A stretch of 64,000 bases of DNA from positions 256,001 to 320,000 of the forward strand of contig JAKFCY010000003.1 of NCBI GenBank assembly GCA_036676395.1, in the 5' to 3' direction. The position numbers and the translations under genes were made by a program. Every line of letters begins with the position of its first letter. Positions within the stretch are counted from its first letter, which is position 1. Shown one piece after another: positions 1 through 64,000 of this stretch. This stretch comes from Bdellovibrio sp. Lineage in GTDB: Bacteria; Bdellovibrionota; Bdellovibrionia; Bdellovibrionales; Bdellovibrionaceae. The notes under the pieces are model-generated. The model made no database searches. It worked only from the letters and a program-made list of their open reading frames with translations, and had not been told where the DNA came from.

Positions 1-438
1 ATCTCTCAGCCTGAATTAGTTAAAGTGGCCGAAAGCAATATTTTTGCTGCTGCAGCAAAAGGTTTTGACCGTTCATATGATATTTCAGTGATGACGGTGA
101 TGTCGTTTGTACGTTTATTTCAAGGTGAAGTATCCCATAAAAACATTGGTGGTATGATCTCGATCGGTAAAGCCGCAAAAGATTCATATGCGATGGGCTT
201 GCAGTCATTTTTGATGACGATGGGTATCTTATCAATCAGCTTATTTATTTTAAATTTATTGCCGGTTCCGGTTTTAGATGGCGGACACTTAGTGTTTTAT
301 GCTATTGAAATCGTGAAAGGTTCTCCGCTAAGTGGCAGAAAATTAGAGATCGCCCACCAAATCGGTTTTGCCCTGTTAATGGGTCTGATGGTATTGGCGT
401 TATTTAACGACTTCACTAAGTTTATTTTTAAAACATAA
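1..438 (+). CDS. rseP: RIP metalloprotease RseP (C-terminal part, 5' truncated by window)
   Basis: Frame open from position 1; NLLPVPVLDGGH motif of M50 site-2 proteases; C-terminal ALFND. Confidence 0.93.
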   Translation: MSQPELVKVAESNIFAAAAKGFDRSYDISVMTVMSFVRLFQGEVSHKNIGGMISIGKAAKDSYAMGLQSFLMTMGILSISLFILNLLPVPVLDGGHLVFYAIEIVKGSPLSGRKLEIAHQIGFALLMGLMVLALFNDFTKFIFKT

Positions 439-441
439 TCT

Positions 442-1134
442 ATGATCATATTATCCAGCGACACCAGCACTTTACTTGGAAGTGTGGCCATTCATAAAGA
501 TGGCCAGCTTCTGGTTGAAAAGTCACTGATGCGCCAAGGATCTCACTCTGACGCCCTAAATCTTTTAATCAAAGACTGTCTTGAACAAGCCAAACTTACT
601 TTAAATGATATCGATGTTTTTGCCACAGGCCTTGGTCCGGGCAGTTTTACCGGTATTCGCATTAGTTTCAATACGATGAAAACTTTTTCTTCTACTTTTG
701 CTAAACCAATGGCTGGGATTGATAGCTTAAAAAGCTTAGCTTATCTTAATCGACATGGCGCTAAAGAAATTTGTTGCGCGATTAATGCCTTTAAAAACAT
801 GGTGTACATCGCGACATACAAAATCGACGGCGATTCCGTTATTGAAACAAGACCACCACAAGTTGTGCGCGTTCAAGAATTACACAATTTCTTAACATCG
901 CCAGTTTTATTTGTAGGCGATGGTTTTGCAGCTTACGAAAATTATTTACAAAAACATTGTGGTGAAAAATTAATTCGTAACTCTGGTATTCACGACTATC
1001 CGACAGCGGTTGCAGTGGGCCACCTTGCGAGTCTAGAAAATAAATTTTTTCACTGGTCACAACTTTTACCTCTTTATTTAAGAGCGTCCGAAGCCGAAGA
1101 GAACCTCAGCGGAATAAAGTATCAACCTCTGTAG
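442..1134 (+). CDS. tsaB: tRNA threonylcarbamoyladenosine biosynthesis protein TsaB
   Basis: DTS N-terminus, HSD, GPGSFTGIRI, C-terminal PLYLR. Confidence 0.95.
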   Translation: MIILSSDTSTLLGSVAIHKDGQLLVEKSLMRQGSHSDALNLLIKDCLEQAKLTLNDIDVFATGLGPGSFTGIRISFNTMKTFSSTFAKPMAGIDSLKSLAYLNRHGAKEICCAINAFKNMVYIATYKIDGDSVIETRPPQVVRVQELHNFLTSPVLFVGDGFAAYENYLQKHCGEKLIRNSGIHDYPTAVAVGHLASLENKFFHWSQLLPLYLRASEAEENLSGIKYQPL

Positions 1135-1152
1135 TATCATCGGGAGTTCAGC

Positions 1153-1923
1153 ATGTCGGAAATTTGGTGTGTCGCTAGCGGAAAAGGTGGCGTTGGAAAA
1201 ACGTTCGTCGCCTCAGGCCTGGGAATCAGTTTAGCAAAATTAAGAAAAAAAGTTTTGTTGGTTGATTTCGATATTTCGGGCGCAAATCTTCACACCGTTT
1301 TAGGATTAAAAGACTTTAAAAAATCAATCGTTGATGGCTTAAATGCAAATTCTAATGGTGTAGACATGGTGATGCGTTCAAGTTTTCCAAATTTAGATTT
1401 TATTCCCGGTTTTATCGTACCGCAATTAGGCCAAGAACTTTGCACTTTTAAAGTTGATGCTTTGTTACAGCAGCTTAAAAGTTTGAAATATGATGTAATT
1501 ATTTTCGATTTAGGCCCTGGTGCGCAAAAAGCAAATTTTAGTTTAATGAATTATGCTGACCGCAATTTTGTGATTACAAACTGTGAACCAACATCGATTG
1601 AAAAAACATATTCATTTATCGAACAGTACATTGCGGGCGATTACCCGGCGAAAAATTTACATATTTTGGTGAATTTTTGCCGTTCGCAGCAACATCAAAC
1701 CCTAGGAAAATCATTTGAATCCGTTTTGTTCAAAAAACATGACGTGAATGTTAGATTTTCGGCAGGTATTCGTTTTGATAACGCCGTGTGGCAGTCGACT
1801 TTTATGGCATCTTCAAATTTGCAAAATGTTTTTGCATTAATGCCATATTCCGAAGTCTGTCACGATTTTTACAAAATCTGCAAACAATTGATTGATCCAA
1901 GTGATCTACGGGCCGTATCATAA
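1153..1923 (+). CDS. MinD/FlhG-family P-loop ATPase
   Basis: Deviant Walker A SGKGGVGKT, DFDISGANLH, DLGPG, EPTSIE. Confidence 0.85.
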   Translation: MSEIWCVASGKGGVGKTFVASGLGISLAKLRKKVLLVDFDISGANLHTVLGLKDFKKSIVDGLNANSNGVDMVMRSSFPNLDFIPGFIVPQLGQELCTFKVDALLQQLKSLKYDVIIFDLGPGAQKANFSLMNYADRNFVITNCEPTSIEKTYSFIEQYIAGDYPAKNLHILVNFCRSQQHQTLGKSFESVLFKKHDVNVRFSAGIRFDNAVWQSTFMASSNLQNVFALMPYSEVCHDFYKICKQLIDPSDLRAVS

Positions 1924-1929
1924 TTTAAG

Positions 1930-2595
1930 ATGAGCACAGATTTTAAAAATAATTATTACGAAATTCTGGAAGTTGCCAACACAGCAACTCAACATGAAAT
2001 CACCGTAGCCTACGAAAAGGCTAAAAGAACCTATTCTGCTCAAAATGCGGCTTTGTACAGTGTCTTTACGGAAGCTGAAGCCTCTGCATTACGTGATTTA
2101 ATTGAAGAAGCTTATTCGGTTCTAAGCAATCAGAATTACCGCAATATTTACGAAAAACGTCTGTTATCAAAATCTTATTCTGCTTCAGATTTATCTTTAG
2201 ATGCTGTTAAAAAAGCCAGCACTGAACTATTCAACGAAAACAGTTTGTTACAAGCTGCTCCGACTGAAATTGCTGAAAATGAAAAACCTTCTTACGAAAA
2301 AAATCAGACTTTAGAGTCTGAGATCGAAACTTGTAATGAATGGGATGGCGATTTCTTAAAAAAAGTGCGCGAATATAAGCAGTACTCTTTAGAATTATTG
2401 CATGAAAAAACTAAAGTAAACCCTTGGTATTTGTCAGCGCTTGAAAAAATGGAGCCACAAAACCTACCAGCACCGGTATTTGTTCGTGGTTACGTCACTC
2501 AATTTGCAAAAACATTAGGTTTAAACGAGAAACAAGTTGCTGAATCGTATATGAAAATCTACAAGTCTAAACTTGAGCAAACAAAAACAAAATAA
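1930..2595 (+). CDS. J-domain-like plus XRE/RodZ-type HTH protein
   Basis: N-terminal NYYEILEV...EAYSVLS...R..Y (DnaJ-like, no HPD); C-terminal LKKVRE...ALE...LPAPVFVRGYV HTH. Confidence 0.75.
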   Translation: MSTDFKNNYYEILEVANTATQHEITVAYEKAKRTYSAQNAALYSVFTEAEASALRDLIEEAYSVLSNQNYRNIYEKRLLSKSYSASDLSLDAVKKASTELFNENSLLQAAPTEIAENEKPSYEKNQTLESEIETCNEWDGDFLKKVREYKQYSLELLHEKTKVNPWYLSALEKMEPQNLPAPVFVRGYVTQFAKTLGLNEKQVAESYMKIYKSKLEQTKTK

Positions 2596-3562
2596 AATTA
2601 CCTTTCCAGTTCCCACTCAATACGCCGGCCTAAGACTTGATAAAGTTTTAGTCGATGAAGAATCTTTCAAAGAGGTTATCTCTACGCGCAGTTATGCGCA
2701 GAATATGATTGAAAAAGGATACATCAGCATTAACGGTGAACGCACCAAAGCTTCGTACGCACTTAAAGCGTCAGACATTATTGATATTATTATTCCTGAA
2801 GTAAAACCGACTGAACTGGTTCCTTACGATTTAAAATTAGATATTATTTTTGAAGACAATGATTTGATCGTTATTAATAAACCTGCAGGTTTAGTTGTGC
2901 ACCCTTCAGCAGGGCACGAACAAAACACGTTAGTGAATGCTCTTTTACACCATACAAAAAATCTTTCGATGAAGAATGAAGAGCGCCCAGGCATTGTTCA
3001 CCGTATCGACAAAGAAACAAGTGGTTTGCTAGTTGTGGCTAAAAACGATAAGGCCCACGAACATTTATCTCTTCAATTTAAAAACAAAACCACACATAGA
3101 ATTTATTATGCTGTAGTTGAAGGCCGTCCGCGTTTGGGTAAAGCAACTATCAGTAGTTACTTAGCCCGCCATCCGAATGATCGCAAAAAATTTGCTTCAG
3201 TTCGAATTCACAATCGCATTTTGACTGAATTCGAAGAAGGTTTCGAAAAAGGCAAATGGGCTGTTACGCATTATCAAACTATTCAAAGCTCGCAATCCAA
3301 ATCATTAGTGCGGGTGCAACTTGAAACCGGACGCACCCACCAAATTCGCGTGCACATGTCTGAAATGGGTCACATGTTGGTTGGTGATATGACTTATGGA
3401 TTCTCTGCAAAAAAAGCTAAAGAACTAGGTATTTCAAGATTTTATCTACATGCCGCCGAACTTGGATTTATTCACCCGAAAACTAAAGAACCTATGAAAT
3501 TTTTAATTGATTGGCCACGCGCTGATTTCGAAAAAATTAAATCCTGGGGTTTTATCTTATGA
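2573..3562 (+). CDS. rluD: RluA-family 23S rRNA pseudouridine synthase RluD
   Basis: S4 domain RLDK, NKPAGLVVHP, HRIDKETSG, TGRTHQIRVH; exact start uncertain. Confidence 0.93.
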   Translation: MSKQKQNKITFPVPTQYAGLRLDKVLVDEESFKEVISTRSYAQNMIEKGYISINGERTKASYALKASDIIDIIIPEVKPTELVPYDLKLDIIFEDNDLIVINKPAGLVVHPSAGHEQNTLVNALLHHTKNLSMKNEERPGIVHRIDKETSGLLVVAKNDKAHEHLSLQFKNKTTHRIYYAVVEGRPRLGKATISSYLARHPNDRKKFASVRIHNRILTEFEEGFEKGKWAVTHYQTIQSSQSKSLVRVQLETGRTHQIRVHMSEMGHMLVGDMTYGFSAKKAKELGISRFYLHAAELGFIHPKTKEPMKFLIDWPRADFEKIKSWGFIL

Positions 3563-4236
3563 GTTTTACTGAAACCGATTTAGGTTTTATTAAAGAACAA
3601 GATCAACATCTTATATTTTTCGGTAAAAATTCAGCAACTTTAGATCAATTAAAACAAGCTTATCCCGATTTAACTTTTCGCAGTATTCAGCAAAAACACA
3701 CTGACATTTGTGTGCCGTCAGCTACAGCGAGTAACGACACCATTGCAGATGCGCACTTTACGACTGAAAATAAAATTGCTCTGGTTGTGAAAACTGCCGA
3801 TTGTCAGCCGATCTTAGCGTATAATAAAAGTAAAAGTTTAATACTGGCAATTCATGCTGGCTGGCGCGGAGTAGAAAATCAAATCACTTCAAAATCATTG
3901 TTACAATGCGGGCTGCAACAAGCTGATATTTTTATCGGGCCATGTATTCAACAAGAAAGTTTTGAAGTCGATTTAGAGGTAAAAGACCTTTTAGAAAAAA
4001 TTTGTAAAATTGATCCCGCCACTAATGATTTTAAAAAAACATTTATCCAAAAAAGTATTAAATATCATATTGATCTAACGAAGATAGTGGTCGCTGATAT
4101 CAAAGCAGTGGGCGTCGATGCGAAGATTTCATTATTACCTTTTGACACAGTCACTGACCTAAGATTTCATTCATACCGCCGCGATAAACTAAATAATGGT
4201 CGTAATCTTAGCTTCATTACCCGACTTAGGTCTTAA
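3559..4236 (+). CDS. pgeF: PgeF/YfiH laccase-domain protein
   Basis: TADC, HAGWRG, IGPCI, FHSYRR; usual rluD-pgeF linkage. Confidence 0.92.
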   Translation: MSFTETDLGFIKEQDQHLIFFGKNSATLDQLKQAYPDLTFRSIQQKHTDICVPSATASNDTIADAHFTTENKIALVVKTADCQPILAYNKSKSLILAIHAGWRGVENQITSKSLLQCGLQQADIFIGPCIQQESFEVDLEVKDLLEKICKIDPATNDFKKTFIQKSIKYHIDLTKIVVADIKAVGVDAKISLLPFDTVTDLRFHSYRRDKLNNGRNLSFITRLRS

Positions 4237-4290
4237 GACTTTTTCGAACCTAGTCTTTCAATTTTTAGCGTGTTTACAGATACTAACAGT

Positions 4291-5748
4291 ATGAAAAAAC
4301 TCATTCTTTTAGTTAGCGTTCTGATGTCGGCGTGTGCCTCGTTTAATAATTTAGACCGTCTACCGACCAATGCAGGCCAATGTGCGATTTCTGATAAAAA
4401 CCCCCCGCTTTTTAACGTGCTTCAAGCCACTTCAGATCGCATTGTTATTCGCTTAGATAATTTTGAAAAATATTTTAATTTAGGATCTTCAGATTACGAT
4501 TTCAAAGTAACGTACTCTGAAACTAAAATTTTAGATCGCGAAGGCAAAAAAGCTATTATCAATCACGAAGTGATGGATGGCTCGGTCGATCGCGAACCAT
4601 ACACTTTGCAAATACCGGTAAATTATGGCGGCCTCTATCACGTCGAACTTTCAAAAGATGGAAAAATTTTTTGGAAACAAAAAGTATTCGCTCTTCACAA
4701 ATCTGAAAATACAATTTCAGCAGCAGAACGTGAAGCTTTGGCTGCACAGTATGCTCCGATCATCGAAATGAGCCCTGATGAAATGTATTGGCCATCTTCA
4801 TTAGAATATATTTTTAATAAAGTTGAAGTAGACCCACAAATGGCAGCCGAGCCATTTCGCTTGACGACTTTAAACACGAACATCAGTAAAAATTCTTCGG
4901 GTTTAATGGGCAGTCTATTTGGCAAAAAGTATGGCGTAAATCATGAGTTTAATTTCTCTGAAATCGATCAGATATTTCCGTACTACGGCCATGCTGAATC
5001 AGTGTTAAAATCAAACTTAGCCGATGACACTCAAACTCGCCTTAGAATGCGTACCAGCAAAAATCATTTAACGATTTATTATTCGGTTTTTGAAAACAAA
5101 CAATGGAATGAAATTTATATTAACTATCACATGTTTTATGCTTTCGATTCTAAAAATGGCACGAAAGATAAGGCTGTTATGGCAGCTCATATCTTCGACC
5201 GTGAAAGTTTAACAGTTGTGTTGCGTGGAACTTCTAAAAAACCACTATATACTTTCTACGGAGCACACTTACCTTCGCAGACAATGGCACAGCTAGATTC
5301 AAACGGTGATGTCGTGCAAAGCTGGGCCACTGGGCGGGTATTTGTAAACTGGAATAAAATCATCACTGAAAATAATCGTTTAAAAGCGGTAGCCGCCAAA
5401 GGCTCACACGGAATCTATCCAATTAAGGGCCTTTATGCAGTTATGGCCAATCATAAATATCCGCTATTACTTGAACCTGCTGGTGGGGGTGAAAAACTTT
5501 ATCCCGAATTTGAACCTGCTGCGGTAAATAATCTGAAGTATAAATTAAGACCGTTGAATCTTGATAACGTGTCTTCTGACTGTAACAGCCCAAACCGCAT
5601 GTTAGCTTTCTCGGGATCTACCGTAGACGTATTAGGTCCAGTGAATGCGACTTTCCCGCCTTTTACTGACCGCGAAGGTGATTATAAGAATTACGCTGAT
5701 CCTAATGCTCCGTTATTCGATATGGATTTAGGCGCGAAAGCTAAATAA
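4291..5748 (+). CDS. Lipoprotein with Vps62/NPP1-like domain
   Basis: Lipobox MSAC; YAP...E.YWP, YHMFYAFD...HIFDRE, GAH, AKGSHGIYP resemble Vps62-like motifs. Confidence 0.55.
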   Translation: MKKLILLVSVLMSACASFNNLDRLPTNAGQCAISDKNPPLFNVLQATSDRIVIRLDNFEKYFNLGSSDYDFKVTYSETKILDREGKKAIINHEVMDGSVDREPYTLQIPVNYGGLYHVELSKDGKIFWKQKVFALHKSENTISAAEREALAAQYAPIIEMSPDEMYWPSSLEYIFNKVEVDPQMAAEPFRLTTLNTNISKNSSGLMGSLFGKKYGVNHEFNFSEIDQIFPYYGHAESVLKSNLADDTQTRLRMRTSKNHLTIYYSVFENKQWNEIYINYHMFYAFDSKNGTKDKAVMAAHIFDRESLTVVLRGTSKKPLYTFYGAHLPSQTMAQLDSNGDVVQSWATGRVFVNWNKIITENNRLKAVAAKGSHGIYPIKGLYAVMANHKYPLLLEPAGGGEKLYPEFEPAAVNNLKYKLRPLNLDNVSSDCNSPNRMLAFSGSTVDVLGPVNATFPPFTDREGDYKNYADPNAPLFDMDLGAKAK

Positions 5749-6941
5749 TGTTTAAGCAAAAGAAGATCCTTACATTTATTGTTTTGTTTTCTTTTGCGCT
5801 GACTGCCCAAGCTCAATATGACTCACCCTTTGATACGGCTTCGGTTGCACGGGGCCTTTCTAAAGTCACAACACTTAAAGATGACATGACTAAACTCAAT
5901 GTGCCATCGCGCTGTCAGCCTTTTAATAAAAGTGACCCCAATACTATGGTCGCTTGCAGCGCACCTGCTGAAGATATTGATAACAGCATCATCACAAAAG
6001 TTGAATTTGAACCAGGAAAAATCGATCCGCGCTTAAATGATGTAATTCCAGAAGAGTTTCGCAAAGACACTAAAGATAAAAAAACAGCCTGTATCATTCG
6101 CTTTAAAATGATGAACGATAATAAAGAAATGATCGGAATGAACCAAGAACAAGGCAGCGGCGACGATGTCGGACGCACCCACTCTTTAGGTTTAAGTGTT
6201 AGCTGTACTTCAGACGACGGGCTGTCAAAAACTTTTTCTTACGATACAGAGCTATACACGAACCCGCAAATGGCTAACGGTAAGTATGTTCGCGATTCTG
6301 AAAATCGCATAAAGCAAAAATTTATTTCTGAAACCGTTTTTGCTTTTGTTCAAGATAATATTAACCAGGGTAAAGCCACTTACTGGAAGCGCGGATTTGG
6401 TTTCATCAATAAAACCGATAAAAAAACATTTGGTCCGTTATCGTCAGCGAATCAGCAAGAATGGTTTCACGCTACCCTTAACAAAATCAGCGGTGAAGGC
6501 AGCGCCGTTACTTATAATTACGAACAAGGCTCGATGAATAAATGGGGCGGCTTTGTGACGATGAGTGTAGGTTTGCAAGAGCATGCCAATTTAGGCAATC
6601 GCTGTCGCGTAAGTCTTTCTGCTGAAACGGGTTTTCGTGCCGGATCTATTAAAGATTCATCCTACTGGAATGCGAGTGCCAATGCGCAGGTTTCTTATGA
6701 CATCACTAAAGGTAATGCCATCTACTTGCGTGGTCGCTATGATGCCACCGATAGACCCGGTTCAAGCTTTGTTCGTGAACAATCAGTAGCCGTAGGCTTT
6801 CAGCGTAATAAATCAGGAACCTATGTTGAAGTTGGTACTATGAAACAGCAAGGTAACCGCACCGATGTTCACGATATTCCGAATGTACATACGGGTAAAA
6901 ACGATTCTATGATCTTCTTACGTCTTGGCTATGGCTTCTAA
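5748..6941 (+). CDS. Outer-membrane beta-barrel, LpxR-like lipid A deacylase candidate
   Basis: Signal peptide; ND...D..T, ELYT, GP....QEWFH motifs; terminal LRLGYGF barrel signature. Confidence 0.55.
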   Translation: MFKQKKILTFIVLFSFALTAQAQYDSPFDTASVARGLSKVTTLKDDMTKLNVPSRCQPFNKSDPNTMVACSAPAEDIDNSIITKVEFEPGKIDPRLNDVIPEEFRKDTKDKKTACIIRFKMMNDNKEMIGMNQEQGSGDDVGRTHSLGLSVSCTSDDGLSKTFSYDTELYTNPQMANGKYVRDSENRIKQKFISETVFAFVQDNINQGKATYWKRGFGFINKTDKKTFGPLSSANQQEWFHATLNKISGEGSAVTYNYEQGSMNKWGGFVTMSVGLQEHANLGNRCRVSLSAETGFRAGSIKDSSYWNASANAQVSYDITKGNAIYLRGRYDATDRPGSSFVREQSVAVGFQRNKSGTYVEVGTMKQQGNRTDVHDIPNVHTGKNDSMIFLRLGYGF

Positions 6942-7042
6942 CGCTGTTTCCCATATTTATTGAATCAATTACATATTGTTTTTTCACAGTGAAATCAGCT
7001 ATTTTTACTCTATAGAGTTTTTTGGAATTCATGGGGTGTACA

Positions 7043-7570
7043 ATGTTAAAAAATTTAGTGATCACAGCGGCTATTTTGATTTCGGCAGCAACAGTTCAAG
7101 CCTTACCAACTGCGGTGTCTGACATTTTACCGAATGGCTCAGTGGCACGCTGTAAAGAAGGTGGCGATGCTGGGTCTCGCGCATTTCGTTTAACTATTAA
7201 AGATTTGTCAGCGGCTTCATTAACTTTACAAGTAGACACCTTAGTATGCCTTCGCCTTGAAGGAAAAATGACTTTAGTTCATTACGCTTTATCTGAAAAA
7301 CAAGTTTATAAAAATAACGGTCATGTTATTAGTTATGAATATGGTAATGCCAGTTTAGCAGTTATGAACACGGATGCGACTCATTTATTTGACCGCATAA
7401 ATTTAGATTCAACTAAATTTACTCAAGACGTCACTTTGAATATTCAAGCCGTACCATCTCATGTTTTTGATGTGGGCTTACAAATGTTAGAAGTCATCAA
7501 GATCGATGATAAAATCGTTGATCAAGGTATGAAAGCCAGCGGTTCATACCGTATCAACCTCCAAGATTAA
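7043..7570 (+). CDS. Secreted hypothetical protein
   Basis: Signal peptide ending VQA; beta-rich; Cys pair. Confidence 0.7.
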   Translation: MLKNLVITAAILISAATVQALPTAVSDILPNGSVARCKEGGDAGSRAFRLTIKDLSAASLTLQVDTLVCLRLEGKMTLVHYALSEKQVYKNNGHVISYEYGNASLAVMNTDATHLFDRINLDSTKFTQDVTLNIQAVPSHVFDVGLQMLEVIKIDDKIVDQGMKASGSYRINLQD

Positions 7571-7980
7571 TTATTAGATTTTACGCCAGAACTTCCGCCC
7601 GTTGTTCCAGTTCTAACGGCAATCGGGTTAACACAAGTATTTGCGATAACCTGATCGCTTTCTAAATACGAACAGCGATGTGCTGTTGTGCGCGGAATAC
7701 ATTCTGCACGCTCTGGTTCTGGATCAACCTGAGCACTGACTTGATAATCATTCGGATCGTCTCCTAAGACAGAACTTGGCAAAACCGCGTCGTTCGTTGA
7801 AACGGCATCTTGTGTTTGTTCTGTAGGTACGCGCGGTGGTGTATTTGATCTGAAAATATTAACAAAAATTAAACCGATCGCGGCTAACTGCATTTTAAAT
7901 GCATCAAAAAATCCTGCCTGCGCAATGGGTGCTTGTAACAATGACAATGAAAACAACACGACCATAATTTTCTTATTCAT
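7567..7980 (-). CDS. Small secreted, partly low-complexity protein
   Basis: RBS GGAG before ATG 7980; signal peptide ending AQA; overlaps the RHS gene stop. Confidence 0.7.
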   Translation of the reverse strand: MNKKIMVVLFSLSLLQAPIAQAGFFDAFKMQLAAIGLIFVNIFRSNTPPRVPTEQTQDAVSTNDAVLPSSVLGDDPNDYQVSAQVDPEPERAECIPRTTAHRCSYLESDQVIANTCVNPIAVRTGTTGGSSGVKSNN

Positions 7981-9250
7981 TGTTTGCTCCATTTTTCGTC
8001 AGTAAAAATTCTGTGAACAAATCAAAAGCCGCATAACCAGAATTTTTACGCTTCGACTCAGAAGATTCCATCGCATCTAGTTTGCCATTTTTATATTTGA
8101 AAACTACTTTGCCACTGCCGACTAATTCTAATTCAACTAACCGTTGATGTTTATATTTTGTATTGATTGTTTTTTTGCGTTTATTCGCTAATCGGGTTTG
8201 TTTAATCTGAGTGATGTTTCCTAAAGAATCTTCAATATAATCCCAACGCACGCCTTTAGCAGTTATCGTTTGCCAGCCTTTAGAAGTTTTAATCAGGTTG
8301 CCATTGATACTAACTGGCGTACGAAACAAAGCATCTTTATCCATGCGGTGCTTTTGAAACAAAGGCGAACTTGCAGAAGTAAATTCTTGAGTTGTTTTTT
8401 CACAAATATTTTTAACAGTCGATTTCAGCGATGCCGTGTTTACATCCATGAAATATGAAAAATCAAAACCGCAGTTGTTTGGATGACTGACTTTACTGAC
8501 AACATCTAGTTTTGAATCATAAGTTACAGTATGTCTTTCACCACTTGGAACCGTAAATCCATTTACACGACCTTTTGAATCGTAAGAATAAGTCATTTTT
8601 TTATTCCAGGCGTTTTCAACACTCACGAGGTTATTATCTTTGTCATAACTATACGTGACTTGAATTTTTTTTGGTCCAGTTATTTTTTCTAAAACTTTTT
8701 CAGTTTTTGCAAAACTAAAAAAATAGTGATCACCGCCATTGTGAACAATACGATCAATCATGTTGTGCTTGTTAAAATAAATACGAATAAATGGCTTTTC
8801 AGGATTATTCTTGCGCGAGATCAAACTTAACTGGCCTTGTTCATTATACACGATAATATTTTCAGAGCCGACACGCATATAACCAGAACCATTTGGAAGT
8901 TCCTGAATTATTTCTGTGCCGGCGTTGTTGGCATAACCACCTTCTGTCTTTGAAAAAACACTGGCTGTAGTTTGCCCGCATTTTCTGATTTCAAATCCAG
9001 AATTTGCCCGCACAATCGTTTCTTCTAATTGCGAGCACCAATTGTTGCCAAACATGCCATAGCTTTTTCGTTTATGATTATATTGGCGTTGAATTTTAAA
9101 TGGAGTTAAAACTTCTTTGGTGATTATATCTATTGTGTCTAATGACAGCTCACCACTGATTGGATTTACTTCTGCAAAAGACGTAAACCCTACGAATAAG
9201 ATTATTAAAGGTAATATTTTCTTCACTCTTATTATTTTAAACTTGTTCAA
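7973..9250 (-). CDS. Secreted DUF6531 plus RHS/YD-repeat protein
   Basis: VNPISGEL...RQYN...GMFGNNW; YSYDKDNNL, YSYDSKGRV YD repeats; start may be GTG 9226. Confidence 0.85.
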   Translation of the reverse strand: MNKFKIIRVKKILPLIILFVGFTSFAEVNPISGELSLDTIDIITKEVLTPFKIQRQYNHKRKSYGMFGNNWCSQLEETIVRANSGFEIRKCGQTTASVFSKTEGGYANNAGTEIIQELPNGSGYMRVGSENIIVYNEQGQLSLISRKNNPEKPFIRIYFNKHNMIDRIVHNGGDHYFFSFAKTEKVLEKITGPKKIQVTYSYDKDNNLVSVENAWNKKMTYSYDSKGRVNGFTVPSGERHTVTYDSKLDVVSKVSHPNNCGFDFSYFMDVNTASLKSTVKNICEKTTQEFTSASSPLFQKHRMDKDALFRTPVSINGNLIKTSKGWQTITAKGVRWDYIEDSLGNITQIKQTRLANKRKKTINTKYKHQRLVELELVGSGKVVFKYKNGKLDAMESSESKRKNSGYAAFDLFTEFLLTKNGANNE

Positions 9251-9348
9251 AAATATTGATAGAGCTACGGGTCATTCTTTTTATTTCTGGTCTGATGTCG
9301 AGCCTTGGATTTGTTCTCTTTTGCAGTGATTAATGTAAAATTAAAAAC

Positions 9349-9756
9349 ATGAAAATACTTATCGGATTTTTATTAGTGTTAACTGCAGTAAATGCCTTGG
9401 CTGAACCAACTACCGATTGCGGAACCGCAAAATTAAATTACAAAAACGGCAAAGTAGCTGTTTCTGAAGAGGTTGAAATTTGTAAAAATGAATACAGTCA
9501 GTTTTATGCTAAAAAATGCGCTGATGGTTGTGAATTTATAAAAGCTTTAAAAAAACAAGGCGATATCGAATTAGAAGATTCAACTGTCGGAAGCCCTGGC
9601 GGACAAATTTGCCAACAGCTGGGCTTTGAATCTCGTTTAGTTGAAGTAGAATTTAAAAAAATTAAAACCCCGCACGTTGATTTGTGTTTTGGTGATGACA
9701 CAGACTCATTTGTCTCTTCAGGATTTTTACGTGATTTACAAGGTAGTCTTGAATGA
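9349..9756 (+). CDS. Secreted Cys-rich hypothetical protein
   Basis: Signal peptide ending ALA; six Cys; GSPGGQIC. Confidence 0.7.
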   Translation: MKILIGFLLVLTAVNALAEPTTDCGTAKLNYKNGKVAVSEEVEICKNEYSQFYAKKCADGCEFIKALKKQGDIELEDSTVGSPGGQICQQLGFESRLVEVEFKKIKTPHVDLCFGDDTDSFVSSGFLRDLQGSLE

Positions 9757-10718
9757 AATGGTTAACGTTTGTTATTTTCGCCTTCTTTGCACACAACTCA
9801 TTCGCTGCGGGCTCATGTGAAAATATCGATTTGCGCGATCAACTTGGCCCTGTGCTAAACCAAGATGGTACAGGATTATGTTATGCCTACACCGCTAGTG
9901 ACATCGTTTCTCATAAATTGGGTCGCAAGGTTTCTCCGGTAGACATTGCTCTTCAATACACTAAACATCGAGATGAATTAATGGTGCGTGGTGCGGGCAG
10001 TAAATATTTAAATCAAGTCACTGATGAGCGCAAAAGAGACATCTTTCACGGTGGCTGGGTTAGGTATGCTTTACAATATTCTAATCAAGTAGGATTTTGC
10101 GCCGACGAAAAAATTAATTCGAATGATTTCACAACTAATCGTGGCTTATTCAAAGGCTTAGTTAACTTGAATCAATTGAGTTTGCATCAATATAGTTTAG
10201 ATAGTTCTACTGGCGAATCTTGCGGAAAATTTGCTGAAATTCAAAAAGTTTTTCCAGGCGTAAGTATCCGTGAAATACAGGATATTGCCAATCGAAGCGA
10301 CATAACAAATGTTGGGGCTAACTTAACTGATAAAGCTTGCGAACCTCGCATTAAATCAACCACACCAATGAAGTTTAAAAATCTGCATAACGAAAGCAGT
10401 AGATCTGAAATTTTGCGCAGTTCTGATTTTAACGAAATCGACCGTGTTCTTAGCAAAAAACAACCTGTATCGGTTTCAATTTTTATGGATAAAATCTATA
10501 GTTTTGGTAAATCAAGTATCGCAAAACAACCCCGCCACGCTATTACATTGGCCGGAAGAAAATATAATCCGGCGACTGGCAAATGTGAATATATCTTAAA
10601 AAACTCTTGGGGACCAGAATGTGATCGCTATTACAAAGTACGTTGTGAAAATGGCTATTTATTCGTGCCTGAAGAAACGTTTAAATCAATTGTCTATGGG
10701 GCTGATTACATCGAATAA
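9753..10718 (+). CDS. Secreted papain-like (C1) cysteine peptidase
   Basis: DLR...NQDGTGLCYAY (Gln, Cys), RHAI (His), KNSWG (Asn). Confidence 0.88.
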   Translation: MKWLTFVIFAFFAHNSFAAGSCENIDLRDQLGPVLNQDGTGLCYAYTASDIVSHKLGRKVSPVDIALQYTKHRDELMVRGAGSKYLNQVTDERKRDIFHGGWVRYALQYSNQVGFCADEKINSNDFTTNRGLFKGLVNLNQLSLHQYSLDSSTGESCGKFAEIQKVFPGVSIREIQDIANRSDITNVGANLTDKACEPRIKSTTPMKFKNLHNESSRSEILRSSDFNEIDRVLSKKQPVSVSIFMDKIYSFGKSSIAKQPRHAITLAGRKYNPATGKCEYILKNSWGPECDRYYKVRCENGYLFVPEETFKSIVYGADYIE

Positions 10719-10725
10719 TTAAAAT

Positions 10726-11805
10726 TTAGCCGCGCGAACGAAATAAACAAAAGTTTCCGTAACTGAACACTTGCGGCGCCGACCAGTTTTTCTTTTCAGC
10801 AACTGTCATAAACTGTTCGCGAGCATTGCCTTTAGTGATGATCATAATTTTTTTAGTCGCTGCAATCGCATTAAGTTGCGCAATCACATGCATATATGTT
10901 TCTGCCGTAAAGGGATCAAACATATAATAAACTTCAGCTTCAGGAATTTTAAAATCCGCTAACGAAAGATCTTGATGAAAAAACTGAGTTTTCTTCTGAA
11001 TACCTAATTTATAAGCAGCAGCATTTGCTAAATCAACACGGTTACTTACAAACTCATAGCCCTTGAAATCGATATCTGGACGTAACAAGCTCACGACTAA
11101 GCCTACCCGGCCATAGCCAGAACCTAAATCAACAAAGCGTGCGTTTAATGGTATACGCAGATAATTAAGTGCAATGATGATCGTATTATAAGTCGATTGA
11201 ACACCTACGCCAGAGCCTTGATAAATTCGCTCTAGAGTTTCATCTGCAGCTTCTGTAGATTGCATTTCAATTTTATAATCCAGATTAAAAACATGATCTA
11301 AAATATCAAAAGTGCGATCTAAAGAAAAGCTGACTGGTTCTTTTTTATCATCGTATTGATTGTGAAGCTCTTGTTCGAATTCAAAAATTTCCAACATTAA
11401 TTTTAAACATTGAATAGTAAATACAGAATGCTCGCTATTTTCTAAATGAGTAATCTCAACTAAAAATGTTTTTAGGATCAACGTCACGTTACGACGCATG
11501 ACTTCGATTTCTGCAATATCTGCAGACTCAAGTGTCGAATGTAAAAATAGAATTAAGCTAAGTTCTTGCTTGAAAAACTTTTTAACAAAGTTTCCGAAAT
11601 GGGCTGGTTCTGATTTTTCTTTATTGTAAATCCAGTACTGCTCTTGGATAAATCGAAAGATCGTAATTAGAAATGCAGTATCAATAAATAGAGAGGCACG
11701 CTCGCGTACGGGCAATGAGCGCCATAGCGAGGTGATATCATTTTCACAGAGGCTTAAATTTTTATTTTTTAATAGAAGTATAAAGCTCTGTTGGTGGGTT
11801 CTCAT
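10726..11805 (-). CDS. Class I SAM-dependent methyltransferase (DOT1-like C-terminal domain)
   Basis: FVDLGSGYGRV, GYEF, YYMFDPF; about 190 aa unknown helical N-terminus. Confidence 0.8.
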   Translation of the reverse strand: MRTHQQSFILLLKNKNLSLCENDITSLWRSLPVRERASLFIDTAFLITIFRFIQEQYWIYNKEKSEPAHFGNFVKKFFKQELSLILFLHSTLESADIAEIEVMRRNVTLILKTFLVEITHLENSEHSVFTIQCLKLMLEIFEFEQELHNQYDDKKEPVSFSLDRTFDILDHVFNLDYKIEMQSTEAADETLERIYQGSGVGVQSTYNTIIIALNYLRIPLNARFVDLGSGYGRVGLVVSLLRPDIDFKGYEFVSNRVDLANAAAYKLGIQKKTQFFHQDLSLADFKIPEAEVYYMFDPFTAETYMHVIAQLNAIAATKKIMIITKGNAREQFMTVAEKKNWSAPQVFSYGNFCLFRSRG

Positions 11806-12035
11806 TACCTACCAACGTTTTTGTGTCGGTGAGTTATTAGTCCGTGCGTTGGATCATACGGAGATAATCCAACGTCAACAGAGTCACCTACAACAACCTT
11901 GATATTAAACTTTTTCATTTTACCACACAATCTAGCTTGGACTTTTACGCCATTATCTAGAGTGATGTGGTAAACGCCGCCCCCTGAAAGGTCATGTATT
12001 TTGCCTTTCAGAGTAACCAGGTCGTCTTTAGCCAC
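11805..12035 (-). CDS. infA: Translation initiation factor IF-1
   Basis: AKDD...G...LDNG...GKMKK.NIKVVVGD.V...SPYDPTHG.I. Confidence 0.92.
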   Translation of the reverse strand: MAKDDLVTLKGKIHDLSGGGVYHITLDNGVKVQARLCGKMKKFNIKVVVGDSVDVGLSPYDPTHGLITHRHKNVGR

Positions 12036-12352
12036 TAGTAACGACCGCCGCCGCCACCACCGCGAGATCCGCCGCCGAAGCCGCCACCGCGATTAGTTTT
12101 AGGTTCCATTGGTTTAGCTACAGTAACAGTCATAGCACGTTGTAATTGCTCAGAACCGTTTAATTTTTGGATAGCGTCGTTAGCTTCAGCTTCAGTAGAC
12201 ATTTCTACGAATGCGAAACCTTTAGAGCGACCAGATTCACGGTCCATGATGATTTTTGTAGATTGAACGTTACCAACTTCAGAAAATAAGTTAGTTAGAG
12301 TTTGTTCATCCATTTTAAAAGATAAGTTTCCAACGTATAGTTTGTTGTTCAT
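12035..12352 (-). CDS. RRM RNA-binding protein with Gly/RGG tail
   Basis: RNP2 LYVGNL, RNP1 KGFAFVEM; tail RGGGFGGGSRGGGGGGRY. Confidence 0.95.
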   Translation of the reverse strand: MNNKLYVGNLSFKMDEQTLTNLFSEVGNVQSTKIIMDRESGRSKGFAFVEMSTEAEANDAIQKLNGSEQLQRAMTVTVAKPMEPKTNRGGGFGGGSRGGGGGGRY

Positions 12353-12354
12353 AA

Positions 12355-12391
12355 TTCCTCCTCAGGAATAAAGTGTTCGCCTAAGAAGAAA
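12355..12391 (-). promoter_or_regulatory. SD-sequestering 5'UTR hairpin
   Basis: UUUCUUCUUAGG pairs with CCUGAGGAGGAA (12 bp, 3 G-U), covering the SD. Confidence 0.55.
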
Positions 12392-12556
12392 GAGCTTAAT
12401 GCTTTTGATCGATAGTACAGAACGGTTGAGACTTAGATTTAAACTATTTTTGCGTCTTTACCTAGCAAATAATGCTTTTTCTTTCAGAAGCTATTCTATT
12501 CGATATAAAGGGAATTTTTACCCCATTTGCTCAACTTTTAATTGTTGAGGGCTAGT

Positions 12557-13027
12557 TTAATGCAGAAGCTTTGTGCCCACCGTGTTAACAGAGGCATTCA
12601 CCTCGGCGCTAGTCGCATCGCGGACTTCAAGGGCTTCGATTTCGAATACCAGATCCTGACCAGCTAACGGATGGTTTCCATCCAGTCTAATAAAGTCATT
12701 TTGAAACTCTACTACTTTGTAGGTTCTAGAGTTTCCGCTTTTTCCGATAATCGAAATAATTTGGCCAATGCGAAGATCTTTTCCGAGCTTTTTAACAGGA
12801 TAAAGAATAATTTTTTGCAGGTCATAAAAACCGTAGGCCTCGCTGGCAGTGATACTAATTTTTCGGTGTTCGCCTTTTTTTAGATTTTGCAAACCTTGAG
12901 TAAGCCCAACTAACATGGTGTCAGCCGGATTAACTGAAGTTAAAACATCACGATTGTAGGTAGTACTAATTAACTGACCAGCTGTATTTTTTAGAATGCA
13001 GTTAAATGAAATAATTTGCGAATTCAT
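12557..13027 (-). CDS. FKBP-type peptidyl-prolyl isomerase, SlyD-like
   Basis: EAYG, LDGNHPLAGQDLVFEIE...VRDAT; no His-rich tail. Confidence 0.9.
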   Translation of the reverse strand: MNSQIISFNCILKNTAGQLISTTYNRDVLTSVNPADTMLVGLTQGLQNLKKGEHRKISITASEAYGFYDLQKIILYPVKKLGKDLRIGQIISIIGKSGNSRTYKVVEFQNDFIRLDGNHPLAGQDLVFEIEALEVRDATSAEVNASVNTVGTKLLH

Positions 13028-13044
13028 CAGTTCCCCTATCGCGA

Positions 13045-13074
13045 AAATAAAAACCGACCTATTACGGTCGGTTT
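13045..13074 (-). terminator. Intrinsic terminator after second RRM gene
   Basis: aaaccgacc/ggtcggttt stem followed by a T-run on the minus strand. Confidence 0.75.
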
Positions 13075-13096
13075 AATTAATTTTTAACTAAAAAAA

Positions 13097-13366
13097 TTAG
13101 TATGAATTAGTACGAGGAGCCATTGGTTTAGCTTCTGAAACATTCATAGCGCGACCATCAAAATCAGTTCCGTTAAAACGGCTGATAGTTGTCGTAGCTT
13201 CTGCAGAAGTAGACATTTCTACGAATGCAAAACCTTTAGAGCGACCAGAATCGCGATCCATAATGATTTTAACTGATTGAACAGTTCCACACTCAGAAAA
13301 TTTATCACCTAATGATTGATCAGTTGCAGAATATGGCAAATTGCCAACGTATAATTTATTACTCAT
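13097..13366 (-). CDS. RRM RNA-binding protein (no Gly tail)
   Basis: LYVGNL, KGFAFVEM. Confidence 0.95.
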   Translation of the reverse strand: MSNKLYVGNLPYSATDQSLGDKFSECGTVQSVKIIMDRDSGRSKGFAFVEMSTSAEATTTISRFNGTDFDGRAMNVSEAKPMAPRTNSY

Positions 13367-13371
13367 AAAAA

Positions 13372-13402
13372 CCTCCTAAAGGCTTGAGCGCTACTTCGGA
13401 GG
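13372..13402 (-). promoter_or_regulatory. SD-sequestering 5'UTR hairpin
   Basis: CCUCCGAAG pairs with CUUUAGGAGG (9 bp, one bulged A). Confidence 0.5.
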
Positions 13403-13647
13403 AATTGAACAGAATGAACAAGGTCTCTAACTTAGCTATTTACTTATCGGCACTTTACCACGAATAAAAAAATCGACCTAATTTATAATTGGTTCAGATC
13501 GTTGCAGTCGCATTTGAACTAGATAGTTTGTGTTCGACCTCTAAGTGGCTCAGAACGATTAGAGGTCTTTTATTGAAAATTTAATGGTCATTAACTTTAT
13601 AGATTGAATTTCTTTTAGCGCAGTTTCGCGCGAATATTACGATTCTT

Positions 13648-13854
13648 TTAACATTTGTTCGGCTCCAGAAAGTCGAAACCAAAAATCATTAACTGCAAAG
13701 TAAAAAACACAAGCAAGCCGATGATAATACTTCGACGCGTAGCTTGAAGCATCTTTAGATAAATTAAGATGGCTTTTTTCTTAACCTGACCAAACGCATA
13801 TTTATACGCCATTTGACTTAAAAAAAATGAGAAAATCTTTCGCATCCAATTCAT
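13648..13854 (-). pseudogene. Short membrane-protein ORF, possibly a truncated remnant
   Basis: Basic amphipathic N-terminus and one hydrophobic helix, then an abrupt stop. Confidence 0.3.
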
Positions 13855-14164
13855 TGTTTTTTCACACTAATCTTGTTTGCGCTGACCGAAAATCCAACCG
13901 ACAACAAATGCAATTAGCCACCACTGTTGCTATTCAGCGGCAAACATACCGTTTATACAATTATGATACTGATTACCTATCAATCGAAAAAACTGTGTTA
14001 GCTTTCACAGTTCGACAAAAACTGGGCCACAATTTTAAAGAAAAATATTTTCATTCAACTACCCAAACACGTAAAGATGATAAACAATTAATAAAAAAGA
14101 ACTCAGAAAATTTTATCGAACTCAGTTTATCGTACGGAAAAAATTGACCGCCGAAGGATGAATA

Positions 14165-14863
14165 ATGAACTGGCACGCCCAACACGAAAAACACAAAACG
14201 ACAAATATAGGATGGATAAGAGCCGCGGTTTTAGGGGCCAATGATGGCATAGTTTCTACAGCCAGTTTAATAGTTGGTGTCGCTTCAGCAAATGCCACTT
14301 ACCAAAATATTTTAATCAGCGGAGTTGCCGGATTAGCTGCCGGAGCCCTATCGATGGCGGCCGGAGAATACGTTTCTGTCAGCTCACAATCTGATACTGA
14401 AAAAGCTGATCTTGCTCGCGAGGCGCTAGAGCTGGAAGCCGACCCTGAATTTGAACTTAAAGAACTTCAACAAATTTATATCGGGCGCGGACTCTCGCCT
14501 GATCTTGCGAAACAAGTTGCCATAGAACTCACAAAACACGATGCCTTAGGCAGTCATGCGCGCGATGAACTCGGCATCACAGAAATTCATAAAGCACGAC
14601 CCATCCAGGCGGCCTTTGCATCTGCTATTACATTTGCTACTGGTGCTGCATTACCGTTGCTGGTCGTAGTTATATCGCCAACGTCTCATCTACCTCTCAC
14701 TGTATCCATAGCATCGATTCTTTTTTTATTTTTTCTCGGAGTTCTTTCAGCTATTGCAGGCGGAGCTAACATTAGAAGAGCTGCTCTTCGTATTTCCTTT
14801 TGGGGAGCTTTTGCAATGGCTATAACCGCTGCTATCGGCCATGTATTCGGCACAATTCTATAA
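14165..14863 (+). CDS. VIT1/CCC1-family Fe/Mn transporter
   Basis: RAAVLGANDGIVST, SMAAGEYVSVSSQ, HARDELG. Confidence 0.95.
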   Translation: MNWHAQHEKHKTTNIGWIRAAVLGANDGIVSTASLIVGVASANATYQNILISGVAGLAAGALSMAAGEYVSVSSQSDTEKADLAREALELEADPEFELKELQQIYIGRGLSPDLAKQVAIELTKHDALGSHARDELGITEIHKARPIQAAFASAITFATGAALPLLVVVISPTSHLPLTVSIASILFLFFLGVLSAIAGGANIRRAALRISFWGAFAMAITAAIGHVFGTIL

Positions 14864-14886
14864 ATTTAAAAATTGTGTTAGAAGAA

Positions 14887-14962
14887 TGGTGGCCAAGGAC
14901 GGAATTGAACCGCCGACACGATGATTTTCAGTCATCTGCTCTACCGACTGAGCTACTTGGCC
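14887..14962 (-). tRNA. tRNA-Phe (GAA)
   Basis: 76 nt GGCCAAG...CTGAAAA...GGTTCAATTCC...CTTGGCCACCA; cloverleaf with encoded CCA. Confidence 0.97.
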
Positions 14963-15138
14963 GATCTAAAAAGTGAACTTGGAAATTATCTATTCAGCCT
15001 AATCAAGTCAACTATTTAGCCAGCCCTTTCAGAATTCATTCTGGTTTGTGATTAATAAATAATCATAAATAGGCTGTGCCCGTTAATTTAGCCCGGGCAG
15101 CGTTTGATTTTTGCTCAAAATCATTAAAAGATAACGTC

Positions 15139-16311
15139 TTGAAGTCATATTTAGCCCTACTTATTTTCAGCGCCTCATCATTCTTGGCTATTTCTGCACA
15201 GGCCTATCCACATTTTATCGGTTACGGCTATTCTTCGTGTATTACCTGCCATTACAGCGGTTCAGGTGGTGGTGCATTGAATGATTATGGTCGCGCATTA
15301 TTTGCGAATGAAATTGCCGCCCGCGATTTCATCGATGATCAAGTTTCGGATGAAGAGCTATCTGAGCGCTCAGGATTTTTAGGTAAAAAACCGTTACCGT
15401 GGTGGTTGCGCCCGGGTTTTAAATACCGTGGCTTATGGATGCGCAGCAATCCGGGTTCTGCGCAAACGCAAGTTGATCGTCACATCAACATGCAAACTGA
15501 TTTAAACTTAAATTTCTTTTTTGATAAAAAGCAAAAATTCACTTTAGTTACAACATCAACTTACACTGACCGCTACCCTCCATATCCAGATATTCAAAAG
15601 TGGAGCACATTCACAAAAGAATATTACTTACGTTGGAAAATCGCGAATACTTACTGGTTGTATATCGGCCAAATGGATAAAACATTTGGCATTCGCGATG
15701 CCGATCATACAGCAGTAAACCGTAAAGTATTACGATTAGGCCAGTACGATCAATCTTTAGGTGCGATCTTTCATGTGACTTATCCTGAGTGGGATGTGGC
15801 TTTAAATTATTTCACGGGTAACGCTAAAGAACCGACTGTGGATAAACAACAGGGTTTAGCAGTAACCGGAGAATACCAGTTCATTGAAAAACTTAAAGTC
15901 GGCGCTTCTTATTTAAATTCAAGCAGCGAAAGTGTGACGTGGAATATTTTTGCTCTGCATACTCGTATTGGCTTGGTTAAAGGTTCATCGTTTTTGGTCG
16001 AAGTTGGTTTAAAAGAAAAAAAGAATAAAACAATCGTTACGACTGATAAAACCCCGCTGGGCTCTTATGTTTGGTTAAGTTCGATGATTAATTTACGCCG
16101 TGGTTATAATTTATTATCAAATATTGAATTTAGCCGCAGTGATATGAATAAAACCAGTGATGAATATTATCGCTGGAGTTTGGGAACGATTTTTTTTCCG
16201 ATTCCACGCACTGAAGTTCGTTTAATGGCGATCAATGGTAAATCTTTTTCTGAGGGAGGCGCAAGTGAAGACAGCTGGATGTTGCAATCACAATTTCACC
16301 TTTCATATTAG
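15139..16311 (+). CDS. Monoheme cytochrome c-porin fusion (Cyc2-like architecture)
   Basis: Signal peptide ending AQA, then YPHF...CITCH...LNDYGR, then amphipathic beta-strands ending QFHLSY; TTG start assumed. Confidence 0.7.
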   Translation: MKSYLALLIFSASSFLAISAQAYPHFIGYGYSSCITCHYSGSGGGALNDYGRALFANEIAARDFIDDQVSDEELSERSGFLGKKPLPWWLRPGFKYRGLWMRSNPGSAQTQVDRHINMQTDLNLNFFFDKKQKFTLVTTSTYTDRYPPYPDIQKWSTFTKEYYLRWKIANTYWLYIGQMDKTFGIRDADHTAVNRKVLRLGQYDQSLGAIFHVTYPEWDVALNYFTGNAKEPTVDKQQGLAVTGEYQFIEKLKVGASYLNSSSESVTWNIFALHTRIGLVKGSSFLVEVGLKEKKNKTIVTTDKTPLGSYVWLSSMINLRRGYNLLSNIEFSRSDMNKTSDEYYRWSLGTIFFPIPRTEVRLMAINGKSFSEGGASEDSWMLQSQFHLSY

Positions 16312-16858
16312 TTTTATTTTTGTATTTTTATTTTCAGTTTCAGCTTTTACGCAAACTAAAGTTTACACTTATCACAGCATCGGCATCGCGCAAATTCAGT
16401 TTCAGGAAGATCTAAAGCTTGAAAAAACTATTTCTCGCGATACAGATTTTGCAAATTACCGCGGCACCGTCATCCAAATTCAAAAGCAAAGTTCGATTCA
16501 GGGGCTTGGGTTTAGCATGGGGGCTCTGGTTGGAACAGGGCGCGCCGTAGCGGCAGGCTTTGGCGAAACTTTGACGTATACAGGTGGAACAAATTGGTTC
16601 TTACTCGGAATTACACCCAAAGGATATTACCGCTTAACTAAGCCAATATCTTTTGGACTTCAGGGCTTAGCTTTTTTTAAAAGCGTTAAATGGCCAGATC
16701 ATAATTCAATCGAGGCTACCGGAAAGCACAATTTTAATTTTGCTATTCTTGGCGATTTATCAATGCAGTTAACTGATGATATCGAATTCGTTCAAAGCGT
16801 AGGATCAATCAATGGCGATTCTACACTTTGGAAAATAGGTTTGAACTATCTATACTAA
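16264..16858 (+). CDS. Small outer-membrane beta-barrel protein
   Basis: GGAGG before GTG 16264; hydrophobic leader; terminal WKIGLNYLY. Confidence 0.65.
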
Positions 16859-17365
16859 TTATTTTTTTACTGGAGCCGCCGCAGATGCTGGCACGCCAAT
16901 CGGAATCACAACCTGGATTTTGACTTCATCTTCAACACCAACACCCATGTAATTGATATCGGTGATTTTAAAATCTGGTAAGTTTAAAGAAAAATCAGCC
17001 TGTAAATTTTTACCCACAATTTTGTAGGTTCCTTTGATTTCTTTTTCTTCGCCGTTAATTTTAATACGACCAATGCCTTTACCATTTTTACCTTTAGCGA
17101 TGCTTAAAATCGCTTCTGGATGTTTATCAGTGCGCAAATGTTTTTGCGTATGCTTATCACGCAGTTCGATCCCCGTTTTTAATGTGCGCAAATCAACTTT
17201 TATATTTTGTGCACTGACATCAGTTCCAGTAACTATGGCATTTCCTGAAATGCTTTCAGTTTTTGCTTTAAAGTTTCCCATAGGGTTCAAGACAACGTCT
17301 ACTGTGACCTGTGCCCATAGATTAAATGAAAATAGTAACGCTGTTATAAAAGTAATTTTATTCAT
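16859..17365 (-). CDS. YceI-family lipid/polyisoprenoid-binding protein
   Basis: Signal peptide; LKTGIELRDKH, HPEA, INGEEK, LPDFKI. Confidence 0.9.
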   Translation of the reverse strand: MNKITFITALLFSFNLWAQVTVDVVLNPMGNFKAKTESISGNAIVTGTDVSAQNIKVDLRTLKTGIELRDKHTQKHLRTDKHPEAILSIAKGKNGKGIGRIKINGEEKEIKGTYKIVGKNLQADFSLNLPDFKITDINYMGVGVEDEVKIQVVIPIGVPASAAAPVKK

Positions 17366-17385
17366 AGAAAAAGTATTTCCTGTAT

Positions 17386-18393
17386 TTATTGGATACTCAA
17401 GATCCAGGCTTCAACTGCCTGGACTTCTGATAGCGGAATTGCACCTGTGGTCGGCATATTTTTTGGACCACCTGCTGTTGATGAACCAGATAAGCGGTAA
17501 TAAAGTTTTGAATTTGATAAATCGCCGGCTGCGACCAGTTGTTTTTGGATGGCTTTTGAAGTTGTTAAAGCACGAAAGTCGCCATTGTTAGAACTGCTAT
17601 GACAAGATAAACAGCGAGCATTAATAACAGCAAACGCAGCTTGCGCTTCTGCAGTTTCAGATGCACCCCCGCTGCCAGTTCCAGTATCATCGACCACGGC
17701 GGGATCAAGAGCTACTGTTGAAAGATTATATTTTTGTGCTAAATAGCGCGACATCACATTTAGTTCTGCCGCATTTAAAGCCCGGGGATAAAAAATAACT
17801 TCTTTCACGCGATTCGTATCGTAATCAACAGATTTTGCCAATAATGAAAAATCTAAATTTGCACCGGTACTTATTGCTGTTGTTTTTTGTAAGTATCCAT
17901 CTACCAACACAATAGCATTACTAATTTTTGGCCCACTTGAAAATGCAACAATAGTTATTGGATTGAAACTTTTTGCGTTAAATTCGCTGATCGCATAATT
18001 TGAAGCATCACCAATTTGTGTTATTGATATTTTGCCGCCAGAAATACTTATAAGACTTTCTTCAGTGCCAGAACCCGAGTTAACTGAAACTATTTCTCCG
18101 TCGCTAGTATCTGTTACGACCGCAATCATCGACCAGTCAGTTGCAAAAGCCGGGGTATTATCAACCGAGACGTTCAAATCTTGTTGCCAGTAACTAATAT
18201 TATCAGAAGTTGTAAGTTGAGAAAGATACTGCAAATCAAGTTTTCTGGCGTAATCTAAAATAGTTTCTTGCGACATGATCTCTTCTTTGACGACGAAACC
18301 TTTACTGCAATTTTGAAATAAAAAAAGCAAGCAAGCCGAAATAACGGTCGCTACGAAAATTACATTTTTTCGACGTGCTTTAAATATTTTCAT
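17386..18393 (-). CDS. Lipoprotein with LamG-like domain and C-terminal planctomycete-type cytochrome c
   Basis: FQNC lipobox; EVIFYPRAL...YLAQKY; CLSCH...GD..NSKL...MP...WI. Confidence 0.75.
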   Translation of the reverse strand: MKIFKARRKNVIFVATVISACLLFLFQNCSKGFVVKEEIMSQETILDYARKLDLQYLSQLTTSDNISYWQQDLNVSVDNTPAFATDWSMIAVVTDTSDGEIVSVNSGSGTEESLISISGGKISITQIGDASNYAISEFNAKSFNPITIVAFSSGPKISNAIVLVDGYLQKTTAISTGANLDFSLLAKSVDYDTNRVKEVIFYPRALNAAELNVMSRYLAQKYNLSTVALDPAVVDDTGTGSGGASETAEAQAAFAVINARCLSCHSSSNNGDFRALTTSKAIQKQLVAAGDLSNSKLYYRLSGSSTAGGPKNMPTTGAIPLSEVQAVEAWILSIQ

Positions 18394-18502
18394 TTGTTTT
18401 AAAGATTCCCCTTTTAAAATATTAACTTTTTTCTACCTTGAAACCCTAGTGAATTTAAGAAAACGTCTAGATTTGAGATAGACCAAGGGTTGATACAGTC
18501 AT

Positions 18503-19345
18503 ATGTGGTTGCCCGTGTGGTTGATTAAATTTAATCTGAAATCGGTGAAGAAAATTTACTTATTTCTCTTTATAATCACAACCTTAACAGTTTTTTCAGA
18601 ACTGGCTTTCGCGATGCAGGCCATTGTTGTTAAAGGTAACCGTGTTTTATTTTCTTTAGATAATTCAGAGGCTGCACAAATCAGTGTGAATAGTTTAGTG
18701 ATTGCCAATGATAAAACCGCCCAAGTTAAAATTATTCAAGTGCGTGGCGTACGTGCTGTGGGCCAAGTCATTAAAGGCTCTGCTAAAGTTAGTCAGAATT
18801 TTCGTATTTTATCTGGCGAAACTAAAAAAACTAATGCTCAGAGTGGTTTTTTTGCCGGACTTTCTTCGAACACCATGGATATCGCTTTAAGTTCAACAAC
18901 CACTCTGAAAATGCAGGGTTTAGGATTTAACTTAACGGGTTTTTATGACTATCCTTTCTTATCTGATTTTGTGTTACGTGGCATGGCCGGCTATGAAACA
19001 TTTAAAGCCACAGGTTCGTTATCAACTTGTCCTGGTGGTGAATGCTCTGTGAATTTAAATTATTTAACTGCTCATGGTTATGCACAGTACGATATTGCTA
19101 AGTACGATAAAGGCAGCCGCTTCTGGTTAGGATTAGGTGTTGGATTTTTATTTTTAACTTCTGGATCGAGCGAAATTATCAATACGGATTCGATGGCCAC
19201 TAATCAAATTTTTATCTTGGCCACTGGAATGGATGTCGCACTCGCGGGCGGCAAAGCTTTTCCAATTCAAATCGATTACTTTCTATACCCTGATGGCGAT
19301 ATCAAAACGCAACAGATTAATCTGCGTTTAGGCTATAAATTTTAG
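18503..19345 (+). CDS. Outer-membrane beta-barrel protein with N-terminal soluble domain
   Basis: Signal peptide ending AFA; terminal NLRLGYKF; start may be GTG 18545. Confidence 0.7.
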   Translation: MWLPVWLIKFNLKSVKKIYLFLFIITTLTVFSELAFAMQAIVVKGNRVLFSLDNSEAAQISVNSLVIANDKTAQVKIIQVRGVRAVGQVIKGSAKVSQNFRILSGETKKTNAQSGFFAGLSSNTMDIALSSTTTLKMQGLGFNLTGFYDYPFLSDFVLRGMAGYETFKATGSLSTCPGGECSVNLNYLTAHGYAQYDIAKYDKGSRFWLGLGVGFLFLTSGSSEIINTDSMATNQIFILATGMDVALAGGKAFPIQIDYFLYPDGDIKTQQINLRLGYKF

Positions 19346-19453
19346 ACAGTTGTAAATGCTGTAACCAGCGATGTGTCTCATCTTGGGAATGTATTTCGCT
19401 AGGCTTTAGTATTACTAAGAATATGTCGTAACGTTTATATGGGGGATGAACGC

Positions 19454-20992
19454 ATGCTTTCACTATTTAGTGTATTGCTGGTTTCGCTTATGGCTTTAAC
19501 AGCTCAGGCAAAACCGCTTACTGAAGCACAAGTATATCGACGTTGTTACGCCCAGCTTAGCCAAGTGGCTGTACCTATAAATGATGCGCGCTTAACTCAA
19601 ATTAATAATAAACAAATCACTGGCGCTCAAGCTTGTTCGCAGCTTTTAGCAGAAGCAGATTTTGATAGCCAGGGCCGTCTGCGCACGATTTCTCCGCTAA
19701 CAATTAAAATTGTAAAAACGTTCACTGATTTTCACCGTTCATGGTTTATTAATTCTCGCTTAGAACAATCTACCGATTATAATGCTGAACATGATTTAGC
19801 AACGATGGATGTTTTCGACGCCAGTGAGCCAGCACTTTTTATCACTCGCCAATTATTTTTACCAAATGCTCAGTACAAAAATATTTTACGTGGATCACAA
19901 GGTGTACAAGCTATCCGCCAAGAAGATCGCTCAATCAGCGCGATGTATAGTTTCTCGGCTGACATGACCGTTCCTAGTCGTGCTTACTATGGCAATAACC
20001 CTGGTATTCAGACAAACACTTTTACTTTCGCCCACACGAATGGAACTTTAACTCGCGGACCAACAGGGCGTCCGGCAGAAGAAATGGTGACACTTCCGAA
20101 AATGAACGTCGGCGATATCGTCGGAGTTCAAATGAACTCATTAGCACATATGATTCCTAATTTTTATTTGCGTCCGTTCACCAATCAAAATGCCAAGTTT
20201 TTTTACGGTGATGCTATTGATTACAATTTTGATATCTACAAAAACCGCGGCGGTGGTATTTTAGGATCATCAGCTTTCTTTTTAATGAACTCGGGTCATG
20301 GCAAAGGCCAAGTATTTAACGGTTCAACAAAAGTTCCAAGAGCTTGGACAAAAGCTTCGATGGAATCCCTTTTATGCTCGCCGTTTCCATCACTGCGCGA
20401 AAGTGATATTTCGCAATACGTAGTAGGTAATTCAAGTGCTCCATTTAGAAATTCATCAAGCTGTGTGCAATGTCACGCGACTCTTGATCCCTTTGCCTAT
20501 ACGGCAAGAAATCGTGTTGTCGGTAACGCCGATTTCGAAGTCGCTATTAAAGGAACAATGTTAGTCGGAAACTTTAAACCAACTATGGCTTCAGTCAGTG
20601 GTTGGCCAGCAGAACCCGTAGCCAATTTTCATCGCCAAGAACCAAAAGGGCGTCTGTATTATCGTTCGGCGACTGGTGCTTTAGTTGATCGTTCAGTAAA
20701 TAACGCCGAAGAATTAGGTCAGGCGATGTCTGACACTGAAGATTTTTATCAGTGCGCCGCTAAGCGCTATTTCGAATATTTTACCGGCATTAACGTATCG
20801 ATCTATGACCGCACTAATCCAGCTAACTCAGAATTAAATCGTAAATTAACTTCGATTGATAAATCAGATCGTAAATTTATCGAAAAGTTAGCTAAAGATT
20901 TACGTACAAGCCAGTCGCTACCTGCGATGGTTCGTCAAATTATTGCATCCGATTATTATAAATACCCGAATTACCGACCGGAGGAGAATTAA
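19454..20992 (+). CDS. Secreted heme c protein, DUF1588/DUF1585 (PSCyt3/PSD2)-like
   Basis: Signal peptide; LLCSPFP, SCVQCHATLDP; C-terminal FYQCAAKRYF...IIASDYY. Confidence 0.7.
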   Translation: MLSLFSVLLVSLMALTAQAKPLTEAQVYRRCYAQLSQVAVPINDARLTQINNKQITGAQACSQLLAEADFDSQGRLRTISPLTIKIVKTFTDFHRSWFINSRLEQSTDYNAEHDLATMDVFDASEPALFITRQLFLPNAQYKNILRGSQGVQAIRQEDRSISAMYSFSADMTVPSRAYYGNNPGIQTNTFTFAHTNGTLTRGPTGRPAEEMVTLPKMNVGDIVGVQMNSLAHMIPNFYLRPFTNQNAKFFYGDAIDYNFDIYKNRGGGILGSSAFFLMNSGHGKGQVFNGSTKVPRAWTKASMESLLCSPFPSLRESDISQYVVGNSSAPFRNSSSCVQCHATLDPFAYTARNRVVGNADFEVAIKGTMLVGNFKPTMASVSGWPAEPVANFHRQEPKGRLYYRSATGALVDRSVNNAEELGQAMSDTEDFYQCAAKRYFEYFTGINVSIYDRTNPANSELNRKLTSIDKSDRKFIEKLAKDLRTSQSLPAMVRQIIASDYYKYPNYRPEEN

Positions 20993-20993
20993 T

Positions 20994-22673
20994 ATGTATT
21001 CTCGACGACGTTTATTAACTCATCTTGGTATCGGGGGAGCTGGATTATTTCTGACTCCTTACGAAAGATTTGCAAATGGTCTCATCGATTCATTTATTAA
21101 AAAAGCTTACGCAGAAGAAGTAAATCAAGCTCCGTCACGTTATTATGTGAATGTGTTTTTTCCGGGTGGCCCGGCTCGTTTTGTTTTTGATCACTGGATG
21201 CGTACAAATAGCAATGATCCGGCAATGAATTTTAATCCAATGGTAGCCACGGCCTATACAAGTGCTGGTGGACGAGTCACCGGAACAGAATATAAAACCA
21301 TGAATTATAATGGTGTTTTAGTTCCACATTTATTCTCGCAATCTATTAATACCTCAAGCGGTTCAGTTAATTTAGCTGATATTTTACGTCATATGCTGGT
21401 GATGCGTGGTTTTGCTTCTGGTTTAGATGGTCATATTTTTAACTTAACAACACAAATGGCTCCGATCGGTGGTATTTCGTCGATGAGTGCATTAGGTGCT
21501 GATATTTCTAAACGCCCATTCGAAGTTGTGCAATTTCCGAATCGTGGCGGCTATCATAAGTTTGATTCACAAAAAGGAAAAGCCATTAACATTTTAGGTG
21601 GCGCTACGCCGCTTAAAACTTTATTTGAAGGTTTAATGCCGTCGGCTGGTGAATTACAAAGAGCTTCCAATTTAAAAGCCAGAAATATTGCCGCCTACGA
21701 GCGCGCACAATCCCAGTTAAAAGCTTTATCACAAGCGGATTCTACGGGTTCTAAAACTTTAAAAGCTTCATTAGAAAATGCACGTGTCTTACTAAAAAAA
21801 GGTGTAGGCGATATAGATTCTTATTGGAATGGAGCTGTCGCTCGTTACAGAAATATCGTCAACGCAGCTGTTAGAACTACAAATATTCCGGGCATTTCTG
21901 ATCAAGCCATTATTCCTGTAGCTAGCAATTTAAATTGGATTTATAACTTACGTGGTTCACAGCCTGATCTTCACCCAGATCAAGACTTGCGAAGCATGAT
22001 TCCGGGATTATCTATTGGTGGAATCGCAGAGAATTTAGCCCTAGCTGAATTTATGATTCGTGGCGAATATGCGTCAAGTGCCGAAGTGCATATGGATGCA
22101 GGTCTTAACGGGGTAACTTTAAAAAATGCTGCTGGTGCCATGGTATCTGGTTCGCACGAACCTGATATGCATACGACCGGATCAATGCCTGCATTATTAA
22201 TGATGAATTGTTTTTATCGCGGTGTTTTAGCCGGAGTTTTAGAACTAAAACAAAGTTTACAAGCGCAACAGACAAGCCTTGGCACAAATGCCTGGGAAGA
22301 AACTGTTATGCATTTCGTCGGTGATTTTACCCGCATTGCGCGTCTTGATGGCGCAGGCTCTGATCATGGCTTTCATCAATTAGGCACAAGCGTAATTTCA
22401 GGAGCTTTTGAAAACGGACCTTTTGTAACTGGTAATATTTTAAAAGGAGCTACTAGCGGTCACTACGGTGGAACCGTTGGAACGGCGACACAAATCGATG
22501 ATTACAATATCAAAGGCGCACCGGGACCGGTGTTTGCGTCTTCGCAAATCGCCGAACTATTACGTCTGCATGAAAATCCCTTTAGAAATTTAGCTAATCC
22601 AGTCGTTAAACTCGAAGGTTCTAATCTGAATTACGTCAGTTCGCAATTCAGAGGAAAGATTGTTGGGAGTTAA
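20994..22673 (+). CDS. TAT-exported DUF1501/DUF1552-like protein
   Basis: SRRRLL twin-arginine leader; FFPGG, DGH, DMH, GDFTR...GSDHG. Confidence 0.75.
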   Translation: MYSRRRLLTHLGIGGAGLFLTPYERFANGLIDSFIKKAYAEEVNQAPSRYYVNVFFPGGPARFVFDHWMRTNSNDPAMNFNPMVATAYTSAGGRVTGTEYKTMNYNGVLVPHLFSQSINTSSGSVNLADILRHMLVMRGFASGLDGHIFNLTTQMAPIGGISSMSALGADISKRPFEVVQFPNRGGYHKFDSQKGKAINILGGATPLKTLFEGLMPSAGELQRASNLKARNIAAYERAQSQLKALSQADSTGSKTLKASLENARVLLKKGVGDIDSYWNGAVARYRNIVNAAVRTTNIPGISDQAIIPVASNLNWIYNLRGSQPDLHPDQDLRSMIPGLSIGGIAENLALAEFMIRGEYASSAEVHMDAGLNGVTLKNAAGAMVSGSHEPDMHTTGSMPALLMMNCFYRGVLAGVLELKQSLQAQQTSLGTNAWEETVMHFVGDFTRIARLDGAGSDHGFHQLGTSVISGAFENGPFVTGNILKGATSGHYGGTVGTATQIDDYNIKGAPGPVFASSQIAELLRLHENPFRNLANPVVKLEGSNLNYVSSQFRGKIVGS

Positions 22674-22674
22674 G

Positions 22675-23379
22675 ATGCGTCTGAAAAAAAGAACTCTTAA
22701 AATTGCCAGTATTCTTACGCTTTCTTTTATTTTCTTACCTTTGGCATTTACTAACTGCGGGGCTCAGCCATTTCAAATGGTGGATGTAACTAGTTTAATT
22801 CCCGGCGATGAACCCACTACTCCTATGCACCCACCGACTGAAAAAGCACAAGTTTCTACCCAAAAGCCTGTGATCGGTAATCGCCTCTATGCGGCAAGTG
22901 TGCTTCGTGATGTCTTTACAAATCAAAGTGGCGTTTTACTTCCGGGTTTAGAAGCCGAAATTAACAAATGGATTTTATCGCGCCTACCGCAATTTGGTGG
23001 CGGTTGTGATTTGTATTCATCAGCATCGGGCCGCGATTGTGGCGGCGATGGTTCAGGGGTAAATATTGCTCCGCGTGTAGATACAACAACGGTTCGTCAA
23101 ACTTACACCATTAAAATTTGTGAAAATGCGACAAGCCTTAATAATTCAATGAGCTATGTAATGTCGAGATTAGGAATTGCCCCAGGAACCGAACCTAGCG
23201 GAGCGAATATTTCGCAGTTATACCTGTTGTATTACCGAACTGATTACCCAGACCCAAATATTTTACAGCTCTTAGTGCAATTAAATTATGATTTAAAATC
23301 TAATGGTGAAAGCGTTGAAGAACGCTGGCGAGCGCTTACAAATTATATTTGTGAGCTATCGGATTGGCAAAACATCTAA
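22675..23379 (+). CDS. Lipoprotein, hypothetical
   Basis: FTNC lipobox; helical C-terminus; 1 bp after the previous stop. Confidence 0.7.
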   Translation: MRLKKRTLKIASILTLSFIFLPLAFTNCGAQPFQMVDVTSLIPGDEPTTPMHPPTEKAQVSTQKPVIGNRLYAASVLRDVFTNQSGVLLPGLEAEINKWILSRLPQFGGGCDLYSSASGRDCGGDGSGVNIAPRVDTTTVRQTYTIKICENATSLNNSMSYVMSRLGIAPGTEPSGANISQLYLLYYRTDYPDPNILQLLVQLNYDLKSNGESVEERWRALTNYICELSDWQNI

Positions 23380-23386
23380 GGTGTAA

Positions 23387-24556
23387 TTACACCTTAGCGT
23401 TCTTAAATGCTTGTTCTAAATCTTGTAAAAGATCATCTACGTCTTCTACACCAACTGATAAACGAATTAATGAATCATCAATTCCCAAAGCTTTGCGCTG
23501 TTCAGCGGGAACAGATGCATGAGTCATAATTGCAGGATGTTCGACTAACGACTCAACCCCGCCTAATGATTCTGCTAGGGCAAAAACTTCAACTGATTCT
23601 AAAAATTTACGAGCTGCCGTCATGCCGCCTTTGATAAAGAAAGTAATCATTCCGCCAAAACCGCTCATTTGTTCTTTTGCTAAAGCATGTTGTGGATGCG
23701 ATGCAAGACCCGGGTAAATGATTTTTTCTACTTGCGGATGTTTTTCTAAGAATTGAGCCACTTTAATTGCGTTTTCAGCATGAGCTTTCATACGTAATGG
23801 TAAAGTTTTAAGACTGCGTAATGCTAAGAAAGAATCAAAAGCGCCTTGAATTCCACCCATAGAATTAGTTAAAAATTGTAATCTTTCAGCGATCGCTTTG
23901 TCGCTCGTTACTGCAACTCCACCAACCACGTCACTGTGGCCACCAAGATATTTAGTTGCTGAGTGAACTACGATATTTGCACCTAATTCTAAAGGACGTT
24001 GAAAATACGGAGACATAAATGTGTTATCAACGACCACCAAAATATTTTTCGCCGCAGCAATTGCTGAGATTTTCTTAATATCAGCTAATTTTAGGGTTGG
24101 ATTTGTCGGTGTTTCGATCCAAATCATTTTTGTATTCGGTTTAAGAGCTTTTTCAACATTTTCAACCTTAGTTAAATCTGTGTATGAAAATTCTAGGCCG
24201 TGATGACGTAAAACTTTGTCAAATAAGCGAAAAGTGCCGCCGTACATGTCATCCATAGCGATGACATGATCGCCTGAAGTTAATAAATGCATCACTGTCG
24301 TTGTTGCCGCGCAGCCGCTAGAAAAAGCAAAACCGTATTTTCCTGATTCTAAACTTGCGATGCAATCTTCGTAAGCTTTGCGAGTTGGATTATGGGTGCG
24401 AGAGTATTCCCAACCTTTATGTACGCCCGGAGATTCTTGCACATAAGTTGAAGTTAAATACACCGGCGTCATAATCGCGCCAGTTGTTGGATCTGGAGAT
24501 TGGCCCGCATGAATAGCGCGCGTATTAAATTTTGTGTTTTTACTGTCTGTTTTCAT
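23387..24556 (-). CDS. Cystathionine gamma-lyase/synthase
   Basis: YSRTHNPT, ETPTNP, DNTF, HSATKYLGGHSD, AESLGG. Confidence 0.95.
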   Translation of the reverse strand: MKTDSKNTKFNTRAIHAGQSPDPTTGAIMTPVYLTSTYVQESPGVHKGWEYSRTHNPTRKAYEDCIASLESGKYGFAFSSGCAATTTVMHLLTSGDHVIAMDDMYGGTFRLFDKVLRHHGLEFSYTDLTKVENVEKALKPNTKMIWIETPTNPTLKLADIKKISAIAAAKNILVVVDNTFMSPYFQRPLELGANIVVHSATKYLGGHSDVVGGVAVTSDKAIAERLQFLTNSMGGIQGAFDSFLALRSLKTLPLRMKAHAENAIKVAQFLEKHPQVEKIIYPGLASHPQHALAKEQMSGFGGMITFFIKGGMTAARKFLESVEVFALAESLGGVESLVEHPAIMTHASVPAEQRKALGIDDSLIRLSVGVEDVDDLLQDLEQAFKNAKV

Positions 24557-24567
24557 AAATATCCTAA

Positions 24568-25614
24568 TTATGTGTATTGTTTTAAATGTTCTTCAGCTTT
24601 TACTTCAGTGTTGAATACGGCTTTTACTGAATCTGCATCCATTAAGCCATTTTCAATCATCCATTTGTCGTTAAATACTTTACTTAAGTACGCTTTTCCA
24701 GAATCTGGCATAAAAGCTACGATTTTTGATGGTTTATCTAATTTTTTCGAATACTCGATCGCACCCGCTAAAATTAATCCGCTTGATGGCCCAACACAAA
24801 GACCTTCTTCGATCACTAAACGACGAGTCAGCTGAAAAGCTTCTTTATCTGTTACTTTTACGCAATCATCATAAAGTTTTAATTTGCAGTTATCAGGAAG
24901 CATATCTTCGCCGACACCTTCAACCTTCCAAGGGCCAGGAGGATCAACAATTTTACCGTGGTAAAATAGATCGTAAATGATACTGCCTACCGGATCAGTC
25001 ACCAAAACTTTTACGTTTGGATTTTTTTCTTTTAAAAATTTACCAACACCAGAAATTGTGCCGCCGGTTCCTACGCCGCCGACAATACAATCGATTTGAC
25101 CTTTGGTTTGCTCCCAAAGTTCAGGCCCAGTTACATTATAATGATAATCGAAGTTATCCATATTGTGATACTGATTCGCATAGAAACAGTTTGGCGTGTT
25201 TTCAGCAATTTTTTTCGCTACCGAATAATGGCTTAATGGATGTTCAGGCTCTAATCCATTTGGAGTTAAAACGACTTTTGCGCCGTAAGCGCGAAGCATC
25301 GCTCTTTTTTCTTCGCTCATTTTTTCTGGAAGCACAAAAATACATTTGTAACCTTTAACCGCGGCCACAAGCGCTAAGCCCATACCTGTATTTCCGGCAG
25401 TGGCTTCAACAATTGTTCCGCCGGCTTTGATTTCGCCGCGTTTTTCTGCCGCCTCAACCATATATTTGGCGATTCTGTCTTTAATTGAGCCGCCTGGATT
25501 AAAATATTCAACTTTGGCGTAGAATTCATGTTTTGAATTGCTAACAACTTTGTTTAAACGCACTAACGGCGTGTTTCCGATTGTATCTAAGATGCTATTA
25601 GAGATTGATATCAT
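24568..25614 (-). CDS. Cystathionine beta-synthase/cysteine synthase family protein
   Basis: NPGGSIKDR, TAGNTG, GVGTGGT. Confidence 0.93.
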   Translation of the reverse strand: MISISNSILDTIGNTPLVRLNKVVSNSKHEFYAKVEYFNPGGSIKDRIAKYMVEAAEKRGEIKAGGTIVEATAGNTGMGLALVAAVKGYKCIFVLPEKMSEEKRAMLRAYGAKVVLTPNGLEPEHPLSHYSVAKKIAENTPNCFYANQYHNMDNFDYHYNVTGPELWEQTKGQIDCIVGGVGTGGTISGVGKFLKEKNPNVKVLVTDPVGSIIYDLFYHGKIVDPPGPWKVEGVGEDMLPDNCKLKLYDDCVKVTDKEAFQLTRRLVIEEGLCVGPSSGLILAGAIEYSKKLDKPSKIVAFMPDSGKAYLSKVFNDKWMIENGLMDADSVKAVFNTEVKAEEHLKQYT

Positions 25615-25810
25615 GATTCGTCTTCTTTGTTTTAGAGTGTGCTTTATTATTTGAAATCATTCCCGAACCGAGCATAAAAGTCATAAGTTCGACTTGATCC
25701 CCGTTGTAGGGAATTTTTAGTCTTTCACATAACTGTTGGACTTTTTTGGATTGAACATTTTTTTTCGTCAATTCAGCTACTAGTTCTAGGCATAATTCAT
25801 TGTTTGTCAT
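25598..25810 (-). CDS. Small hypothetical protein
   Basis: 70 aa; overlaps the CBS start, same strand. Confidence 0.55.
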   Translation of the reverse strand: MTNNELCLELVAELTKKNVQSKKVQQLCERLKIPYNGDQVELMTFMLGSGMISNNKAHSKTKKTNHDINL

Positions 25811-25873
25811 ACACCCGAAATTATCGTTTTACGGGCTGCAAAACAAGGTGAAAAACCTAGCCGGTCGCACCTT

Positions 25874-26311
25874 TTAAAAAGCCAGCTGGCTCAGAGTTGG
25901 AACTAACAGCAAAATGCAAATCGCCGGAAACACCAGAAAAATCAGGGGAATTTGCAACAGAAGCGGAAGTTTTGCCGCGTGTTCTTGAATATCGGCATCG
26001 CACATTTCAATAAAATCAGCCTCCAGAGCTTTTAACGGTTCGTAAATTGATTGTCCGCGCAGCCCATTTTCTAACAAAGTGATGATGGCTCTATGTTGTG
26101 CGTTAAAATGAGAAAGTTCGCTGACTTGAGTTTTCTGCCGTATTTGCCACCATTGTGCGAAATTTTTTGCGAATTGATCGTTCGAACTATAATGTTGCGT
26201 CATTCTTTGTGAAAATTTTTGTAAACCTTGTTGAAGCGACAGATTTTTTTCGATCGTGCGCTTAATTTCCCAAATTAAAAGTAAACTGCTCGGCAAATTT
26301 AGATTGTCCAT
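25874..26311 (-). CDS. TadC-like (T2SS F family) membrane protein
   Basis: G.SIYEPL...AAKLPLLLQIPLIFLVFPA..ILL. Confidence 0.7.
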   Translation of the reverse strand: MDNLNLPSSLLLIWEIKRTIEKNLSLQQGLQKFSQRMTQHYSSNDQFAKNFAQWWQIRQKTQVSELSHFNAQHRAIITLLENGLRGQSIYEPLKALEADFIEMCDADIQEHAAKLPLLLQIPLIFLVFPAICILLLVPTLSQLAF

Positions 26312-27054
26312 TTGATCTTACTTCCTATCTTTAAGATGACTGTAAGGCCCGCCAGCATTAGAAAAAACGAAATACCAATCACTGACGGGTAATTCGCTAG
26401 TTGAAGCTCAGCGATGGCAAAGAAAAGCAAAAACACATAAATAAAAGTCGCCACCACAGCCTGCGCGCGCACTTGTAGCGCTGATAGTCTCGACTTATGT
26501 CGCAAACTATTTTGAATGCGCAATCCGCGCTTAAATTGATCAATTTGATCAGAAACTCGTGTTGAAGAACGCAAAATAAAATACATTTCTTCGAAAAAAT
26601 GAGCCGAAAAGTTCTTTCGCGCGTAAATTGGCACTGCATTTGCGACCTTTTCACAACAGCTATCAACTTCGATGTAGTTCAGTGGTTCAAACACAATTTT
26701 TTCAACATGAGTGAGTGTGTGAAAGACTATTTTTGCAGATTTTATCGGTGATTGACCGCCTTTAATATGCAAATTTATCGCTTCAAGAACCTTGATTTGC
26801 CCTCTGAAAAACGTCTTTTTCAAAAATAATTCAAAATATATGTTCAAAAAGATCAAGCTCACAAGAATTAAGCCGATATAAATATAGAACAAGATCAGAT
26901 GTTCTTTGAAAAATAGAAAATAAAGACTCGGAATATTCAAAATGATGAACAACACTTTCCGAATTTTCGGAAAAATGATGTGAAAGTTCTCAAGCCGATA
27001 CACGAATCGATCCGAAATGAATAATCCGAATATCGAAATCAGTAAAAAAAGCAT
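26299..27054 (-). CDS. TadB-like (T2SS F family) membrane protein
   Basis: IKGGQS, LRHK...ALQVRAQA, C-terminal TM pair; adjacent TadC-like gene. Confidence 0.65.
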   Translation of the reverse strand: MLFLLISIFGLFISDRFVYRLENFHIIFPKIRKVLFIILNIPSLYFLFFKEHLILFYIYIGLILVSLIFLNIYFELFLKKTFFRGQIKVLEAINLHIKGGQSPIKSAKIVFHTLTHVEKIVFEPLNYIEVDSCCEKVANAVPIYARKNFSAHFFEEMYFILRSSTRVSDQIDQFKRGLRIQNSLRHKSRLSALQVRAQAVVATFIYVFLLFFAIAELQLANYPSVIGISFFLMLAGLTVILKIGSKIKWTI

Positions 27055-27112
27055 CCAAACCTCGCTTTCACGCAAAGTTGGGATTGCAAAATAAATGCAA
27101 GAATTTTTTTTG

Positions 27113-27141
27113 TTGACGGATTAAATCAATTTGTTAACAAT
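27113..27141 (+). promoter_or_regulatory. Sigma70-like promoter for microprotein gene
   Basis: TTGACG-N17-AACAAT preceded by a T-tract. Confidence 0.5.
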
Positions 27142-27221
27142 TTTAATAAGGGAGACTGAAAAGTCCAACAACAACAACAACGGTGATTCGTAGAAATACG
27201 TTCACTTCGAAGGAGCAACCC

Positions 27222-27305
27222 ATGGCTAAGAAAAAAGCAAAAAAAGCTACTAAAAAAGCTGCTAAAAAAACTACAAAAAAAGCTACTAAAAAGAAAAAAA
27301 AGTAG
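27222..27305 (+). CDS. 27-aa Lys/Ala/Thr microprotein MAKKKAKKATKKAAKKTTKKATKKKKK (histone H1-tail/protamine-like)
   Basis: AAGGAG SD 6 nt upstream of ATG; GCT/ACT/AAA codons; own terminator; absent from ORF track (below length cutoff). Confidence 0.8.
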   Translation: MAKKKAKKATKKAAKKTTKKATKKKKK

Positions 27306-27331
27306 TTGTTTTTGTAAAGCAGAAGCTTTGG

Positions 27332-27362
27332 AAGGGCTAACGTAAGTTGGTCCTTTTTTTTT
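27332..27362 (+). terminator. Intrinsic terminator of microprotein transcript
   Basis: aagggctaac-GTAA-gttggtcctt plus T9. Confidence 0.85.
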
Positions 27363-27406
27363 GCGCAAAATGAATCGGGATATAAATCATCTGTGAGATC
27401 CCAAAT

Positions 27407-27434
27407 AAAAATAGGCCCCAAGAGGGCCTATTTT
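27407..27434 (-). terminator. Intrinsic terminator (probably bidirectional)
   Basis: aaaataggccc/gggcctatttt inverted repeat. Confidence 0.8.
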
Positions 27435-27472
27435 ACGTTTAAAGCTGTTTTGTTAAGAAAAGTATAAAGAGC

Positions 27473-28075
27473 TTAGTAAAAGTAAGTTAAGCCTAAGCCA
27501 GCCGTTGGAAGATAAACTGAACTGTTTAATTCGCCCAACACCATCAACTCACCGTAAAAATTTACGCCGGCTAATTCGCCTTCAAGCTGGTTGTATTCTA
27601 AACCCATTCCCGCCGCCAAAAAGTTTGCAGAGAATTTGTTCTCTTTGATCTGATTTTCAGAAAGAACTCTATTTAAGATATCTGAACTTGAAGCGTCCGC
27701 TGATGAACTGTTTGAATTAAACCAGTTAGAATAGCCGACCTTAGTATATGGAGATAAGTAAGCAGCTTCATAATTATGTTTCCACGCGATATGAAACGAA
27801 TTATAGGCTTTGCCTCCGCCGATTCCAAACTCTAGAGCATCTTCTGGCTGAAGGTTAACTTCTAAATTAAAACCTAAACCACCAGTTAAACCGCCTGTAG
27901 AGACTCCTAAGCCGATTTTTTTATACTTCTTAAGCTCATAATTTGAATCGTAAAGTTCTACGCCTTCGTTATCAAATTTTTGGCTTTTAGAAAAAACTGA
28001 CTGATTTGTTGGTTCTGTTTGTGCGAAAGTAGCTGTCGAAGACAAAAAAGCTAATGCGATAATAAGTAATTTCAT
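27473..28075 (-). CDS. Outer-membrane beta-barrel protein
   Basis: Signal peptide ending TFA; Gly-rich strands; terminal LGLTYFY. Confidence 0.75.
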   Translation of the reverse strand: MKLLIIALAFLSSTATFAQTEPTNQSVFSKSQKFDNEGVELYDSNYELKKYKKIGLGVSTGGLTGGLGFNLEVNLQPEDALEFGIGGGKAYNSFHIAWKHNYEAAYLSPYTKVGYSNWFNSNSSSADASSSDILNRVLSENQIKENKFSANFLAAGMGLEYNQLEGELAGVNFYGELMVLGELNSSVYLPTAGLGLTYFY

Positions 28076-28207
28076 GCTGTAGGCCTCTCTTTTTTTAGCT
28101 TAGTTTAATCATTTTTGTCTGAATAGGAAACGAATTCTGCGAATCACTCATTGCAAATGCTATTGAACGTTTCAAAAGATTTTTTGAAAACCATTTTTAC
28201 CGACAGC

Positions 28208-28236
28208 CTTTAATAGGCAAATATTGCCTATTAAAG
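28208..28236. repeat. Perfect inverted repeat, 13-bp arms
   Basis: ctttaataggcaa-ata-ttgcctattaaag. Confidence 0.85.
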
Positions 28237-28350
28237 CTAAAACTTAATACCCGCCTAACAAGACTTAAATATTCGAAATATCTAGCAAACTTATAATCTA
28301 TATCTTGATATTTACAATTTGCCCGCTACTTAAACATCATGATCACTTGC

Positions 28351-28369
28351 ACGACTTATAATAAGTCGT
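28351..28369. promoter_or_regulatory. Palindromic operator-like site
   Basis: acgacttat-a-ataagtcgt. Confidence 0.45.
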
Positions 28370-28593
28370 TCTGTGTTTATTTTTTATCGTTTTTAATAAT
28401 TCTTTTTTGTTATGCCTTCAATAATGGCGCTGAAGAATTTTTCACGACTTTTAGAGCGGAAATTTCGTTCACTTTATAAGTCCTGCAACTGGCCAAAACT
28501 TATCTGGGCTTGAGCTTTAAGGCGTTAAGTATTAAACCTGTTAAGTATTTAAATTCTATTATTTTTTTAATAAATCAAAAAGGGAGATTTCAC

Positions 28594-29538
28594 ATGGCAC
28601 ACGCAAGAAAAAAAATCGCCGTTATTGGCGCAGGTTTCGTAGGATCAACAACTGCTCACTGGGCAGCTCAAAAAGAATTAGGTGATGTAGTTCTTTTAGA
28701 TGTTAACGAAGGCGCAGCTATCGGAAAATCTTTAGACTTAGCTCAAGCAGCTACTATGGAAATGTTTGATACAAAAATCAAAGGCACTTCTAATTATGCT
28801 GATATCGCCAATTCAGATATCGTGATCGTTACGGCTGGTATGCCACGTAAACCAGGCATGAGCCGTGATGAATTAATCGGGATCAATGCAAAAATCGTAA
28901 AAGATGTTTGCGCTGGCATCAAACAACACGCTCCAAATTCAATCGTTATCGTAGTTTGTAACCCAATGGATGTTATGGCCCTTTATGCCAAGCAACAATT
29001 AGGTTTTCCACGTGAGCGCGTTTTAGGTATGGGCGGATGTTTAGATTCAGCTCGCTTCCGTACATTCATCGCCGAAGAGTGCGGTGTTTCATATAAAGAC
29101 GTAACTGGCGTTGTTGTTGGTAACCACGGTGATGCCATGGTTCCATTAGTTCGCACAGCTTCTGTTGGTTCAGTTCCTTTAATGGATATGTTACCGGCTG
29201 ACAAAATTGCTGCAATCGTTGCTCGCACAAAATCTGCAGGTGCCGAAATCGGTGGCCACTTAAAAACTGGTTCAGCATATTACGCTCCTTCTCGTGGTGC
29301 TGTTGAAATGGCTGAAGCGATTTTAAAAGATCAAAAACGCGTATTACCTGTAGCTGTTGAGCTAAAAGGCGAATTCGGCGTTAACGACGGCATGATGGTT
29401 GGTGTTATGTGCGTTATCGGCGGTAAAGGTTTAGAAAAAATCATCGATTACAAATTCAATGCTGACGAAAAAGCTGAATTTGAAAAATCAGTAAACGCAG
29501 TTCGCACATTATGCGAAGGCTTGAAAGCAGTTCAATAA
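28594..29538 (+). CDS. mdh: Malate dehydrogenase (LDH-like)
   Basis: [36 protein letters not shown]. Confidence 0.96.
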
Positions 29539-30698
29539 TGAATATTCATGAGTATCAAGCGAAAGAAGTTTTAAGAGACTTCGGAGTAGCGACTTTAAAA
29601 GGTAAATTAGCATTCACTCCTGAAGAAGCCGTAACTGCAGCTAAAGAAATCGGTGGATCAGTTTGGGTTGTTAAAGCCCAGATCCACGCTGGTGGCCGCG
29701 GTAAAGGTGGCGGCGTTAAAGTTGCAAAATCATTAGATGAAGTTCGCGACTACGCTCAAAAAATTCTTGGTATGACTTTAGTCACTCACCAAACAGGCCC
29801 TGAAGGTAAACAAGTTCAAAAAGTGTTTATCGAACAAGGCTGTAATATCGCTAAAGAATACTACGTGGCTTGCTTAATCGACCGTGAAACTGGTCGCGTA
29901 GCAATGATGGCGTCTTCTGAAGGTGGCATGGACATCGAAGAAGTAGCAGAACACAATCCAAATGCGATTGTTAAAGTTGATATCGATCCGGTAACTGGTT
30001 TAGGCGCATGGCAAGCTCGCGAGCTATGCTTCAAAATCGGCATGGGTCCAACAACAGTAAATAAAGCTGTTAAATTCATGATGGGCTTATACGAAGCTTT
30101 CATTAAACACGATTGCTCGATCGCAGAAATCAATCCTTTAGTTGTAACTAAAGAAGATGATGTTATCTGTTTAGATGCAAAAATGAATTTCGATTCAAAT
30201 GCATTATACCGTCAGCCTAGAATTTTAGAAATGCGCGATTTAAACGAAGAAGAAGCCACTGAAATCGAAGCTTCTAAATTTGATTTAGCTTTCATTAAAT
30301 TAGATGGAAACATCGGCTGTTTAGTTAACGGTGCAGGTTTAGCAATGGCTACTCTAGATATCATTAAACTTCACGGTGCGGCTCCTGCGAACTTCTTAGA
30401 TGTTGGCGGCGGCGCAAATAAAGAAAAAGTAACAAACGCATTTAAAATCATCCTTAAAGACAAAAACGTTAAGGGAATTTTAGTAAATATTTTCGGTGGT
30501 ATCATGAAATGTGATGTGATCGCTGAAGGTGTTATCGCCGCTTCTAAAGAAGTTGGTTTAAAAGTTCCTTTAGTGGTTCGTTTAGAAGGTACTAACGTTG
30601 AACTTGGTAAAAAAATCTTAGCTGACAGTGGTTTAAACATCATTCCTGCAAACGATTTAACAGATGCTGCGAAAAAAATTACCGCAGCCATTAAGTAG
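29538..30698 (+). CDS. sucC: Succinyl-CoA synthetase beta subunit
   Basis: [34 protein letters not shown]. Confidence 0.98.
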
Positions 30699-30706
30699 GA
30701 TTTAAA

Positions 30707-31576
30707 ATGGCGATTTTAATTAATAAAAATACAAAAGTTATGTGCCAAGGTCTTACAGGATCTCAAGGTTCATTTCACTCTTTACAATGTAAAGCTTACG
30801 GAACACAAATGGTTGCAGGCGTTACACCTGGTAAAGGTGGAACGACTCACGAAGGTATTCCTGTATTCAACACTGTAAAAGAAGCTAAAGAAAAAACTGG
30901 CGCGACTGTGTCGATGGTATTCGTACCTCCTCCATTCGCTGCTGATTCTATCTTAGAAGCAGTTGATGCTGATTTAGATTTAGTGATCTGTATCACTGAA
31001 GGTATTCCAGTATTAGACATGGTTAAGGTTAAGAAATACATGCAAGGCAAACGCACTCGTTTAATCGGTCCGAACTGCCCTGGCGTTATCACTCCAGAAG
31101 CTTGTAAAATCGGAATCATGCCTGGTCACATTCACAAAGCTGGCCGTATCGGCGTTTTATCACGCTCTGGCACATTAACTTACGAAGCTGTAGGTCAACT
31201 TTCAGCTTTAGGTTTAGGCCAATCAACTTGTGTTGGTATCGGCGGAGACCCGGTTAACGGAACAAACTTTATCGATATGTTAAAACTATTCAACGCAGAT
31301 CCAGACACTGATGCAGTGATCATGATCGGTGAAATCGGCGGAACAGCTGAAGAAGAAGCTGCTGAATACATCAAAAAAGAATTCAAAAAACCAGTAGCGG
31401 TTTTCATCGCAGGTGCTTCGGCTCCTCCGGGAAAACGTATGGGTCATGCCGGAGCTATCATCAGCGGCGGTAAAGGCACAGCAGAAGCTAAATTCGCTGC
31501 TTTAGAGGCAGCTGGTTGTAAGATTTCTCGTTCTCCGGCTGATATGGGAACGACTCTTAAATCGATGTTAAAGTAA
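30707..31576 (+). CDS. sucD: Succinyl-CoA synthetase alpha subunit
   Basis: [22 protein letters not shown]. Confidence 0.98.
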
Positions 31577-31600
31577 TTAAGTCATTAAATGCTTAATATG

Positions 31601-31631
31601 AAAGGCTCTGTAGCAATACAGGGCCTTTTTT
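31601..31631 (+). terminator. Intrinsic terminator after sucD
   Basis: aaaggctctgta-GCAA-tacagggcc plus T-run. Confidence 0.85.
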
Positions 31632-31701
31632 ATTGCCATTTTTTACCCCTCGGTTTACACCTAATCCCGTAACCAAAAACCTCATAAACAAGGAGCCTCA
31701 A

Positions 31702-32133
31702 ATGGCAATCGAAAGAACATTTTCAATCATCAAACCTAACGCTGTTAAAAAGAACGTAATCGGCGATATCATCAACACTTTTGAAACTAAAGGTTTACGC
31801 ATCGGCGGAGCTAAATTAGGAATGTTATCTCGTGAAAAATGCGAATTATTTTACGCTGAACACGCAGCTCGTCCTTTTTTCGGTGAATTAGTTTCTTTCA
31901 TGACTTCTGGTCCTGTTGTAATGATGTGCTTAGTTGGTGAAAACGCAGTTTTAAAAAACCGCGAAATCATGGGTGCAACTGATCCTAAAAAAGCTGATCC
32001 AGGAACTATCCGCGCTAAGCACGGTGATTCTATGGGTGAAAATGCAGTTCACGGTTCTGATTCAGTAGCTTCTGCTGAACGTGAATTAGCGATTTTCTTC
32101 GATAAACACGAATTAGCTAACTTAAACATGTAA
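31702..32133 (+). CDS. ndk: Nucleoside diphosphate kinase
   Basis: [26 protein letters not shown]. Confidence 0.97.
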
Positions 32134-32138
32134 TTTAA

Positions 32139-33344
32139 ATGAAGAGACAGGATCAAAAAAATCCTATTTCTAAGAAAAGGGACTCTGAATTAGAGTCCCT
32201 TTTACATTCTGAACATACCATCACAATTGAAAAATTAGCGGTGGGTGGTTCAGGCATTGGTCGTATTGATTATCAGGATAAAAAATTAGTCGTTTTTATT
32301 CCGAAATCTGCCCCTGAAGACCAAGTTCGCGTACGTATTACTCATGTCGAAAAAAACTTTCTTAACGGCGAAATCGTTCAGATTTTAACGCCTAGCCCGT
32401 ACCGACGTGAAGCGCCCTGCCCGTACTTTAAAGACTGTGGCGGCTGTTCTTGGCAGCACATTGATGAAAAACATCAAATCACACAAAAAGAATTAATCTT
32501 AACTGACCTTTTTAAAAAGTTTTTGCCTGAGCAAAAATATGAATTGTTGCCTTCAGTTGTTGGTGAACAAAAGTTTGAGTATCGCAATCGCATCCAACTT
32601 AAACAATTCGGCAAACAACTGGGCTATTTTAAGCCAGAATCCCATGATTTAGTCGATATTGAAGACTGCCTGATCGCCGAAAAGCCTTTACGTGACTGGC
32701 TAAAGACAAATAAATCAAAAATTCGCCCTAGCGATAAATTGCGTAAGCATGAATTAAAAATAAATGCTGATGGTAAGGTCGAATTTTACCCGATCGGTGC
32801 ACAAAGCGAAGGTTTATCGTTCTCACAGGTGAATCGCTTTGTGAATGCCACATTGGTCGGAACCACTGTTGAACTTGCTAAGACCACACAGGCAAAAACA
32901 TTGACTGAATTTTATGCCGGAAGCGGAAATTTTACGTTCGCTTTAGGTCAGATTTCTAAGGATTTACAGATTGACGCAATCGAGCTAAACCCAGATCTGA
33001 CGCAAAAAGCAGTCGAACAAATTAAATTACAAAAGCTTCATAAACAAATCAGATTTTATACGACTAAATCCGAGTTATTTCCTCTACGCAACACGATGTC
33101 GTCCGATCTAATCATGTTAGATCCACCTCGCCAAGGCTGTGAAAAATCACTTTTAGTGAAAATCGCCGAGACAAAACCGAAGTTTTTACTATATATCAGC
33201 TGCCATCCGGTGTCGTTAGTGCGCGATCTTCAGGTTCTGAAACAAAATGGATTTAACTTCGAAATGCGCCATTTACAAATCTTCGATATGTTTCCGCAAA
33301 CTGATCATTTCGAAACTCTGTGCCTTCTTGAATTAGCTCACTGA
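32139..33344 (+). CDS. rlmD: 23S rRNA (uracil-C5) methyltransferase, RlmD/TrmA family
   Basis: TRAM domain, C...CGGC, FSQVN, DPPRQG, YISC, DMFPQT.HFE. Confidence 0.88.
   Translation: MKRQDQKNPISKKRDSELESLLHSEHTITIEKLAVGGSGIGRIDYQDKKLVVFIPKSAPEDQVRVRITHVEKNFLNGEIVQILTPSPYRREAPCPYFKDCGGCSWQHIDEKHQITQKELILTDLFKKFLPEQKYELLPSVVGEQKFEYRNRIQLKQFGKQLGYFKPESHDLVDIEDCLIAEKPLRDWLKTNKSKIRPSDKLRKHELKINADGKVEFYPIGAQSEGLSFSQVNRFVNATLVGTTVELAKTTQAKTLTEFYAGSGNFTFALGQISKDLQIDAIELNPDLTQKAVEQIKLQKLHKQIRFYTTKSELFPLRNTMSSDLIMLDPPRQGCEKSLLVKIAETKPKFLLYISCHPVSLVRDLQVLKQNGFNFEMRHLQIFDMFPQTDHFETLCLLELAH
32175..32203 (+). terminator. Terminator-like hairpin after ndk, inside rlmD 5' region
   Basis: aaaagggactct-gaatt-agagtccctttt. 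Confidence 0.7.
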
Positions 33345-33387
33345 AGTGTTGACTCAACTAAGCCTTAAAAGGCTTAATTAAAGGAGT

Positions 33388-34152
33388 ATGTTTTTACTTC
33401 GCCTGAGTCTCATCATCTTTTTGTTTTCATCGTGCAAATCGTTCTTTAGTAACGATCGCTCTGAAGAACGTGCGCAATTGCGTCAACAACTGGGCGTTTC
33501 GTACATGCAACAAGGCAACTACCCGTTGGCTTTAAAAGAATTATTAGCCGCCGAAGAATTAGATCCAGAAAATCCGCAAATCCAAAACAATTTAGGTCTG
33601 CTGTATTTCGTGCGTGATAAATTAGAACTTTCTGCCAAGCACTTTGCGCGCGCTTATGAATTAGATAAAAAATTTACCGATGCAAAAAATAATTTGGCTC
33701 GCGTCTACATCGAATTAAAACAATTTGCCATCGCTCAACGTCTACTTGAAGAAGTATTGGCAGATCTAACTTATCAATTTCAGATTAAAGCTGATATGAA
33801 TTACGGTTTATTAGAATTTAACCGTAGCCGGTTCAAAGAAGCTAAAAAGCATTTCAAAAAAGTTTTAATGCAAGATCGTGAAGATTGTTTTGCGCAAGTT
33901 TTTCTTGGACGTTCATTTTTAGAACTTAAAGAAAACAGAGCAGCCGTCGACCAATTAGAAAAGGCGACAACATTCTGCAAAATGGTCGGTATTGACGACG
34001 CTCATTACTTTTCAGCAATCGCTTTATACCGCACTGGCGATAAAGACCAATCTTTGGTTCGTTTTAAAGAACTTTTAAATTTATTTCCTCAAGCAAAATA
34101 TAGAGAACAATCAAAAAAAATGATCGACATCATTGAAAAAGGAACACTATGA
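33388..34152 (+). CDS. TPR lipoprotein, PilF/Tgl pilotin-like
   Basis: FSSC lipobox; TPR repeats; ndk-methyltransferase-pilF-rodZ synteny. Confidence 0.8.
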   Translation: MFLLRLSLIIFLFSSCKSFFSNDRSEERAQLRQQLGVSYMQQGNYPLALKELLAAEELDPENPQIQNNLGLLYFVRDKLELSAKHFARAYELDKKFTDAKNNLARVYIELKQFAIAQRLLEEVLADLTYQFQIKADMNYGLLEFNRSRFKEAKKHFKKVLMQDREDCFAQVFLGRSFLELKENRAAVDQLEKATTFCKMVGIDDAHYFSAIALYRTGDKDQSLVRFKELLNLFPQAKYREQSKKMIDIIEKGTL

Positions 34153-35135
34153 AAATCACCGGCGAATTGCTGAAGTCAGAAAGAATCAAAAAAGACTTAT
34201 CCATTCAAGATGTAGCTTACGCATTAAAACTAAGCTCTCGCATTATTCAAGCTATCGAAAATGGCGACACCGATGAACTTCCTGCAAAAACTTTCGTACG
34301 TGGATTTGTTAAAAGTTATGCTGATTACTTAAAAATCGATAGCGATGTCGTATTAAAACAATTTCAAGAAGAAATGGGATCAACGCACCCGGTTCCAAAA
34401 ACTATCGCAGCGCCCGTTGGACAAACAACTGAAACTACAGCACCTATCCCTAATAGTTCAAAAGTAGCTTTCAGACAAAATGTTGAATCGATTAATGGTA
34501 AAAAAATGGAAGGTGGCTTAACGCAAAAGAATGTGATTTATTTTGCCGTAGTCACAAGTTTGGTAATCGTCATTGCCATCATTAATAAAGTTGCTAATCA
34601 TTATCAAAACGAAATACCGCAAGTCACCGACGCTTCTGCTGATGGCGTACCTGTTAACACAGAAGCCATCGTGGCTTCTTCTCCTTCAGTCGTATCGGCT
34701 GAAACAGTTCCTAACGATATCGTTAGTGCATTAAGTTCTTCTAGTACAATCACTGGTGGTGTTGATATCGAAGCTACTGCCACGGCATCTGCAGCGACGG
34801 TCGTGACTAGCACAAAACCGGCAATAGCCGCTTCTGCTGCAGCGACGGCACCAGTTAATAATCAACCGCAAAATACTGCGGCGACTGAAAAATCTAAAGG
34901 CCAATCTGTTGAAGTGCTTATTGAAGCCAAAAAAGATGCCTATATTGATTACGCTAAAGGTAATACTTCTGATTTTAAACGCTTAACTTTAAAAGCGAAC
35001 ACTTACCAAATTTTAAAATCAAAAGTAGGCTTACACCTGCGTGCTGCTGATGGCAGCGCCGTAAGCATTACTGTAAATGGTGTTAGTAAAGGACAAATGT
35101 CTAGCGCGAACAAGTTCGTCGAGATGACATTCTAA
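34149..35135 (+). CDS. rodZ: RodZ-like protein
   Basis: N-terminal HTH (LPAKTFVRGFVKSYA), single TM, low-complexity linker, C-terminal beta domain. Confidence 0.8.
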   Translation: MKITGELLKSERIKKDLSIQDVAYALKLSSRIIQAIENGDTDELPAKTFVRGFVKSYADYLKIDSDVVLKQFQEEMGSTHPVPKTIAAPVGQTTETTAPIPNSSKVAFRQNVESINGKKMEGGLTQKNVIYFAVVTSLVIVIAIINKVANHYQNEIPQVTDASADGVPVNTEAIVASSPSVVSAETVPNDIVSALSSSSTITGGVDIEATATASAATVVTSTKPAIAASAAATAPVNNQPQNTAATEKSKGQSVEVLIEAKKDAYIDYAKGNTSDFKRLTLKANTYQILKSKVGLHLRAADGSAVSITVNGVSKGQMSSANKFVEMTF

Positions 35136-35139
35136 TATA

Positions 35140-36468
35140 GTGTTACAAAAACGAATTCTTAACCTCCTTGCTATTGTCTTATTTATCAAGCTAGTTTTTG
35201 CATTGATTTTTCCATTAGTCGGTGACGAGGCTTATTACTGGTTCTGGGGTCAAAACTTACAGCTTAGTTATTTCGATCATCCTGGCATGGTGGCTTGGCT
35301 AGCCAGCTTAAGTGATTATTTGCCCATTACTCCCAAATGGGCGGCAACTCGTTTAGTATTCGTTGCTTTAAGTATGGTTACTTTTTATATCTGGCTAAAA
35401 GTTTTTATCCAGCACAGACAACACAGTAAGAATCTCTTACATGAATTAAATATTTTCACGATTTTCTTTATGTTAAATCCATTTCTGGGTTTAGGAAGTG
35501 TCTTAATTACCCCTGATGCTCCTTTATTGCTATTCTGGGGTTTATCTTCGTACTTTGTTTTAAAAATTCTTCGCGAACAAAAATCTGTGTATTACGCTTT
35601 ATTGGGAGTAAGTCTTGGATTGGGTTTTTGTTCGAAATACCATATCGTGCTTTTTCCATTAGTTACAATTGTGGCCCTGTACTTTGAAAAAAACCTTAAA
35701 GTTTTCTTTTCTAAAAAAACTCTGATCACAGTCCTGTTTGGATTATTGTTTTGTCTGCCTGTCTTGATTTGGAATTATCAAAATGATTTTGTGTCTTTTA
35801 AATTTCAAATTAATCATGGTTTAAATGAAGCAAGGCCTTACCAATTCTGGTGGACGTCGACTTATGTGCTAGGTCAGGTTTTACTGTTTAATCCGATTCT
35901 GGTGTTTGCATTGATTTTTAATTTTAAGAAATCACTCTTTAATATTAGTGCTTTAGCACAATGGGCATTTTTTCTTTACAGTTCTTTTAAAGCTAAAGTT
36001 GAAGCCAACTGGCCCCAGACTTCGCACGTTTTAGGTCTGATTGATTTAGATGTAACCCGTAAAAAAATTATTCGTTATTCGCTTTTATACTACGCTGTAA
36101 TCTGGCTGGCGATTCCGGTATTATTTTTTACTGATTTCGGTAAAAATAAAATCGCCCGATTACCGACCAGCCTAACTGTTAATGAAATAGCGCCAGAACT
36201 GCAAAAATACCAGCCTCTTTACGGTCCAACATTTCAGATGTCTTCTTTATTAACATTACTTACAGACATGCCTGTTTATAAATTACATGGTTTAAGCCGC
36301 TATGATTTTTTTGATTCACTGCCAGGGTCACATCCAACTGCAACGTCTTTCTATGTCTTAAAGTACACCTCTTCACCCTGGCCTCTGTTTTATGAAAACT
36401 ATAGCAAAATCAAAGTCTCAGAGTTTCCAAAATTTAATTTAGAAGTGTTCGAATTTCGCCATGAATAG
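35140..36468 (+). CDS. ArnT/GT39-GT83-like membrane glycosyltransferase
   Basis: DEAYYW, YFDHP, TPDAP, SKY; many TM helices. Confidence 0.88.
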   Translation: MLQKRILNLLAIVLFIKLVFALIFPLVGDEAYYWFWGQNLQLSYFDHPGMVAWLASLSDYLPITPKWAATRLVFVALSMVTFYIWLKVFIQHRQHSKNLLHELNIFTIFFMLNPFLGLGSVLITPDAPLLLFWGLSSYFVLKILREQKSVYYALLGVSLGLGFCSKYHIVLFPLVTIVALYFEKNLKVFFSKKTLITVLFGLLFCLPVLIWNYQNDFVSFKFQINHGLNEARPYQFWWTSTYVLGQVLLFNPILVFALIFNFKKSLFNISALAQWAFFLYSSFKAKVEANWPQTSHVLGLIDLDVTRKKIIRYSLLYYAVIWLAIPVLFFTDFGKNKIARLPTSLTVNEIAPELQKYQPLYGPTFQMSSLLTLLTDMPVYKLHGLSRYDFFDSLPGSHPTATSFYVLKYTSSPWPLFYENYSKIKVSEFPKFNLEVFEFRHE

Positions 36469-37642
36469 AATATTTTTAATTCTTACATTTCTATTAATTT
36501 CATTTGTCGTTTACGGCTTTTATATTTCACAATTCGAATTTCGCATTATTCCAATAACGGCAAAAAATGAAGGGCAAGCCACTTTCTTATATGATTACAA
36601 GATTGCTTTCGATGTTTATTCAAATCTATCTTCAGGCTCAGGAAGTGTACTTTCAATTGCAGAAGAAGCTAAAAAAGCACGCTTAGATTTTGTTTTGATC
36701 TCTGACACCAATAGTTTTTACGATCTGGATACCGATAAGTATTTATCGGATATCGGTATTTTATCAGGTGCCAAAGTTCTCGATGGCAAAAGATTATTTA
36801 TCTACTATTCGCCAACAGAAAAATCTTTCTTTCAAAAAACGTCTGCAGATTATGCCAATGATGATAAAGCTTTGATTATCGAATCACATCAGATCAATAC
36901 CCCTTACGAGCTGTCGCAATTAACTGAAAATAAATTCGACGGCATGGAAGTGCTAAATTTTAAAAGCATTGCACAAAAATCATGGATTGAATCTCGTATA
37001 TCTACTATGTGGAGTTTGCTGTATTACCCCTTCAATCCCCGGTTGGCGTTAACTCGGCTATACAAAGAGCCTTCTGCTGAAATTGCAGTTTTCGACCAGT
37101 TATCGCAGTTAAAAAAAGTTAACTTTTTTGTCGGTGCAGAAGCAACGGCGCGTGCGATTCCGTTTGCCGATTGGTTAATAAAATTTCCGAGCTATGAAAT
37201 GAGTTTCAATATCGCAAGTCAGCACGTTTTTTTGACTTCTGAACTTACTGGCGACATCAGTAACGATGCCCAAAAAATCTTGGCAGCCCTAAAGCGTGGC
37301 CATTCATATGTGGCTTTTGACGCTTTAGGCGATCCAACAGGTTTTGAAACTTATATTACAGAAAATCGTAAAAAGTTTTTTACCGGTGATGATATTGTTT
37401 TCACAAAAAATTTACGACTATATTATAAGCTACCTGCAGAACCGATTCCATTCTACGAAGTCGTTCTTTTTAAAAATGGTCAGCGTATAGATCATTTAAA
37501 TACTTTTGAAGGTTTGTTTGCGATTGATTCACCGGGTGTATATCGAATTCAAGTGCGCCTGAGCCCTACGTTTCCCCTACCTGATGCGACCAAGTGGATT
37601 ACCTGGGTTTATACCAATAATTTCTACGTTAATCCTCGCTAG
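36461..37642 (+). CDS. Membrane-anchored PHP-fold-like hypothetical protein
   Basis: LDFVLISDTN, GMEVLN, LAALKRGHSY; metal His residues appear degenerate. Confidence 0.6.
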   Translation: MNRIFLILTFLLISFVVYGFYISQFEFRIIPITAKNEGQATFLYDYKIAFDVYSNLSSGSGSVLSIAEEAKKARLDFVLISDTNSFYDLDTDKYLSDIGILSGAKVLDGKRLFIYYSPTEKSFFQKTSADYANDDKALIIESHQINTPYELSQLTENKFDGMEVLNFKSIAQKSWIESRISTMWSLLYYPFNPRLALTRLYKEPSAEIAVFDQLSQLKKVNFFVGAEATARAIPFADWLIKFPSYEMSFNIASQHVFLTSELTGDISNDAQKILAALKRGHSYVAFDALGDPTGFETYITENRKKFFTGDDIVFTKNLRLYYKLPAEPIPFYEVVLFKNGQRIDHLNTFEGLFAIDSPGVYRIQVRLSPTFPLPDATKWITWVYTNNFYVNPR

Positions 37643-37985
37643 GATTAGCGATAATAATTTCGATATCAGTTGCTGGTGCTTCAGGAATTTCTACCTGGCA
37701 GGCTAATCTTTCATTATCTGCAAAACTTCTTTCATGTGCACGTTCAGCTTCTAATTCTTCGCGTGGCTTTAAAGTTTCAAGCCCTTTTGTCACGATAATT
37801 CGGCACGTTGTACAGCTGGCAAAACCGCCACACGACTGACTAATGCCAATTTTGTTAGCGTTTAACAAGTCCAATAAATTTTCTGTTTGTTTAAGTTCGA
37901 TTTCAGCAACAACGCCTAATTTCGCATCGTTGTATTTTAAAACTGTCAGTGTTTTTGTTGATACGCCCACACCTATATGTAACAT
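37629..37985 (-). CDS. 2Fe-2S ferredoxin
   Basis: CGGFASCTTC...RLACQ; start ATG 37985 or GTG 37970. Confidence 0.88.
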   Translation of the reverse strand: MLHIGVGVSTKTLTVLKYNDAKLGVVAEIELKQTENLLDLLNANKIGISQSCGGFASCTTCRIIVTKGLETLKPREELEAERAHERSFADNERLACQVEIPEAPATDIEIIIANPSED

Positions 37986-37992
37986 ATATTGT

Positions 37993-38604
37993 ATGAGATT
38001 TATAGCTTTTGACTTAGAAACTACTGGAACTGTACCTGGCGTAGATAAAATTGTAGAAATCGGTGCCGTACTTATCGATAACGGCCAAGTAGAAGCCGTT
38101 TTTTCAACTTTAATTAATCCGTTAATTCCGATTCCGCCTGGAGCAACTGCGGTGAATAAAATCACTAATGAAATGGTTGCCGGCAAACCTTTAATCGAAG
38201 ACGTATTAAATTCATTCGCTGAATTTTGTGGTAACAATGTAATGGTGGCTCACAACGCGCCGTTTGACTGTCAGTTCTTAGTTGCAGATATCAAGCGATT
38301 TGAATCGTTAGCTCCACAAGGTGTTGTAGTAGATACATTACCAATGGCGCGCAAACTTATCCCTGGTTTAGCTAATTATAAATTAGGAACATTAGTTCAG
38401 CATTTCAAAGTTCAAGCTTCTGAATTTCATAGAGCCGAAGAAGATGCGACTTATTGCGGAATGGTTTTCTGGGAAATGGTTAAACGTTTATCAGTAGGTA
38501 ACCGCGCCCCACAAATTGAAAATTTAATTCAATTAACAGGCAAGACTGAATTCAAATTTCCACAAATCGAACGTCAGCCAAAACAAATGGGTTTCTTATT
38601 CTAA
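37993..38604 (+). CDS. DEDDh 3'-5' exonuclease (DnaQ/epsilon-like)
   Basis: FDLETTG, AHNAPFD, HRAEEDA. Confidence 0.92.
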   Translation: MRFIAFDLETTGTVPGVDKIVEIGAVLIDNGQVEAVFSTLINPLIPIPPGATAVNKITNEMVAGKPLIEDVLNSFAEFCGNNVMVAHNAPFDCQFLVADIKRFESLAPQGVVVDTLPMARKLIPGLANYKLGTLVQHFKVQASEFHRAEEDATYCGMVFWEMVKRLSVGNRAPQIENLIQLTGKTEFKFPQIERQPKQMGFLF

Positions 38605-40224
38605 TTACTCTTTAGCTTTGTGAGCGATCGGATAACGACGTCCACGCCCAAATGAATGCTCCGACATTTTTAAAATTGGCGGCGCCTGCCATCTTTTAAA
38701 TTCAGTTTTCATCAATTGTTTAATCAACCATTTTTCGGTTTCAGACTTAGCCTGTTTTTTCTTTTCAACAATATTTTGAACCGCTTTATCCAATAATTCA
38801 TACGCTGGCAGGCTGTCTTGGTCTTTTTGATCAGGACGTAATTCTGCACTTGGCGGCCTACGGATAATAAAATCTGGAATGATTTCAATTTCTTTATTGT
38901 AGTGTTCACAAAGATCTACGATTTGTTTTTTTGTTAAATCACCTAATGGCGCAAGCCCACCGCACATGTCTCCGTAAAGAGTCGCGTAGCCGGTGGCATA
39001 TTCTGATTTATTTCCCGTCGTTAATAATAAACTTCCGGTAAAGTTTGAATAAGCCATTAAAAACAAACCACGGATGCGTGATTGTAAATTTTCGTGCATT
39101 AGCCCAAATTGTGAAACTTCAAATTCTTCATCTAAAATCGTTTTGATAAATTCGAAGGTCGATTGAATAGAAATTGATTTTAATTCAGAACCTAAGTTTA
39201 AAGCTAATTGCCTAGCATAGGTCATGCTTAATTCAGCGTTGTACTGCGTGGGCAGCGCGAAGAGCTTAACATTGTTTGAACCAAATGCATCTACTGCAAG
39301 GGCCGCCACTAAAGCTGAATCAATACCGCCTGATAAACCTAAATGAACTTTATTAACACCAATTTTTTGGCCGTAATCTTTTAAGCCAAGAACTAATGCT
39401 TTTCTTAATTCTTCAGTCGGAGAATCAAACTTATGGCTTGGACTCCAAGTTTCTAAAGTGTTTAGATCAATCACGTTTGTGTCTTCGGCAAACGATTGCG
39501 CTTTAAATAAAATTTTATCTTTTGGTGAAACCAAGAAGCTTTGCCCATCGTAAACAATTTCATCCTGAGCGCCGACTAAATTTACATATAACAACGGAGC
39601 TTTAAAATACTTTGCAGTTTGTGTGGCTACAAACTGGCGTTTTTTAAATTTACCCGTGTGAAACGGCGAAGCGCTCATGTTGATAACTAAATCGATTTTC
39701 TTTTTAGGTACTTTTAATATTGGATTTTCAGCATAATCAGAGCCTTCTTTCGTTGGCCACGCCCACATATCTTCACAAATGGTTAAGAAAAATTTTTTCT
39801 TTCCTATTTGAAAGTAGTTTTGCTTCATATCACCTTGTTCAATAAAGCGGGCTTCATCAAATACATCACCTGTCGGCAGTAATTGTTTTCTGAATGTTTT
39901 AACGATTTTATTTTTCTTACATAAAAAGACCGAATTGAAATACGGGCGGCCTTTTTTGTTTTTGTTTTTTTCAAAACCACCCACGAGAACGTGCACGCCT
40001 GCTGGGATCGCTTTTAAAATTTGTTTTAAAGCTTTGTCTTGCTGGGTGATTAAAACTTCGCGTTCTAATAAATCAAATGGGTGATAACCAAAAAGCGAAG
40101 CTTCTGGAAATACAATGAGTTCCGCTTTTTTTTCAGCCAGGGTTTTAATATGGGAAATGATTTTTTCGGCGTTGTAACCGAAATCAGCTAGATTCGAATT
40201 AATTTGTGATAGGGCTATGCGCAT
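38605..40224 (-). CDS. nadE: Glutamine-dependent NAD+ synthetase
   Basis: Nitrilase domain FPE, ICED; GLSGGIDS, TGNKSE, PSAEL. Confidence 0.96.
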   Translation of the reverse strand: MRIALSQINSNLADFGYNAEKIISHIKTLAEKKAELIVFPEASLFGYHPFDLLEREVLITQQDKALKQILKAIPAGVHVLVGGFEKNKNKKGRPYFNSVFLCKKNKIVKTFRKQLLPTGDVFDEARFIEQGDMKQNYFQIGKKKFFLTICEDMWAWPTKEGSDYAENPILKVPKKKIDLVINMSASPFHTGKFKKRQFVATQTAKYFKAPLLYVNLVGAQDEIVYDGQSFLVSPKDKILFKAQSFAEDTNVIDLNTLETWSPSHKFDSPTEELRKALVLGLKDYGQKIGVNKVHLGLSGGIDSALVAALAVDAFGSNNVKLFALPTQYNAELSMTYARQLALNLGSELKSISIQSTFEFIKTILDEEFEVSQFGLMHENLQSRIRGLFLMAYSNFTGSLLLTTGNKSEYATGYATLYGDMCGGLAPLGDLTKKQIVDLCEHYNKEIEIIPDFIIRRPPSAELRPDQKDQDSLPAYELLDKAVQNIVEKKKQAKSETEKWLIKQLMKTEFKRWQAPPILKMSEHSFGRGRRYPIAHKAKE

Positions 40225-40615
40225 GGTGATCCTCACATTGGGCAGCATCTTGTTCTGATATTAGAATACGCCCTGTGAAGCCATCTTGGTAGCCATGTTG
40301 AAACAAAATTTTTGTTTCAGGAAATTTCCAGCAAAAATAACCCGATCCGTTATCAAAATCAGCTAACCATAACCCCTTTGGGCGTAAGCCTAAGCGCTCA
40401 AGTTTGTTTTGCCATTTTTCAATGATTTGATTGATACGAGTCTGAAGATCGCGAGAAGCATCGTTGTGTTTATCTTGTAAGGCTTCTACACAGCCCATAA
40501 GATACTTCACTTCTTTGCTTGAATCTTCAGTAATACGGTAAACTAGGGGTAGAATTTCTTCTGCTTCCGCATATGTGAATAGTCTGTTTTTTTGAACGTT
40601 GAAAATCTCGATCAA
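40199..40615 (-). CDS. DUF2203-like protein
   Basis: FTYAEAEEILP, ADF...YFCWKFPE...H...GFTGR. Confidence 0.8.
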   Translation of the reverse strand: MIEIFNVQKNRLFTYAEAEEILPLVYRITEDSSKEVKYLMGCVEALQDKHNDASRDLQTRINQIIEKWQNKLERLGLRPKGLWLADFDNGSGYFCWKFPETKILFQHGYQDGFTGRILISEQDAAQCEDHHAHSPITN

Positions 40616-40716
40616 TTTGTGTCCCCTGCCAGAAATTTATCTCTCTTTTATTTGCCATCTGAGATAAAGTTTCAACAAGGAAAACTGTGATTGTATATTA
40701 TATAATGACTAAAAAG

Positions 40717-41694
40717 TTAGCTGTCGGAATTCGAGTAATTCATGAGCTGTCCTCCGAAGAAAATAACCAGGGCCACAATAATACCGATAATCAAAAGCCA
40801 CTTCAGCATTTTACCAAATCCCCAGCTTGATTCTTTCGTTTCTTCTATTATGAATTTCTTCTCTGGTGGTGGCTTCACTAAGCCCGAGCGTGGACCACTT
40901 GAACCGCCACCATCGGCCTTAGCAATGGCTCTTGCAGTGACCTTACGTTTGTTCGTGCTGCGTGTAGATTGATTCAACAGCTGCTCTGCGTCTTGTCCTA
41001 ACAATTTGCGTGTACGCGAAGCGTCTCTGTAAATAATACGCGATTGACGGGGCCTGCGCTTACGACCGTTACCACCGGCTTCGTCGCCTTCGCTGTCATC
41101 TTCAATTAATCTAGAACGATTAGAACCTGCGCTAGCATAGCCATCTGCACCTCTGCGGCCCGATCGTTTGATCTGGCCTTCGTCATACGGAGAACTTCCG
41201 CTACCGCCGCCCTTACCTACAGCATCCTTATCTTTATCTGCACCGCCATCTTTGGAAGACTTACTGCTTGCGTTGTCGTTGGCATTCGATGAATCGTTAT
41301 CAGATTTTGATCCAGATTTACCTCCGCTATTTTGACTGGCTTGATTGCTGGTGCTGCCACCAACCGGCGGACGACCATCAGCAATTGTAAAGGGTTTAAA
41401 TCCTGATTCACATTTGTATCCAGAAGTTAAATGTTCTTTTAACCCACTGCCGTCACTAAAACTTGTCGACCCAGATACACCTAATGCAGGTAACTCGCCA
41501 TGCGCCATTAAACATTCAGTATACAAACCTAAATAATTATTTATGAAGGTGTTCATTCCAGTGAACGCACCTTTCATAATAACAATCAGACCCACTGCAA
41601 TTGATACAATTAAAATGTATTCGACGACGGCCTGGCCACTATTGCGACCACGCAAAATCGAACGTCTTGTTTTTACTTCTAGCTCTTGTTTCAC
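40717..41694 (-). CDS. TadE/Flp-type pilin-like protein with low-complexity region and C-terminal TM
   Basis: GQAVVEY prepilin-like motif plus hydrophobic helix. Confidence 0.65.
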   Translation of the reverse strand: MKQELEVKTRRSILRGRNSGQAVVEYILIVSIAVGLIVIMKGAFTGMNTFINNYLGLYTECLMAHGELPALGVSGSTSFSDGSGLKEHLTSGYKCESGFKPFTIADGRPPVGGSTSNQASQNSGGKSGSKSDNDSSNANDNASSKSSKDGGADKDKDAVGKGGGSGSSPYDEGQIKRSGRRGADGYASAGSNRSRLIEDDSEGDEAGGNGRKRRPRQSRIIYRDASRTRKLLGQDAEQLLNQSTRSTNKRKVTARAIAKADGGGSSGPRSGLVKPPPEKKFIIEETKESSWGFGKMLKWLLIIGIIVALVIFFGGQLMNYSNSDS

Positions 41695-41702
41695 CTATGA
41701 AC

Positions 41703-41729
41703 TTATCGGATGATTAGTTCAATTGGTGA
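41703..41729 (-). promoter_or_regulatory. Sigma28-like promoter
   Basis: TCAC-N15-TCCGATAA just upstream of the pilin-like gene. Confidence 0.45.
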
Positions 41730-41734
41730 AAAAT

Positions 41735-42883
41735 ATGAGACGATTTTTATTAGTTTTTTCTAGCGGTATTTGTTTAGTTTGTATCAATATGGCACACGCT
41801 CAGTCTGGTTCGGCGCCACCCTCATCAACTCCGCCTGTACAAGTTACGGTTCCGACCTTTAATCCGGGCAGTCCTCAAGGTGTTCAACAACCTATTCAAA
41901 ATGGAAATTCCGGGGCTCCGGCTACTGGCGCAGCTGCTCCTGTAGGAAAATATTACGAATATCTTTCATACTGTCGCCAGCCTTTAGAATTTAAAAATCC
42001 ATTATCAGATGCAGACTTTGCAATGGCACTTGAACCATTTAAAACAACATTCAACAGCAAAAAAACTTTTCCAAATTTAGAAGCTATGGTTGATTTTCTG
42101 ATCAACGAAACACGTACAAAAGAAGCACGTGCAGTCGTTATTGAAAATAAATCTTTATTGACCGTGGCTCAGGACAAAGCTTTACAGGCACGAATTCTTA
42201 TTGCTGACCGCAAATATCGTGAAGCAATTACTGTTTTAGATTCGGTGCCTGACGAAGGCAAAAATGACTTGCTTGTGCTGGTCGAATATTCGCGGGCTTA
42301 TCGCAAGGTAGACAATTTATTCGAAGCCAAAAGCGCTCTACAGGATGCAATTAAAGTCGATAAAAAACATGGCAACAAATACCTTTTAGATTTATGTATT
42401 TTAGAGACTGAAGACTCAAATCACGCTGAGGTTGACGTGGTTTGCGCGAAAGTTTCAAAGATTTTTCCTAAAGATTATTTATCTTTGATTTACATGGGAA
42501 TTTCACTTCGCGAGAGACTCAATTACAAAGAGGCACAGAAATTATTTGAACGTTCAGCGCAGATTGAAAAGAACGAATTTGCACTATCTTGCTTAGGTGA
42601 AGTTTTTTATTTACAGAAAAATTTTGGTAAAGCGATTGAAGCTTTTAAAGCTGCCACAAACATTGAACCAAAATCCGGACGTGCTCAATTAGGTGCTGCA
42701 CAATCTTTATATCAACTGCTTCGTTACGACGAGGCTTTGCCATATTACATTAAAGCCTGCCAGCTTGATAAATCGTCAGCGACTAGATTTCGTGAGGCCC
42801 AGCAGCCTCTAGAAGCCGCGAAGCTAAAGGTTTCTACGGCTTACTACCAGGGCATCCAGCAATGCGGCGGTATTCGTTATTAA
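41735..42883 (+). CDS. Secreted TPR protein
   Basis: Signal peptide ending AHA; Pro-rich linker; TPR repeats. Confidence 0.8.
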   Translation: MRRFLLVFSSGICLVCINMAHAQSGSAPPSSTPPVQVTVPTFNPGSPQGVQQPIQNGNSGAPATGAAAPVGKYYEYLSYCRQPLEFKNPLSDADFAMALEPFKTTFNSKKTFPNLEAMVDFLINETRTKEARAVVIENKSLLTVAQDKALQARILIADRKYREAITVLDSVPDEGKNDLLVLVEYSRAYRKVDNLFEAKSALQDAIKVDKKHGNKYLLDLCILETEDSNHAEVDVVCAKVSKIFPKDYLSLIYMGISLRERLNYKEAQKLFERSAQIEKNEFALSCLGEVFYLQKNFGKAIEAFKAATNIEPKSGRAQLGAAQSLYQLLRYDEALPYYIKACQLDKSSATRFREAQQPLEAAKLKVSTAYYQGIQQCGGIRY

Positions 42884-44253
42884 ACGATCCCGCCAATAAG
42901 GTCATATTCCATACTTTCAGTAATTTCAACCTGAACGATATCGCCGATTTTAGCTAAGCCATCATTGATTAATACAACACCATCAATTTCAGGAGCTTGC
43001 TGAGATGTACGGCCTTGTAATAACAATTCAGTTTCTTCGCTGTAACCTTCAACTAATACTTCAACTGTTTTACCAATGAAGGCTTCGTGTTTAGCTTTAG
43101 AAATACCTTGTTGAATCGACATTAAAGCATCATGACGGAAGTCTTTGATATGCTCTTCGATTTGGTCAGTCATTTTTCCGCCTGGAGTGTTTTCTTCAGG
43201 CGAATATTTAAAACAACCCACGCGATCAAACTGCTGCTCAGAAACAAATTTTAATAACTCTTCAAAGTTTTCAGCGGTTTCACCGGGAAAGCCCACGATA
43301 AATTGCGTGCGGATAACTGCATCTGGAATTTCAGTGCGGATACGTTTTAACGCGATTTCAATTTCTTCGCGCGTCATCTTACGGTTCATTTTTTTAAGAA
43401 CGTCGTTATTGATGTGTTGTAATGGCATATCGAAATACTTTACGAACTTTTTGTTCGACTTCATTAAATCGATAAGTTCTTGTGTGATTCCATCTGGATA
43501 TAAATACAACATACGGATCCACTGAATACCGTCAACTTCAGCTAGAGCTTTTAATAGCTCGACTGGGGTCTCTTTAGCTGTTGGGTCTTTGCGACGTAAA
43601 TCCCAACCGTAGTCTGTAAAGTCATGGCTGATAATAATTAATTCTTTAACACCGCCAGCAGCCAATAATTTAGCTTCGTTAACGATATTTGGAATTGTAC
43701 GTGATTGTAAGTTACCGCGAATTAATGGAATTGCGCAAAAGGCACAACGCTTCATACAACCTTCAGAAATTTTTAAGTACGCTCTGTGTTTAGGTTGTGA
43801 ATTTACCCGCGGAGTAGTTTCTTCTTGTAAGTAAGTTGGCAAATTAAAGAACGTTTTCTTTTTATCTCCGGCATCGTGGCTTTTTAAAATCTTAGCGATA
43901 TTTTGAAATTCACCGCTGCCAACAAAAAGATCGGCTTCAGGCAAACCTTCAACTAATTCATCTTTATAACGTTGAGTTAAACAACCAGCCACAACAACTT
44001 TTTTGATTTGGCCCTGTTCTTTTAATGCCGTCATATCCAAAATTCTTTGGATAGATTCTTTTTTAGAGTCTTCAATGAAGCCGCAAGTATTTACAACAAC
44101 TGTATCAGCGTCTTCAGCGTCGGCTACAACTTGATAGCCGTCTTTCATTAATGTACCGGCCATGATTTCGCTATCAACCAAGTTCTTAGGACAACCTAAG
44201 CTGATAAAGTGGACTTTTTTAGGGGCAGTTTCTGGAGTTATTTTTTGGCTCAT
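42880..44253 (-). CDS. rimO: Ribosomal protein S12 methylthiotransferase RimO
   Basis: SLGCPKNLVDSE, NTCGFI, CxxxCxxC, QAPEIDG. Confidence 0.97.
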   Translation of the reverse strand: MSQKITPETAPKKVHFISLGCPKNLVDSEIMAGTLMKDGYQVVADAEDADTVVVNTCGFIEDSKKESIQRILDMTALKEQGQIKKVVVAGCLTQRYKDELVEGLPEADLFVGSGEFQNIAKILKSHDAGDKKKTFFNLPTYLQEETTPRVNSQPKHRAYLKISEGCMKRCAFCAIPLIRGNLQSRTIPNIVNEAKLLAAGGVKELIIISHDFTDYGWDLRRKDPTAKETPVELLKALAEVDGIQWIRMLYLYPDGITQELIDLMKSNKKFVKYFDMPLQHINNDVLKKMNRKMTREEIEIALKRIRTEIPDAVIRTQFIVGFPGETAENFEELLKFVSEQQFDRVGCFKYSPEENTPGGKMTDQIEEHIKDFRHDALMSIQQGISKAKHEAFIGKTVEVLVEGYSEETELLLQGRTSQQAPEIDGVVLINDGLAKIGDIVQVEITESMEYDLIGGIV

Positions 44254-44933
44254 TGGCTTACGACCTCATCAGATTTAAGAGCATTGTATTTAAATAGTTT
44301 AGAAGAAATTTCTGTAGTGAAGCTGGGCTTTTCAAAATTGATTTGAATTTCAGAGCCCACATCGTCTGTATAAGAAAGCTGAGTTAACGTTTTATCTTCT
44401 TTTGAAAAAGACAGCGTCATATCTTTTAACGTTTTAGCTTTGTCTTCAAGTTTTAGGATTAAAGACTTTTTGTCGCTAGAAACTGTTTTGGTTTTAAAAT
44501 TTGCAAAAAACCTTTTTGGCTGGCCAAACAAATCTGACAACAAACCTAATTGATTTTTACTGTTCACCTTTAAGAAAATAACTTTTCTTTTGCCGTCTGG
44601 ATCAAGTTCTTGATCCGGGTAGGCGATTAAGTAAGCCTTTTTGCCATCAAAAATCATTTCTGATTTTTTTTCGCCCTCAACAGATAAGTTCAATTTGCCC
44701 AATTGATGAGTCATGACACCTTTATCAGTTGTTTTCGTGCCCAAAACTTTTTTTTCGGTTTGCATTTCAAGTTTGATTTGCACACCAGATTTTTGATTAT
44801 ATTTTTGCAAGATCTTTTCAGCTTGTGCTTGATCACTAACGGCTTTTTTTGCTAACGCCAGTGATGTGAACGGCATTAATAACATAGCCGGCAACAAAAC
44901 AAAAAATAGACGAATTTGAGAGAGAAATTTCAT
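44250..44933 (-). CDS. LolA-like lipoprotein carrier
   Basis: Signal peptide; FDGK, D..G...I.F, LFKY pattern. Confidence 0.7.
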   Translation of the reverse strand: MKFLSQIRLFFVLLPAMLLMPFTSLALAKKAVSDQAQAEKILQKYNQKSGVQIKLEMQTEKKVLGTKTTDKGVMTHQLGKLNLSVEGEKKSEMIFDGKKAYLIAYPDQELDPDGKRKVIFLKVNSKNQLGLLSDLFGQPKRFFANFKTKTVSSDKKSLILKLEDKAKTLKDMTLSFSKEDKTLTQLSYTDDVGSEIQINFEKPSFTTEISSKLFKYNALKSDEVVSQ

Positions 44934-44952
44934 GCTCTTGGTATATCAGATT

Positions 44953-45633
44953 TTACTCAAATTCGATAGTCATAGTTTCTCGCCGAAACGCAGTCCAGAG
45001 TTCGATGTTTTTGGGACACACTTTTAATGTTTTTAAAACGTTATAAGCCGCCTCATACGAGGCCCCCGTAGTCATGACATCATCTACGACAACGATCGTC
45101 TGGCCTGAACGCATTTGCTCTGTAAATTCTTCATTCAGATTAAAGCTAATTTTACGCCGTTGTTCTTTGGTTTTCGTCTTTTGCTCAGTGACATCCGCAG
45201 TGTCGATCCTTAATAAAGGCAGCACCGATCCACCACATTGTTCTGCTAAAGCCTGTGCAAAAAACAGCGAATGTTTGCGGTTTTTGCGACTTGGAATCGG
45301 TATAAAAATAATTTTTCGGTCTATTGAAATTTCTTTTAGCGAAATAAAATAACGGGCAATTTCACACCACAACGGTTCGGCGATCGGAGACTTTAACAGA
45401 TAGACGTATTTTGAAAGAATATCGCTTGCTCCAGGAATCCATTTAAACAAATAGCGAAACCGTAAGCCGGATTTTTCTAATTCTTCGGCTTGGTCTGCTG
45501 ACGCTAAATACTGATCTAAAATATGATATTCGCACTTTAAACAAAGTCCGCGAGCATGCACGACCAAGGATCCGCAGCCGACACAATCAATGATCCATAA
45601 CCGATAAAGCCAAAAACGTAAATTCTTCCACAT
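44953..45633 (-). CDS. ComF-family phosphoribosyltransferase-like protein
   Basis: CxxC...CxxC; IPIP; VVDDVMTTGAS. Confidence 0.85.
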   Translation of the reverse strand: MWKNLRFWLYRLWIIDCVGCGSLVVHARGLCLKCEYHILDQYLASADQAEELEKSGLRFRYLFKWIPGASDILSKYVYLLKSPIAEPLWCEIARYFISLKEISIDRKIIFIPIPSRKNRKHSLFFAQALAEQCGGSVLPLLRIDTADVTEQKTKTKEQRRKISFNLNEEFTEQMRSGQTIVVVDDVMTTGASYEAAYNVLKTLKVCPKNIELWTAFRRETMTIEFE

Positions 45634-45670
45634 CGTGTGGTAGAACTTTGCAATTATTTGGCCGGATTAA

Positions 45671-46141
45671 TTAAATATTGTGATACGGAATGCGTTTGAT
45701 AATTGTAAAACCGCGATAGATTTGTTCAAGCGCTACAGTTTCAGCGACTAAATGATTCATCACCATTTTTGAGAGTGAAACTTTAAGCTGAGCGCGACTT
45801 TTTACATCCTCAGAAACGCCAAACGCCCCACCGATAATAAACACTAAACGTTTTTTACCAGACATTTGTGCGGCTTCGATTTGTTTTGAAAACTGAATGG
45901 AATCCAGATCTTTGCCTTTTTCATCAAATAAAATTACATAATCGTCGTTTGTGATTTTTTTTAGTAAATCTTCTGATTCTTGTTTTTTCTTTGCGGCCGC
46001 ATCATCACGATCGGATTTAGATGATTTCAACGAAACCACCTCGAATGGGATATAGGGATTTAATTTTTTAGTGTAAGTGGCAACCGCATGATCAAACCAT
46101 TCTTCTTTGGCTGTTTTGAAGTCAAATAGAACGGCTTTCAT
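45671..46141 (-). CDS. rlmH: 23S rRNA pseudouridine-1915 methyltransferase RlmH
   Basis: DEKG, FIIGGAFG, EQIYRG..I....PYH. Confidence 0.95.
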   Translation of the reverse strand: MKAVLFDFKTAKEEWFDHAVATYTKKLNPYIPFEVVSLKSSKSDRDDAAAKKKQESEDLLKKITNDDYVILFDEKGKDLDSIQFSKQIEAAQMSGKKRLVFIIGGAFGVSEDVKSRAQLKVSLSKMVMNHLVAETVALEQIYRGFTIIKRIPYHNI

Positions 46142-46143
46142 AA

Positions 46144-47163
46144 TTATTTTGATCCGGTTTTATCAGTAAGAGTAAACTCTTTACCGTCTTTCCAAAGTTC
46201 TTCCATACGGTATTCTTGACGAACGAAATCGTAGAATAAATGGACGATCAATGGACCGTAATCCACAACAACCCAACGGCCTTCATCAACACCTTCAACC
46301 CCTTGTGGGTAAACGTTGAATTCTTCTTTAACGGCCTGAATTAAGTTTTCAGCCATTGAAGCCGCATGACGCGTGCTCGTGCCTGAAGCGATTAATGTAT
46401 AGTCTGTTGTTGTCGAAGTTTCGCGAATATCGTAACCACGAACCGCGATGCCTTTTTTATCAAATAAAACCTGAGCGCAGAAATCAGTAAATTTTTTGTA
46501 ATCGCTGATTTTAGCATTCGCTACGCGGTAAAGTTTGTGTTCTTTGATATAGCTTTCTACCGCTAGTGGTAAAAACTTATCAACAGGACGGCCAACTCGT
46601 AATTTTTTGCGCAATTCAGAAGATGCGATATCTAAATCTTGTAAAGTTAAGAATTCTATTGAACGGCCAGTTGTTAATTCAACTGCGCCAAAGTCACTTT
46701 CAGCAACTAAACCTGATAAAAATGCCGGAAACTCGTTTTCAGTTTCTGGAATTTGGTAACCCGGACGAGTTGTTACAACAATATTTACTTCAGAAAGAAT
46801 TTTTTTATAGTCTTTCCATTCGTTTAACGTTTCAAAATTATCTGCACCGATGATTAGGTATAAATCTTTTGATTCGTAAGTTTTACGTAATTCTTTGATT
46901 GTATCGATTGTGTAGCTTTTGCCACCGCGTTTTAATTCGATATCATCAATGTAGAAAGCATTGCCATAAGTAGCAAATGCCAACTGCGCCATTTTTAAAC
47001 GGTGTTCGTCGGCCGCTGTTTCTGTCGGAACTTTTAATGGATTTTGACTGTTTGGGATAATGTGGATTTTATCAAAACCCATCTTTTTTTGTACGGTTGT
47101 TAAGCTGTTAACGTGACCATTATGGGGAGGATTAAAACTTCCTCCGAAAATTCCGATTTTCAT
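46144..47163 (-). CDS. nadD: NadD-RsfS fusion
   Basis: GGSFNPPHNGH...YIKEHKLY, then DKKG...IASG.S.RH...WVVVDYG...RQEYRME.LW. Confidence 0.92.
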   Translation of the reverse strand: MKIGIFGGSFNPPHNGHVNSLTTVQKKMGFDKIHIIPNSQNPLKVPTETAADEHRLKMAQLAFATYGNAFYIDDIELKRGGKSYTIDTIKELRKTYESKDLYLIIGADNFETLNEWKDYKKILSEVNIVVTTRPGYQIPETENEFPAFLSGLVAESDFGAVELTTGRSIEFLTLQDLDIASSELRKKLRVGRPVDKFLPLAVESYIKEHKLYRVANAKISDYKKFTDFCAQVLFDKKGIAVRGYDIRETSTTTDYTLIASGTSTRHAASMAENLIQAVKEEFNVYPQGVEGVDEGRWVVVDYGPLIVHLFYDFVRQEYRMEELWKDGKEFTLTDKTGSK

Positions 47164-47166
47164 TCT

Positions 47167-48228
47167 CTATACCTGTTCTTTATCAGTGTCGTTGTCTTTA
47201 ATTTTTGAAGCTAAGACTTTTTCAGCAAGCACTTGTAAAAGCTCGTTAATGTTCTTACCCGTAACGCCTGAAATAGCGTAACCAGTTACATTAAATTTCT
47301 TTTTAAATTGCTGTTTAATTTTTTCAAGTTGATCTGCTGATAACAAATCAATTTTGTTAAATACTAAAATTTGTTCGCGCGATGATAACGGAAAAAATCC
47401 GTCTTTGTCTTTGCTCATCTCATCGTATTTTTCGATTTCAAAATTGATATCTTGGTAATCTTGAAGCGGATCACGGCCACTCATGCCAGATACATCCACG
47501 ATATGAACAAATAAACTAGTGCGTTCAATATGTTTTAAAAATTGAATTCCTAAGCCGACACCTAAATGCGCGCCTTTAATTAAACCTGGGATATCAGCTA
47601 CTACGAAATTTGAATAATCGCCCACTTTAACAACGCCTAAGTTTGGCGTTAAAGTTGTAAATGGATAATCAGCAATTTTAGGTTTAGCTGCAGAAATACG
47701 AGAAATTAATGTTGATTTACCTGCATTCGGAAAACCAATAATACCCACATCAGCAATAAGCTTAAGTTCTAAAATGATTTCTTTAGTGTGGTTGTCTTCG
47801 CCCGGTTGAGCATATTCAGGGGCTTGGTTTACGCTGGTTTTAAAAAACGCATTACCTTTACCGCCACGGCCACCTTGTAAGAAATTGATCTCATTAAGTT
47901 CAGTTAAATCAAACATAACATCATTTGTTTCAGCATCACGAATGATTGTTCCTTCTGGAACGATCATCACGATGTCAGCGCCATGATGGCCTGAACAATT
48001 CGATGCACCACCGTTTTGGCCATTTTCAGCGTGATATTTTTTATAAGGCTTATAGTCGACTAAAGAGTTGATGTGCTTAGAGGTTTTAAAGATAACATCG
48101 CCGCCTTTACCGCCATCGCCGCCATCTGGGCCACCACGAGGAGCAAAAGATTCACGACGGAACGTAACAGCACCCGGGCCACCACGACCAGAAGCAACAG
48201 TGATTTTAACTTCATCAACAAATTTCAT
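47167..48228 (-). CDS. obgE: GTPase ObgE
   Basis: MKFVDE, Gly-rich Obg domain, GFPNAGKS, YPFTTL, DIPG, NKID. Confidence 0.98.
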   Translation of the reverse strand: MKFVDEVKITVASGRGGPGAVTFRRESFAPRGGPDGGDGGKGGDVIFKTSKHINSLVDYKPYKKYHAENGQNGGASNCSGHHGADIVMIVPEGTIIRDAETNDVMFDLTELNEINFLQGGRGGKGNAFFKTSVNQAPEYAQPGEDNHTKEIILELKLIADVGIIGFPNAGKSTLISRISAAKPKIADYPFTTLTPNLGVVKVGDYSNFVVADIPGLIKGAHLGVGLGIQFLKHIERTSLFVHIVDVSGMSGRDPLQDYQDINFEIEKYDEMSKDKDGFFPLSSREQILVFNKIDLLSADQLEKIKQQFKKKFNVTGYAISGVTGKNINELLQVLAEKVLASKIKDNDTDKEQV

Positions 48229-48232
48229 ATGT

Positions 48233-48280
48233 CCTTTGCGTGCCTTCGGCACGACCCCTTTGCATGCCTTCGGCATGACG
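48233..48280. repeat. Tandem 24-bp palindromic REP-like repeat (2 copies)
   Basis: cctttgcgtgccttcggcacgacc / cctttgcatgccttcggcatgacg. Confidence 0.85.
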
Positions 48281-48296
48281 AGACTCGATTTAAACA

Positions 48297-48323
48297 ATAA
48301 AAAAGGAGCCTTCAAGGGCTCCC
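48297..48323 (-). terminator. Intrinsic terminator after rpmA
   Basis: ggagcc...ggctcc stem plus T-run on the minus strand. Confidence 0.75.
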
Positions 48324-48355
48324 TCTTTATGCGAATGTTGTAATTGAACTACTTA

Positions 48356-48616
48356 TTACGCAGTTTTTGGGTAAACGCTAACTTTAAATTTATCTTTCGA
48401 AAATCTTTCAAATTTAACGTGACCTAAAATCACAGCGTAAATCGTGTGATCACGGCCCATTTTTACGTTGTTACCAACATGGAATTTTGTACCACGTTGA
48501 CGGATGATAATTGTTCCTGATTGCACTAATTGGCCACCGAAACGTTTAACACCTAGACTCTTTGCCTGTGAATCCCGACCATTCTTGGTACTACCACCAG
48601 CTTTTTTACTTGCCAT
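48356..48616 (-). CDS. rpmA: 50S ribosomal protein L27
   Basis: [23 protein letters not shown]. Confidence 0.98.
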
Positions 48617-48643
48617 TGTATACTCCGATTTCTCTTAAATTAA

Positions 48644-49246
48644 TTATTTCGTTTTCTTAGTTGTTTTTTTAGCGGCTTTTTTAGCTGCTGTTTTCACTGA
48701 GCGTTTAGAAGTAGCTTTTTTAGGAGCTGCTTTCGCTGTGGCTTTCTTCTTAGGAGCAGCAGCTTTTTTAGCTGGAGCAGCCTTAGGAGCAACACCGTGA
48801 GCTGCTGCGCGGCCTAAACCGATGCCTGCTTCTGCACGAGCGCGTGAATCTTCAATTTTAGTTTGGATACGTTCAGCACGTAATGCTGTCATATCTTTTA
48901 CTACTGGTTTGCCTTCTGCTTTAGAAGATTGGCCATCTGGACCCGCGATAGCTTTAATGAAAATTTCAGTGAAATCTTGTTTGTGAGTTCCAAATTTACG
49001 GTAGCCTTGACGACGACGTTTTTTGAAAACGTACACTTTACGAGTGCGGGCTTGCTTAGTAACAACAACTGTAACACCAGCGTTTTTAACTAACGGAGAT
49101 CCCACGTGAGTTTTATCACCACCAACTAGTAATACTTCGTTGATTGTGTATTCTGCGCCAAGAGCTTGTTCAACCTTGTCGATTTGTAAAACATCGCCGG
49201 CTTGAACTTTATACTGTTTGCCGCCTGTTTTAATAATTGCGTACAT
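48644..49246 (-). CDS. rplU: 50S ribosomal protein L21 with long Lys/Ala C-terminal extension
   Basis: MYAIIKTGGKQYKV; about 95 extra C-terminal residues. Confidence 0.96.
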   Translation of the reverse strand: MYAIIKTGGKQYKVQAGDVLQIDKVEQALGAEYTINEVLLVGGDKTHVGSPLVKNAGVTVVVTKQARTRKVYVFKKRRRQGYRKFGTHKQDFTEIFIKAIAGPDGQSSKAEGKPVVKDMTALRAERIQTKIEDSRARAEAGIGLGRAAAHGVAPKAAPAKKAAAPKKKATAKAAPKKATSKRSVKTAAKKAAKKTTKKTK

Positions 49247-49484
49247 TCTTATACTCCTTGATTGGATTAACTTGTCTTAAATAAGAGTGATCGTTAAATC
49301 ATTTTTGGTCTGACCCTGTCAAAGCCAAATGTTTTTATTTCAGTCTAGATTTTTCTTACTCTTAGCGACATGTCATATGTAGTTTAATTCGATATGGATG
49401 ATAATTACCGCATTATTAATACCTATTTAATATATTTTACGAATTACTATTGCTATTATTAACAATCTCTGTTGTTATTGCTTC

Positions 49485-50591
49485 ATGGATGTTATCCATA
49501 AAAGAAGGATCGCCCCTCCCTTAAAGGCCCCTTTAAAAAAGAACCTATTTTTACTTTCTCCCCGTCAAACGGGAAAAAGCTCATATCTGAAGGCTTTGCC
49601 TTCAGTAGATTTGTATCTAAACTTGCAAGAGGCAGATACGTTTCGAAAACTCTCATTTCAAAAAAACATTATTGAAAAGTTATTAACTCCAGACATGAAA
49701 ACTGTGGCGTTAGATAATGTTCACCGCTTACCTTCGCTGTTAGATCAGGTTGAGCACTTAAATAAAACACAGAACGTGCATTTTATTTTGTCGGCCTCAC
49801 AACAGATGAAAAAACATCGCGCCCTGGCAGCTGAAAATGCTGATACAGTTTCACTTTTGCCGTTTTGTTATGAAGAACTTCAGGCTGGTTTTAACTTAGA
49901 TCAAATTTTAAATTTTGGTTCACTACCTTCTGTTTATGATTTTCAACATAAGGCTGTGCTTTTAAGTGATTATGTCGGTTTGTTATTTCAAGCTGACTTT
50001 ATTCAGTCAGGAAAAATTCGTAAGATCGAAAATTTTTCGCGTTTTTTAAACGTGGCTGCCGAATACAACGGCCAGTTTTTACATTATGAAGAAATTGCTA
50101 AACTTTGCGAAGCGCCGGCACGCACTGTACGAGAGTACTTTGAACTGCTAAAAGAGATGCACCTAGGTTATGAAATCCAGTGTACGACATCGCGTAAAGG
50201 CGCCAAACGCTCTAAGTTTTATTTTTTCGATATCGGTGTGGTGAACGCCCTGAAAAATGATTTTAATATCGAACAGGATTTTGAAAAATCTGAAGCCGCT
50301 TTAAAACACCTTATTCTAACCGAGCTTATGGCTTATAAAAATTATCGTAAGCCCGATATGAAAATTGAATTTTGGTGTGATTATCAGGGTAACGAAATTG
50401 ATTTTTTAATTAATAATGAAACCGCCATTGAAGTGCGCGGCACTAAATCTGTGAATAGCCAGCATTCGCGCCGGCTTAAAAAATTCACGACTAAATTTTC
50501 AGTGAAAAAATCGTATCTGATCAGCCGCGACCCACAAAGCTTAAACGTTGAAACGTTTTTAAAAGACTTGTGGCGCGATAAAGTGATCTAG
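49485..50591 (+). CDS. AAA_14/DUF4143-like ATP-binding protein
   Basis: PRQTGKS, GSLP, KFYFFDIG, EIDF...AIEV. Confidence 0.82.
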   Translation: MDVIHKRRIAPPLKAPLKKNLFLLSPRQTGKSSYLKALPSVDLYLNLQEADTFRKLSFQKNIIEKLLTPDMKTVALDNVHRLPSLLDQVEHLNKTQNVHFILSASQQMKKHRALAAENADTVSLLPFCYEELQAGFNLDQILNFGSLPSVYDFQHKAVLLSDYVGLLFQADFIQSGKIRKIENFSRFLNVAAEYNGQFLHYEEIAKLCEAPARTVREYFELLKEMHLGYEIQCTTSRKGAKRSKFYFFDIGVVNALKNDFNIEQDFEKSEAALKHLILTELMAYKNYRKPDMKIEFWCDYQGNEIDFLINNETAIEVRGTKSVNSQHSRRLKKFTTKFSVKKSYLISRDPQSLNVETFLKDLWRDKVI

Positions 50592-51121
50592 TAATTAGTA
50601 ATAAACGGTGCTGGCGATGGTAATGGCAATTGATCCATATCTGCCGGGTACTGAACATATTCTTTTGAACATGTGAAGGCCGCATTACCTGCGTTATCAA
50701 CAGCTGCATAAAATGTCTGAGCGACTATTCCGCATTCTAAGCTAAACGGATTAGTGGCTTTACAGATTTTTTTCATGTTCGTTAAAAACTGATTATCGCA
50801 GTCTAATTTAGATTTATTACTTGTCGTTGGTTCGTGGTGATAACACAGATCGTGAATGATACAGGCTTTGAAAAATAAGGTTTTGTATTTTCCTTCGGGC
50901 GCTGAGCAACCATTGAAATACATCACTTGGCCTTCAGCATTTTTCTGCTTACACGCTTCGCCCATTTTAACATTACCAGTTGCGGGACAAATCCATTCAG
51001 GAACAATTTCTCCCCCGGTTTGGATGCAGTATTCAGTTAATTGCTGATCCGCGTATGCCGCTGAAGTTAATGCAAAAGTAAACGTTAGAACAAGCGTAAG
51101 GCTTACCAAAAGTTTTTTCAT
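50588..51121 (-). CDS. Secreted phospholipase A2-like protein
   Basis: Signal peptide; NGCS.P...ACIIHDLCY...CD..F...M...C...FYAAV. Confidence 0.75.
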   Translation of the reverse strand: MKKLLVSLTLVLTFTFALTSAAYADQQLTEYCIQTGGEIVPEWICPATGNVKMGEACKQKNAEGQVMYFNGCSAPEGKYKTLFFKACIIHDLCYHHEPTTSNKSKLDCDNQFLTNMKKICKATNPFSLECGIVAQTFYAAVDNAGNAAFTCSKEYVQYPADMDQLPLPSPAPFITNY

Positions 51122-51133
51122 ATAATTTCCCTG

Positions 51134-52648
51134 TTAATTATCGAAAATTTCGTATTGTTCTAAGTGGTACGCGGTTTCGATCTTAAAGGCAATCGAATGT
51201 CCAAAGCGCTTTTCCAGGTGTTCCAAAGTTTCATTTTCGACTTCGTAAATCCAATCCACGATTTGGGCGTGGCAATGTACGATTAAATTGCGCTTCGTGT
51301 TTTCTGTCAAACCCACTTCACGTTCGATTTCGCGAAATATTTCATTAGCAATTGTGGCTTTACGTTTAATATATCCCTTACCATCGCAATAAGAGCATGG
51401 TTCGCACAGAGTTTTTACAAGGCTTGGGCGAATACGTTTACGGGTCATTTCGACCAGTCCAAGCTCAGACATAGAGGTCACATTGGTACGTACACGGTCT
51501 TTTTTAAGCTCTTCTTGCATTGCTTGCAGAACTTGTTCACGGTGTGATTCTTTTTCCATGTCGATAAAATCGATAATGATAATACCACCCACGTTACGCA
51601 CGCGCAATTGATGGGCAATCTCTTTAACCGCTTCTAGATTGGTTTTTAAGATGGTGTCTTCTAAATCTTTTTTACCCACGTAGCTTCCGGTATTTACGTC
51701 GACGACAACTAAAGCTTCAGCTTCATCAACAACGATGTAACCACCCGATTTTAACCAAACTTTACGTTCAGTGGCGCGTGAAATATCTAAATCAATATCA
51801 TACAAATCAAAAAGCGGTTTTTTTTCGCCGTAGTGAATAATGTTCTGTTTGTACTTTGGCATTAATTGGGTCACAAACTTTGAAACTTTTTTATAAACTT
51901 CTTCGTCATCAACCCAAACTGTCGTGACGTCTTCGCTCATCAAATCACGTAATGCGCGCAGCTCAACATCAAGCTCTGCATGCACTAAGCCTGCAGTTTT
52001 TTTCTTTTCGTAATTTTTTTGAATTTCTTTTCCTAAACGATCTAAGTATTCAATATCTGAACGAAGGGCTTCTTCGGTCGCACCTTCGGCAGCAGTTCTT
52101 ACGATCACGCCCCCGTTAGGATTAATTTTTTGCACTAGCCTTTTAAGGCGTTCTTTTTCATTTTCTTCTTCGATTTTGCGCGAAATACCAATGTGTTTTA
52201 CATACGGCATGTACACGATACCACGACCTGGTAACGAAATATGTGTCGTGATACGGGCGCCTTTTGTTCCCAATGGATCTTTTGCCACTTGCACCATAAG
52301 ATGTTGGCCTTCTTTAATTAAATCCTGAATGGGAGTTTTAATATCACGGCTTGATCTGTAGTCCTGATTGTCGTCTTGAGGCTTATGATCATCGTCATCA
52401 GCAAAAAATTCTTTGCCTTCTTCAGTTAAGATATCTCCCACATACAAAAAGGCTGCTTTCTCTAGACCAATGTCGACGAAAGCCGCTTGCATGCCCGGAA
52501 GTACTCTAGTTACGATCCCACGGTGAACAGTCCCGACCCAGGTCGGTGAAGACTTACGTTCAACTTTTAAATCCATCAAAATCCCAGACTCGACATAGGC
52601 CACGCGTGTTTCTAACGGTCGAACATTAATTAGAATTTCTGCTGCCAT
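51134..52648 (-). CDS. rng: Ribonuclease G (Rne/Rng family)
   Basis: LPGMQAAFVDIG, DVNTG, IDFIDM, EMTRKR, CxxC. Confidence 0.93.
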   Translation of the reverse strand: MAAEILINVRPLETRVAYVESGILMDLKVERKSSPTWVGTVHRGIVTRVLPGMQAAFVDIGLEKAAFLYVGDILTEEGKEFFADDDDHKPQDDNQDYRSSRDIKTPIQDLIKEGQHLMVQVAKDPLGTKGARITTHISLPGRGIVYMPYVKHIGISRKIEEENEKERLKRLVQKINPNGGVIVRTAAEGATEEALRSDIEYLDRLGKEIQKNYEKKKTAGLVHAELDVELRALRDLMSEDVTTVWVDDEEVYKKVSKFVTQLMPKYKQNIIHYGEKKPLFDLYDIDLDISRATERKVWLKSGGYIVVDEAEALVVVDVNTGSYVGKKDLEDTILKTNLEAVKEIAHQLRVRNVGGIIIIDFIDMEKESHREQVLQAMQEELKKDRVRTNVTSMSELGLVEMTRKRIRPSLVKTLCEPCSYCDGKGYIKRKATIANEIFREIEREVGLTENTKRNLIVHCHAQIVDWIYEVENETLEHLEKRFGHSIAFKIETAYHLEQYEIFDN

Positions 52649-52675
52649 ATTGGGACTCCTAGACGATTCGCTTGT

Positions 52676-52702
52676 TAACTTATCTGACAGTTTTACCGAA
52701 TA
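52676..52702 (+). promoter_or_regulatory. Possible sigma28-like promoter of pilT
   Basis: TAAC-N15-ACCGAATA. Confidence 0.3.
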
Positions 52703-52733
52703 TTAGTTTGTTAAGCAATGCGAGGATAAAACA

Positions 52734-53810
52734 ATGGCTACAATTGACGATCTATTTCGATTAATGGTTGAGCAAAAAGCATCGGATTTGCACGTGACGA
52801 GCGGCGCACCTCCCTATCTTCGCGTTCACGGGATGATGTCTCCACTGAATTACAGACAATTGACAAGCCAAGACGTACAAGGCTTGATCTTTGAAATCCT
52901 AAATGAAAAACAAAAAAAGGCCTTCGTTGAAAAATGGGAGCTCGATTTTGCTTACGTATTAGAAGGTGTGGGGCGTTTTCGTTGTAACATCTTCATGCAG
53001 CGTAAAGGTTTAGGCGCTGTGTTCCGTACGATTCCTGAAAAAATTAAATCTGCGACAGAGTTAAACTTGCCGCAAACGATTGTTGATCTGGTTGAACATG
53101 ACCGCGGACTTGTACTAGTTACCGGCCCAACAGGTTCGGGTAAATCGACGACTTTAGCTGCGATGATTCAACATATCAATGCGACACGTGAAGCGCATAT
53201 TATTACAGTTGAAGATCCGATCGAGTTTGTGCACCCAAATTTAAAATCATTAGTGAATCAACGTGAGGTTGGCGCACATACAAAGTCTTTCTCGAATGCT
53301 TTAAAAGCCAGCTTACGTGAAGATCCAGATATTATTCTGGTGGGAGAGCTACGTGATTTAGAAACTATTTCTTTAGCTTTAACTGCTGCAGAAACTGGTC
53401 ACTTAGTTTTCGGAACACTTCATACAAATTCAGCTGTAAAAACAATCGATCGTATTATTGACGTTTTTCCGGCAGGCCAACAGAGCCAAATTCGAGCGAT
53501 GTTAGCAGAATCTTTACGTGGGGTTGTGGCCCAGTCGTTATTTACCCGCGCCGATAAAATGGGACGCGTTGCCGCTTTTGAAGTCATGAAAGGCACGCGC
53601 GCCGTTGCGAATTTAATTCGTGAAGGTAAAAATCATCAAATTGCTTCTATTATCCAAACTAGTGCCGCTCAAGGGATGATGTTATTTGAAAAATCACTGG
53701 ATGACCTTGTTAAAAAAGGTCAGATCACTGCTGCCGATGCGAACTCTTTCTTAGGTAAAGAACCAGGAGCGGGCCTGCAAGGCGGCCCATCTGGAAAAAA
53801 AGTTGCCTAA
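52734..53810 (+). CDS. pilT: Type IV pilus retraction ATPase PilT
   Basis: ASDLH, GPTGSGKST, EDPIE, LREDPD, AETGH, ANLIRE. Confidence 0.95.
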   Translation: MATIDDLFRLMVEQKASDLHVTSGAPPYLRVHGMMSPLNYRQLTSQDVQGLIFEILNEKQKKAFVEKWELDFAYVLEGVGRFRCNIFMQRKGLGAVFRTIPEKIKSATELNLPQTIVDLVEHDRGLVLVTGPTGSGKSTTLAAMIQHINATREAHIITVEDPIEFVHPNLKSLVNQREVGAHTKSFSNALKASLREDPDIILVGELRDLETISLALTAAETGHLVFGTLHTNSAVKTIDRIIDVFPAGQQSQIRAMLAESLRGVVAQSLFTRADKMGRVAAFEVMKGTRAVANLIREGKNHQIASIIQTSAAQGMMLFEKSLDDLVKKGQITAADANSFLGKEPGAGLQGGPSGKKVA

Positions 53811-53837
53811 CTCTTAGATCGGATGTCAAATTGAACC

Positions 53838-54545
53838 ATGACATCCGACACTAAAAATTTATCTCCAGAAGACATTGCCCAATACATCGATCACACGTTG
53901 TTAAAACCTGAAGCTACACGTGCGCAAATTCAAAAACTTTGCGAAGAAGCTTTAACTCACCGTTTTTATGCGGTTTGCGTAAACTCATCGATGATTTCTG
54001 TGTGCAAAGAAATTTTAAAAAATAGTTCTGTTAAAATCGCTGCCGTAATTGGTTTTCCTTTAGGCGTTTGCGATACTTCAACGAAAGTATTTGAAACTAC
54101 GCGCGCCCTAAACTTGGGTGCCACTGAAATTGATATGGTTGTACACTTGGGCGCTGTAAAATCACAAGACTGGGCATATATCGAAAAAGATATTAAAGAA
54201 GTTGTCTTAGCGGCACAGGGTCATCCGGTAAAAGTTATTTTAGAAACTCACATGTTAACTCAGGATGAAAAACAAAAAGTTTGTGAAATTAGTTTGTTGG
54301 TCGGCGCACACTTTGTAAAAACAGCAACAGGATTTACCGGCGGTGGTGCTACGGTGGAAGATGTCACTTTAATGAAATCCATTGTACAAAATAAAGCGCA
54401 AGTTAAAGCCAGTGGCGGCGTGCGTGACTTTGCTACGGCTGTAAAAATGATTCAGGCAGGAGCAACGCGTATCGGAACTAGTTCTGGTGTGGCGATTGTG
54501 ACAGCTGGCAAAGCCAACAATGAATCTGGAAAAACAGGTTACTAA
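53838..54545 (+). CDS. deoC: Deoxyribose-phosphate aldolase
   Basis: IDHTLLKP, GFPLG, KVILE, VKASGG. Confidence 0.96.
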   Translation: MTSDTKNLSPEDIAQYIDHTLLKPEATRAQIQKLCEEALTHRFYAVCVNSSMISVCKEILKNSSVKIAAVIGFPLGVCDTSTKVFETTRALNLGATEIDMVVHLGAVKSQDWAYIEKDIKEVVLAAQGHPVKVILETHMLTQDEKQKVCEISLLVGAHFVKTATGFTGGGATVEDVTLMKSIVQNKAQVKASGGVRDFATAVKMIQAGATRIGTSSGVAIVTAGKANNESGKTGY

Positions 54546-55858
54546 TGCTACCTGCAGAAATAATTAAGAAAAAAAGAAATGGCTTTGAGTTAACTGAAAA
54601 AGAAATTTCAGATTTTATTTTAGGTTACACACATGGAACAGTTCCAGATTATCAAATGTCAGCTTTGTTAATGGCGATTTATTTTAAAGGCATGACAACT
54701 TCTGAAACATTATCGTTAACAAGAACTATGTTACATTCAGGCATCGTAGTTGATACTTCATCTATTCCCGGCTTTAAAGTTGATAAACATTCAACTGGTG
54801 GCGTTGGCGATAAAACTAGTTTGATCTTAGGCCCGGTAGCAGCAGCTTGCGGCGTGTACGTACCGATGATTTCAGGACGCGGTCTTGGTCACACTGGCGG
54901 AACACTCGATAAGTTAGAATCCATTCCCGGATTTAACACCCAACAAAGTTTAGAAAATTTTATTCGTATTACAAAAGAGCTTGGTACTTGTTTTATCGGT
55001 CAAACCAAAGACATCTGCCCTGCAGATAAAAAAATCTATGCCCTTCGTGATGTCACAGCCACTGTTGAAAGTTACCCATTAATTTGTGCCAGTATCATGT
55101 CGAAAAAAATTGCTGAAGGCATTGATGGTTTAGTTCTAGATGTAAAGTTTGGAACTGGCGCTTTTATGAAAACTGCAGAAAATGCACATGAACTAGCACG
55201 TAAGTTAATGGCGATCGGTGAAGGCTACGGCAAAAAAGTTGTATCATTAGTCACTTCGATGGATCAACCGCTTGGTCGCTTCGCTGGTAACGCCTGGGAA
55301 GTCTTTGAGTGTGTTGAGATCATGAAAAATAAAAAACATCTCGGCGTCGATGGCCATGATATGTATGAAGACACACGCGAACTTTCATTACAGCTTTCTG
55401 CCCATATGATCCATTTATCAGGAAAAACCAATTCGGTTGAAGATGCTTATGCACTAGCGCTAGATGCTTTAGTTTCTGGTCGCGCTTTAGAAATTTTTGA
55501 TAAGATGTGTGGAAAACAAGGTGGAAATCTAGCGAACCTTAGTTTTTCAAAAAAACAATTTCCGGTCGTTGCTACAGCTAGTGGTTTTGTTTCTGCCTTT
55601 AATGTAGAAAAAGTGGGAATCGCCGGCATCGTGCTTAAGGCCGGCCGCAGAATCACAGAAGATGTGATTGATCCATTAACTGGTATTGAGTTTCATAAAA
55701 AAACCGGCGATCCAATTAAAACTGGTGAAACATTATTTACAATTCACTGTGATAACGAATCATTAGTTGCTGAAACCACAAAATTTTTAAATGAAGCTGT
55801 TACCATCTCTACACAAAAACCTAATCAACATAAATTAATTAAAGAGGTTCTATTATGA
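54545..55858 (+). CDS. deoA: Thymidine/pyrimidine-nucleoside phosphorylase
   Basis: DKHSTGGVGDK, SGRGLGHTGGTLDKLES. Confidence 0.94.
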   Translation: MLPAEIIKKKRNGFELTEKEISDFILGYTHGTVPDYQMSALLMAIYFKGMTTSETLSLTRTMLHSGIVVDTSSIPGFKVDKHSTGGVGDKTSLILGPVAAACGVYVPMISGRGLGHTGGTLDKLESIPGFNTQQSLENFIRITKELGTCFIGQTKDICPADKKIYALRDVTATVESYPLICASIMSKKIAEGIDGLVLDVKFGTGAFMKTAENAHELARKLMAIGEGYGKKVVSLVTSMDQPLGRFAGNAWEVFECVEIMKNKKHLGVDGHDMYEDTRELSLQLSAHMIHLSGKTNSVEDAYALALDALVSGRALEIFDKMCGKQGGNLANLSFSKKQFPVVATASGFVSAFNVEKVGIAGIVLKAGRRITEDVIDPLTGIEFHKKTGDPIKTGETLFTIHCDNESLVAETTKFLNEAVTISTQKPNQHKLIKEVLL

Positions 55859-56685
55859 TGAACAATAATAATGTGGTTCAAAATATCACTGATGCTGTTA
55901 CTTACATTAAAAGCCAATCAAAAGTTAAACCGCGTATCGGTATTATTTTAGGTTCAGGACTAGGGCACTTCGTTCAGACTATGAATGTTGAAACGACTTT
56001 TCCGTTTAATGCTATTCCTAATTTTATTCCGACAACTGTTGAAGGCCACTCAGGCAATTTAATCTTAGGTGATATTGATGGTACACCCTTAGTTGTTTTA
56101 CAAGGACGCCTACATTATTATGAAGGCCATGATATGAACACGGTGGTTTTTCCGACACGTGTAATGGCGGCATTAGGTATAGAAATTTTAATCGTTACAA
56201 ATTCTGCCGGTGGTTATGGTGATGGTATGAATGCCGGTGATTTTATGGTGATCGAAGATCACATTAACATGATGGGCACTAATCCACTAATGGGCCCGAA
56301 TATTAAGGCTCTAGGGCCTCGTTTTCCAGATATGACTCAAGCTTACGACAAAGAACTTTTAGCAAAAGCTGAAACTGTTCTGCGCTCACAAAAAGTTTTC
56401 TTTCATAAAGGAATTTATATCGGCGTAACTGGTCCAACTTATGAAACACCTTCTGAAATTCGCATGTTTAAAGGTATGGGCGGAAAAGCAGTAGGTATGT
56501 CGACAGTTCCTGAAGTGATTGCGGCGAACCACATGGGAATTCGCGTAGCAGCCATTAGCTGTATCACGAATTTAGCTGCTGGTATCAGTGCGCATAAACT
56601 TACTCATGATGAAGTAACAGTAACCGCAAAAAGAGTTGAAAAATCTTTTTGCGATTTCTTAAAAGAATTTATCTCTAAGATCTAA
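55855..56685 (+). CDS. punA: Purine-nucleoside phosphorylase (trimeric type)
   Basis: [28 protein letters not shown]. Confidence 0.94.
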
Positions 56686-58070
56686 AACAACGCGTTCTTA
56701 GGCGTTCTTGGGAATGGGATGACATCACGGATGTTTCCCATACCTGTGACATACATCAACATACGTTCAAAGCCTAAGCCATAGCCCGAATGCGGGAACG
56801 TGCCGTAGCGACGTAAATCTGTGTAGAATGTATAGTCTTTAGGTTCTAAACCGACTTTTTTCATCTGGATTTCCAGTAACTCAAGATTATCTTCACGTTG
56901 CGAGCCGCCGATCATTTCACCAATGCCAGGAACTAAAAGATCCATAGCGCGAACGGTTTTTTGATCTGGATTTAGCTTCATGTAAAAAGCTTTAATTTCT
57001 TTTGGGTAGTCCGTTAAGAAAACTGGTTTTTTAAAATGTTCTTCGGCTAAATATCTTTCGTGCTCAGATTGCAAATCCGTACCCCATTTAACCGGGTATT
57101 CGAATTTTTTACCTGACTTCATTAATATATCTACGCCTTCTGTGTATGTTAAGCGTCCGAATTCGTTATTTAAAACGTTATTCAATTTATCGAATAATCC
57201 TTTTTCAACGAATTGGTTGAAAAATGCCATTTCTTCAGGGCATTGCTCCATCACGTATTTAATAATGTATTTTACCATCTCTTCAGCGATATCCATATTA
57301 GCTGATAAATCTGCAAACGCCATTTCTGGTTCGATCATCCAAAATTCTGCAGCATGACGAGAAGTATTTGAATTTTCGGCACGAAATGTTGGACCAAAAG
57401 TATAGATGTTACCAAACGCTGCCGCGAAGGTTTCACCGTTTAGCTGACCACTTACCGTTAAGCTTGTTGTCTTACCGAAAAAATCTTGGCTAGCATCAAT
57501 GTGCCCATCTGCCGTGCGTGGAAGCTTATCTAAATTCATTGTTGTTACGCGAAACATTTCTCCGGCGCCTTCAGCATCAGATCCGGTGATGATCGGCGTA
57601 TGCACAAGCACGAAATTTTTTTCCTGAAAAAATTTATTGATTGCAAACGCTAATACCGAACGCACACGGAAAACTGCAGAGAATGTATTTGAGCGCGGGC
57701 GTAAATGAGCAATCTCGCGCAAAAATTCCATACTGTGACGTTTATTTTGTAGCGGGTAATCAGCATCGGCTTTTTGAAAGATTTCAACTGTTGATGCTTT
57801 CACCTCAAAAGTTTGACCGGCACCTTCTGATTTAACAACCGTACCAACAACTTGAATAGAGCTGGCAATTGAAAGTTTAGTTACATCAGCGAAATTCGAA
57901 AGGCTTTCATCAAAAACAATTTGCACGCCATTAAAAAAGCTTCCGTCATTAAGTTCGATAAAACCAAAACTTTTTTGATCCCGAATTTTTCTAACCCAAC
58001 CGGCTAGCTGGACTTGTTGACCAATTAATTTATCACTCTCTTTAAACAAATTACGCACTGTTTTTTTCAT
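56682..58070 (-). CDS. asnS: Asparagine-tRNA ligase
   Basis: [30 protein letters not shown]. Confidence 0.97.
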
Positions 58071-58307
58071 GCAAGTAACATATCTGATTTACAGGGCGGA
58101 AGCAACAGCCCAAACAAACACTTATAGTTAAACTAAAGGCCGCTTTTAGCTCGCTAAATCATATAAAAAAAGTGGGGTTTTTTTGGTCCAGATTTTCTCA
58201 AAATCGAACGAGCAAGACTTGGTTATGTTTCGCATTTAACCGAAAGGTTCTTAGAAGGTCATCACAAGTAGAGCGGGAATGTACTTGCTGATGCAGAAAT
58301 GAGAACA

Positions 58308-59483
58308 ATGCGTAACAATTTACAGATATTTTTATTAGCCCTAGGTCTAGTAATTTTAACCGGTTGCAATAACGGCAAAACGAAAGAATCTGTATTCTCA
58401 GAAAACGCACAATCTTACTGTGAAACTAACACTTTAAAAAATCGCTATGTCGTTCAATGGGAAGATGGCTCAATCACTGTTGAAAAAAGTAAAAACGGTC
58501 AATCTGATGACGAATTCAGAGAAACATTTGTTAAAGATAATTTAGCGTTAATTAAACACGTTGATCGCGATTTTCAAATTCGTGTTCGTCCGATGGCAAA
58601 ATCATCTGATGTACAAGCTTCGGCTACTAATCTAAGTTGGGGCCCAGAACGCATGCAAGCTGATCTTGTATGGGCGCAAGGCTACAAAGGCCAAGGCGTA
58701 AAGGTCGGCGTTGTTGACGGCATGGTTGATCCGTCACATGTGCAACTTTCTAATAGCGTCATTTCAGCAGAGCAATTTAATAATGAAGTAAATGATCCCA
58801 ATTTAAATATTCACGGTACACATGTGGCAGGTATTATAGCTGCTGATCCAAATCTTGGCCCCGTGGGCGGAGTAGCTCCGTCAGCGAAAATTCTTTCGGG
58901 ACAGTTTATCAGCAATGCTGGTGGCGGCTCTTTAGGTGAGGCCATCTTAGCGATGAATTCTGTGGCTAACAAAGGCGCAAAAATTATCAATATGTCTTGG
59001 GGTGGTGCAGGTTGCGTAACCTCATTAAAAGACGCTGTTGAATCTTTATCTAATCGCGGGATTTTAATTGTAACTGCCGCAGGTAATGAAGGTGTAAATT
59101 CTGATTATTCACCGGACTATCCAGCTGCCTTTCGTTTAGCGAATCAAATTAATGTAGCTGCGACGACAATTGATGACCGCTTTATTTCATTTTCAAATCG
59201 CGGCATTCACACTGTGAATGTCGGAGCACCTGGTGTTTCGATTTATTCGACGATTCCGGGTAATCGTATTGATGATATGGATGGCACGAGCATGGCTGCA
59301 CCAATGGTCTCTGGAGCAGCAGCTTTATTATGGAGTGCTGTGCCCGCCGCGACTGCACAACAGATCAAACAGGCGATTTTTTCTTCGGTGGATGTGTATC
59401 CTGAATACCAAGTTAGCACACGTGGCCGTGTTAATGTGAAAAAAGCTTTAGATGCGTTACGTGCGATGCTATCATCGCAGTAA
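58308..59483 (+). CDS. Subtilisin-like (S8) serine protease, lipoprotein
   Basis: LTGC lipobox; VVDG, HGTHVAG, GTSMAAP. Confidence 0.93.
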   Translation: MRNNLQIFLLALGLVILTGCNNGKTKESVFSENAQSYCETNTLKNRYVVQWEDGSITVEKSKNGQSDDEFRETFVKDNLALIKHVDRDFQIRVRPMAKSSDVQASATNLSWGPERMQADLVWAQGYKGQGVKVGVVDGMVDPSHVQLSNSVISAEQFNNEVNDPNLNIHGTHVAGIIAADPNLGPVGGVAPSAKILSGQFISNAGGGSLGEAILAMNSVANKGAKIINMSWGGAGCVTSLKDAVESLSNRGILIVTAAGNEGVNSDYSPDYPAAFRLANQINVAATTIDDRFISFSNRGIHTVNVGAPGVSIYSTIPGNRIDDMDGTSMAAPMVSGAAALLWSAVPAATAQQIKQAIFSSVDVYPEYQVSTRGRVNVKKALDALRAMLSSQ

Positions 59484-60767
59484 ATGCGCGCTAAGTTTAC
59501 TCAATTACTTTTCATTCTTTTTTTTAGTTACCCCTGTTGGGCTTTAGATTTTGATTCAAAAACTGAAGTCTTTCTTGCTGGAAATTCATACTTAACTGAA
59601 TCAGAGTTCGCAGAGAAAAACCAAGTTCTGTATTTTTTAACCAGCGATAATAAAATTAAGCTCAATTCAAAATATGAATTTGCCTTGTCACCTGAAATTT
59701 ATTTTTTAGATAATCAAAAAAAAGAACATAAAGATAAGGCCTTTGTCGATGCCAAAGAACTGGGTTTAAATTATTTTGGTTCAAAATTAAGTTGGACGCT
59801 TGGATTTTTTCAGATGAAAAAAGAGGGCCCTGATGTTTTAGATCCACTGGATTATCAACAGCCAAAAAACTATCTTGATCCTCTACATGCGGGAAAGCTC
59901 TCATTACTCGGAGTAAAAGCAGAACTTGCAGTAAATAATTACCTGACATTCGAAGTGGGTTTTACACCGCAAAATCGTATTCCTGTAATTCCGCAAGAAA
60001 GTTCTGCGTGGTATCCGCGCGAAGGCATTTTGCCTACTGAATCTGACAGCTATTCAATAACTCTTCCTGAAAATCCTGATTACCGCATCAACAATCAAGA
60101 ACGCTCAAAAAATGATTTAAAAAATAATTATATTTTCAAAACAAAGATTACAACCTCTTACACTGATATTGTTTTACAGGTGGCAGAAACCCTTACGAGT
60201 TCTCCTGATATTTCACCGACTTTAACTGGTAATTTAATTTCGGCGTCTCCTGTTTTCACTATTGAGCTGACAAATCCGATTGAATTAGATGTACGCTGGA
60301 AAAAGGTAAAAAACTATGGCGGTGGGTTTAATCTTCCGCTGGAATCATTAGGTTTAATTATTAAAATATTTTCTAATCAGGAAATCAGTGAAAGTAAAAA
60401 AACACTGATGACCACAGTAGCCTTTGAAAAAACATTCGGACAGCTGATCGCGATCTTAGAAACCACAAGCCAACAAATTAATAGTCGTGTCGATAACAGC
60501 AACTTATCAACGATGACTAATCTGTATAAAAATGCACAGGCCTTGGGGCTTCGTTACGCGCCTAATGATAAATTTAGCTTATTGGCCGGTGGCTTATATG
60601 ATTCTGCACAAGGGTCATATGTCGGCACGCTACGCCCGAAATACTTATTCACACAAAATGCCTATGTCGAGTTACAATTGATTGCCGTGGGTGGCAAAGA
60701 AGGCTCACTTCTTTCGTATTTTGATAAAGCCGATTCGGCTTCACTAAAAATTGGCACTAGTTTCTAG
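59484..60767 (+). CDS. Outer-membrane beta-barrel hypothetical protein
   Basis: Signal peptide; amphipathic strands; terminal LKIGTSF. Confidence 0.65.
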   Translation: MRAKFTQLLFILFFSYPCWALDFDSKTEVFLAGNSYLTESEFAEKNQVLYFLTSDNKIKLNSKYEFALSPEIYFLDNQKKEHKDKAFVDAKELGLNYFGSKLSWTLGFFQMKKEGPDVLDPLDYQQPKNYLDPLHAGKLSLLGVKAELAVNNYLTFEVGFTPQNRIPVIPQESSAWYPREGILPTESDSYSITLPENPDYRINNQERSKNDLKNNYIFKTKITTSYTDIVLQVAETLTSSPDISPTLTGNLISASPVFTIELTNPIELDVRWKKVKNYGGGFNLPLESLGLIIKIFSNQEISESKKTLMTTVAFEKTFGQLIAILETTSQQINSRVDNSNLSTMTNLYKNAQALGLRYAPNDKFSLLAGGLYDSAQGSYVGTLRPKYLFTQNAYVELQLIAVGGKEGSLLSYFDKADSASLKIGTSF

Positions 60768-62242
60768 TCGATCAAACCCAATTCAAAATACAATTTATTA
60801 TCTTTGCTATAATAAATCTTTTTAAGCTGTGCAGAAGCTGTGCTCGTTAATTTTAAAACACTTAAGTTCGCTGTTGCCCAGTTATCACTGAAAAACTTTT
60901 TTGCTGTGGTATCAACGATGCCTGTCGAAATACGCTTTGAACAATCATGGCGATCAAGATAACCCGCATCCCATACCGCGCCCGTTTTAAGTGAAGAAAT
61001 CTTTGTTTGCACTTTGGCTGCATCTGCTATGTTTGAAACCGCTGCCAGATTTGTGCGTAGGTACACCATCGCTTCATTACGCTCCATGACCCAAATACCT
61101 GCTATAGCTGTGATATTAAGGGCATTCACATAACTATCAGGTTTTAATACGATATTCAGCGATTCTAACACGGGCCTAAGAATTAATTCTTGCCCCTTGG
61201 GTATTTTCATCAAGGCAGGCCAAACAAAAAACTGCTTAAAGCGAGATCGTGTAAGTTTATCTAATTCAGAGATACTTTTTGATGAGTATGCAAGTTTTGC
61301 TAACTTTGCCGTTAAACCTTGTTTTAAAAATTCTTGCAGTTCTGTTTTATCGACAATCATCGCCCCATCTGAATTCAGTGTATAATTTGTCACTGCAGTA
61401 AAAGTAATATCAGGATTATTTAAAGAAAATCCGATATCAATATAGTTTTCATTTACCTGCAATAAACTAAATAATGGCGCAGATAACCCCTCAACAGTTA
61501 AGACTTGGTCTTTAATTGCTTTTTCTGCTTTGGCAGCATACTTCTGCAGCTGAACTGCTAACATTGAATTAATTTTTTCTAATAATACGGGTTTGTAAAA
61601 ATCAATGCGCGCAAATTGCTGTAAAATTTCATCAGCTACAAGATCTTCAAAGCCCGAGATATTATCGCATTTAAAATTTTGCACCGTTAATTTGGGCGCG
61701 CCTATGTTGATATCTGTAACCGTTGCTGACATGTCAACATGATCTGCCTTCGCAGAACCGGCAATTCCTGCTCGCACACTAATAGCATCTGTTGCAGTGA
61801 TCAATTTGATATTTTCACAAGATGATTTCACATGAACTTTTAAAATAACGCCGTTAATTTCTTTCACTAAATATGTGTCAATCGCAATTTTTGGAACCGT
61901 GATTTCAAGCTTCGGTGCAACTAGCGCGAAATCAATATTGTTATTTTGAATTGGATTAAAGTTAACTGTTTGCCAGTCTAAATTATATTCAATGTTGTTC
62001 ACAGAAATGGGAATCAAAGATGTGAATGATAATGGCTTTTCATACACACCCTTAAGGGGTTTTTTCTGGACTATTAAATTTTCTAGTGTCTGTTTAAGCT
62101 TTGTTGTTGAAATAAGAAAATGCCCCGAGAGTTTTTGGGCGTGAGTACTTACCGAAAACAATAAAACAAAAATTATTGATAATGCTCTACATGTTTTTTG
62201 TTTTTCGTCCGATAAAAATAAACAGTCCTTGTTTTGTAGCAT
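60764..62242 (-). CDS. Exported beta-rich hypothetical protein (possible BPI/TULIP-like lipid binder)
   Basis: GAGG before ATG 62242; signal peptide ending THA; long beta-strand pattern. Confidence 0.55.
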   Translation of the reverse strand: MLQNKDCLFLSDEKQKTCRALSIIFVLLFSVSTHAQKLSGHFLISTTKLKQTLENLIVQKKPLKGVYEKPLSFTSLIPISVNNIEYNLDWQTVNFNPIQNNNIDFALVAPKLEITVPKIAIDTYLVKEINGVILKVHVKSSCENIKLITATDAISVRAGIAGSAKADHVDMSATVTDINIGAPKLTVQNFKCDNISGFEDLVADEILQQFARIDFYKPVLLEKINSMLAVQLQKYAAKAEKAIKDQVLTVEGLSAPLFSLLQVNENYIDIGFSLNNPDITFTAVTNYTLNSDGAMIVDKTELQEFLKQGLTAKLAKLAYSSKSISELDKLTRSRFKQFFVWPALMKIPKGQELILRPVLESLNIVLKPDSYVNALNITAIAGIWVMERNEAMVYLRTNLAAVSNIADAAKVQTKISSLKTGAVWDAGYLDRHDCSKRISTGIVDTTAKKFFSDNWATANLSVLKLTSTASAQLKKIYYSKDNKLYFELGLID

Positions 62243-62285
62243 GTGAATCCCTCGTGGATAAACTATTCGGTAGAAAGAAATATTA

Positions 62286-64000
62286 ATGAAGTACTTTGGA
62301 ACAAGATTTATGAAATATTTTAGCAACAAAAATGAAAAAAGTGTGGAATCTTTTATCAAAATTTTTGCACTTTGTTTAGTTGCTGTATTCTGTCTAAGTT
62401 TTTACAGTTTAAAACATCTTTCATCTGAATATAACATCAAACAATTTTTTCCTAAGAAACATGCGTTACTTGAACAAGAGCGTCGTGTCGTTGCGCACTT
62501 TAAGCTGCAAGAGAAATCAAGCCTTGTGCTTATCCTTGAAAATAAGAATGCAGCACCCTGGATGAACCAGAAATTGATTAGTCAGTTGCGTGATTTTGCC
62601 ACAGATATCGAATCACAAAATACTGTAAAAACCCTATACAGTTTAGGCAAGATTCAGGGAACCTTCGAAGTGAATCAGGACTTATACGTAGGAGATCTAT
62701 TTGCGCAAGTGCCCGTAAAATACTGGAAACAAATGATTGCAACGCATCCGATTGCTAAACCAAATTTACTTTCTCAAAGCGGTAAGCAGACATTATTCGT
62801 GATCGAGTTAGCTGAAAATACGCCAGACAAAATGCAGGCGTTTCAAACCTTCATTTCCCATTTGCAAAAAACGAAATACCCAAACATTAAGGTGAATTAT
62901 GCAGGCGTTCCCTTATTACAAAATGATGTCGCAAAACTTTTAAAATCTGAACTGATTCGTTCGGTCATATTCGGAGTATTGGTTTTTATTGGTGTTCTGG
63001 CAGCTATTTTTGCCGGCTGGTCAGGATTAGTGCTTTCAGTTATTAACTTGGTCTTCGTAAATGTTATTAGTCTTAGTCTGTTAGTCTTATTAGGTATTAA
63101 GTTAGATGTTTTATTATCTACGCTGCCCGTGCTGGTCAGTTTAATGACGATTTCATTGACTGTGCATATTTTGTTACGTGTATCTGCAGTGACTGAATAT
63201 CAAAGCAATAACCTGAAAACTAAACTGATCGGTATTATTGAAAATTTGCGATCACACTTTCTGGAATATTTTTTAGCGACCTTAATGCCGGCTATTGGTT
63301 TTGTAATGTTAATGACTTCAGATATCGGTATTATTCACAAATACGGTAAATCCGTATCCACAGTGATTATCTTAAGCTGGTTTTTATCTCAGCTCTTTAT
63401 GATCCCTGCGTTATTGTTTTTACCAAAAGTGGTGCTGCGATCGTGGTCTTCAAAAAAGGCTTTTTGGAGTTTACATCTTCTTAAGTATAGCAATTCAGTA
63501 ATGGCCACTACATATAGTTTCTTAATTTTCGGCATCATTGGTTTTTTCTTTTTAAACTGGAATACCCGTTTATTTGATGATCTTCCTAAAGATAGCGCAA
63601 CTCGAATTAACACTGAAAAAATTGACTCTGTCTTCGGCGGAACAATTCCGGTATCTATTGTTTTATTCGGGCAAGAAAAAACTTGGGTCGATCCGAATGC
63701 AATGAAAAATTTAGATGCCTTATCTAAAGACTTAAAAAAACTGACTTCAGTGGGTTCAGTTATATCGACGGCTGATTTGTTAAAAAAATCTTCGCTTAAG
63801 GGCTCAAGACTTCCTGCGACTACAGCAGAAGCTTCAGAGTCTTTATTTTTATATTCAATGGCCGAAAAAGACCCGACGGCTTCATATTTAAACCAGTTAA
63901 ATTATCTAACTCGCTTAGGGTTAAGATTTAAAGATACTCCGTTTTATACACAACAAGCTGATTTAGAAAAATCCAAATACCTAATTCAAAAATATTTTCC
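62286..64000 (+). CDS. MMPL/RND-family transporter (3' truncated by window; missing from ORF track)
   Basis: Hand translation MKYFG...EYNIKQFFPK...AGVPLL...TM bundle...LFDDLP...DSVFGG; start 62286 or 62310. Confidence 0.85.
   Translation, partial: MKYFGTRFMKYFSNKNEKSVESFIKIFALCLVAVFCLSFYSLKHLSSEYNIKQFFPKKHALLEQERRVVAHFKLQEKSSLVLILENKNAAPWMNQKLISQLRDFATDIESQNTVKTLYSLGKIQGTFEVNQDLYVGDLFAQVPVKYWKQMIATHPIAKPNLLSQSGKQTLFVIELAENTPDKMQAFQTFISHLQKTKYPNIKVNYAGVPLLQNDVAKLLKSELIRSVIFGVLVFIGVLAAIFAGWSGLVLSVINLVFVNVISLSLLVLLGIKLDVLLSTLPVLVSLMTISLTVHILLRVSAVTEYQSNNLKTKLIGIIENLRSHFLEYFLATLMPAIGFVMLMTSDIGIIHKYGKSVSTVIILSWFLSQLFMIPALLFLPKVVLRSWSSKKAFWSLHLLKYSNSVMATTYSFLIFGIIGFFFLNWNTRLFDDLPKDSATRINTEKIDSVFGGTIPVSIVLFGQEKTWVDPNAMKNLDALSKDLKKLTSVGSVISTADLLKKSSLKGSRLPATTAEASESLFLYSMAEKDPTASYLNQLNYLTRLGLRFKDTPFYTQQADLEKSKYLIQKYF

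Follow-up and report, generated by a model that had tools for sequence, protein, structure and literature searches.

Organization of the transcription unit

In this work, a compact unit at positions 27113-27362 was analysed in the window, the whole 64,000-nt stretch of Bdellovibrio sp. contig JAKFCY010000003.1 from which all coordinates are counted. The ORF at its centre lies on the plus strand at 27222-27305, begins with ATG at 27222, ends with TAG at 27303-27305 and encodes the 27-aa peptide MAKKKAKKATKKAAKKTTKKATKKKKK. The peptide consists of 16 K, 6 A, 4 T and 1 M, as the initial annotation had reported, with a mass of 3,031 Da, a pI of 11.2 and a net charge of about +15.5 at pH 7. Lysine occupies positions 3-5, 7-8, 11-12, 15-16, 19-20 and 23-27, so the KKxx period described there is real, and the peptide amounts to six KKxx units with a very high positive charge. 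Pro, Arg, acidic, aromatic and hydrophobic residues are absent. The longest tryptic fragment has 3 residues, and the proposal that tryptic proteomics is blind to the peptide is therefore upheld. Both neighbouring genes, at 26299-27075 upstream and 27473-28075 downstream, are on the minus strand; therefore the unit 27113-27362 stands alone and is monocistronic, as had been proposed. The features of the unit are as follows.

27086-27111, plus strand: conserved upstream element, direct repeat GCAA-N7-GCAA followed by a T-tract, just 5' of the -35 box
27113-27141, plus strand: promoter-like site, -35 TTGACG at 27113-27118, 17-nt spacer, weak -10 AACAAT at 27136-27141
27154-27165, plus strand: predicted 5'UTR hairpin 1, GACU-GAAA-AGUC, 4-bp stem with a GNRA loop, near the predicted 5' end
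27166-27181, plus strand: unstructured (CAA)n leader, CAACAACAACAACAAC, nearly invariant in the genus
27183-27205, plus strand: 5'UTR hairpin 2, 9-bp stem with a GAAA or GCAA loop
27210-27215, plus strand: Shine-Dalgarno sequence AAGGAG, 6 nt 5' of the ATG at 27222, GGAG or GGAGG being kept in relatives
27222-27305, plus strand: ORF of the 27-aa Lys/Ala/Thr peptide including TAG, with coding-type conservation, orthologues and RNA contigs of two studies
27316-27329, plus strand: small conserved hairpin after the stop, AAAGC-AGAA-GCUUU, with AAAGC and GCTTT conserved and a variable loop
27330-27362, plus strand: intrinsic terminator, 12-bp stem with a GUAA loop (stem-loop 27330-27357), then T9

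The TTGACG promoter, AAGGAG site, ORF and GNRA (GUAA) terminator from which the initial annotation had assembled its expression unit are thus all present. In a consensus scan, the TTGACG-17-AACAAT promoter matched at 9/12 positions. Its -35 box is unchanged in 20 of 20 aligned relatives, and in other genera the identical TTGACG is paired with a -10 of AAGACT or AACACT. The start predicted from these boxes is provisional, because the first position of one RNA-library contig is 27123, which precedes the predicted -10. The GCAA-N7-GCAA/T-tract element is kept both in the genus alignment and in the genus that holds the HD100 coordinate system, and a regulon search found the GCAA-N7-GCAA...TTGACG arrangement only once in the genome. 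It is possible, judging from its position and conservation, that this element serves as an UP element or a regulator site.

The only change in hairpin 1 is U-A to U-G in 2 of 33 sequences, and since such invariance leaves no covariation, its fold is a prediction. The combination of hairpin 1 with the CAA repeat is single-copy in the genome; in a sample of the order, 23 of 25 genomes from the genus had it and 0 of 276 from other genera. On the other side of the genus boundary, AACAACAAC also occurs in the leaders of orthologues from another genus, and the (CAA)n leader may act as a translation enhancer. In hairpin 2, six pairs are retained despite two-sided changes, in up to 22 of the 33 distinct sequences compared by RNAalifold. 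The same method showed seven stem pairs of the terminator retained through two-sided changes in 3 to 17 of the 33, and the terminator fold (-20.8 kcal/mol, z = -3.3) was equalled by none of 200 shuffles. An Rfam search of the unit gave only sub-threshold chance matches and no known RNA family. Taken together, these features suggest that the mRNA is designed to be stable and to be translated heavily.

Selection on the reading frame

The 397-nt intergenic region was matched in 24 of 24 genomes of the same genus, with 78-96% identity where well matched. An open frame of 25-31 aa is retained in all 46 loci compared from the genus, and an alignment of 20 of these loci keeps the -35 box, the leader, the ribosome site, the ATG and the TAG. 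Conservation of the frame and of the Shine-Dalgarno sequence in relatives, which the initial annotation had named as a check on its proposal, is therefore borne out. Among the 33 distinct nucleotide versions from the genus, the variable columns at codon positions 1, 2 and 3 number 7, 5 and 20 of 34, respectively. Lysine columns show AAA/AAG exchanges only. Indels comprise whole codons every time, and one of them is a complete four-codon KKxx unit. The remaining positions hold A, T, S or V only. The +1 frame is often open, yet it contains stops in 5 of 20 loci, and the +2 frame is full of stops. Such three-base periodicity indicates selection on the protein frame, as a constraint on the RNA only would not produce it. 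The substitution pattern thus shows that purifying selection acts on the reading frame 27222-27305. It had also been suggested that modification of Thr or Lys could release the peptide from its target; this is pure speculation. The non-Lys positions drift, and T22 is the only nearly invariant residue among them.

A six-frame scan of the genome returned 10 open frames with a comparably Lys-rich 20-aa window, among which 27222-27305 is the only stand-alone short one. On the evidence of its sequence, 27222-27305 is a genuine conserved gene and not a chance frame. A longer product starting from GTG at 27183 (40 aa) was rejected, because the upstream extension is not conserved and the stop-to-stop frames in relatives measure 31-58 aa.

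The transcript itself could be the functional product, either as a structured small RNA or as a regulatory ORF, for example a sensor of Lys-tRNA supply, in which the peptide has no function. The 5'UTR is conserved as strongly as the ORF and contains two GNRA hairpins, and in HD100-type genomes the transcript would resemble a small RNA of about 240 nt. The run of one codon (16 Lys codons of 27) is moreover what an attenuator leader would have. A leader peptide also requires a same-strand operon downstream, and there is none: in both genera examined, the terminator is followed by a convergent gene, and the leader-peptide reading was rejected. The three-base periodicity and whole-codon indels point to the protein frame, the non-Lys positions are limited to small residues, and the Rfam search gave no match. 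We therefore consider a function of the transcript without its peptide quite improbable.

Distribution and the HD100 orthologue

A family-wide profile search of genomes at least 95% complete identified orthologous short ORFs in 58 of 99 family genomes and 8 of 23 genera, including 18 of 22 genomes of the own genus and 33 of 37 of the genus holding the HD100 coordinate system. All family matches sit in stop-to-stop frames of 29-73 aa. Orthologue length varies between 25 and 54 aa as KKxx units are gained and lost, and the first ~20 residues remain constant. In an alignment of 11 sequences from 6 genera, M1, A2, K3, K4, A6, K7, K8, K11, K12, K15, K16, K19, K20 and K24 are invariant. The profile search did not find the gene in 15 of the 23 genera; these negatives are soft, because the search also missed G110 and G002, two genomes that carry it. 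Family genera without the gene must compact their DNA otherwise, unless diverged forms were overlooked. Outside the family, profile matches occurred in 8 of 42 genomes of one other family, in frames of 188-776 aa, apart from one match in a 65-aa frame at a contig end. These matches are Lys/Ala segments of larger proteins, and no short-ORF form was found in the 42 genomes by this search, which is insensitive enough to miss known members in the genus.

The orthologue could be placed on the B. bacteriovorus HD100 map. A primer published for HD100 96,455-96,716 maps at 96,555 in genome G090, which was therefore taken to use HD100 coordinates. The small ORF of G090, detected by the profile search at E = 1.6e-6 (G090:3670617), begins at 3,670,617, and its 43 codons plus stop end at 3,670,748. 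In supplementary file 2 of Karunker et al. (2013; PMC3627812), exactly 3,670,617-3,670,748 is listed as Bd3800, hypothetical protein NP_970506.1. By its coordinates, Bd3800 is the HD100 orthologue of window 27222-27305. It has the first ~20 residues and the KKxx repeats of the window peptide but is longer, with 43 aa (10 repeats) against 27 aa. Gene order is the same in the window and in locus L061: a TadC-like (145 aa) and a TadB-like gene, both minus-strand, come first, followed by the plus-strand small ORF and a minus-strand outer-membrane-type gene. GCAA-N7-GCAA, the T-tract, TTGACG, the CAACAACAAC leader, a GGAGG site and the terminator are likewise present in both genera, whereas the Bd3800 locus lacks the genus-specific hairpin GACUGAAAAGUC of the window unit. 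Since the sequence is of low complexity, likeness between the peptides carries weight only together with this synteny and the shared promoter and leader. The small RNA of the hit locus at HD100 96,455-96,716 (Capeness 2013) is a different locus, as its primers are absent from 78 loci searched and map elsewhere.

The gene had been described as hidden and missed by the ORF track. This does not hold in HD100, where it is annotated as the hypothetical protein Bd3800. For the window itself, the 27-aa and 40-aa forms had no exact match in a collection of 15 billion proteins, and neither had the 36-, 43- and 54-aa orthologue forms; absence from this collection does not bear on annotation, because the 43-aa form is also absent though annotated as NP_970506.1. 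Bd3800 is not mentioned in the main text of the literature searched. Bd3800, NP_970506, Bd3799 and Bd3801 are absent from the supplementary files of Hocher 2023 that were searched, whose tables may use other identifiers.

Expression of the unit and of Bd3800

Metatranscriptome contigs from two studies cover the unit at 27123-27352 (X19) and 27157-27379 (X20), with 1 mismatch each. RNA-library contigs carry no information on level, strand or ends, so the fact that they end near the terminator, at 27352 and 27379, is a weak hint at best. A further X19 contig of 151 nt matches 27226-27263 only and appears to belong to another Lys/Ala ORF of another organism. Elsewhere in 26300-28100, RNA contigs cover 26908-27076 only, and the uncovered parts carry no weight. 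The coding substitution pattern, the covarying hairpin 2 and terminator, and these contigs agree with the description of the locus as a complete, conserved and expressed unit.

For the orthologue, the expression table of Karunker et al. (2013; PMC3627812) gives two time points, attack phase and growth at 3 h. In this table, Bd3800 rises from 270 RPKM in attack phase to 6,803 RPKM in growth (24-fold) and is flagged as expressed in both phases. Its neighbours have 3.1 and 10.4 RPKM (Bd3799) and 1.7 and 133 RPKM (Bd3801) in attack phase and growth, respectively. The corresponding values are 10.8 and 5,041 for the histone Bd0055, 6.0 and 2,861 for S21, 63.6 and 11,331 for L36, 9.9 and 3,313 for S6, 12.3 and 4,113 for L9, and 14,209 and 1,108 for Dps Bd2620 (PMC3627812). 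On these figures, growth-phase Bd3800 mRNA reaches the range of the mRNAs for the histone Bd0055 and for ribosomal proteins. None of the 8 attack-phase small RNAs of that study lies at the position of Bd3800, and its supplementary file 3 lists no Bd3800 transcription start (PMC3627812). The link to the attack phase drawn in the initial annotation, which had connected the peptide with the compact nucleoid of attack-phase cells, is thus not supported at the mRNA level. By analogy with what has been proposed for histone genes, the peptide could be made in growth and then carried into attack-phase cells, and its mRNA may peak late in growth as theirs does.

Several ribosomal proteins are very small and basic, among them bL36, bTHX, bS22 and eL41, and their discovery came late. 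The main rival for the role of the peptide is a ribosome- or RNA-associated micro-protein made in step with ribosomes, which would be a lineage-specific rRNA-binding ribosomal protein or assembly factor, or a general RNA coat. The growth-phase mRNA level, on a par with that of S6, L9, S21 and L36, speaks for it. So does the closest string to the peptide in the genome, the C-terminal Lys/Ala tail of bL21, which ends in the same KKAAKKTTKK. The growth/attack ratio, on the other hand, is 24 for Bd3800 against 156-282 for S6, L9, S21 and L36 in the published table, and the attack-phase level of Bd3800 is 4-45 times that of these four. Moreover, the gene is monocistronic and lies outside ribosomal operons, between a TadB-like and an outer-membrane-type gene. 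Repeat number varies freely (25 to 54 aa), which is unusual for a fixed ribosomal pocket, and no Pfam or NCBIfam ribosomal family was matched. A role at the ribosome or on RNA fits the data about as well as DNA binding or condensation does, and as a specific proposal we hold it to be rather unlikely though one to be kept in view. If it were correct, the peptide would count as a new micro-protein of the translation apparatus that is specific to this lineage.

Gram-negative outer membranes are sensitive to polycations such as protamine and polylysine, which disturb them. Expression of the orthologue during growth inside prey would also suit a peptide exported in intraperiplasmic growth, where it permeabilises prey envelopes or binds prey nucleic acids. 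The peptide has neither a signal peptide nor hydrophobic residues, and no transporter gene is attached to the unit, so this prey-directed function seems very improbable.

Proposed role of the peptide

Profile searches placed the peptide in no family: hmmscan against Pfam at E <= 10 matched 0 families, HC2 included, under HMMER composition filters that may suppress such matches; NCBIfam at E <= 10 matched 0 families and no ribosomal-protein model; and a PDB profile search gave 0 matches. With the 43-aa form, a protein search scored 7,902 candidates, none at E <= 0.001, a weak negative. All these negatives weigh little because the query is of low complexity. It follows from them that the resemblance to H1-like proteins lies in composition and repeats, and that any kinship is putative; the likeness in composition to H1-type Lys/Ala tails, noted at the outset, stands. 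In the ESM Atlas, the nearest named cluster to the orthologue scores 0.90 and has Pfam HC2 on 21% of its members, and the neighbours are clusters of hypothetical proteins of 42-46 aa from Minisyncoccota, Moraniibacteriota and Nitrospinota (scores 0.95-0.96); both are leads only. AlphaFold2 modelled the 43-aa orthologue as one helix with a mean pLDDT of 84.8, which is weak evidence, because any Ala/Lys run would yield one.

With no hydrophobic, aromatic, acidic, Pro or Arg residue available, electrostatic binding of polyanions is the only plausible chemistry. Most likely, the peptide is a stand-alone H1-tail-like polycation that would bind DNA, and possibly RNA or ribosomes, by its charge. Composition by itself cannot separate DNA from rRNA, mRNA or polyphosphate as the partner. 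For the last of these, the AlgP paper discusses Lys-rich tails as possible partners of polyP or RNA coacervation. A Lys-rich low-complexity polycation such as the one encoded here would be suited to bind polyphosphate or to drive coacervates, as proposed for the AlgP tail, and not to act on the chromosome. No polyP genes lie in the neighbourhood, and we regard this reading as improbable.

Stand-alone basic peptides bind DNA in other bacteria, and chromosomal DNA is the target that we favour for the polycation. That DNA is the main target we put somewhat below an even chance. Three considerations favour it: the nucleoid of this lineage is unusually dense and its determinants are described as unidentified in reviews; the mRNA level of the orthologue equals that of the essential histone; and, by analogy, the stand-alone basic peptides ScvA and Hq1 act in this way elsewhere. 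How a chromosome of 3-4 Mb is packed so densely in Bdellovibrio that even free GFP is excluded is acknowledged in the same reviews as an open question, the factors behind the extreme compaction being still unidentified. A recent preprint states that histone genes peak late in growth, ahead of compaction, that compaction does not require transcription or translation to continue, and that the histone, on its own, leaves E. coli DNA uncompacted (bioRxiv 10.1101/2025.09.24.678257).

We propose the following scheme. The mature peptide, of about 26-27 residues and a net charge of about +16, would serve as a counter-ion encoded in the genome. It would attach to the phosphates of nucleic acids regardless of sequence and would probably fold into a single helix upon binding. 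On chromosomal DNA, it would help to neutralise charge and to compact the nucleoid of very small cells. It would be produced while the chromosome is being copied and inherited by the progeny, and would not be induced in attack phase.

The most far-reaching form of this proposal is a 'genetic polyamine': a stand-alone helix-forming (KKxx)n peptide, present at the levels of ribosomal proteins or histones, neutralises the charge of DNA and is, together with the histone, the missing factor of the dense nucleoid. We advance it tentatively, as a minority possibility. It would mean that the peptide has escaped every proteome, since trypsin yields pieces of 1-3 residues. It would also mean that the look-alike 42-46-aa proteins of ultra-small (CPR) bacteria point to a general solution for packing DNA in small cells. 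The analysis provides a concrete and previously unstudied compaction candidate, a conserved peptide of about +16 whose orthologue mRNA is as abundant as that of the histone, and HD100 is a genetically tractable host for work on bd3800. The case also illustrates how highly expressed genes can escape gene callers that apply a cut-off near 30 aa.

Comparison with known basic proteins and tails

In the same genome, Lys/Ala tails are carried by topoisomerase I, a sigma-70-type factor, a SWIB-domain protein and bL21, and Lys/Ala runs are also found in two H1-like proteins of ~190 aa and in GTP cyclohydrolase I. Except for the last, these are proteins that act on nucleic acids, and their likeness to the peptide favours a nucleic-acid target. 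The tails of bL21, topoisomerase I, the sigma-70-type factor and the SWIB protein have the same repeat chemistry as the window peptide, but they are appendages on folded proteins, whereas the window peptide is such a tail alone, with its own promoter and terminator.

The bacterial H1-like Lys/Ala-repeat proteins include chlamydial Hc2/HctB (PF07382) and Hc1 (PF07432), Pseudomonas AlgP and the C-terminal tail of mycobacterial HupB. Hc2/HctB, AlgP and the HupB tail share with the window peptide short Lys/Ala repeats, an extremely high positive charge and, presumably, a hold on DNA or other polyanions that is driven by charge. Hc2/HctB, AlgP and HupB are longer than 100 aa or form tails attached to a folded domain, and Pro is usually present in them (KPAA, PAKK). 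The window peptide differs from them in standing alone, in having 27 aa and no Pro, and in matching no profile. The C-terminal domain of histone H1 is likewise a disordered polycation that neutralises DNA charge, situated within a larger protein, and H1-tail peptides turn helical on DNA.

Sperm protamines are Arg-rich, eukaryotic small polycations that neutralise DNA charge, and ScvA is rich in Arg and Gln. With fewer than about 50 residues and strong basicity, the window peptide has the size and charge of protamines and ScvA, but it is not Arg-rich: it contains 0 Arg, and all of its charge comes from Lys. In Coxiella burnetii, the small cell variant is enriched in ScvA and Hq1, which are described as small basic proteins that bind DNA (PMC4766238). 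Thus, ScvA resembles the window peptide as a very small basic peptide of a bacterium with a compact-nucleoid developmental form. The two differ in timing, with enrichment of ScvA in the condensed form and the highest mRNA level of the window orthologue in the growing form. Lys/Ala-repeat H1-like polycations were therefore already known, and what is new here is their reduction to a free micro-protein of 25-54 aa in part of the Bdellovibrionaceae.

The microprotein locus and its neighbourhood

The window encodes a 27-aa Lys/Ala/Thr microprotein. Within the genus of B. bacteriovorus HD100, the corresponding short ORF was seen at a single locus per genome, with the exception of G163, where a second copy lies on another contig (C2:71484-71573). 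In the alignment of the relatives' loci, one locus (L016) has gained an insertion of ~23 nt downstream of the stop codon and ahead of the terminator, and it is a duplicate of the small AAAGC...GCTTT hairpin. The genes divergent to the small gene, named by appearance, are:

25874..27075, minus strand, TadC-like (145 aa) and TadB-like (258 aa) gene pair

The same arrangement of this pair beside the small gene is kept in the HD100-type genus (L061). Two metatranscriptome runs from different studies (X19 and X20) each contain a contig of ~150-170 nt at window positions 26908..27076, which covers the initial portion of the TadB-like gene together with the region around its start. With 13 mismatches, the contig from X20 is derived from a relative. 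This RNA may represent either a 5' fragment that is stable or a small transcript in its own right.

Lys/Ala-rich sequences elsewhere

In the genome carrying the window, Lys/Ala-rich tails were identified on a SWIB-domain protein, topoisomerase I, a sigma-70-type factor, GTP cyclohydrolase I and two H1-like proteins of ~190 aa, the domain names being given by sequence appearance. As a group, these six are encoded at:

C2:918961-919362, C2:521714-524431, C2:2322695-2323261, C2:2555619-2556755, C2:2606400-2607038, C2:1983516-1984232

Such tails look like a habit of the lineage. Within the window, a further tail was observed on:

48644..49246, minus strand, ribosomal protein bL21 (200 aa) with a C-terminal Lys/Ala/Pro tail

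The usual length of bL21 is about half of this. The tail ends in ...TAAKKAAKKTTKKTK and has the string KKAAKKTTKK in common with the microprotein.

Record 4 of X19, an RNA-library contig of 151 nt, matches the window at 27226..27263 only, its flanks differ from those of the microprotein locus, and it encodes another Lys/Ala-rich ORF terminating in ...KKA and a stop codon. Similar Lys/Ala micro-ORFs from other organisms seem to be transcribed in soil. By searching the ESM Atlas with the orthologue from a relative (L064:1444-1572), the closest clusters were found to be hypothetical proteins of 42-46 aa, with 55-166 members per cluster, from ultra-small bacteria (Minisyncoccota, Moraniibacteriota) and Nitrospinota. 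Polylysine/alanine micro-proteins that stand alone may occur widely.
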